A stretch of DNA of 64,000 nt, taken from contig CP068257.2 of the NCBI GenBank assembly GCA_009914755.4, positions 36,448,001 through 36,512,000 on the forward strand, in the 5' to 3' direction. Below, one piece after another: positions 1 to 64,000 of the stretch. A model generated the notes under the pieces. The model was not told the DNA's origin and made no database searches. It worked only from the letters and a program-made list of their open reading frames with translations. The translations under genes were made by a program, and so were the position numbers. How positions within the stretch are numbered: the first letter of the stretch is position 1; the number at the start of each line of letters is the position of its first letter. The stretch comes from the human T2T-CHM13v2.0 reference genome, Homo sapiens.

Positions 1-19
1 TCTTACATGGTGTCAGGAG

Positions 20-228
20 AGAGAGCAAGGTGGGGGAACTGTCACACACTTTTAAACCATCAGATCTCCTGGGAACTCATTCACTATCATGAGAACGGCA
101 TGGGGGTAACCATCCCTATGACCCAGTCACCTCCCACCAGGTCCCTCCCCGACACATGGGGATTACAATTCAACATGAGATTTGGGTGGGGACACAGAGC
201 CAAACCATATCACAGTGATACCACAATA
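20..228 (-). mobile_element. MaLR (THE1-like) LTR fragment, 5' part truncated by window edge
   Basis: Reverse complement of the THE1-type LTR start (…gccaaaccatatca / gggattacaattcaacatgagatttgggtggggacacagagcc); the same motif recurs at 43.7 kb. Family assignment is from memory of the consensus. Confidence 0.5.
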
Positions 229-329
229 AGATATCCATAAGTGTCAGTTTCTTAAGGCAGTTTTCCAAAGTACCCCACATCGGATAGTTGAAATATCTGA
301 GATGTATTGTCCCACAGCTCGGAAGGCTG

Positions 330-690
330 GAAGTCCTAGATGAAGGTGTTGGCAGGGTTGGTTCCTTTTGAGGCTGTGAGTGGGGATCTGCTCCAGGGTC
401 CCCTCCAGCTTCTGGGGGTTCCTTGGCTTGTAGCAACATCACTCCAATCTCTGCCTTGTCATCACATGGCCTCTTCCCTGTATGTTCGTCTGGGCCCAAA
501 TGTCCCATTTTCATAAGGACACCAGTCACACTGGATTAAGGGCCTATCCTACTCCAGTAGAACCTCATCTTACCTAAGTTACATCTTCAGTGACCCTCTT
601 TTCAAATAAGGTTATTTTCTGGGCATTGGGACTTTAACAAATGAATTTTGGGGGAATCTGATATAACCGATCCTACCCCCCACAGTGATG
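330..690 (+). mobile_element. MaLR MLT1-like LTR fragment
   Basis: Motif 'ataaggacaccagtcacactggattaagggcc…cctcatcttacctaa…atcttcagtgaccctcttttcaaataaggt' is typical of MLT1-type LTRs. Similar blocks occur at 3.4-3.8 kb and 4.3-4.6 kb. Confidence 0.4.
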
Positions 691-2434
691 CTTGGGCACC
701 TCAGGGAGCACCCCCCTCTCAGCCCTGCATCCCAGTCCCTCATCCCACCTCCTGCTCCTGGCTTTATTGTGCCTTGTTCCATCTCACGGCCTCACCCGCA
801 CACCGCCATTTTGGTTGGGCTGTCTGCTTTGTCCCTGAACGCTACCTTCTAATCTTCCCTTGACTCCTCTCCTGCTCAGAGCCCAGGCTGCCTAAATCCC
901 AGACCAGGGATCGGACTCTGAGGAGCCCCCATTTATTCAGTAAGGGAGTGTCTCTGTCCCCTTAATAAACTGTTATCCTGCTTCTTGACTCATGGAGGAA
1001 CAGCAAGTCCTGAAGAAAGATGCAGGAACAAGGGACCCAGAAACCCAGCCAGGTGGGCTTACGGCATCTGGGAAACTGTGTTTTGGAACAAGATTTGGGG
1101 CCTATTTGTGAGCACATTGTCCTAAAGGCATTTTTGAGCCCAGGATAGGTAAGGAAATGGAATTCTCTGCTGAGATCACTATTAATATCTTACACCACCT
1201 AGAAAAAAATGGTGTCTAAAATATCCAACCTGTCAGACAAGGAGCTTTGATTGAAGATGCAATCACACAGCCAAGCCAATGCCAGCTGACAAAAGGAGTT
1301 TCTGGGGTGGGAAATGGGTGGGATGTGTCCAGGGATTTAAAACCCAATCCTTGCAGGTTTAAACGAAGTATGATTTTTGACAGGAGGTTCTCAGTGGAGT
1401 CTTGTATTTTTCTACAATTTTTGATTAGGGCCTCATGGACTGGAATCTACCTATTCTCTGTCTGGAGTCATAGGGTGCTAGTGGGTAAGTGTGATGTTTT
1501 CATAGGTAGCAGTTCTATAAGGTCTCCTGTACAGTCATCTGTGGTATTTTCAAATGTTTACCTCTGCTCTATAAAGAATTTGGGTCACTTTTGACTATGT
1601 AAGACTTTGGTCTGAATTATTTAGACTACCACCCCTACTGCAGTAGTATTTTAGAATTCCTTCTACAACTTCAGTGGCTATGACATTTACTAATCTTGGC
1701 ATATGATTTCTGAGGAAGGGTTGCTTAAAATAAATACCTAGGCGCCCAGATACAGAATTTAGCTATGGTGAAATCTCAACTGTTCAGTGTCTCCTGAAAA
1801 TCAGTGATATCTTCTGGATGACCAAATTGACCAAACACTTGAAGGCTAAACTTATTCTTCCCCAGAACATTAAAATCTAAGTTTCACTTGTATCGTATTT
1901 TGTTTTTGCTGGAAGTGTGGGCTTTCTTTTAAAATAGCTGACATCAATCAATCAAACCAGTTTCTTAATAGTTTATCATGGTCCCCGGGCACTCCAGTTA
2001 TTTTGTCATGTTTCCTTGTGGCTCCGGTTGTATTAACAGATGCAAACTTGCATGTAGAAGGTGTGAGGGCACAGAGCATGTTGCACATCTGTATAGAGCT
2101 TGCTTTCATGGGAATCTGTTGATATTAATTTCAGATCATTTTTCTTCTCATCAAGATGAAGTGAGGCACACAAAGGCCACTTGGTTGAGGTCATTCCCCA
2201 GCCTCTCTGCAGACTTAGAGAATCAAGCCCTGAGTCCATCTTCCACGGAGTGTTTTTCTTACCTTCCTAAAAGAGACTCATCTTCTGATTAGCCCAGTTA
2301 CCTTTGGTATCTTGGACCCATCTATGGCTTGGATCTACTTTCCCATCTCTAGTTCTTTATGAAAGGTTCACGAGGATTTTTTTCTCCCTTCTACAGTAAT
2401 TTGTGCTAGGAGAGGGTACAGACTGACTCTAGAT

Positions 2435-2666
2435 CAGGGGTTCTCACTGGGGGTGATTTTATCCTCTTCCTTGGGGATATTGAGCAATGTCTGGAGACAT
2501 TTTGATTGTCATGATGAGGGGGTGAGGTGCTAACCCTAACCCTAACCCACCTAGGGAGTGAGTGGAGGTCCAGGATGCTGCTCAACATCCTACAATGCAC
2601 AAGACAGGCCCCCACAACAAAGCATTATCCAGTTCAAAGTGTCAAGAGAGTTGCACTTGAGAAACC
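2435..2666 (+). mobile_element. Non-autonomous DNA transposon (hAT-like MITE) with terminal inverted repeats cagGGGTTCTCA…TGAGAAACC
   Basis: About 12-bp TIRs at both ends. Internal 'ggcaatgtctggagacattttgattgtcat…ggatgctgctcaacatcctacaatgcacaagacaggcccccacaacaaag' matches a common mammalian MITE. A second inverted copy lies at 7.36-7.58 kb. Confidence 0.45.
2531..2549 (-). repeat. Short telomere-like (CCCTAA)3 / (TTAGGG)3 run inside the MITE
   Basis: 'ctaaccctaaccctaaccc' read directly; three hexamer units only. Confidence 0.8.
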
Positions 2667-3081
2667 TTATTCTAAAGAAAATAACACTTTGGCAACATAA
2701 ACTGAGCTACAATCTCTTTCAACCTCTCTTTATCTGTGATAATTCAGAGTATTAACCTCTGTTAGCAATTGCATCTTAATATTAAAGTTCCTATAAAATG
2801 CCTCCCTGATGGATAAACCTTTTCATATAGTTTCTTCTCTAACACACGCTTCGTAAAGCATGATAATCCATAGGTTGAATCTAGTAAAGGCAGGAAGTGA
2901 AGGTAGGATGCCAGTTAAAATAAATACATGCAATGTTAACTCTGCAACTGGAAGGAGAACTCAGATACTGTCTTGCGCTGGTTGAGACAACTTTTTTCAG
3001 GTGTCAGGCTGGTATCTGCATTAGTTTCCCAGGGTTGCTGTAAACATGGACACAACTTGAGCAGCCTAAAAACAATAGAAA

Positions 3082-3399
<318 letters not shown>

Positions 3400-3404
3400 A
3401 ATAG

Positions 3405-3800
3405 AAATGTACTCTCTCACACTTCTGGAGGCCAGAAGTAAAAAATTCAAGGGGTCATCAGGGCCATACTCCCTCTGAATGCTCTAGGGAGAGTCCTTTC
3501 TTGCCTCTTCAGCTGCTGGTGTTGCCAGCCATCCTGGGCATTCATCAGCTTGTTGTTGCATCACTCCAGCCTCTGCCTGCGTTACTATTTGGACTTCTTC
3601 CCTGTGCATTTCCAAATCTCTCTCTTGTAAGTCATTGGATTTAGGACTCATTCTCATTTAGTCTGACATCATCATACTGTATCTGCAAAGGCCATATTTC
3701 CAAATAAGTTCACATTTATAGGTACTCCATGGAGATTAGAACTTGGACATATCTTTCTGGGTGACACCATTCCACCCACAGCAGTCAGTAGCCAGGATGT
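3405..3800 (+). mobile_element. MaLR MLT1-like LTR fragment
   Basis: '…tcattggatttaggactcattctcatttagtctgacatcatcatactgtatctgcaaaggccatatttccaaataagttcacatttataggtactc' shows the MLT1 hallmark block. Confidence 0.4.
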
Positions 3801-4289
3801 ATGAGGCACTTTACTTCCCCACACCACAGAAGTCCTTTTGTCCCTGTCAATCACGCACCGTCTGTCTCTGGCAGTGGCAATATTGTTGCTGAGTCAGATT
3901 GCTGGTGGCAGGGTTGTCATTTGCTTGTCTTCATCATGTATTTCAGCCTCCTGTGTCTTTTCCTCCTCTTTCTTCTTTATTTTCCCATCAATTCTCCTTG
4001 TCTGCCTGATTTTACCACCAGAAGCTAATCATGATGCACTTTCCTTTATGATAAAGATGCTCACCCCATTCACTGAGCATGGGATCCGACTCTTTGGATC
4101 TTCTTGGTGGTATTCATTTGCTGCCCATTGCCTGGGAGCACCTGGTAATTGCAGAAGATATTTTCCTCTAAGTGCTTAAATGCTGGCAGTCCTTAGGGGA
4201 ATCTGAGGCTTCCATAAAACTGGACTTCAGATGACAAAGCCATGCTACATTAATAGCTCTAGAGATCTGCAGTTGGGATGGCTTATCTT

Positions 4290-4565
4290 TCAGATGCCAT
4301 CATTTTGGCTTTTAATTTGTTTGCGAACAATATCCTTTGGGGAGCTGCATCCTTCAACGTCTGCCTGCATTATCACATGGGCTTCTTCCCTGTGTGTCTC
4401 CAGATCTCCCTCTCATAATTCATCGGATTTAGGGCTCACCCTAATTTAGTTTGACCTCATTTTGATTATATCTGCAAAAGCCATGTCTTTTACCTGAGGG
4501 TAACAGATAGTAAGAACTTGTGGGCATCACCTAAGAGCAGGGAGTGAAAAAACCAACTGAGGAAA
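4290..4565 (+). mobile_element. MaLR MLT1-like LTR fragment (second copy, same orientation)
   Basis: '…tcatcggatttagggctcaccctaatttagtttgacctcattttgattatatctgcaaaagccatgtctttt'. Confidence 0.4.
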
Positions 4566-4599
4566 GAAAAATGCAGGGCCCAAAAACCTTTTTAAAATG

Positions 4600-4891
<292 letters not shown>

Positions 4892-7361
4892 AGGAAACCT
4901 TTTAATTAAACAATGTAGTCGAGGTCTGTGGGAAGAGGCAGAAGGGATAGGATTGTCCCCACCCTCTGTCAATGTTCAACAGCCTGAAACCCCCATCTTG
5001 TTGTAACCCTGATGTTGCTGTGTCACTGCTCAAGCAGAAATACAGAATGTCAATACCAGAGCAAAGATGGACTCTTGAGCTGTGTTCTATTGGTGGAACC
5101 AAGGGCTTTAGTTGGAGCTACGAAAGCAGCATAAGTATACAGAGGAGTCTAGACAGTAAGCCTGGGCAAGCCAGGCAATGACTGGCAGAAAGACAATTAT
5201 TATTCCTGCCGTGTGTGCAAGTGCGTGTTTGGAGGGGAAAGATGAGGTCTGATTGTCTTCAGGCTTTCCACCAGATTAGTGTTTCCCATGAAACCTGGAG
5301 GTTCATGGACGTGGTCTTTTGGGGGATGGTTCCCTGGGTCTTTTTTTGCCCTTGTAAAATATTGACAGGTAAGTTTTCAACAAGAATGCTGCTGTCGTCT
5401 ATCTTGTTTAAGATTGCCACCTTCCTCTGCCTCTGAAATCTCCATACCACTTCTGTGCTTTATTTTCCTCCTAAACATAATCATTTTCAAATATACTATA
5501 TATCTACTCATGAATCTTGTTGATTACTTCCTTCTCCTTAGGACGTGAGCTCCACAAGGGCAGAGGGTCTTGTCTGTTCCATTCACTGCTGTGTCTTCCG
5601 TAAATGAGACACATGGCCCCTGGGCCATCCTGGCTTCCTCATCCTTCAACCCTTCAACCTGCACATACTTGTTATTATGTGGGGTGTGATTTTACTAGAG
5701 GGAACCATTCGATGTTGCACATATAAGGGATTTGTAAAATGGGAATAGCAATAGTATTGAGCCGATGTGGCTGTCGTAAATGAGTACCTGTAAACAACAG
5801 CAACAACAACAAAAAAAACCCAGAAGCAGCCTGACCTAGAATGAGTGCTTGGCAGTGTCAGCCCACTCACCAAGACCCTCTGATGGTGCTTGCTCAAGCC
5901 CTGGTGCTCTGCTGCTGAAAGGAATCCATATGTTTGGGTTTCCACCAAGCTGAAATCTTAATTAGCATAATATGTAAAATCGTGTCAGTGTTCAGTTTTT
6001 GCTCCCTTCCCCCGCCCCCCGTTTATATTTCCTTAACTTTTGGTACTTGGTCATTGCTTCTCTGTTAGGGAAACTACTAATAGGAGGGAAAAAATGCTAA
6101 AAATCTTTCAGGGAAGGGGGAATGATCATGCTTAGTTCAACAACTTGCATTTTTAAAGATTTATGCATACATCTGGTTTTGTTTTCTTTAAAATTATCCT
6201 TGGCTTTATAAATGCCTATACTCAATCCAATTGAATATATCAATGTTTCCTGGTCTTCCATAATTGCATCATGACCCCAAACACTTAGTCCACTCACTAA
6301 TTTAATTGTTTATGTCTGGCCATCCAGGCAGACCCATGCCCTTGGTATGTGAGCATGCTTATGCATAAGGTTAGCACTAACAGGCGTTAGATGCTTTCAG
6401 CTTTGCTATATGTTGTAAAACTAATGATGATTTGCAGAAATGAGTAGGAATATACAATTACTTTATGGTCAAAAATTTGAAAAAATACTTGTTTTGGCTT
6501 TCACTGACACTATGTAATTGGAAAAAAAAGGTGATTTAAGAAGAAAATTGATTTACACAAATGTTTTATTAAGGCCTTTGATTTCCATGCAGAAGGGATA
6601 TTGATATATTACTTATTTTTTAATTGCCAAATCCTTAGTGAACATTAAATGACACAAAAAAGGATTGTGGCAAATTGGATCTGGAAACAAGAGTTGTTGC
6701 TCTTTTAAGACCAAAGGTTGACTGAGCCATAACTTGCCAAGGTGTTTGGAGCAAAGTAGATGTTTATTCAATTATTTAACTCAATAAATAATTATGTGCT
6801 AGTTTTGTTCCTGGCATATTGTGTACACATGGCTGTTTGCCATCCAAGAGGGTATATAGTACATTTGGGAGTTATTATCATGTAGGTCGAGTTGGAAATG
6901 TAAAGCGAATGAACATGTCTTGGGAGATAATGTAGAATGAAGAGAAGACACCACTGTCTTTGGATGGGCAGACCAGCTCACAAAGAAGATGGAGGAAATG
7001 ATGGAAAATGACAACAGGAGAAAGTGTGGTCTTATAGACCAAGGGAAGAGGGAGTTCACAAAGGAAGAAACAGTCAGAAGCATCACATGCCACAGTGAGG
7101 GTCAAGTGAGAGTCAGTTGCTATATTGCTATATTTGTTGCTTTGGAATAAGGAGGGCTGAGTAAGCTATAATGAGTTATTTGGGCTGAAGATGCCAAACT
7201 TGAGGTCAGTGGTTGGAAAAAGGAATAAAACTCTGTGTCTCATCTGAGTGGCCAAATGTGCCTTTGCCATGGCAGCACCTCCTGCTCCCTCACCTCTCTG
7301 TTATGCAGCCAAAATATAATTAAGTGTATGATTGAGATATGCTCTTTTTTCCTTCTGAGCA

Positions 7362-7580
7362 CAGGATTTCTCAACCATGGCACAGTTGACATTCGAGACC
7401 CAATATTTCTTTGTGGTAGGGTATGCCCTGTGCATTGTAGGAGGTTTAGCTGCATCCCTAGTCTTTGGGGGCCAGGACCACCAAACTACTGCCCCAAAGT
7501 TGTGACATCCAAAAATTTCTTCCAGCAGTGCCAAATGTCCCCTGGGGGTCAAAACTGCCCCAGGCAAGAGTCATTGTTCT
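7362..7580 (-). mobile_element. Second copy of the hAT-like MITE, inverted relative to the 2.4 kb copy
   Basis: '…cctgtgcattgtaggaggtttagctgcatccctagtc…ccaaagttgtgacatccaaaaatttcttccagcagtgccaaatgtcccctgggggtcaaaactgcccc' is the reverse complement of the 2435-2666 element. Confidence 0.4.
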
Positions 7581-8559
7581 AGATATGTAGCCAGGGAGCT
7601 CAAGCTGCTTATTTTGAAATGCTCATCAGGATAGAGGTGCGGAACAAGCAGATTTTAGATGGAAACTGTCTCAGCCAGAAACCTGGCTAAGAAAAGGTGC
7701 GTATGGTGATGAAAACCAAATAACCAAGTAACTCAGACCTTAATTATTTAAGCAAAGTTTATCTCCCCTGAAGCAATGAAGGAATTGTCTCTAGAAGGTC
7801 AACACAAGACTGTAAAAGTCAATAATAAAAGATTGCTCCTAGTCACATACACACACCTTCATAAACTAAACATGAGGAAGCAAGATTGGCTAATGGTGAT
7901 GGCGGTTTGTTGTGGGCATGTGGTTAGCAGGACCCTCCACCTCTCTGACCATAACGCCCTTTGGTCTTCAGTAGTTGATGACAATACCAGCTCAGAGTCA
8001 TATAATTTGTTCTCTACCTCATCTCTGCCTTCCACAGAGCAAAAATTCAGGTGGTCCTAGTTTTAAAGGTAGAGTAATATTTTCCCCCTTTCTCCCTTTT
8101 GTTCTCCACTTGGTTTGTTTTTCTGCTTTCTAGAATCTGGAGGACATTCCTGGCCCTTAGCAGACTTATTTTCCCCTTTTCTTTTGCTTAATCTAATAAG
8201 GCAATAGCATGTACAAACCATCCAGCGAGAATTTTCCTCTCCTACAGAGTGTGCGGCTGTGACTCAGGATTTGGTGTGTGGTTCACTTAGCCAGTCAACA
8301 AACAATGGCTGCAACTCTGTTAGCACTGTGCTCTCACAGGTGAGACAGGTCCATGCTCTAGACAAAACAGTTGGCTGCCATTTTTCATTTGAACAAGTTT
8401 TGTTCAACTTGGGGGTAGAGATAATAAACAAGTCAAATGTAAATTTGAAAGACAAAATAAATACAAATTATAATCATTGGCAGAAAAAAAGTGAAGTCCT
8501 GTGATGGGTTTGAGATTATCCTAGATTATTTTAGTGGGTCCAATCTAAACACACAATCC

Positions 8560-8975
8560 CGTAAAGGTAGAGAATCATCTTTCCCAGCTGAATCAGAGAG
8601 ATGAGACAGAAGAAGAGATTCAAAGCGTGAGAGTAACTTGCCCCGCCCTTCATGGCTTTGAAGATGAAGGAAAGACGCTGTGAGCCACAGAATGTGGGTG
8701 ACCCCTGGACACTGGGAAATTATCTCAGCTGGCAGCCATTGAGGAAGTGAGATCTCAGTCCTACAGCTTCCAGAAGATGATTCTCCCACTAACCTGAATG
8801 AGCAAGGAAACGGACTTTGCTTTAGAGCCTTCAGAAGGGAGCACGGCACTGCCAATGCCTTGGCTTTAACCCAGTGAGACTCATGCCAGACTTATAACAC
8901 ATTTCTGTTGTTTAAGCTGCAAGTTTATGCCAATTTGTTACAGCAGCAACAGGAAACTAATACACTGGGCTTGGT
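8560..8975 (+). mobile_element. MaLR-type LTR 3' half (MST/THE-like; '…ctgtgagataataaatttctgttgtttaagc…ttgttacagcagc…aactaatac' ending)
   Basis: Same terminal block as the copies at 25.7-26.1 kb, 32.5-32.8 kb and 63.6-64.0 kb. Family name not asserted beyond MaLR-like. Confidence 0.4.
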
Positions 8976-9246
8976 GGCTGAGTGGATATGGAGGAGGGGG
9001 AGGACCACAGGGTGGACTCCTAGATCAGCCAGAGGGCAATGAGTCCACATACCAAGGTGAGAAAACTCAGGGAGAAATGGACTATGGAGGGTGGAAACCA
9101 GACTGACGTTTTGGTCATATTAAATTTGAAATGTCTATAAGACATTTAAGTGGAGGTACTAGCAGGCAATTGACTATGTAAGTCTAGGGTTCAGAAGAGG
9201 AGACTGAGCTAGTGATGACTTTCTGGACTAGAAGAATACAGATCCA

Positions 9247-9722
9247 AGGCAGGAGGATCACTTGAGCCCAGGAATTCAATACCAGCCTGGGCAACATGGT
9301 GAGACCCCATCTCTACCAAAATAATAATAATAATAATGAGAAGAAGAAGAAGAAGAAGAGGAAGAGGAAGAAGAAGGAAGAAGAAGAAGGAAGAAGAAGA
9401 AGCCGTGTATAGTGGTGTGCACTTGTAGTCCTCGTAATTAAATACCAGCCTGGGCAACATGGTGAGACCCCATCTCTACCAAAATAATAATAATAATAAT
9501 GAGAAGAAGAAGAAGAAGAGGAAGAGGAAGAAGAAGAAAGAAAAAGAAGGAAGAAGAAGAAGAAGCCGTGTATAGTGGTGTGCACTTGTAGTCCCCGTTC
9601 CTTAAGAGGTTGAGGTGGGAGGATCGCTTGAGTTCAGGAGTTTGAGGCTGCAGTGAGCTGTGATCGCACCACTGCACTCCTGGGTGACAGAGTGAGATTG
9701 TCCCTAAAAAAGAAAGAAAGAA
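9247..9722 (+). mobile_element. 5'-truncated Alu (older AluJ/Sx-like) carrying an internal 163-bp tandem duplication and (AAT)n(GAA)n microsatellite in its middle A-rich linker
   Basis: Unit 'accagcctgggcaacatggtgagaccccatctctaccaaaataataataataataatgagaagaag…gccgtgtatagtggtgtgcacttgtagtcc' occurs at 9281-9443 and again at 9444-about 9597. The Alu right arm then continues to an A-rich tail. Confidence 0.85.
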
Positions 9723-10975
9723 GACAGGTGACAACATGCAACATGGAACTGAGTGGATGTAAGAAGTGAGTGTGGCTGGAGAAGCAAGACTAAGTCCAAA
9801 TCAAAGACACCACAGTATGTGAGGTTGGGTGGGAAAGGAGGAGGACATGGCAAAGGTGTCAGATAAGGACCCCCAGTAGGGCAAGGAGAAAACCATGAGA
9901 GCACAGCATCAGAAGGGCCAGGAGCCAGGCATGGGCTGCAACGGAGGATGTGGGCAGCTGAGAGGACTAGTGGAAGAATGACAGACAGGTGCCACGAATT
10001 TGGCAATGTTGAATGGATGCTGGTCCTTGGTAAGTCTGCATTAGTAGGGTGGCAAGGATGGAAGCCAGATGGGAATAGGATGCGGAGGCAGGGGTGAGGC
10101 GATTAAATTCAGACAACTTGTTCACTAGAAACAGAAGTGGAGAGTGGATCTAGAATGGGTGAGAGTGAAGAGATGGCTTTTAAAGATGGATCAAAGAACA
10201 AAGCTGGGGTGTCACATTACCTTTCAAATTTATTACAAAGCGGTAGTAACCAAAACAGTATGGTGCTGGTGCAAAAACAGACACATGGACCAGTGGAGCA
10301 GAATAGAGAACCCAGATATAAATCCACCCATTGCAACCAACTCATCTTCAACAAAGGCACCAAGAACTTACAATGGGGAAAAGACAGTCTCTTCCATAAG
10401 TGGTGCTGGGAAAACTAGATATCCATATACAAAAGAATGAAAATAGCCCCCTATCTCTCATCATACACAGAAATCAAATCAAAATAGATTATAGACTTGA
10501 ATTTTAGATCTGAAACTATGAAACTACTAGAAGAAAACACTGGGGAACCACCCCGTGACATTGGTCTGAGCAAATATTTCTTGTGTAAGTTCTCAAAAGC
10601 ACAGGCAACCAGAGCAAAAATAGACAATTGGAATTACATAATGCTAAAAAGCTTCTGCACCACACAGGAAACAACAAACTGAATAGACAAACCACAGATA
10701 GAGAGAAAATCTTTGCAATCTAACTGACAAGGGACTAATAACCTGAATATATAAAGAACTCAAACAACTAAATAGCAAAGAAACAAATAATTTCATTTTT
10801 AAAAATGGGCAAAAAATTGGGACAAACATTTTTCAAAAAGAAGACATACAAATGGCCTACAGTTATATTTTTTAAATGTTTGACATTGCTAATCATCAGA
10901 TAAATGCAAATCAAAACCATAATGTAGTATCATCTCACTCAAGTTGAAATGGTTTGTATAAAAAAGACAGGCAAC

Positions 10976-11177
10976 AGCATTAAGGAAAAATAGCTAATGC
11001 ATGCTGGGCTTAATACCTAGGTGATAGGCTGATAGATGCAGCATACCACCATGGCACACATTTACCTATGTAACAAACCTGCATACCCTGCACATGTACC
11101 CTGGAACTAAAAATAAAAACTGAAAGAAAAAAAAATGAAGATAAAAAACAATATGCACTATTCAAAAAAAAAAAAAA
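10976..11177 (+). mobile_element. Very short (about 200 bp) L1 3'-UTR + poly-A insertion nested inside the older L1, TSD about 'aggcaac'
   Basis: '…aatagctaatgcatgctgggcttaatacctaggtgat…catggcacacatttacctatgtaacaaacctgcataccctgcacatgtaccctggaactaaaaataaaa…(A)n'. The host sequence 'aaagacaggcaacagca' before it resumes as 'ggcaacgatggatgctggtgg' after it. Confidence 0.65.
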
Positions 11178-11760
11178 GGCAACGATGGATGCTGGTGGGA
11201 ATGAAGAAAGGGGAATTCTCATACGTTGCTGGTGGGAATGTAAATTAGTACAGCCACTATGAAGAAGAGTATGGAGGTTCCTTAAAAAATAGAAAATAGA
11301 ACTTTCTTATGACCCTGCAATTCCAGTACTGGATATATATCTATAAGACAGGAAATCAATATATTGAATAGATATCTACACTCTCATGTTTATCTCAGCA
11401 CTATTCACAATAGCCATAGCCAAAATATGGAATCAACCTAAGTGTCCACAACAGATGAATGGATAAAGAAAATGTGGTATATATACACAGTGTAACATTA
11501 TTAGGCCCTTAACAAAATAAAACCCCTGTCATTTGCAGCCACATGGATGGAACTGGGGGCCATTATGTTATGTGAGATAAGCCAGGCACAGAAAGACAAA
11601 TATCACATGTTCTTATCTGTGGGAGCTAAAAAGTGGATCTCATGAAGATAGAGAATAGATTGGCGGTTACCAGAGGCTGGGCATGGGAGGAGTACAAAGG
11701 GGTAAAGTGGGAAAAAATCATTAAATGTCTTTAAACTGTACACTTAAAAATGGTAAAGAT

Positions 11761-12111
<351 letters not shown>

Positions 12112-12164
12112 TCAAGTTTGTATACTGATGTGAACGATCTGGTCGGGGAGGATAAGTGGACCTG

Positions 12165-12440
12165 GAGAGAGAGAGAGAGAGAGAGGAACAGAGAGATAGA
12201 GAGAAGGGGAGAGAGAGAGAGGAGAAATGAGAAAGACAGAGAGAGATAGAAAGAGAGAGAGAAGGAAGAGAGAGAAGAGGAATGAGACAGAGAGATAGAG
12301 AGAAGGGAGAGAGAGAGGAGGAATGAGAGAGAGAAAGGAGAGAGAGAGAGGAGGAATGACAGAGACAGAGAAGGGAGAGCGAGAGAGACAGCTAAGGGGG
12401 AATGGGGGAATGAAAGGACAGAGGAGAGACAGAAATAATA
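12165..12440. repeat. Imperfect (GA)n/(GAGA) polypurine microsatellite, about 275 bp
   Basis: 'gagagagagagagagagaggaacagagagatagagagaagggga…' read directly. The long ORFs on the minus strand here (LSLS…) are artefacts of it. Confidence 0.9.
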
Positions 12441-13330
12441 TTTGGGGAGAGAATATTTGGGGAGAATATAGGAGATGGACCCCAAGGCACACGCGGAGGA
12501 ATCAGCCCATGGCGTTCACTGTAGTAGGAAGGGAAGCTGGGGAGATGGATCTGTAGATTTGTCAGTGGGAGGCGGATGGAAAAGAATAAAAATTCCTGGC
12601 AGCACGCCAGCTCGGCCTTCCCACATTAGTACGGCCGTAATAACGACTTGGGAGTAATAATCCAAAAATTCGGATGTGGAGAGGGAGATGACACTGCATC
12701 ACTTTGATCCAAATGGCATTTTTATGATGGCTTTAAATATGTTTATGATGTTTACAAGGAGAAAGTCTAGAATGCTGAGCAAAAGGATGCCTTTGGGAAA
12801 GGACATTAACATTTTTCTGACAACAATAACCCCCATGCTTGCCTCTCTCCTCCCCCAGGCCTTGCACTCCTTCTAGTTCTTTTGTTGTTCCACACCTGCA
12901 AGGTTGACCAGCTGCCCCACATCAGGGGACTCAGCTCTTGAAGGTGTTATCCCAGGAATGGTAGTAGGTCTTTCTGAGTCAAATCAATGTCCTCCAATTT
13001 GACTTCCAAGTGAACTTGTAAGCAGAGATACTCATTATTCAGCTGATAGTGTTAACAGAGATGGCTCAGATTCTAGAATTATTCCTGAGACAGGCTAACT
13101 GGACCATCTGCAATGATTCATATCATGCGTGGTCTTCAGGAGTCCACAAGGAGAAAGAAAATATTTAAACTTTTATGCTAGTAACTTTTATCTCATTCTT
13201 TTAAAACTGTATGTTGCAGTATATAAAAGCATTAATACAATAATATATGCATACAATTTATGTCTGTATACAATCATACAGTGGTGTGATCAAAACCTTT
13301 ATCCTGAAGGAAGAATGTGGTCTCACAAGC

Positions 13331-30900: not shown

Positions 30901-32479
30901 ATCTTGGCAGAAGAAAGACATTATTCATCTTGGTTGGTTGGAAATGTGGGTCTGGAGCTCATAAGACAGATCATGGATAGGGATATAGCTCAGGGTCTGG
31001 GGTCCTGACTCCCCCTAAGGGTCTTACCTCAGAGAGTGATGACTGAGCTTCTGGAGGTCTTGAATTTCCTGAAATTTATGTAAAATGGAAGGTGCATGTG
31101 TATACATTTCCTAGGGAATAAGTCAATAGCCTTCATCAGTTTCTCAAATGGTTGGAAAATGGAATATAGAACAGCACCAAAAAACACTGTCTTAAATGAG
31201 GATCTATCTACAGGGTGTTAAACGGAAGTGAGAGTAACCCAGTGAGCAATGGAGAGGAGAGAAGGTCCCGGCAGCCTTGAGGCCCCTTCCCCCTTAAGCT
31301 GAGCACTCAGTGTCACTCTTCTCAGCTCCATCTGACTGTCCCCATCTCTAATCTCTCCCCATATGTACTTCATATGAATCAAAGGAAATAACATAGAGAG
31401 CTTGTAAACTCTGAAATGCTCTGCAAGTGTTTAGTTATCATTTAAAAGATGAAATGAAATATGGCAACTCCATTTAAGCTTTTATTAGTTCTGCCCATCT
31501 CCATGGAAAATATCTGTGACATTCAAAATGCCTGTTGATGCTACATTCACTAATCTTTTTATTAATAAGTGAGCATGTAAAGTTCACACACCTCAGACAC
31601 TAAGATATGCTATCAGTACACATCGATGCCTTCCTCCTAATTCAGGGCTGGGTAGGATGGGCCTGAGACAACACAGATGGATGGCCAATGACTCAGAGGT
31701 GGAAAGTGGAATGCAACCCAGCAGTACTGTGCAGCGATGCAGTCAGATAGAAACAACATCTAACTTTTCAGTGCAGCTTAAATGATGTTGAATTAGCCAT
31801 GGTGTGGCGGCACGATTATGTCTCAACATCACTGTGCTAAATCTAAACCAGAAGGAAGCCCTGTGTGCAGAGAGCGATGGTAGCAAAAAGCTCTATTAAG
31901 ATTTGTTTCAGAACAGAAAAGAGTCAATATATACTATAAATTAAAAAAAAAATTGTCACCATTGTAGCCGATGTGAGAAATTTTGGCATGCTATTTATAG
32001 CCCAGATTCCCATTTGAAGTAAAATGCAGTCAGATTGCAAGAACAGGGTTTTGAGCCATAGAATTGATCATAGAGCTGATGGAGCCACATATCAAGAATT
32101 GTTGATGGGAGTGGGTTCTCTGCATTTAGACTTCTGAGATGAGGGATAAGGAAGAACCCTCTAATCCAGGTGTCTAAAATAGCCATGGGTCATTTAAGAA
32201 AATTATCCACCAAAGATTCCTTAACAAATTTTTTTCTAAAGGCGGGTTTAGGCACATGGTAGGAAGGAAAATCAAAAAGAATCCCTTTCTTAAATGAGTT
32301 ATTAAAGAAATAGATTTGATTAGAAATGAACTCATGAAATTAAAATGTTAGGATGATTGAAAGTAGAACATCACTTTTTTCTTGTGAAGGTCAAATGAGG
32401 GGTGTGCTTGTGAGAAAGGAAAAAGACAACAGCAAGGAAAGCAAATTAAAACCAACATCAGGTTGTGCAATGGACTAAA

Positions 32480-32815
32480 TGTGTTCCCTTAAAATTCATA
32501 TATTGGAATCTTAACACCAATGTGATGGGAATAGGAGGTGGGGCCTTTAGGAAGAGATTAGGTCATGAGAGGGGGCCCTCATAAATTAGATTAGTGCCTT
32601 TTTAAAAGGGACCCCCGAGAGCTCTCTCTCACCCTGTCTCCCCACTGTGAGGACACAAATAGAAGGCAGCTGTCTGCAAACTTGGAAGGGAGTCCTCACC
32701 AGAACCCAACCCTGCTGGCTCCCTGATCTTGGACACATGCCTGTTGTTTATAAGCCACCATCTCTATGACACTTTGCTATGGCAGCCTGACCTGACTAAG
32801 GCAAGCTGGGAGTTA
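32480..32815 (+). mobile_element. MaLR-type (MST/THE-like) LTR
   Basis: '…aaaattcatatattggaatcttaacaccaatgtgatgggaataggaggtggggcctttaggaagagattaggtcatgagagggggccctcataaattagattagtgcc…gatcttggacacatgcctgttgtttataagccaccatctctatgacactttgctatggcagcctgacc'. Confidence 0.45.
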
Positions 32816-33859
32816 GAACTCTCAAATTCTCCGAATCTCAGCCCTGACATTCAATAGCTGTGGGTGGCATGATGGGCATGGCACTTTACAGATTTGTTTC
32901 CTGACTTTTAATCTAAACAAGAAAGAGCACAACCACTACTGCCTACCTGAGATCATTGCACACAAGTGTTTTATAAACTGTTATATAAATAATTTATTTT
33001 GGCACAATCTTGAAATTTTAAATGTCTATATGAAAATTTTCTCTGCTTGTCACCACTACCTCCTGTCCTTATAGAAACGTATTTTCATGAGCCATTTGGT
33101 TCAGAGTTTAAAAGCAGGGAGAATAATTATTCAACCATAATTGATGTCAAGCAATGTTGTAAAATCTCTTAACTTATCAGAGTCTAAGCACTGTTGGTTA
33201 TGAAACCCAAATAATAACAATGCATGTGAAAGTGTTTTGTAAACTTTAATGCTCAATGCAAATGTCATTTATTTATTTCAGTTTCTCTCTTACTAAAGTC
33301 TGTTTTTCTGATCTTTTTGCTGCTGGTATATTTTTGCCCTAGTAAGTTCAAAAAAATTAAAAAGTCGTAATTCTTGGCTTCAGATACCTCCCTAGGAATT
33401 CTGAGAGTTTTTTTTCTATATAGATCTGCATTGCCTGCTTGATTCCAGCACATCTCAACTGGGTAGCTCCTACGCCAACCATTTATTTCATGAGCTTGCA
33501 TCTCACTCTCTTCTCACCTTCTCCATTAACCTTTACCTTGGAAACGTCAGATCTGCTCCCATCTAAGCCAAAAACACTATCCAATTTTATATCCATTAGG
33601 TAATGCCTTGTGATTCAAACTACATCTCAAGATTCTCCTTGTTGAGAAAGCTTATCTCAATGTGCTTGGAGGGGTGACAAGGATGCAATTCGTTAATCAT
33701 TGTAACTCTTCATATTTAGAGAATGCAGCAATTAAAAGGTGCTTCCTCATAAACATGTGACCTTGTTTGATCTTCACTTCTATAAAGAAAAACATAGTAC
33801 CTATAATTATTTAACATTATTCCATCCATTGTGCAAAGTGAGAAAACCAACAATGTTTA

Positions 33860-34660
33860 AATCCAATAAAGTCCAAAATCTCTCAGATGATAAGTAAAAC
33901 AGTGAAGTTTGCATTTTTTCTGTCTACATCTAAGTTTTTTTTCTTTCAGGATTTTTTCTTTGTTTTTGGTTTTCTGAAGTTTGAATATGATATGCCTACA
34001 TGTGTATTTTGTTTGTTTGTCACTTATCCTGTTTGGTGTACTCTGTGGCTTGGTGTTTTGCATTACTTTTGGAAAGTTCTCAGTCATTGTTTCTTTACAT
34101 ATTTCTTCTGCTCCATCCTATGTTTCTTCTCCTACTAGTATTCTAATTACATATATATTGCATCTTTTGAAATTGTCCCACAGTTCTTAATTGTTCTGTT
34201 CTGCTTTTATCATTCTTTTTTCTCTTTGAATTTCAGTTTGGAAAGTTTTCATTGATCTATCTTCAAGCTCACTGATTCTTTCTTTGGCTGTGTCTAATCC
34301 ACTAATGAGCCTATCAGAGGCATTCTTCATTTCTGTTAGTGTTTTTCATTTCTAGCATTTCCTTTTGATACTTTTCTAGAGTTTCCATCTCTCTACTTCA
34401 TTATCCACCTGTTCTTTCATGTCTATTTTTTCCATTAATTACCTTAATATATTAATCAGTTACTTTAAATTCCATAATAATTACAACATATGTTTCATAT
34501 CTGAGTCTAGTTCTTAATATTGTTTTGTCTCTTCAGAATGTTTTTTTCTTGTCATTTGACATGTCTTATAATTTTTTGTTGAAAGTCAGATACAATGTAT
34601 CGAGTACTAGGAAGTGAAGTAAATAGGCATTTAGTATAAGAATTAATGGTCGTCTGGCAG
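33860..34660 (-). mobile_element. Old L1 (L1M-type) 5' coding region in antisense orientation
   Basis: '…ttcatttctagcatttccttttgatacttttctagagtttccatctctctacttcattatccacctgttctttcatgtctattttttccattaattaccttaatatattaatcag…ccataataattacaacatatgtttcatatctgagtctagttcttaatattgttttgtctcttcagaatg…' matches the antisense of the L1 inter-ORF/ORF2 start region. Confidence 0.6.
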
Positions 34661-36051
34661 AGAAGTTCGTTTGTCTTTAGTGTTTGCTATAGTTGTATGT
34701 TACAAATATAAATATAGCCAGAGGTTTCAGATTTCTCTAGTGTCTTTTTCTTTGTCTCATCTCTTACCTTTGGGCTTCCCTAAGTACTCCTTCTTAGAGA
34801 GAGTTTGTGTCACCTCTTTCAGCTGTGCTGTATTCCCGCTGATGTGATGGTAAGGTGCAGGGGAGGAGAAGCATTCTCTAATTTTATTAATAAATCTCAG
34901 TCTTTTAATGGGGCTGTGTCTTGGGGCTATAACCGTTACAAGCTTTCTCCTTTGGTACCGTCCCTTCCCCCTGCCTCCTACTCCCTTTCCTGTCTGCAGC
35001 CTCCCCAACCCATTTCCTGGAAGCCATGGTCCTTGTTGACTATGGGGATCTTTTGCCCCCTATAAAGTAGACAGAAAGTTTGGGGGGTGCTTTCCACTGG
35101 AATATGACTCTGGCAAAGTATTTTCTCTTGGAGCATAGGCCTTTGTTGCAGACACATTTCACAAAGATTACTCTCCCCCTTCTCTTGCCAAAACCTTGAA
35201 GAGATCTTGCAGATCTTCATCTTGAGAACCTGTGAATTTCCTAAAGGTAAAGCCAATGATGGTATGGGGTCCCTGAGGACTGGGGACCCCTGGAAGTTTC
35301 TGACTCTCATGCTAGTCTACACTCCTGGTTTATCAAAATTTCCATTTGAGTGTTCCTATGAGTTTATGCCTCATGTGGCTTCTGCTCCAGGTGAGCAGAT
35401 CTTGGCTATATTTCCCCAGATTTGGGGGTGGCAGTTTGCCCTAAAGCCACAATTCTCTCGTGGTTCCAAGAAATATAATTGATTTTCCAAGAAAAAGTCC
35501 AGCTTTTTTGTTGTAAGAATAAAATTATGATTTCCAAAGTATTTACATGTCAGAACAGGAGCCAGATGTCCCAAGTCATTTCCTTTACCTGAGAGCCTTC
35601 ACCAGCTTCTAAGCAAGAAAAAGAAAAATCTATAAATAAGCCACCATCTACTTGTTGCTATTAGTAAAACCATTTTTGTGTTATTAGTAAAGAGGAAGGA
35701 AATGCTGATGTATTGACTTCTCTATCTGCCCATTCTCTATGGAGGAGGAAAGCCAGCAGAAAAGTGCTGAAATATCTTTGAGGCATAAAAAGCTAAGACA
35801 TACCATGATGCAGGAGTCTAGCAATCTGTCCAGCAGAAGGCTCAGTCTGACTGTGGCCATCAGGGGTGTCTTAGGAGGGATCCAGGCCTCCACAGATTAG
35901 AACAACCTCCAGATATTTCCCACTTCTGGCTAGTTATTGATATGCTGTCCACAAAATCATGGCAACTCATAAAATCACAAAAATTTGCATGTTGGAACTG
36001 GAAGATTCTCAGGGCTTTTTTCTTTTTCTTTCTTTCTTTTTTTTTTTTTTT

Positions 36052-36130
36052 AACAAATGAGGAAACTAAGTCCCAGAGAGTCTGGTTCAAAGCCATACAG
36101 TTAGCTCTTGACAGATTGTGGGGTGGGTGG
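36052..36130 (+). mobile_element. MIR core fragment
   Basis: 'caaatgaggaaactaagtcccagagag…ttcaaagccatacagttagct' resembles the MIR core 'gaggaaactgaggcccagagaggttaagtgacttgcccaaggtcacacagc'. Confidence 0.4.
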
Positions 36131-39100
36131 TGGGGGAGTGGGGGCAGTCTACACTTTTATCAATGCCTTTTGCTTTCACTCTAAATTACTTTTATTTTCA
36201 TTTTATTCTACCCTTTGGAGCATAAGATTTCTATGTACTTGTATATATACTTTTCTCATTAGTATGTTGGCTCCCTAAGGAGGGTATAAACTGGCCCTTT
36301 ATGTTATTACTAAATTCCCCTAGGCATTTATAACGATGAAAAATGTCAAAAAAAAAAGAAAAAGAAAAAGAAAAATATAGCAGTGCTGAAGATGGGGAAA
36401 AAAAGGTAGGCTACACTTATTTATTTCCCTTCCACCTTGTCATCTAGGCATTTTGCAAGCATATCACAACAGTATACATCTGATATATCTGCTGTCACCT
36501 CCATCACCCTTCCATTCCACCTGAGATCGTGTTAGGAAAAGAAATGAGGAAGACGTTTGTGTTCTTCTTGCTCATTGTTTCAAATGATGAGAAAGACTTT
36601 GATGAGACAGACAGAAAGAAGAATGAGGCAAAGCAAGAATAATAAACCCAAGTGCAATGATAAAACCAAGTGTGCAGTGGGAAAATATGCAAGACTAAAT
36701 CTAAATCCTTCAATGTGAGTCATCTGAGGATACCTTTGAAAATGGTATTTTTATTTGGTTTGTCTGAAACATTATGTAGCTTTTGTCCTGTGCTTGGTTA
36801 TCTCAGAGTCTTAGCTGTCAGAGAAGGAAGGGACCTGAGAGCCTGCTTTGTTTAAAGTTCCTCGTGCTGCACTGGAATCCATTCAATCACCAGGGACCAG
36901 CTGACTTCTGCTGAACCCAACCCCATCCACACCCACCCCCAGTCCTCAACCCACTTACTTTACATTCCAGGGGTTTGGGTGTTAGAAAGTCCTTTCTCTT
37001 GTAGAACTGAATATGATTTCCTTGTAAATCCATGAATTGGTCTTAATTACATCATAAAATAAATATGCTTGACAATTCAGCTATTAAGCAAAGTATACAT
37101 TTTGTATTACTTAGATGAAGTCTTTCTGAGGAGAAATCTTGGACAAAACTTGACGTCTATTCTTTTATTTTCATGGATCTCCAAACAATATGAACCAAAA
37201 TGGCTAGCCTGAGTGATTTAAGGGGTTCAGCAAATTGACCTATAAAAAAAACGGAGGCCAAAGTAGTTTGAAATATAGGACATAGAAATGTCTTTACTTC
37301 TTCCCAAGTAGTGAATGATCACAGGTCCCTGTGGGGTACTCAGGGCAGGAATATGCCCCCAATTTGTGGAGATGAAGGATCACTTTCTCATCTAGAGTGG
37401 TAAATTATATTAATTGGAGAAAGTGGTGAATTATATTAAAAGAGGCATTTCCAGTTCCAACTCTTCAGATACACATGGAAATGGGCAGTTGTGAGTATAT
37501 TTAGAGACACCATGTTGCACTAGACGTTAGAGAACGCGAGTGTCACGTTAAATGGTGATAGGTGAGACTGAAATTAGTTATCTGAACATTCTCTTTTTCA
37601 GAAAGATACTGGACCTTGCATTAGAAAAACCTGGAAAAAGTTACAAGGTATGGAGACATTATTGATGTCAAACATGATTTCAGACAGGCTGTTTGTTCTA
37701 ACCTCAGCCAAACTCCGGCCCCACCGGGGAGGCAGCAAGCAGATAGCAGGAGGAATGTGGAAGAGAGAAAGGCTTACGGAAAATGGACCAAAGAGGAAAC
37801 AAGGCAGAAGTTCTCCATCTCTTTTGATTGGGGCCAACTATGAGAAGAGATAGCCCCAGTGAGAAAAAGTGAGCTCTAAGCTCCAGGGATCAGCAGGGAG
37901 CCATGAGGGGAAAGTTTTAGTACCTGAGCTCTGTGTATATACAAGAAAATGCAAATACAAATTGAGCACCAAGAAATTACACATCTATACGCAGAAGGGA
38001 TAAGAAAAAAAGGCAAATTTACAATGTGACATCACTAATTAAAAGAATTAGGGAGGGGCAAGAGGGATCCTACTGTAGTAGATCCCAGACTTTTTGAGTT
38101 TATTAATTTTTAAAACTAGAATGTTGAGTTCATTTGTTTAAAATATTAAATGTAATTCAAATAATGGTATCTTAGTGATTATTCAAAATCAAAATTTTAT
38201 TTGTCAAAAAGAATGCTGAAAAAGGTCATATTCAAAGGAAATAATGATTATATGACTAAAGATAGTAATTAATTTCTCAGGAAAAAAATGATCCACCCAC
38301 ACATAAAATCCTTCATCTTTGTAGAAACTTATTTGAGGTAACCCTATTTTGCTCCCTTAAGCTCACCTTTGATTGAACAAAGTAAAAATAGTCTTTCTTT
38401 GTCTATGCATTTACTTTAATAAATAGGCATCTAGAAACATCAGAGGCAATAATATATCAAAAGCTAACTGAATTCCACCAAGCTGTTTTGAAAATGGGAT
38501 TTCTCCATCTTCGAATTTTCAAAAGCAATTTATCTCCTCCACAGGCTGACAAAAAAGGAAAGTTTTTGATGCCTTACTCTGAGGGAAAATTTCTTGATTT
38601 CAAATATGTAAGGAAAAGAGTTCTCTGCATATTTTATCTTATTGTATATATATATACATCTATCACTTTGTTTCTTTGTCAACCTCATAGCCAGAATTAC
38701 TGACTGATGATCATTTGATGTACCACACTAATTTCAGTGAGAGTTGTACTGAGTGTTTTATCTCATAAATATGTTTATAATCTCTAATAAACTAGGTATG
38801 CAATTTCTTAGTGAATTTTCAATGGTAATGCAAAGCTAAATATCAATTAATTAAAGAGTTCTGGGGGTGGAAAAGGGGACAAGGGAAAGGAACCACTCTT
38901 GGTTCTTACAAGATGGAGTTTGCAAGAGAACTTAAATTACAAAGGAAAAATGGCATTAAATTAATATCTAATTTCTAAGCTAGTTGACCAAATTATTTGA
39001 GGCTTATTGGCGTTCTCTTGCTTAGTATTGATATAGTACTTACTTAACTTGCTATCACCATAAACAAAAACAAACAATGATGACATGCTCTTCAAACTGA

Positions 39101-39732
39101 AAAGCTGCAGGTAGCATTCCCCACCTTCAATAGTAGCTGCCTGAATCTGTGTCTCTCCATATAACCTTTGAAATCAAACCGTTCAATGAGGATATTAAGA
39201 AATATCACCCCTAACCCTCATGTACAACAAAACTGGAAGACAAAGAATAGTTTAGACTCTAAGTGTAATGGGAAGAACCTCTCAAACCAGCAGAATCAGT
39301 TTCAGACTCCTGACTAAAGTCTCTCTGATGGACAAGGATGGAAGAGGTGTGACTGCATTTGAGGATGTAGCAGGGAGGAAAAGAAAAAGCACCCCCCCAA
39401 GAAGAATAGGGGTGGATCTCAGGAGTGTACTGAGATGGGACATAGAGAACAGGGACATGAGGCCTCAGGGATCCACTGGCTACTGTGGAATTGAAAGAAA
39501 GAGGCTTGATGTTTCAAAGGACCATAGGTGTAAGTCTTCTAGTAAAGAAGCAGGCAATGTGGAGGCTTGCTGGTAAAGGGGAAAAGATAGCAAAAGCTAG
39601 AAGTTATAGGAAGAAGTGTTATACATCAGGAAGCACTGTGGCCACCTCCACACGGTAGAAGAAAGCAACGAAAAAATATACCCCACTTACAAGGGCAACA
39701 AAAAAATATAAAATACTTAAAATAAATGTTGT

Positions 39733-40026
39733 GGCCAGGTGCGGTGGCTCATGCCTGTAATCCTAGCACTTTGGGAGGCCAAGGTGGGCGGATCACGAAG
39801 TCAGGAGATTGAGACCAGCCTAGCCAATATGGTGACATCCTGTCTCTACTAATAATAAAAATATTAGTCAGGCATGGTGGTGCAAGCTTGTAATCCCAGC
39901 TAATCGGGAGGCTGAGGCAGAAGAATCGCTTGACCCCAAGAGGTGAAGTTCCGGTGAGCCGAGATCGCGCCAGTGTGCTCAGTCTGGGCGACAGAGCAAG
40001 ACTCTGTCTTTAAAAAAAAAAAAAAA
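39733..40026 (+). mobile_element. Alu (AluS-like)
   Basis: ggccaggtgcggtggctcatgcctgtaatcctagcactttgggaggccaaggtgggcggatcacgaagtcaggagattgagacc … gactctgtctttaaaaaaaaaaaaaaa. Confidence 0.95.
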
Positions 40027-40039
40027 GTTGCAAGAAATG

Positions 40040-42331
40040 TGGAAAAAAAACTCATGAATAAGCCTTGAAAACTCTCCTGGAAGACCCATGATCAACTTGA
40101 ACCATAAGGAAAATGCCCCTTGTTCATGGACAGAACAAGTCAACATTATAAACTTGCCAATTTTCCCAAAAAGAATGAATAAACAATACAATCACAATGA
40201 AAATAGCAAGAAGTTTGTTTTTTCCCCCTCGAGCTAGACATTCGATTCTAAAATTCACATGAAATATAAAGATGGGATAATAGCTAAGAAACTCCTGAAA
40301 AGGAAGATAAACTGGGTGGGGGGCAGCCCTAACCCTATCAGGTATTAAAATATAGCATTGAGCTGCTGCATTTAAACGATTCTGGAAATGTTCCATGAAT
40401 AGACAGACCAATGAAACAGAATAGAAAGTAGATCCAAGTATATAAAAAATTTGTGTTTGATAAAGGATGAATGCATCCTTTGTTATACACAGACTTTCAT
40501 TTGGGAATGTATAAATTTGGGGGAATAATGAGCTTTCATTAATTACTGTAGAAATTATGAACTTTCATTATTTATTGGGGAAATTATGAACTTTCTTGTA
40601 AATAATGTTGAAACAATTGGTTTCATTTGTAAGAGAAAAACGTGGACCCATACTTCACATTATACTTAAGAGGAAATTCTAAAAGATCTAATATATAAAT
40701 GTAAAATTGAAACCACATAGTACTCAGATGAAACAAAACTTTGAAGGGAAGAAAATACTCAAAATCCAGAGACAATAAAAATAAAAGAAAGAATTAATAA
40801 ATTATATTCTCTGTGTGTGTGTGTCTGTATGTTTTAATATAACAAATAGAACAGGAAAAATAATCAAAGCTAAAATAAAAGAACATGTTTTCACCTGAAG
40901 AATTTAAATCTGTGAATCAAAATACTTCATCTATTATCAGTTGACTAAAACCATAGACCTGGACACAGTTTTGTAAAATTTATAAAAGCTCACTCCCCAA
41001 GTATTTCAGCAGAAAAGTCAATCTACCTACAATTTAATAAAAATAATATTTGTCTCAGACTTTTCCATAGCAATGAACATCAGATATAAATAAAAGTAAC
41101 ATTTACAGAGATTTAAAAAAGAAAGATTGTAACCCAAGAATATAAACTAAACAAATTTTCACTCATCTGTAAAGGTCAAAGTAAATAGTCAAGTCTTTAG
41201 GAAGTAGTTCACTTCCATGCCATTTTGGAGAAAAATAAAAAAATAATAATTGAATATGTAGTACATCAGAGCAAAGTAAAAAACTTGGTAATATGAAAAT
41301 TGTGGTAAATAAAGAACATTCAGGTTCATTTTTAAAAGTTGCAATTATTGAAAATACTCTTGAAACCATAGGGTAAATATTTTGAAAATGCTCCTGAAAA
41401 AGAAGAGTCTCCAGTCTTTCCCTCTGTCTCTCACAACACACAGCCACAAACACACTTACGCACTTTTAAAATATTAGATTATTACAACCAAAGTTAAAAA
41501 TTAGCTGGAGAAGAAGGCCAAGGAATAAAAAGCAGCCAGTTTCCTAATTTTCTATAAAGAAGCATCAATAGAAACTGTTTTATGTTGGCAATACTAATTA
41601 GATAAATATTGGTTCAAGTGCATGTTCTCAGATTTGAAGAAACTTATCAGATAATTAAAAACAAAATATACCTCTTTCTAGTTATTAGAAGTACAAAGAC
41701 ATTAAAAATAATCAACTTACAAAAAGCGGAAACAAGAAAATAAAAGCACACAAGCAGGAAAATAAAGGTATGAAATGCTAACTCCCTAAAGTCTATTATT
41801 TTCTCATCTATAAAATGTGGGTTATAACAAACCTAACCATAGGTTAATTTTGAAGATTAATAAGATAATGTTCAAAAAGTATTTCTCAGTGTCTGGCTCA
41901 CAATCGAAGCTCAAATAATGTTTATTATTACTATTTATAATAAAATATGACAGTTATCAATTATGAAAGTAAATTTACATAGTTAAAATTTAAATAAAAT
42001 ATTAAACCTTTCTTATTAAAGGGAAAAATTAATACAATAAATAAAATAACAAAGAGAATTAAAAATTTAGGCTTGTGAAAAGGTATCTCAAACAACACAA
42101 ATCAAAAGAAAGTAACAGTGTAGAATTCCAAGTAAAAAAGCATTAGATGATGCAAAGATGGTCATTTTATATGGATACATTTTTAAAAATCACAGTGATG
42201 ATAAAATTGTCATAAAATTTAATTAATTAAACATTTATCTTTACAATAAATAAAAGTATTTGGAAATACAAGGGATAAGAAATAATTTTTAATGCTTTGC
42301 TCTCAGTATTTATAAATCAAGAAGACCAAAA
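40040..42331 (+). mobile_element. A-rich ancient L1-like sequence in sense orientation (probable upstream body of the L1 that ends at 44863)
   Basis: Strongly A-rich coding-strand-like composition with scattered matches to L1 ORF2 sense (for example 'acagaatagaaag…', 'aataaaagcacacaagcaggaaaataaaggtatg'). Not aligned base by base. Confidence 0.35.
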
Positions 42332-42450
42332 ATAGGGCAACCCTCTTTTGGGCCCCCTGTCCGTGGTGGAGAGCTTTCTTCAATTGTTCATTAAACTCTT
42401 GCTCCAACCTCAAAAAAAAAAAAAAAAAAAAGAAGAAGAAGAAGAAATAA
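42332..42450 (+). mobile_element. Short retroposed fragment (about 85 bp + poly-A/(GAA)n) with about 20-bp TSD, inserted into the old L1
   Basis: 'gggcaaccctcttttgggccccctgtccgtggtggagagctttcttcaattgttcattaaactcttgctccaacctc(A)19(GAA)5'. It is flanked by 'ataaatcaagaagaccaaaaata' and 'ataaatcaagatgaccaaaaata'. Confidence 0.55.
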
Positions 42451-43171
42451 TATAAATCAAGATGACCAAAAATATACCTAAGATGGTAGAGGACTTTAAT
42501 AATGTAATTAATTAGATTTAATTAGTGTATATTAAACAATATACCTTTCCAAGGTTTTGGAAAACCTTAACAAAAACTATATCTTATGTAGTCTACAGGA
42601 TTTAAAAAAATTTTATTTGTATATGACACACTCTATCATGACTATGTAATAAAAATAAAAACTAATGGGAATAAAACATTTCAAAAAATCCAGTAATTTT
42701 AGAATAAAAAGAAAACATTGTAAATATTAGCTAAAAAGAAAAAGAAAATGAAAGTTACTACTACAAACCATTTAGAAAGTAATGACCATGTAAAACTATA
42801 TGTTAAAATTTCTGTACCAAGACAATTAAATGGGAAAAGAAAAGGCCTTTCAGCAAGTGGAGCTGGAAGAACTAGATAGCCACACAAGAAAGAATGAGTT
42901 GAAGTCCTATCTCACATACAAAAATTAGCAAAATGGAGGAGCTAAAACTCTAAAACTGTTAGAAGAAAATAAGCATAAATCCTCATGATCTTAGAATAGA
43001 CAATGGTTTCCTAGATAAGACATCGAAAGTATAAGCTGCAAAAGAAAAAAATACAAAAATTGGACATCATCAAAATTAAAAACTTATGTGTTTCAAAGAA
43101 TGCCATCAAGAAAGTGAAAGGAAAATCCACATAATGGGAGAAAATTTTTACAAATCATGTATCTTATAAAG

Positions 43172-43952
43172 CAGGGGTCCCCAAGCCCCAGACCACAGAC
43201 TGTACCAGTCCCTGGCCTGTTAGGAACCAGGCTGCACAGCAGGAGATGAGTTGAGGGAAGTGAGCATTACTGCCTGGGCTCTGCCTCCTGTCAGATCAGC
43301 AGCGGCATTAGATTCTCATGGAAGTGCAAACCCTATTGCGAACTGTGCCTGCAAGGTGTATTAGTCCATTCTCATGCTGCTATGAAAAAATACCTGAGAC
43401 TGGGTAATTTATAAAGTAAAGAGGTTTAATTGACTCACAGTTCGGCATGGCTGGGGAGGTCTCAGGAAACTTACAATCAATGGCTGGGGAGGTCTCAGGA
43501 AACTTACAATCATGGTGGAAGGCAAAGGAGAAGCAGGCACCTTCTTCACAGGGCAGCAGGATGGAGTGAGTGCAAGCAGGGGAAATGCCAGACACTTATA
43601 AAACCATCAGATCTCATGAGAACTCACTTACTATCACAAGAACAGCTTGGGGGAAACCACCCCCATGATCCAATTACCTCCACCGGGTCTTACCCTTGAC
43701 ACATGGGGATTACAAAGATTATGTGAATTATAATTCCAGATGAGATTTTGGGTGGGGGCACAGCCAAACCATATCATGAGGAATCAAGGTTGCACACTCT
43801 TTATGAGACCCCAATGTTTGATGATCTGAGGTGCAACGGTTTCATCCCTAAACCGTGCCCCTCCCCCTGCGCTTCCCACCCCCTGTTCCAATTTTGTGAA
43901 AAATATCTTTCATGAAACTGGTCTCTGGTGTCAAAAATGTTGGCGACCACTG
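43172..43952 (+). mobile_element. hAT-like MITE (TIRs 'caggggtccccaa…ttggcgaccactg') with 8-bp TSD 'ttataaag / ttacaagg', itself carrying a nested LTR
   Basis: Ends 'caggggtccccaagccccagaccacagactgtaccagtccctggcctgttaggaacc' and '…ggtctctggtgtcaaaaatgttggcgaccactg' are inverted complements of each other. The flanking L1 sequence is duplicated over 8 bp. Confidence 0.6.
43357..43777 (-). mobile_element. Solo MaLR LTR (THE1-like) nested in the MITE, with an internal perfect 33-bp tandem duplication (43447-43512)
   Basis: Starts 'tgtattagtccattctcatgctgctatgaaaaaatacctgagactgggtaatttataaagtaaagaggtttaattgactcacagttc' and ends '…gggattacaa…gattttgggtgggggcacagccaaaccatatca', the reverse complement of THE1. 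The unit 'atggctggggaggtctcaggaaacttacaatca' occurs twice. Confidence 0.7.
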
Positions 43953-44872
43953 TTACAAGGGACTCGTACCTAGAATATGTAAAGAATTATTACAACTCAA
44001 TAATAGAAGGGTAAATAACTCACTTTTAAAAATTAGCAAAGGATTTGAATAGACAGTTCTTTTAAGGAGATATACAAATGGCCAATAAGCACATCAAGGG
44101 TTGCTTGACATCATCAGCCATCTGCAAAATCGAAATCAAATCCACAATGAGATACCACTTCACACCTGTGACGATGCCTATAACAAAAAAGATGGATAAA
44201 AACAGGTGTTGGCAAGAATACGGATGGAGAAACTGGAATCCTCATACACTGCTGCTATGAATGTAAAATGGTGCAGCCACTTTGGAAAACAGGGTGGCAA
44301 TTCCACTCCCAGGTATATACCAAGAGAAATGAAAACATACATCCACACGAAACCTTGTATACAAATGGCCATAGTAGCATTGTTCATAATAGCCAAAAAG
44401 TGGAAACTACCCAAATATTCATGAACTGATGAATGGATTTAAAAATGTGGTATATTCTTATAATGAAACATGCTTCCGTGATAAAAAAAAAAAAAAAGAA
44501 ATGAAGTGCTGACATGTGCTACAGCTGAGACAAATCTTGAAGACATGAAGCTAAGTGAAAGAAGCCAGTCACAAAGAACCCCATATGGTATGATTCTGTT
44601 TATATTAAATTTCCAAAATAAAGGAATTTATATAAAATGAAGTAGATTAATGCTTGCCTTGGGCTACAGGGGCTGGAGCAATTGAGGGTGATTTTTAAGG
44701 GGTGCAAGGTTTATTTGTATTGTCATGAAAATGTTCTAAAATTGATTGTTGTAATTGCAGAACTCTGTGAATATACTAAAAGTCATTGAATCATATACTT
44801 TAAATGGGTGGATTGTGTCACATATGAATTATTTCTCAATAGAGCTGTTTAAAAAAAAAAAAACAACTTGTT

Positions 44873-45163
44873 GGCCGGGCGCAGTGGCTCACACCTGTAA
44901 TCCTAGCACTTTGGGAGGCCAAGGCGGGCGGATCACGAGGTCAGAAGATCGAGACCATCTTGGCTAACACGGTGAAACACCATCTCTACTAAAAATACAA
45001 AAAAAAAAATAAAAAATAGCCAGGCGTTGTGGCAGGCGCCTGTAGTCCCAGCTACTCAGGAGGCTAAGGCAGGAGAATGACATGAACCCAGGAGGCGGAG
45101 CTTGCAGTGAGCCAAGATTGCGCCACTGCAGTCCAGCCTGGGCTACAGAGCGAGACTCCCTCT

Positions 45164-45199
<36 letters not shown>
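44873..45199 (+). mobile_element. Alu (AluS/Y-like) with about 35-nt pure poly-A tail, TSD about 'aacttgt'
   Basis: ggccgggcgcagtggctcacacctgtaatcctagcactttgggaggccaaggcgggcggatcacgaggtcagaagatcgagaccatc … ctccctctc(A)35. Confidence 0.95.
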
Positions 45200-45201
<2 letters not shown>

Positions 45202-45959
45202 TGTACTATGACTTCAACTTCCAAGTGGAATGTAGATGTTGTGATTGCCCAATGTTCCCAACACAATTACTGGACAAAAAGCCAGACAAATGACCAAAAT
45301 CTTGTTTCAAGTCGCCATACAGTTGTAGAAACAATAATTAGATGAACTGGAATTTCACAGGAGGAGACTTCTAGAACAGTAGGAATTTTGCTAATGTTTA
45401 GTAAGGCCTCATGATCAGATTTGGCCCACACCAGGGAGAGAAACCGGAGATGTTTTTGTTGGTCACTCAGGGCTGGTATGGGCGCAAAAGATTATATAAC
45501 TTGAGAAGCACAGACTTAATAGGTGTTTTCCCCAAGAAATTCTCTGTGTGCTGGAGATGAACATGGAGGACTCGAGAGCTAGGCTAAGGGTTCCTAAAAG
45601 ACAGAGTAAAATCTGCTTTATTCTCCAAGTGCTTGAGAGACTGTATTTCCCCAGAGGGACTGGGCCTACCAACTAGTCCTCCAAGATGTTTGCCACATTT
45701 AAAGCTGCAGGATATGGGAGCTAAAGATCCAAGCTCAAATCTAGATAGTGGATTTGCCACAGTCTTCCATGTTTGAGGGAGAGTGACCCACTAGTCTCTC
45801 AGCCCAAATCCTTGAAGGGTCTTCCTTGAGAAACAGGGAAGGACCAAAGATGGATGAGTCTTAGGAAAACTGCATATGTGTAATAGAACTAAGAGGGGAA
45901 GCGGGAGAGAGACAATGGGCCAAAAGCAACAACTGAAGATATAATGGCAAAGCATTTGC

Positions 45960-47035
45960 CAAAATGGATAAAATATTAATACATCAATTCAAAAATTCAA
46001 GAAACCCTAAGTAGCTCAGCAAACCCCAAGTAGGGTTTAAGAAAAAAGAAAATCATACTAAGGTACATTACAGTTAAACTGCTAAAACTTAGCAGATGAG
46101 CTCAAGTTTCTTTTCTGAAGCAAATTCATATCCTTAAATAGCCTTATTAAATAATAAATATTTAAAAATTTTAAAACTACTTATTCATCATAAGAAATTA
46201 AGAAAATAATAAAATCTAAGATTCACAGGAGATTGGGTTACCAAAAATAAATGCTGAAATTAAATTATCAAAAAAAGGGAAAACAGTTAAATTGATAAAT
46301 TAATAAATCTTAAAGGTGGTTATTTTAATAATAAAAACCCAACAAAAGACGTGTATTTACTTTCAATGTTTATTATTTTAATTAAATAAATTTGATTCAA
46401 ATTAAAAAGCACAAATGTGAGAGTGAAAAAATGACATGACTACAGATTCAAAGGAAACTACAAAAATAAGAGAAACTGCAAAAATATGCCTTCCATAAAT
46501 AAATTTGATAGTTTTAATGAAAAGTATAATTTCTGGCCAAATATAAATTATAATATTTTACTTAAGAAGTAGAATATCTGAATAGGCCTATTACTATGCA
46601 TATTACTAAAAGGATTATTCAGAAATTTTAAAATTTACTACAAGATTTTACAAGATTAGGTTGTATCACATAAAATTACTTTATGCTATATATAATAGAG
46701 TACATATGCATAATAATTGGCTATATTTGAATCTCAATTTATTTTTGACATTAAATTAACTTGTTACCAAGCTTGAGAAAGCACTACAACCATGCAACTA
46801 AAAAAATAGCACATGCGACACTCTCACTTATGAATATAGGTGCAAAAATTCTAAAGGAAATTCTAACAAATCAATTTCAATGCTAAATAAAAATAAGGCC
46901 ATACCATTTTAAGTAGAATTATTCTAGGTATGCAGACTTACTTCACACTAGGCAATCTATCAGTTGAATTGATATAGCTACAGTTCAAAGGGAAAACTAC
47001 ACAATTATTTCTACCCATGCTGAAAACACATTAAT
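45960..47035 (+). mobile_element. Old L1 fragment in sense orientation (ORF2 5' region), no poly-A
   Basis: A-rich. '…ggtgcaaaaattctaaaggaaattctaacaaatcaatttcaatgctaaataaaaataaggcc…' resembles the L1 ORF2 'gatgcaaaaatcctcaacaaaatactagcaaaccgaat' region. Confidence 0.45.
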
Positions 47036-47039
47036 AATT

Positions 47040-48340
47040 AAGATACATTTAAAAATTAATAAGCTTTATGTTTTAGAGTAGTTTTAGCTTTACAGATATA
47101 TTGAGTAGAAAATACAAAGTTCCCATATACTCCCTCTCCCTACCACAGTTTCCTCTATTATCAATATCTTGCATTGATGTGGCACATTTATTATAATTGA
47201 TGAGCCAATATTGATACACTATTATTAACTAAAATCAATAGGTTACTTTAGGTTTCACTCTTGGTATTTACATTCTAGGGATTTTGACAAGTGTATAGTG
47301 ATGAGTACCCACCACTAAAGTATCTTACGTAATAATAGTTTCACTGCCTTAAAAATCCCCCTTGTACTACCTATTCATCTCTCCCTGTCCTCCAGTCCCC
47401 AGCAACCACTCATCTTTTTACTGTCTCCAAAGTTTTGCCTTTTCCAAAACGTCATAGAGTAGGAATCATACAATATGTAGCCTTTTCAGATTGGCTTCTT
47501 TCACTTAACAACATGTGTTTAAGGCTCCTCCATGTCTTTTTGTGGCTTGACAACTCATTTCTTTTCATTACTAAATAGTATTCCATTGTATGGATGTGGA
47601 TGTACCATAGTTTATTTGTCCAGTCACCTATTAAAACACATCTGGGTTGCTTCTAAATGTCGGTAGTTAAGAGGAAAGCTGCTGTAAACATTCATGTCCA
47701 GGTTTTTTTTTCTGTATGTAAGTTTCTAATTCATATGGGTAAATATGAGGGAGTGTTACTACTGAGTAGGAGTATGCCTAATTTTGTAAGAAACTGCCAA
47801 AATCACTTTCCAAGTGGCCATACCATTTTGCATTCCCACTAGCAATGAGTAAGAGGATCTGCTGCACAACATTCTCATCAGCATTTGGTGGTGTTTATGT
47901 TTGGGATTTTGGTCATTCTAATGGGTGTGTAGTAATATCTCGTTTTAATTTGAAAGTCTCTAATGATGTTGAGCATCTTTCCACAAGCTTATTTTCCATC
48001 TGTATATCTTCTTTGGTAAGGTATCTGTTGAGATCTTTTGCCTATTTTTTAATTGGACTGTTTGTTTCTTACTATTGAGTTTTAAGAGTTCTTTGTATAT
48101 CTTAAATACTAGCCTGCATCTGACATATGTTTCACAAAATCCTCCCAGTCTATGGCTTATTTTTTCATTCTCTGAACAGTGTCATTTACAGAACAGAAGT
48201 TTGAAATTTTAACAAAGTCCAACTTATCAATTTTTTTATGGATTGTGCTTTTGGATTTAAGAAGTCATTGCCAAATTCAAGGTCATTGAAATATTCTCCT
48301 ATTTTACCTTCTCAGCATTTTACAAGATATATTTTTAATT
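47040..48340 (-). mobile_element. Old L1 (L1M-type) 3' end and ORF2 C-terminus in antisense orientation
   Basis: 'aagctttatgttttagagtagttttagctttacagatatattgagtagaaaatacaaagttcccatatactccc…' is the antisense of the L1M 3' terminus, followed by '…ctaaatagtattccattgtatggatgtggatgtaccatagtttatttgtccagtcacct…' and '…ccataccattttgcattcccactagcaatg…tcattctaatgggtgtgtagtaatatctcgttttaatttg…'. Confidence 0.75.
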
Positions 48341-48589
48341 AAAAACAAATAGATGCTCTGAATCAGTCATGGTCCCCACAAGGATTTTTAATAGAAACTG
48401 TAAGGAAAAGACAACTTACAATGGGCTTGGTAAGGTTAAGGAAATATATAAGGGATAATGCTTGCAACCATGATAAGCTGTCATCACCCAGGTCAAAAGG
48501 AAAAAAGGGAGGAGCTAGTGCTGGGACCCAGTGTGGAGGCTATGGTGAAGAAGCTATTATTGTGAACTCCACTACTACTATAGGTTTCA

Positions 48590-49332
<743 letters not shown>

Positions 49333-49340
49333 TTTGGTGG

Positions 49341-49360
49341 TCCATATGGAGACCTCTCCC
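49341..49360 (+). promoter_or_regulatory. Primer-binding-site-like sequence immediately 3' of the 5' LTR (best match tRNA-Ile, CpG-decayed)
   Basis: 'tggtggtccatatggagacc' compared with the complement of the tRNA-Ile 3' end 'TGGTGGCCCGTACGGGGATC'. The four mismatches are all C>T or G>A at former CpG positions. Confidence 0.4.
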
Positions 49361-50140
49361 CTATTCACTGTTTTTTCTCTTCTCCAACTCCAACCTCTTA
49401 GTGGACAGCATCCAAGCCTGGAGACATCTGATGGCCCCCCACTGCAGCTACTCCCTGGTGGATCAGAAGGTCCCAGTGGAAAGAAGTTTGACCGTCACTG
49501 CCCGATCGAGTGAGAGTTTAGAGTTTACTTTCCTTTCCCGTCTTCTGGTGGACAAACTCTAGTATCCCTCTAGCAGCTGATGGCCACTGGCCAGGGCCAT
49601 TCCCTGGTGTGGCCTAAAGGCCAAGGAGTGAACCAGGTTTGGCTGCTTTGCTTGGAAGGGAGGATGGCTCTCTCCTAACCCTTCTGGTCAAAAGTCCCCA
49701 GTCCCTACATGCAGCACAATAGGCAGCGGCAGCTTGACCAGGGCAAACGCACACACATTTTGGGGAACTCAGACCCCGTCCTTCTCACTCTAAATTTCTC
49801 CTGTGAAGAAAGCCAGCCATCCTTTTCTGGACATTTTAAGCAACATGATCCCAAATAGCACCAGAACAGTGAGCCTTCCCTCAACCTTTGCCCCTTATAC
49901 CTGGATTCAGCACCCAGTATAATTCATACGTGGACTGACCTGGGGCTGCTCACCCTGTGTTCATCCATCCAGTGTAAGGCTCTCATGCTGGGAGGTCCTT
50001 TCTAATAGGTGGGATGCCCCTTTGGAAAGTGCCTCTCAAGGCTCCTCAGTGGACATAAGTGGAACCCCCTTTCCTTGGCTGGAGGCCCCAAGAGAAATTG
50101 TGGTTTGTGTCCCCAGTAGACATTCTTTTCCAATCCCCCC

Positions 50141-50338
50141 ATGGGACAAAGCCCTTCCATTCTCTCAGACTCACCGATGGGCTGCATTCTAAAACATTGG
50201 GATAAACTTGACTCCCAGACTCTCAAAAGGAAACATCGAATTTTCTTGTGTAATACAGCATGGCCACTTTATAAACTTCCAGATCAGGAATCCTACTGGC
50301 TTCCAAATGGGACCTCTGCCCCCAGTAGTATTTTATAG
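50141..50338 (+). pseudogene. Retroviral gag N-terminus (matrix) remnant, class I HERV-like
   Basis: ORF MGQSPSILSDSPMGCILKHWDKLDSQTLKRKHRIFLCNTAWPLYKLPDQESYWLPNGTSAPSSIL*. The N-terminal Gly after Met and the …CILxxWD…DxQTL(K/R)KKxxIFFC(N/S)TAWPQYxL…W(L)PxNGT… pattern are recalled from HERV-H/W/ERV9-group gag matrix sequences. Confidence 0.65.
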
Positions 50339-50439
50339 GTTGACCTCTTTGGTCATAATTCTTCTAAACGGCTTGAGATTCCTTATATCTGAGGTTGTGT
50401 AACTCTTTCTAAGTTTGCTCTCCTCTCCCTTACATGGTT

Positions 50440-50640
50440 CCTTCCTTTACTAGGACAGCTGCATTTATACTTCTACTTCTCCTCTTCAGTCCTTTGTCTC
50501 TTTAATTTACTGGTTAAATTTGTTTCTTCCAGAATGTAGCAATTCCACAGCAAACTCCTAATGATGCAAGGATATCAGCCAATCACCCTCAGAAAACCCC
50601 ATGAATCTCCTCTAGACTCACTAGATATCAATTCCATATT
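50440..50640 (+). pseudogene. Retroviral env C-terminal (TM cytoplasmic tail) remnant
   Basis: Frame-2 translation …LLGQLHLYFYFSSSVLCLFNLLVKFVSSRM*…KLLMMQGYQP…SPLD resembles the syncytin/HERV-W-group env tail …GPCIFNLLVNFVSSRIEAVKLQMEPKMQS…RRPLDRP. Confidence 0.5.
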
Positions 50641-50839
50641 AACACGCTCTTTCTTCCTGAGTTCTATCCTCCAGCAGCATTTAATAGACTAAGTCCCATA
50701 ACTCAGGACAATAACCCACAGGGTCCCCTAACAGACCGATAATCACAGGTAGGGCCCACACTGTGCCCACAGTCAGCAGGAAGCAGTTGGAAGATAAGAC
50801 CTCCATACCAATGCCAAAGATTTGTCATTGTTGTTCTGT

Positions 50840-51225
50840 CAGCGGGGAACATGGAGTCCTGGTAAGTTAATAGATACAAGAAAAGGGCTCTAGCTGGCAG
50901 GAACAGGAATGAGGATTGGGGAGAGCCACTGTTCTAAGAGATGGCTGACAAGCCATTTTTCTGAGAAACACCTAACCACAAACAACCTACTTGCACAACA
51001 TCCTGTTCCCAAATACCTTGTTCCACAGGTAGCCCCAGCAGCATGACCCTATCTGTACATAGCCTCTCCAGCATAACCTTATCAAACTTCTCTGCTGTGC
51101 TGCCTGTTGCTCTCTTGTATCTTTGTACTTTCTCTAACAAATCTGACTTTCTTAACCCACAACTGTCTTGGTAAATTCCTTTACTGCCTGTAACACCAGC
51201 CCCAGCCTATCACACCTGTGACAGA
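50840..51225 (+). mobile_element. 3' LTR of the degenerate ERV
   Basis: Direct repeat of the 5' LTR: 'ggcaggaacagga…gagagccactgttctaagagatggctgacaagccatttttctgagaa…cttgcacaacatcctgttcccaaataccttgtt…ctgtcttggtaaattcctttactgcctgtaacaccagccccagcctatcacacc'. Confidence 0.7.
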
Positions 51226-51469
51226 TGGAGAGGATGAAGTACCTTTACTTCTCTCTCCTCACCCTCAATAGCATGCCAGTGATCCTTGCTGGCCAAACAC
51301 AATCAGAGGGCAGCCAGCAAGGGAGCCTGGGGGCTGCTGTCTGCATGGGTGATCATCCTGGGGCACAGGCAGAGCCAACATGAGTAGGCTATCCCTGTGA
51401 GAGAGGGCACATGGAGCATGAGGACCACAGCTCTTTGTGTAACCAAAAATTAGTGTTCCACACTCTAGA

Positions 51470-51642
51470 CTCTTGCAGACCAAGGGTTGAAGCTGAGCTC
51501 TAGCACTCATTGGAAAGTTGATGTCTTTAAGCCTCTGCATTTTATGTGTAATTAGGATTAATAACAGTGCTACATTATAGATATTAAGATGACTATTTAT
51601 ATTAAATGTTTGTGAAGTATTAATGAGTGCTTAGTAAATGCT
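51470..51642 (+). mobile_element. MIR 3'-end fragment
   Basis: '…taattaggattaataacagtgctacattatagatattaagatgactatttatattaaatgtttgtgaagtattaatgagtgcttagtaaatgctag' resembles the MIR tail '…ggattaaatgagataatgcatgtaaagcgcttagcacagtgcctggcacatagtaagcgctcaataaatg'. Confidence 0.45.
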
Positions 51643-52142
51643 AGCTGCTATCACTACTGCTGCCACTACTATCAAAACTACTACCATTACTACTACTAAT
51701 AACATAACTACTATTGTCACTACTATTACCACTACCATTAGTACTACCACCACTATCATCACTACCATCACTACTAATACTATCATTACCACTACTATTA
51801 CCATTACCACGACTATCATTACTACTACTACCACCTCCACCATTACTACTAATGCTATCATTACTACTACTGCTTCTATAATTACTACTCCTACTCCTAC
51901 CATTACTACTACTAGTAGTATCACCATTACTACTACTACTATCATTACTATTACCACCACCATTACTACTATCATTACTACTACTACCACCACCATTACT
52001 ACTACTGCTGTCATTACTACTACTGCTACTATTTACTCCTACCGTTACTACTACTACCACCACCACCATTACTACTACTATCATTGCTACTATTACTACT
52101 GCCATCATTACTATTACTACTATTAGTTTAGTCATTATTATC
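51643..52142. repeat. 500-bp imperfect trinucleotide array, (TAC)n/(ACT)n with CAT/CAC/TGC variants
   Basis: 'ctgctatcactactgctgccactactatcaaaactactaccattactactactaataacataactactattgtcactactattaccactaccatt…' read directly. This generates the 127-184-aa artefactual ORFs (poly-V/I/M, poly-T/I, poly-S/N). Confidence 0.9.
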
Positions 52143-52660
52143 AGAGGCGAGGAGAAGCAGGCAGCATAACCAAGAACATAAGTATTATTTCTCAATATGA
52201 GACAGAATCTCTATATTAAATTAATAGCCAAAGCCATACCCAGGAATGAAATATTTACATGTTCTCACTGAAACCAAGAACCAAATAACCAGAGGATTGC
52301 TACCATCATTATCATTGAATGTTCTAGAAATTTTAGCCAACATATTAAGATATGCAACATTAGGAAAGAGAAAAAGTTTACCTTTTTTGGTTAACATTTA
52401 CAAAATATGATGGTTCTCTGCCAAGAAAATCACTCCCCCATTTAAAAATTAAGTGGCTAAACACAAAATGAATGTATAAAATTTAACGGTTGTTCTGAAA
52501 ACTAGGATAAAACTATTCATAATATTTAATGAAGATAATTTTCCACTTACAATAGCAACACAAACTATTAAGTGCCTACATAGCTTTATATATAATTTTG
52601 CAAACAATATAAAGGCTAGTAAAAAATAAAAACAAAAAACTTATAACTACATTAAGAAAA

Positions 52661-52850
52661 CTGGGCACAGTGGCTCATGCTGGTAATCTCAGAACTTTGG
52701 GAGGCTGAGGCAGGAGGATCGTTTGAGGCCAGGAGTTGGAGACTAGCCTGGGCATCATTGCAAGATCACATTTTTACAAAAAAAAAAAAAAATAGGCACG
52801 CATAGAGGCATGTGCCTGTAGTCTGTTTACTTGGGAGGCTACAGGTAGCT
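52661..52850 (+). mobile_element. Partial, diverged Alu (left monomer + start of right arm)
   Basis: ctgggcacagtggctcatgctggtaatctcagaactttgggaggctgaggcaggaggatcgtttgaggccaggagttggagactagcctgggcatcattgcaagat…(A)n…catgtgcctgtagtctgtttacttgggaggct. Confidence 0.7.
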
Positions 52851-53039
52851 AGACTACAGTAATGGTAGTAGTAGTCATGGTAGTAGTAGCAAAAATGACA
52901 TTGGAAAAATGTCGATTTTTTCCAAATTCATTTATAGGATTAACACAATTGCACTTAAACTTCCACTGAGATTTATTATTAAATGTGTTCAAGTAAAACT
53001 AAGATTCATCTAGAAGAATGAATTTATAAGTAGAGCTCA

Positions 53040-53460
53040 GAAAAAATTTTTTAAATGCAAAACAGAAAAGATTAACCAGTGAGATTTGCCCTGTTATATA
53101 TAGAAACATAACACTAATATAGACAAAATATGTGGTTTTGGCACAAGAATAGATTATTGGAACAATGAAATGAAACAGAAACTCTGGGAAAAGAATACCT
53201 ACATTAATATAATGAAGTAAACCCAGACATGTATTCTGACACATTACCCCCAAAGAAATACCAGGTGGATTAAATATTTAAATGTCAAAAATAAGCCACC
53301 ATAAAAATCTTAGAAGAATATGCAGCAGAATATTTGTGTATCTCACAGTGAAAAGAGGGTTTTACAAGTATAAAGGTAATACAAAATAGAACAGAAAATT
53401 GATATGACAACATGAAAGAAAACCTTTTATATTTCAAAAGTCAGCTTTCAGTTTTTCCCA
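53040..53460 (+). mobile_element. Old L1 ORF2 fragment, sense orientation
   Basis: A-rich. '…gacaaaatatgtggttttggcacaagaatagattattggaacaatgaaatgaaacagaaactctgggaaaag…caaaaataagccaccataaaaatcttagaagaatatgcagcagaatatttgtgtatctcac' resembles the L1 ORF2 '…gaacagaatagagagcccagaaataaa…' region. Confidence 0.4.
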
Positions 53461-54985
53461 GTAACAGCCATTGTTTATAACCTTGGGGTCTAAGTTTCCA
53501 GGCTTGTATTGGAACAGGATTAGAAAAGGAATTATACTATACATTGGGTGACTGTGTCATCACCCTCTAGGATGATTTCTTCTTGGAATGAGACTTAAGA
53601 TACCATAGTTCTACTTTCATTGTGCATTGATACATTAAGTCATTTATAACATTTCCCAAAACTCCAATCTGGAGAACTTTCTCTATCACCAGGGCATTGC
53701 TTTGGAATTCAGGGAGGCCTGAGTTCTGGATGGGAATGGGAGTGAGATGGTCCAGTGAATGTTAACAGTCACTATTATTATCCTTATTTTACAGAGGAGG
53801 AATATTCTGCTCCTTTATGAGCCAACATTTACTTTCTCTGAATTAAATGTTACTGGTTTCTTATTTATAGACAGCAGAGATTGACTGGGCACACTTTCCC
53901 CCACAGTTTCCAAGACTCTGTAATTATATGCAAAATAGTAAAATTAAATTCAATCTAGATGAATCCATATTTCAATAAGGATATTAGTGACTTAGGTCTA
54001 AAAATTAAAATTAGACTCGTCAATCCTGTTATGCTTTCCATTCAAATGTTTTTCCTAAACAGCAACAACAACAAAAACCTGATTTCCTAATAGTCCATTT
54101 AGCTTTTATTTCATGCCATTTACAAAGTTTAGGCAACATAAATGCACTTTATGCATATCTCTGTCCCATATCTCAGTCTAGATAGTTGTCTAGATAATTT
54201 TCTAGACAACCTAGATAATCAATGGGAAGGCTGAATGGCAGAGCAGAAAAACCATGTCTTCAGGGTCTGAACTATTGAGAGTAAGTATCATCTCCACCAC
54301 TTAACAACTGTACAACTCTGGGAAGATGTGCTGGGCAAGCCCTTTCAGTCTTGTTGGCTTACCCAGTAGTCAGGATTTGTTGCAAGAATACAGTGCCAGC
54401 TGTGTTCCAGCCACTGCTCTCAGGGTACTGTTCCCTTTCCCTTTATATGTTCTGATATTTCTCCCATAGCTACCAACCAGCCCATTCTTCCAGTCTTTCT
54501 CTGTTCAGATGCTAATGGGAGAGAGTTGATGGTCTTAGATAGTCACCATAATCCCTTTAGAGCAGAGATTTGTTGTAGAAGCCAGGCCACTTTGAAGGAC
54601 ACAGGCTGCCTGATATTCTGGCTGCCCTTGGGTCAGATCTCATCCCTGGCCAAAGTGGTGCCACCACTTTCTCAATGATTGCTTATTTCTCCCTCCTTCA
54701 ACATGCTTTAGAAGGCAGCGTTTCCCTTAGAGGAGCACAGTGGGCTGGGCAGCAACAGTGGATGACGTGCGTATTACGGCACTGCTGGGTATCATCATAA
54801 CCAACATGAACTTGTGGCTTGTTCTTACAATGCGCCAGACGTCTCATGAAACATTCAACGTTTCTTAATTCACCCTCACAACCAGAATGAGGTAAGTGTT
54901 GTTCTTATTCTTATTATTTGATATTTTATAGATAAAGAGAAGCTTACAGCATGAAATAACTTTCTCAAAATGATAAGATCAGTAA

Positions 54986-55285
<300 letters not shown>

Positions 55286-55599
55286 CTGCCCGGCCAGTAA
55301 GCGGAATATTCAATTGGATTCCAGAGTTTATGCTTTTAGCTATCAAGCTATACTCTTTCTCACTATATTTCCCTGAGCTTTGGTTTCCTTATCTATAAAA
55401 CTGGAACCGCACTGCCTGTTTGCCTTTAGAGCTATAGGTAATAAATGTTATGCATTTATTATGGTAAATAACATGTAGTAGAGCAAAGCATGGAAATTCA
55501 GGAAGTAACAAAGAGCAGTCATAAGAATGTCTATGTGGTAAATCTAGATAAAAATTACTTGTATACACATTTACAGTAGCGCCTTTAAAACACACACCG

Positions 55600-56120
55600 A
55601 TAGCACTTTAGTAAGTCAAGAATGCATGTTGCACCAATTAGAGAAAACACCAATTTTTTAAAAAAACATATAAATAACAAGCTAATAGAAGAAGAAATGT
55701 AATTAGAAAAATTTAAATAAGCCCAAAAACTTTAAGGAAGGACAAAAAAAATCATAGAACAGAGAAAATAGGAATCAATGGTAAGATGGTAGATTTAACC
55801 TTGAATTACAGTAAATATAAACAGACTAAATATTGAAATTGAAATATAAAGCTCATCAGAGAAGGTAATAATATCAAGCAAAGCTAAACAAGCTGCTTAC
55901 TTTAAATATAAAGATATCGACAGGTTGAAAGTAAGTAAGGGATGGTAAAACTACTATGCAAAGCAAAAGTTACAAAACCAAAGCAAAGACTGGCTCGTTT
56001 CAGAATAATCAACGTTTCAGGTTTAATATGAAATAATCGTAAATTTGTTTATACCTAATAACATAGCCATAAAATAAAAATTGACAGATAAACAATCATG
56101 TTAAGAGCCTGTATAAGCCA
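55600..56120 (+). mobile_element. A-rich old L1-like sense fragment (ORF2 5' region), low confidence
   Basis: Composition plus motifs such as 'ataaagatatcgacaggttgaaagtaag' and 'caaaactactatgcaaagcaaaag' are reminiscent of the L1 ORF2 N-terminal coding strand. Not aligned in detail. Confidence 0.3.

Positions 56121-64000: not shown

What the first reader, a model, noticed from the sequence alone, without database searches (positions are those of the whole stretch)
42450..44863. Three-layer transposon stratigraphy: old L1 <- hAT MITE (8-bp TSD) <- MaLR solo LTR (5-bp TSD decayed on both copies by CpG deamination)
The L1 ORF2 sense sequence is cleanly split at 43171/43953 by an element with perfect TIRs (caggggtccccaa…ttggcgaccactg). 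It is flanked by an 8-bp duplication of L1 sequence (ttataaag/ttacaagg), which is the hAT hallmark. Inside that MITE a THE1-like LTR sits between 'gcctgcaagg' and 'tgaggaatcaagg'. The original MITE sequence there, recalled from its consensus, was …gcgagg|gatctagg…. The reconstructed 5-bp TSD 'cgagg' has become 'caagg' on one side and 'tgagg' on the other: the two copies mutated on opposite strands of the same CpG. This gives an unambiguous relative chronology (L1 oldest, LTR youngest) in under 2.5 kb. The LTR also carries a perfect 33-bp internal tandem duplication (43447-43512), indicating a recent slippage event.
Basis: partly seen in the sequence, partly recalled or inferred. Interest (0 to 1): 0.55.

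Follow-up and report, generated by a model that had tools for sequence, protein, structure and literature searches.

The report
Nested transposon fossils in human-type DNA
An old L1 element was hit by a small cut-and-paste (hAT) transposon, which was later hit by a retroviral-type solo LTR; the layering is real and neatly documented, but it is one of hundreds of thousands of such nests in primate genomes and is ordinary.

Summary
After removing 43172-43952 and one copy of the 8-bp duplication, the flanks give a gapless, in-frame match to human L1 ORF2p residues 1010-1228 (E=6.6e-27). The insert is a 356-bp non-autonomous hAT element. More than 90 independent copies from host DNA in metagenomes align straight across the point where the LTR sits, and other copies carry 8-bp duplications, three of them perfect. 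Those copies read TG, CG or CA at the first two bases of the inferred 5-bp target site (81% of 67 clusters). The ancestral site was therefore CGAGG, now CAAGG on one side and TGAGG on the other, as claimed. The 420-bp insert has the TG...CA ends of an LTR family, judged from 11 other copies, and none of them carries the perfect 33-bp duplication at 43447-43512.

Corrections:
- The inverted repeats are 11/13, not perfect.
- The 8-bp duplication is 6/8.
- L1 identity is verified only from about 42816, not 42450.
- "Recent" for the duplication means only younger than the LTR insertion (P about 0.01-0.03 otherwise).
- The LTR looks more MST-like than THE1 (from memory).

Verdict: already known kinds of elements and an already known phenomenon. 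Low interest.

The parts
42450..42815 (+). Its identity is not verified.
   Evidence: No significant match to L1 ORF2p, to Pfam, or to other L1 DNA. By eye it resembles a degraded L1 endonuclease region; the only hit was a non-significant stretch against ORF2p 143-193.
42816..43171 (+). Left part of the old L1, ORF2 C-terminal region, sense strand.
   Evidence: 42816-42897 is 75% identical to another L1 at 10359-10440. The translation matches ORF2p from residue about 999-1010 up to the junction.
43164..43171 (+). Left copy of the 8-bp target-site duplication (TTATAAAG), made of L1 sequence.
   Evidence: It fits the published hAT target motif NTYTARAN at 5 of 6 specified positions (PMC2836564).
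43172..43356 (+). Left half of the non-autonomous hAT element (MER1-type MITE). Includes the left TIR at 43172-43184 and the left copy of the LTR's TSD, CAAGG, at 43352-43356.
   Evidence: Aligns to more than 90 independent copies. Its terminus matches the family terminus CAGGGGTCCCCAACC.
43357..43776 (-). Solo LTR of the MaLR (MST/THE1) type, 420 bp. It reads TGTATTAG...CCATATCA on the + strand. The minus orientation is assigned from the recalled family convention (TGATATGG...ACTAATACA).
   Evidence: Aligns end to end with 11 other copies whose termini coincide with these. No internal retroviral sequence lies between the two TSD copies.
43447..43512 (.). Perfect tandem duplication of a 33-bp unit (ATGGCTGGGGAGGTCTCAGGAAACTTACAATCA) inside the LTR.
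   Evidence: Absent from all 11 other copies, each of which has a 33-column gap there.
43777..43952 (+). Right half of the MITE. Starts with the right copy of the LTR's TSD, TGAGG, at 43777-43781 and ends with the right TIR at 43940-43952.
   Evidence: The left and right halves overlap by exactly 5 consensus positions (CGAGG).
43953..43960 (+). Right copy of the 8-bp target-site duplication (TTACAAGG).
43961..44863 (+). Right part of the old L1: the rest of ORF2 (with frameshifts and stops), the 3' UTR and an A13 tail at 44851-44863.
   Evidence: ORF2p match continues to residue 1228. Other L1 fragments in the window match this stretch. The tail is read directly from the sequence.

Best explanation
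This is three successive insertions of transposable elements in a primate-type genome, all now dead.
1. An L1 of an old (L1M-like) type inserted by target-primed reverse transcription. It left its ORF2 3' part, 3' UTR and poly-A tail on the + strand.
2. A 356-bp non-autonomous hAT element of the MER1 group (MER1B-like, mobilised in trans by a Charlie-type transposase) was cut and pasted into the ORF2 sequence at TTATAAAG. The staggered 8-bp cut was filled in, giving the duplication.
3. A MaLR (MST/THE1-type) retrovirus-like element integrated into the central loop of the MITE at CGAGG, with a 5-bp staggered cut. It was later reduced to a solo LTR by recombination between its two LTRs.

Afterwards the methylated CpG in each copy of the 5-bp duplication deaminated, on opposite strands: CG to CA on the left, CG to TG on the right. 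A 33-bp segment of the LTR was also duplicated in tandem.

Shown here: the boundaries, both duplications, the ancestral CpG, the continuity of each interrupted host, and that the 33-bp duplication is specific to this copy.

Inferred: the enzymology (from what is established for these superfamilies), the solo-LTR origin by recombination, and slippage as the cause of the duplication.
For: - L1 continuity across the excised insert: gapless and in frame, E=6.6e-27. DNA-level support from a second L1 in the window.
- MITE: 120 loci retrieved with a pattern placed on the arms. 91 non-identical copies span the LTR insertion point with no extra columns. The reconstructed length of 356 bp falls in the family's 310-361 bp class.
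- 8-bp TSDs in independent copies: 8/8 in L114, L101 and L032; 7/8 in L050.
- Ancestral CpG: TG/CG/CA make up 79% of copies and 81% of clusters at that dinucleotide, whereas neighbouring dinucleotides are about 90% uniform.
- LTR termini are shared with 11 other copies, and the duplication is absent from all of them.
- The LTR is younger than the MITE. It is 86.4% identical to its closest relative, which implies about 7% divergence per lineage. The MITE is 16.7% from its family consensus.
- Literature: MER1A/B are Charlie3 derivatives (PMC5753468, PMC1914374). The hAT target motif gives an 8-bp TSD and the MaLR motif TN9A (A and T interchangeable) gives a 5-bp TSD (PMC2836564). The consensus site here reads A-TG-CGAGG-GA-T, which fits the interchangeable form.
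Against: - The family names (MER1B, MST/THE1, L1M) rest on my recollection of the Repbase/Dfam consensus sequences. No annotated repeat library was available.
- The TIRs in this copy are only 11/13.
- The two 5-bp copies share only 3/5 bases, which alone is not significant (chance about 0.14). The 5-bp TSD depends on the consensus overlap.
- The MITE consensus copies were chosen for intact arms, so their divergence is biased low.
- The LTR consensus is built from only 11 copies of mixed subfamilies.
Confidence: 0.93

Rival explanations
1. The order of the two inner events is reversed. The LTR element integrated into a MITE copy elsewhere, and the MITE carrying the LTR was then mobilised by the hAT transposase into the L1. 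In that case the LTR insertion predates the insertion into L1.
For: Nesting alone cannot exclude it, because a transposase needs only the termini. Both TSDs have decayed to a similar degree, 2 differences each.
Against: The LTR appears much younger (about 7% per lineage) than the MITE (16.7% from consensus). None of the 120 MER1-type loci carries this LTR, apart from one 42-bp chance-level hit. In the published chronology the Charlie3/MER1A/B activity period forms a group of its own (PMC1914374). By general knowledge, which I did not test, MST/THE1 activity came later.
Confidence: 0.03
2. The 33-bp duplication is not a mutation in the genome but an assembly or sequencing artefact, or it is an ancient feature of an LTR subfamily.
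For: Perfect identity of the two units inside an element that is otherwise diverged.
Against: All 11 other family members lack it, including the closest relative L122, so it is not a subfamily trait. Perfect identity is expected for any duplication younger than about 4.5% divergence per copy. Nothing in the sequence suggests a join between assemblies.
Confidence: 0.04

Closest known systems
MER1B / MER1A (non-autonomous hAT-Charlie elements derived from Charlie3)
   Same: Termini CAGGGGTCCCCAACC...GGTTGGGGACCGCTG, 8-bp TSD, about 340-360 bp, and an internal hairpin GGCATTAGATTCTCAT...ATGAGAATCTAATGCC. The majority consensus rebuilt from 91 copies agrees with the MER1 consensus as I recall it. 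MER1A/B are described as Charlie3 derivatives in PMC5753468 and PMC1914374.
   Different: Nothing unusual. This copy is about 17% diverged, has mutated TIRs (11/13) and is interrupted in its central loop.
ERVL-MaLR solo LTRs (MSTA/MSTB and THE1 families)
   Same: TG...CA termini, about 390 bp without the duplication, 5-bp TSD, and a target fitting the published MaLR motif (PMC2836564).
   Different: It carries a copy-specific 33-bp tandem duplication and a small extra insertion around 43723-43740 relative to relatives. From memory, the segment CAGGAAACTTACAATCATGG and TTAATTGACTCAC fit MST better than THE1. This was not testable here.
Genome-wide nested-transposon chronology (Transposon Cluster Finder / interruption matrix analysis, Giordano et al. 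2007; Levy et al. 2010)
   Same: The 'stratigraphy' logic is exactly what these studies apply to 636,125 interruptions in the human genome (PMC1914374). MER1-type-into-L1 (2,453 cases) and MaLR-into-L1 (12,190 cases) are among the commonest nestings (PMC2836564).
   Different: This is one instance. It is slightly neater than average because both TSDs can be read and the CpG decay can be reconstructed.

Membership tests
hAT superfamily, MER1-group non-autonomous element | 8-bp target-site duplication | tested here: met
   TTATAAAG / TTACAAGG, 6/8. Removing exactly 8 bp restores the L1 reading frame. Independent family copies have 8/8 (L114, L101, L032) and 7/8 (L050) duplications.
hAT superfamily, MER1-group non-autonomous element | Short terminal inverted repeats at both ends, shared with the family | tested here: met
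   11/13 complementary in this copy, not perfect. Both termini coincide with the family termini CAGGGGTCCCCAACC / CAGCGGTCCCCAACC.
hAT superfamily, MER1-group non-autonomous element | Sequence similarity along its length to other members, once the insert is removed | tested here: met
   blastn gives 69-80% identity over up to 356 bp to dozens of loci, E down to 1e-75. There is no gap at the rejoined site.
hAT superfamily, MER1-group non-autonomous element | Target matches the hAT motif WWN-NTYTARAN-NWW | tested here: inconclusive
   AT-C / TTATAAAG / G-AC. That is 5 of 6 specified TSD positions and 3 of 4 flanking W positions, against the motif in PMC2836564. A single site cannot prove a preference.
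hAT superfamily, MER1-group non-autonomous element | Assignment to the named consensus MER1B in Repbase/Dfam | not testable with these tools
   No repeat library was available. The name rests on recollection.
ERVL-MaLR LTR (MST/THE1) | LTR termini TG...CA coinciding with those of other family copies | tested here: met
   TGTATTAG...CCATATCA. The same ends appear in L122, L124, L127 and others.
ERVL-MaLR LTR (MST/THE1) | 5-bp target-site duplication | tested here: met
   The left half ends ...GCAAGG and the right half starts TGAGGAATC. Both cover the single consensus CGAGG seen in 91 uninterrupted copies. A 5-bp TSD for MaLR is stated in PMC2836564.
ERVL-MaLR LTR (MST/THE1) | Solo LTR: no internal retroviral sequence between the TSD copies | tested here: met
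   All 420 bp align to the LTR of relatives, apart from the 33-bp duplication and a small insertion.
ERVL-MaLR LTR (MST/THE1) | Subfamily THE1 as opposed to MST | not testable with these tools
   There were no labelled consensus sequences, and a literature string search found none. Recollection favours MST-like.
LINE-1 | ORF2p homology in the sense orientation, followed by a 3' UTR and poly-A tail | tested here: met
   E=6.6e-27 to human ORF2p residues 1010-1228. A13 tail at 44851-44863.
LINE-1 | L1 identity of the whole span from 42450 | tested here: not met
   42450-42815 gave no significant match in protein, profile or DNA searches.

The most novel reading that the evidence does not exclude
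The perfect 33-bp duplication in the LTR is a very young, lineage-specific or still polymorphic insertion/deletion variant in the species the window comes from, and so could serve as a marker. Nothing else here leaves room for a new mechanism.
Probability: 0.1. Interest if true: 0.12.

Novelty: already known. Interest (0 to 1): 0.07.

Why it matters
It matters little beyond being a clean teaching example. One 2.4-kb stretch shows three transposition mechanisms and their characteristic target duplications: variable for L1 (not examined here), 8 bp for hAT and 5 bp for MaLR. It also shows a CpG that decayed on opposite strands in the two copies of one duplication. Nested insertions of this kind are already used genome-wide to order transposon families in time, so this case adds no new information about those families. 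The exercise did show that a first-stage reading from sequence and memory alone can be accurate, and that repeat consensus sequences can be rebuilt from host DNA contaminating metagenome and bacterial assemblies when no repeat library is at hand.

Tried and rejected
- Inverted-repeat search with a 7-base seed did not report the TIRs, because mismatches break them into runs of 4 bases or fewer. They were checked by hand instead.
- Aligning the MITE's left arm to the reverse complement of its right arm found only an 11-bp match. The element is not a long palindrome.
- Pfam scan of the rejoined ORF2 C-terminal translation: no family.
- Looking for L1 upstream of 42816 all came back without a significant result: a three-frame translation of 38701-42334 against PDB sequences, a hand-stitched endonuclease-like peptide against PDB and Pfam, and sensitive blastn against the other loci and the rest of the window.
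- Two scans of viral contigs, one for the MITE arm and one for the duplication junction, gave 0 hits.
- Rfam on 42000-45400: nothing.
- A literature string search for consensus fragments found only primers with no family labels.
- Rejected the idea that the duplication arose by microhomology-mediated slippage. The junctions share no base with the flanks, since the unit cannot be rotated in either direction. 'Slippage' therefore remains an inference.

Full report
**What the window is.** The region sits in primate-type DNA. An Alu with a 35-base A tail lies just downstream, at about 44873-45199. Base composition is AT-rich and A-skewed on the + strand around the finding.

**Observation check.**
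- The insert runs 43172-43952.
- The 8-bp flanks are TTATAAAG (43164-43171) and TTACAAGG (43953-43960), 6/8 identical.
- The termini are CAGGGGTCCCCAA and, on the other strand, CAGTGGTCGCCAA. That is 11/13, so 'perfect TIRs' is wrong.
- The inner insert runs 43357-43776, from TGTATTAG to CCATATCA. It sits between ...GCCTGCAAGG and TGAGGAATCAAGG....
- The 33-bp unit ATGGCTGGGGAGGTCTCAGGAAACTTACAATCA is present exactly twice, 100% identical, at 43447-43512.

**Layer 1, the L1.**
- I removed the insert and one copy of the 8-bp duplication and translated the result.
- A frameshift-corrected translation matches human L1 ORF2p (PDB 8sxt and others) over residues 1010-1228 with E=6.6e-27.
- The alignment passes the junction without a gap and in frame...WEKIFTNHVSYK|GLVPRICKELLQL... 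against ...[25 protein letters not shown]....
- A second L1 in the same window (10.3-11.0 kb) aligns through the junction with no gap when one copy is removed. Keeping both copies needs 8 more gap columns.
- The element ends in a typical old-L1 3' UTR and an A13 tail at 44851-44863.
- The left limit is less clear. L1 similarity is demonstrable from about 42816 by DNA and from ORF2p residue about 999 by protein.
- The stretch 42450-42815 gave nothing significant in any search. By eye it looks like a badly degraded endonuclease region, which would imply an internal deletion or a second, older L1 fragment.

**Layer 2, the MITE.**
- No repeat library was available, so I fetched relatives. A pattern placed on the element's internal hairpin arms (GGCATTAGATTCTCAT N1-2 GRAG), away from the site in question, hit at least 120 contigs in the metagenome collection. 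These are evidently host DNA.
- With the LTR and one 5-bp copy removed, the window's element is 356 bp. It aligns to dozens of these contigs at 69-80% identity over up to its full length.
- Thirteen loci that include both ends have the same termini (CAGGGGTCCCCAACC... / ...GGTTGGGGACCGCTG). Their lengths are 310-361 bp or 467-546 bp.
- Those loci carry 8-bp duplications: GTTTAGAG, TGCTACTG and GACTAGAA are 8/8, and CATATATC/CATATATG is 7/8.
- The window's target TTATAAAG fits the published hAT motif NTYTARAN at 5 of 6 specified positions (PMC2836564).
- The rebuilt majority consensus agrees with the MER1 consensus as I remember it. MER1A and MER1B are described as non-autonomous derivatives of Charlie3 (PMC5753468; PMC1914374).

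**Layer 3, the LTR, and the CpG claim.**
- Ninety-one non-identical copies run uninterrupted across the point where the LTR sits. No alignment column lies between the rejoined halves.
- The consensus there is GCATG-CGAGG-GATCTAGGTTG. The window's left half ends ...GCAAGG and the right half begins TGAGG-AATCAAGGTTG. The two halves therefore overlap by exactly the five positions CGAGG.
- At the first two of these positions the copies read TG 38, CG 20, CA 14 and other 19. After clustering at 93% identity into 67 groups the counts are TG 28, CG 14, CA 12, together 81%.
- Neighbouring dinucleotides are about 90% uniform. This is the standard signature of an ancestral methylated CpG.
- Starting from CG, each copy needs one CpG transition (CG to CA on the left, CG to TG on the right). 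Starting from CA or TG, one copy would need two ordinary transitions.
- The 3/5 identity of the two copies would not be significant alone (chance about 0.14). The evidence is the consensus overlap.
- The consensus context A-TG-[CGAGG]-GA-T fits the published MaLR target TN9A with interchangeable A/T, which yields a 5-bp TSD (PMC2836564).

**The LTR family.**
- A scan of bacterial and archaeal genome assemblies with CAGGAAACTTACAATCATGG found 12 contigs, most of them short and of very low coverage. I take these to be human contamination.
- Eleven align to the window's LTR, several of them end to end, with the same TGTATTAG and CCATATCA ends.
- None has the 33-bp duplication. Each shows a 33-column gap there.
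- All 420 bp are LTR sequence, so this is a solo LTR.
- The closest relative, L122, is 86.4% identical over aligned columns. That suggests about 7% divergence per lineage, against 16.7% for the MITE from its consensus. This fits the nesting order.
- From memory the sequence looks more MST-like than THE1. Both belong to MaLR, and I could not test the subfamily.

**The duplication.**
- The unit contains no CpG.
- If the duplication were as old as the LTR insertion, about 3.6-4.6 differences would be expected between the units. That gives P(0 differences) of about 0.01-0.03, so it is younger than the insertion.
- The 95% bound is only about 4.5% divergence per copy, which is tens of millions of years. 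'Recent' is therefore relative.
- The junctions share no microhomology with the flanks.

**Rivals.**
- A MITE that moved while already carrying the LTR cannot be excluded by nesting alone. The divergence figures argue against it, and no such composite appears among the 120 loci.
- The duplication as an artefact or a subfamily trait is argued against.

**Comparison with what is known, and verdict.**
- Nested insertions are catalogued genome-wide: 636,125 interruptions in 307,412 clusters (PMC1914374). They include 2,453 exact MER1-type-into-L1 and 12,190 MaLR-into-L1 cases (PMC2836564), and they are routinely used to order families in time.
- All three elements belong to long-known families, and no step needs a new mechanism.
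- The finding is real, well read by the first stage, and ordinary.

Noticed in passing
About 77 bp of unique sequence (GGGCAACCCTCTTTTGGGCCCCC...TTCATTAAACTCTTGCTCCAACCTC, with an ATTAAA signal) is followed by A20 and (GAA)n at 42335-42450. It is flanked by a 24-bp direct repeat, TATAAATCAAGA[A/T]GACCAAAAATA (42311-42334 and 42451-42474, 23/24). It looks like an L1-mediated retrocopy of a very short polyadenylated RNA. From memory the sequence resembles the R region of a class I ERV LTR (HERV-W/H-like), i.e. an R-only processed copy. That identification was not verified.
   Followed up: partly
By eye it resembles the L1 endonuclease region (e.g. LDLISVY against ADLIDIY), while ORF2 residue about 915 follows directly at about 42815. 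That would suggest a roughly 1.8-kb internal deletion or two juxtaposed L1 fragments.
   Followed up: partly
window 43723-43740: The LTR has a small extra segment (about 9-18 bp, CAAAGATTATGTGAATTAT region) relative to its closest relatives. It may be a second small duplication of GATTA-containing sequence.
   Followed up: no
window 44873-45199: A full-length Alu with a 35-base A tail is inserted 9 bp downstream of the L1 poly-A tail. A likely short duplication around AACTTGT flanks it.
   Followed up: no
window 16-212 and 10300-11500: Another MaLR LTR fragment lies at the window start (75% identical to LTR positions 207-420). A second sense-strand L1 ORF2 3' region lies at 10.3-11.5 kb. Further L1 fragments lie on the minus strand at about 47.5-48.1 kb and 61.0-61.4 kb.
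   Followed up: partly
loci L121-L132 (genome contigs) and L001-L120 (metagenome contigs): Several of the 12 hits in bacterial/archaeal assemblies are short, very low-coverage contigs made of primate MaLR LTR sequence (e.g. in the Arthrobacter antarcticus, Actinomadura cremea, Ruegeria haliotis and Legionella sp. assemblies). I take this to be human DNA contamination of the public assemblies. Many gut-metagenome contigs likewise carry host MER1-type elements.
   Followed up: no
loci L122, L127, L130: Three LTR copies share the same 12-base sequence (GTACCAATTTAC) directly next to the TGTATTAG end. These are probably LTRs still attached to internal MaLR sequence rather than solo LTRs.
   Followed up: no

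What the first reader, a model, noticed from the sequence alone, without database searches (positions are those of the whole stretch)
49341..49360. Primer-binding site looks like tRNA-Ile eroded purely by CpG deamination
'tggtggtccatatggaga' differs from the tRNA-Ile complement 'TGGTGGCCCGTACGGGGA' at four positions. Every difference is C>T or G>A within an original CpG (gCCCGtaCGggg -> gTCCAtaTGgag). That is the signature of methylation-driven decay rather than a different tRNA. A tRNA-Ile PBS, if real, would be a non-standard pairing for this gag type: the CNTAWP-type gag matrix is recalled (from memory) for the HERV-H/W/9 group (PBS His/Trp/Arg) rather than for HERV-I-like elements that use tRNA-Ile. 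It is also a small-scale illustration that CpG decay can be used to reconstruct ancestral functional sites.
Basis: partly seen in the sequence, partly recalled or inferred. Interest (0 to 1): 0.5.

Follow-up and report, generated by a model that had tools for sequence, protein, structure and literature searches.

The report
Decayed tRNA-Ile primer site of ERV
This is the worn-out primer-binding site of an old, internally deleted endogenous retrovirus; it best matches tRNA-Ile, but only two of its four changes are CpG decay, so it is an ordinary genomic fossil.

Summary
The 18-mer TGGTGGTCCATATGGAGA is real. It lies at 49335-49352, about 6 nt upstream of the reported coordinates. It starts 3 nt (TTT) after the terminal CA of a 5' LTR and 789 nt upstream of a gag start (MGQ...), which is the position of a retroviral primer-binding site (PBS).

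It matches the tRNA-Ile(AAT/GAT) complement TGGTGGCCCGTACGGGGA at 14 of 18 positions. All four differences are C>T or G>A. Under a decay model tRNA-Ile beats every other tRNA by more than 10^5. This 18-mer also ranks first of the 2373 TGG-started 18-mers in the window.

The claim that every change lies in an original CpG is wrong. Only G10>A and C13>T are CpG sites. C7>T (GCC) and G16>A (GGG) are not. Two non-CpG substitutions fit neutral decay at the rate seen in the LTR pair, which is 81% identical.

The gag matrix is W/H-like: 48% identical to HERV-W Gag, with no significant match to HERV-I. However, Ile-type PBSs in HERV-W and MER84-group proviruses are already published, and PBS type is known to be labile.

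The exact Repbase/Dfam family could not be named with these tools. Verdict: an ordinary, already-understood feature of low interest.

The parts
48609..49331 (+). 5' LTR, about 415 bp of LTR sequence. It starts TG and ends CA, carries TATAAA and AATAAA, and is interrupted by a later Alu.
   Evidence: 81% identical to 50852-51223. Homology stops at the terminal CA in both copies.
48644..48953 (+). Alu inserted into the 5' LTR after the provirus integrated. It is not part of the retrovirus.
   Evidence: Alu repeat families D2/D3/D5/D8. CpG o/e is 0.75 against 0.15 for the ERV. The 3' LTR lacks it.
49332..49334 (+). TTT spacer between the LTR and the PBS.
   Evidence: Sequence.
49335..49352 (+). 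Primer-binding site TGGTGGTCCATATGGAGA, 14/18 to the tRNA-Ile(AAT/GAT) 3'-end complement.
   Evidence: The reference Ile PBS comes from PMC1084362. Similarity to tRNA-Ile stops after 18 nt, with 6/18 in the next 18. No tRNA gene is present.
49353..50140 (+). 5' leader (untranslated), 788 nt.
   Evidence: It lies between the PBS and the gag ATG.
50141..50395 (+). gag matrix remnant (MGQSPS...CILKHWDKLDSQTLKRKHRIFLCNTAWPLYKL...EIPYI). It has two in-frame stops.
   Evidence: ORF 50141-50338. 48% identity to HERV-W Gag MA, E=3e-22.
50420..50600 (+). env TM C-terminal remnant (membrane span plus LCLFNLLVKFVSSR...). Everything between gag MA and this point is deleted.
   Evidence: Translation. 35-37% identity to the env C-termini of several gamma-like HERVs.
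50839..50851 (+). Degenerate polypurine tract (CAGCGGGGAACA) just upstream of the 3' LTR.
   Evidence: Sequence. The role is inferred from position.
50852..51223 (+). 3' LTR.
   Evidence: Aligned to the 5' LTR at 81% identity.

Best explanation
The 18-mer at 49335-49352 is the primer-binding site of an ancient, internally deleted gammaretrovirus-like (class I) endogenous retrovirus. The element reads 5' LTR - TTT - PBS - leader - gag MA remnant - [deletion] - env TM tail - PPT - 3' LTR. When the virus was active, the 3' terminal 18 nt of host tRNA-Ile(AAT/GAT) annealed here and primed minus-strand DNA synthesis. Since integration the site has drifted neutrally. Both CpGs decayed (G10>A, C13>T), as did almost all CpGs in the element. 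Two further non-CpG transitions (C7>T, G16>A) accumulated at the background rate. Shown here: the position, the best-fitting tRNA, the mutation contexts and the gag/env/LTR anatomy. Inferred: that tRNA-Ile was really used, that all four changes post-date integration, and an age of roughly 45-90 Myr.
For: The LTR pair is 81% identical and its homology ends at CA, 3 nt before the 18-mer. The gag start MGQ... lies 789 nt downstream in the same orientation. An env TM tail and a purine tract precede the 3' LTR. The Ile PBS sequence is confirmed in the literature. The 18-mer matches Ile at 14/18 with four C>T/G>A changes, and the next best tRNAs reach 12/18. The decay-model log10 likelihood is -4.22 for Ile, against -9.54 or lower for any non-Ile tRNA. 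The 18-mer ranks 1st of 2373 TGG-18-mers in the window and is the only one with 14 or more matches plus deamination-only mismatches. Similarity to tRNA-Ile ends after 18 nt, as expected for a PBS and not for a tRNA pseudogene. Element CpG o/e is 0.15. About 1.3 non-CpG substitutions are expected in the 14 non-CpG PBS positions, and P(>=2)=0.37. Published Ile-type HERV PBSs carry the same two CpG decays (TGG)TGGCCCATATGGGGA.
Against: No second copy of the same family could be retrieved, so the family's ancestral PBS is not directly known. 14/18 alone is not rare: it occurs for 0.34% of TGG-18-mers. No target-site duplication was found (AGCA vs GATG), so it is inferred, not proven, that the two LTRs belong to one integration. 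Seven of 8 entries checked against the published PBSs agreed, and Met differed at its last base.
Confidence: 0.85

Rival explanations
1. One reading: an Ile PBS in which every change is methyl-CpG deamination, so the ancestral site can be rebuilt from CpG logic alone.
For: All four changes are C>T or G>A, and two of them (49344, 49347) are in the two CpGs of the Ile complement.
Against: C7 is followed by C and G16 is preceded by G in TGGTGGCCCGTACGGGGA, so neither is a CpG. Reversing CpG decay alone gives TGGTGGTCCGTACGGAGA, which is not the Ile complement.
Confidence: 0.02
2. The PBS belonged to another tRNA (elongator Met, Val-TAC or Ile-TAT, each 12/18) and decayed further.
For: These reach 11-12/18 matches.
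Against: They need 6-7 changes, including transversions. Their likelihood is at least 10^5-fold lower than Ile-AAT under rates taken from the LTR pair.
Confidence: 0.04
3. One or both non-CpG differences (especially G16>A) were already present in the infecting virus or family lineage, and are not post-integration decay.
For: A MER84-group provirus in Vargiu 2016 Table S1 (chain 1359) has (tgg)tggcctatatggagagta, which shares ATATGGAGA including A16.
Against: Established retrovirology holds that the PBS is re-copied from the tRNA at each replication cycle, so mismatches tend to be erased. A single shared transition in a G run can be coincidence. Membership of this element in the MER84 group is untested.
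Confidence: 0.1
4. Chance resemblance: the true PBS is unrecognisable and this TGG-18-mer merely looks like Ile.
For: 8 of 2373 TGG-18-mers in the window reach 14/18 or more to some tRNA, for example position 8 to Leu-CAG at 15/18.
Against: The probability is about 0.003 for the single 18-mer at the canonical offset from the LTR end. It is the only one with purely deamination-type mismatches and has the top likelihood in the window.
Confidence: 0.03

Closest known systems
HERV-W (HERV17/LTR17) proviruses with Ile-type PBS (Grandi et al. 2016; Vargiu et al. 2016, chains 1857, 3910, 755, 3683, 2838)
   Same: The gag matrix is W-like: 48% identity, with CILxxWD..QTLxxK..IFxCxTAWPxY and EIPY(I/V)Q shared. 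The spacer is TTT. The Ile-type PBS carries the same two CpG decays, TGGTGGCCCATATGGGGA.
   Different: 48% MA identity is too low for the same group. The LTR is about 415 bp, against 690-730 bp for the 5' LTRs of the W chains listed. LTR divergence is higher at 19%.
MER84/MER83 group (Vargiu taxorder 10530; MER4I-type class I ERVs 'related to HERVW/HERV17')
   Same: Chains 1359 and 1508 carry low-scoring Ile-type PBSs, and one has ATATGGAGA as here. Their LTR divergence is 19-24%, and one 5' LTR is about 373 bp. The env tail of MER84 chain 3405 is 35% identical, with LCLF..L.KF.SSR and MQ.YQP shared.
   Different: No MER84/83 LTR, PBS region or MA sequence was available for direct alignment. 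The env-tail similarity is no better than to HERV-E-like or HERV-H tails.
HERV-I / RTVL-I / RRHERV-I (HERV15, LTR15), the classical tRNA-Ile HERV
   Same: It also has an Ile-type PBS. The consensus is TGGTGGCCCAGACAGGGA, also preceded by ..GCAACATTT(C).
   Different: Its gag MA is of the MLV/ERV3 type (YCEIDWPAF), and similarity is not significant (E=0.5). LTR plus leader share nothing beyond the PBS junction: score 23, against a shuffle maximum of 28.
HERVIP10F (HERV-IP)
   Same: Ile/Pro-type PBSs are recorded in chains 1060 and 6108.
   Different: It belongs to a different supergroup (HERVIPADP). No sequence was available here for comparison.

Membership tests
Retroviral primer-binding site | Lies 2-5 nt downstream of the terminal CA of the 5' LTR | tested here: met
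   The LTR pair alignment ends at CA 49331, then TTT, then the 18-mer at 49335.
Retroviral primer-binding site | An 18-nt complement of a host tRNA 3' end, starting TGG (CCA end) | tested here: met
   14/18 to tRNA-Ile(AAT/GAT) with four transitions. It ranks 1 of 2373 TGG-18-mers in the window.
Retroviral primer-binding site | Complementarity stops after 18 nt, so it is not a tRNA gene or pseudogene | tested here: met
   The next 18 nt match at 6/18. ARAGORN finds no tRNA in 47000-53000.
Retroviral primer-binding site | Upstream of gag, on the same strand, within an LTR-flanked unit | tested here: met
   The gag ATG is at 50141, followed by the env TM tail, PPT and 3' LTR downstream.
Retroviral primer-binding site | Actually primed by that tRNA during replication | not testable with these tools
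   The element is a dead relic, so this rests on inference from sequence only.
HERV-I / HERV15 (LTR15) | LTR15-type LTR and leader | tested here: not met
   Local alignment to the Vargiu HERVI consensus gives only the 23-nt PBS junction. The score of 23 is within the shuffle range.
HERV-I / HERV15 (LTR15) | HERV-I/ERV3-type gag matrix | tested here: not met
   BLASTP E=0.5 to the HERVI consensus MA, against 3e-22 to HERV-W.
HERV-W (HERV17) | Close gag identity and an LTR17-type LTR of about 0.7-0.8 kb | tested here: not met
   MA is only 48% identical. The LTR is about 415 bp, against 690-730 bp 5' LTRs in W chains. LTR17 sequence was not aligned directly.
MER84/MER83 group | MER84/MER83 LTR and MER84-int gag/env | tested here: inconclusive
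   Only the env tail of chain 3405 could be compared (35% identity, not discriminating). The similarities in PBS, LTR size and LTR age come from Table S1 rows only.
Complete provirus from one integration | 4-bp target-site duplication flanking the LTRs | tested here: not met
   AGCA precedes the 5' LTR and GATG follows the 3' LTR. At 19% LTR divergence the duplication may be eroded, or the LTRs may derive from recombination.

The most novel reading that the evidence does not exclude
The element may belong to a poorly characterised old class I ERV lineage, with a W/H-like gag, a roughly 415-bp LTR and possibly a place in the MER84/83 group. The lineage as a whole would have used tRNA-Ile. That would add another independent primer switch within the W/H/MER4 clade, and the published PBS call for that group ('k, r?') would then be wrong.
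Probability: 0.15. Interest if true: 0.2.

Novelty: already known. Interest (0 to 1): 0.08.

Why it matters
It matters little. It is a clean small example of two known points: a PBS decays like any neutral sequence (CpG first, then ordinary transitions), and PBS type is a poor taxonomic marker for HERVs. The practical lesson is that reversing CpG decay alone does not recover the ancestral site here. The published RetroTector motif for Ile (tggcccatatgggga...) already contains the same two CpG decays.

Tried and rejected
Several searches and comparisons led nowhere.
- Pfam scan of the gag MA and env tail found no family.
- The word-indexed protein search with the MA found no candidates.
- A search for relatives in IMG/VR by protein found none. 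The PBS pattern there gave one hit in a giant-virus MAG, which I did not examine and took to be chance.
- A 21-mer conserved in both LTRs (CCTGTTCCCAAATACCTTGTT) was searched in the bacterial/archaeal genome collection and in JGI metagenomes, hoping for human contamination. It gave 0 hits in each.
- Exact k-mers from the LTR, gag and env were searched in the Vargiu 2016 consensus file and gave no hits. That file is truncated, and the MER84 representative lacks the 5' LTR, PBS and MA.
- RRHERV-I/HERV15 was considered as a 'W/9-like Ile family' from memory. It was rejected because Vargiu places it in HERV-ERI, and its gag and LTR do not match.
- A tRNA pseudogene or SINE origin was rejected.
- APOBEC3G-type editing could explain G16>A (GG>AG), but one site cannot be tested.

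Full report
**Observation.** The window is primate-type DNA with Alus and L1 fragments. The string tggtggtccatatggaga lies at 49335-49352. The coordinates in the finding (49341-49360) are shifted about 6 nt downstream.

**Anatomy.** Two direct repeats are 81% identical over 376 aligned columns. They are 48609-49331, interrupted by a younger Alu at 48644-48953, and 50852-51223. Homology stops in both at a terminal ...CA. No similarity continues downstream of either copy or upstream of the TG start. These are the LTRs of one small provirus.
- After the 5' LTR come TTT and then the 18-mer.
- A gag ORF starts 789 nt further on at 50141 (MGQSPS...CILKHWDKLDSQTLKRKHRIFLCNTAWPLYKL...). It can be followed through two stops to about 50395.
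- The sequence then jumps to the membrane-span and cytoplasmic tail of a gamma-type env TM (LCLFNLLVKFVSSR...).
- A degenerate purine tract and the 3' LTR follow.

The element is therefore 5' LTR - PBS - leader - gag MA - [large deletion] - env tail - PPT - 3' LTR, and the 18-mer sits exactly where a PBS should be. No 4-bp target-site duplication is recognisable (AGCA vs GATG). That the two LTRs come from one integration is therefore inferred from the arrangement.

**Which tRNA.** TGGTGGCCCGTACGGGGA is printed as the tRNA-Ile PBS in PMC1084362 Table 2.
- I scored the 18-mer against complements of the 3' ends of 42 human cytoplasmic tRNA species. Seven of 8 entries cross-checked against published PBS strings agreed, and Met differed at its last base.
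- Ile(AAT/GAT) gives 14/18. The next best (elongator Met, Ile-TAT, Val-TAC) give 12/18.
- I built a decay model from the LTR pair's own substitution spectrum. Per lineage it uses about 6% non-CpG transitions and 3% transversions, with high CpG loss. Under it, log10 likelihood is -4.22 for Ile and -9.54 or lower for any non-Ile tRNA.
- As a null, all 2373 TGG-started 18-mers in the window on both strands were scored. Eight (0.34%) reach 14/18 or more to some tRNA, so 14/18 alone is not rare. This 18-mer has the highest likelihood of all, and it is the only one whose mismatches are all C>T/G>A.
- Complementarity to tRNA-Ile ends after 18 nt (6/18 in the next 18), and ARAGORN finds no tRNA gene. 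This fits a PBS and not a tRNA pseudogene.

**The CpG claim.** The Ile complement has two CpGs, C9-G10 and C13-G14.

| PBS position | Window coordinate | Change | Context | CpG? |
|---|---|---|---|---|
| 7 | 49341 | C>T | GCC | no |
| 10 | 49344 | G>A | CGT | yes |
| 13 | 49347 | C>T | ACG | yes |
| 16 | 49350 | G>A | GGG | no |

Half of the changes are therefore CpG decay and half are not. This is what neutral decay predicts.
- The element's CpG observed/expected ratio is 0.15, so losing both CpGs is expected.
- The LTR pair differs by 44 transitions and 24 transversions at 370 non-CpG columns.
- That predicts about 1.3 substitutions in the 14 non-CpG PBS positions, with P(>=2)=0.37.
- LTR K2P distance is 0.21-0.23, which corresponds to roughly 45-90 Myr depending on the rate used. 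The age is an inference.

**Gag type and the 'non-standard pairing'.**
- The MA is 48% identical (E=3e-22) to the HERV-W Gag printed in PMC10297909.
- The HERV-I/LTR15 consensus MA (YCEIDWPAF type) is not significantly similar (E=0.5).
- The HERV-I LTR and leader share only the PBS junction with this element.

The pairing is nevertheless not new.
- Vargiu et al. 2016 state that PBS usage is 'relatively unstable'.
- Their PBS table lists the RetroTector Ile motif as tggcccatatggggatt(c/g). This is the Ile PBS read from its second TGG, and it carries the same two CpG decays.
- Such PBSs occur in chains of taxorder 10310 (HERVW by their Table 4), in HERVIP, and in the MER84/83 group.
- Grandi et al. 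2016 count 4 Ile-type PBSs among 111 HERV-W elements.
- MER84-group chain 1359 has (tgg)tggcctatatggagagta, which shares ATATGGAGA with this element. That group has LTR divergence of 19-24% and is described as related to HERV-W. It is the best lead for the family, but I could not test it. The available MER84 representative lacks the LTR, PBS and MA, and its env tail is no more similar than other gamma env tails.

**What could not be done.** No Dfam or RepeatMasker resource and no primate genome were available. Protein and DNA searches of the accessible collections returned nothing useful. The family name and the family-level ancestral PBS therefore remain open.

**Verdict.** This is a genuine but ordinary relic: the PBS of an old, deleted class I ERV, best explained as a tRNA-Ile PBS (confidence about 0.85). 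It has decayed neutrally, with two CpG and two non-CpG transitions. The 'purely CpG' reading is wrong, and the 'non-standard pairing' is already documented for related groups. Interest is low.

Noticed in passing
window 48644-48953: An Alu with a poly-A tail is inserted inside the 5' LTR. Its CpG o/e is 0.75 against 0.15 for the surrounding ERV, so it is much younger than the provirus.
   Followed up: partly
window 51634-52130: A roughly 500-bp imperfect array with 3-nt periodicity (TAC/CAC/CAT/CTG units, spacing 9-12-15) lies about 400 bp 3' of the provirus. Its origin was not examined.
   Followed up: no
window 48598-48609 and 50841-50851: A purine-rich run precedes both LTRs (GCAAGAAGAGCA before the 5' LTR, GCGGGGAACA before the 3' LTR), and no target-site duplication is present (AGCA vs GATG). 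The 5' LTR might derive from a rearranged or tandem structure and not from a simple integration.
   Followed up: partly
window 8-25: TGGTGTCAGGAGAGAGAG matches the tRNA-Leu(CAG) PBS complement at 15/18. No LTR context was checked. It was used only as an example of how often such matches arise (8 of 2373 TGG-18-mers reach 14/18 or more).
   Followed up: no
literature: Vargiu 2016 Table S1/S6 (hg19 chains 1857, 3910, 755, 3683, 2838): Several chains under the HERV-W taxorder carry a clean Ile-type PBS (TGG)TGGCCCATATGGGGATTC and not the Trp/Arg type. This looks like a true primer switch and not random decay, although Grandi 2016 attribute atypical PBSs to accumulated substitutions.
   Followed up: partly
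window 47400-48340: An L1-like fragment lies directly upstream of the provirus region. A short stretch at 48357-48608 of unclear origin lies between it and the LTR start.
   Followed up: no
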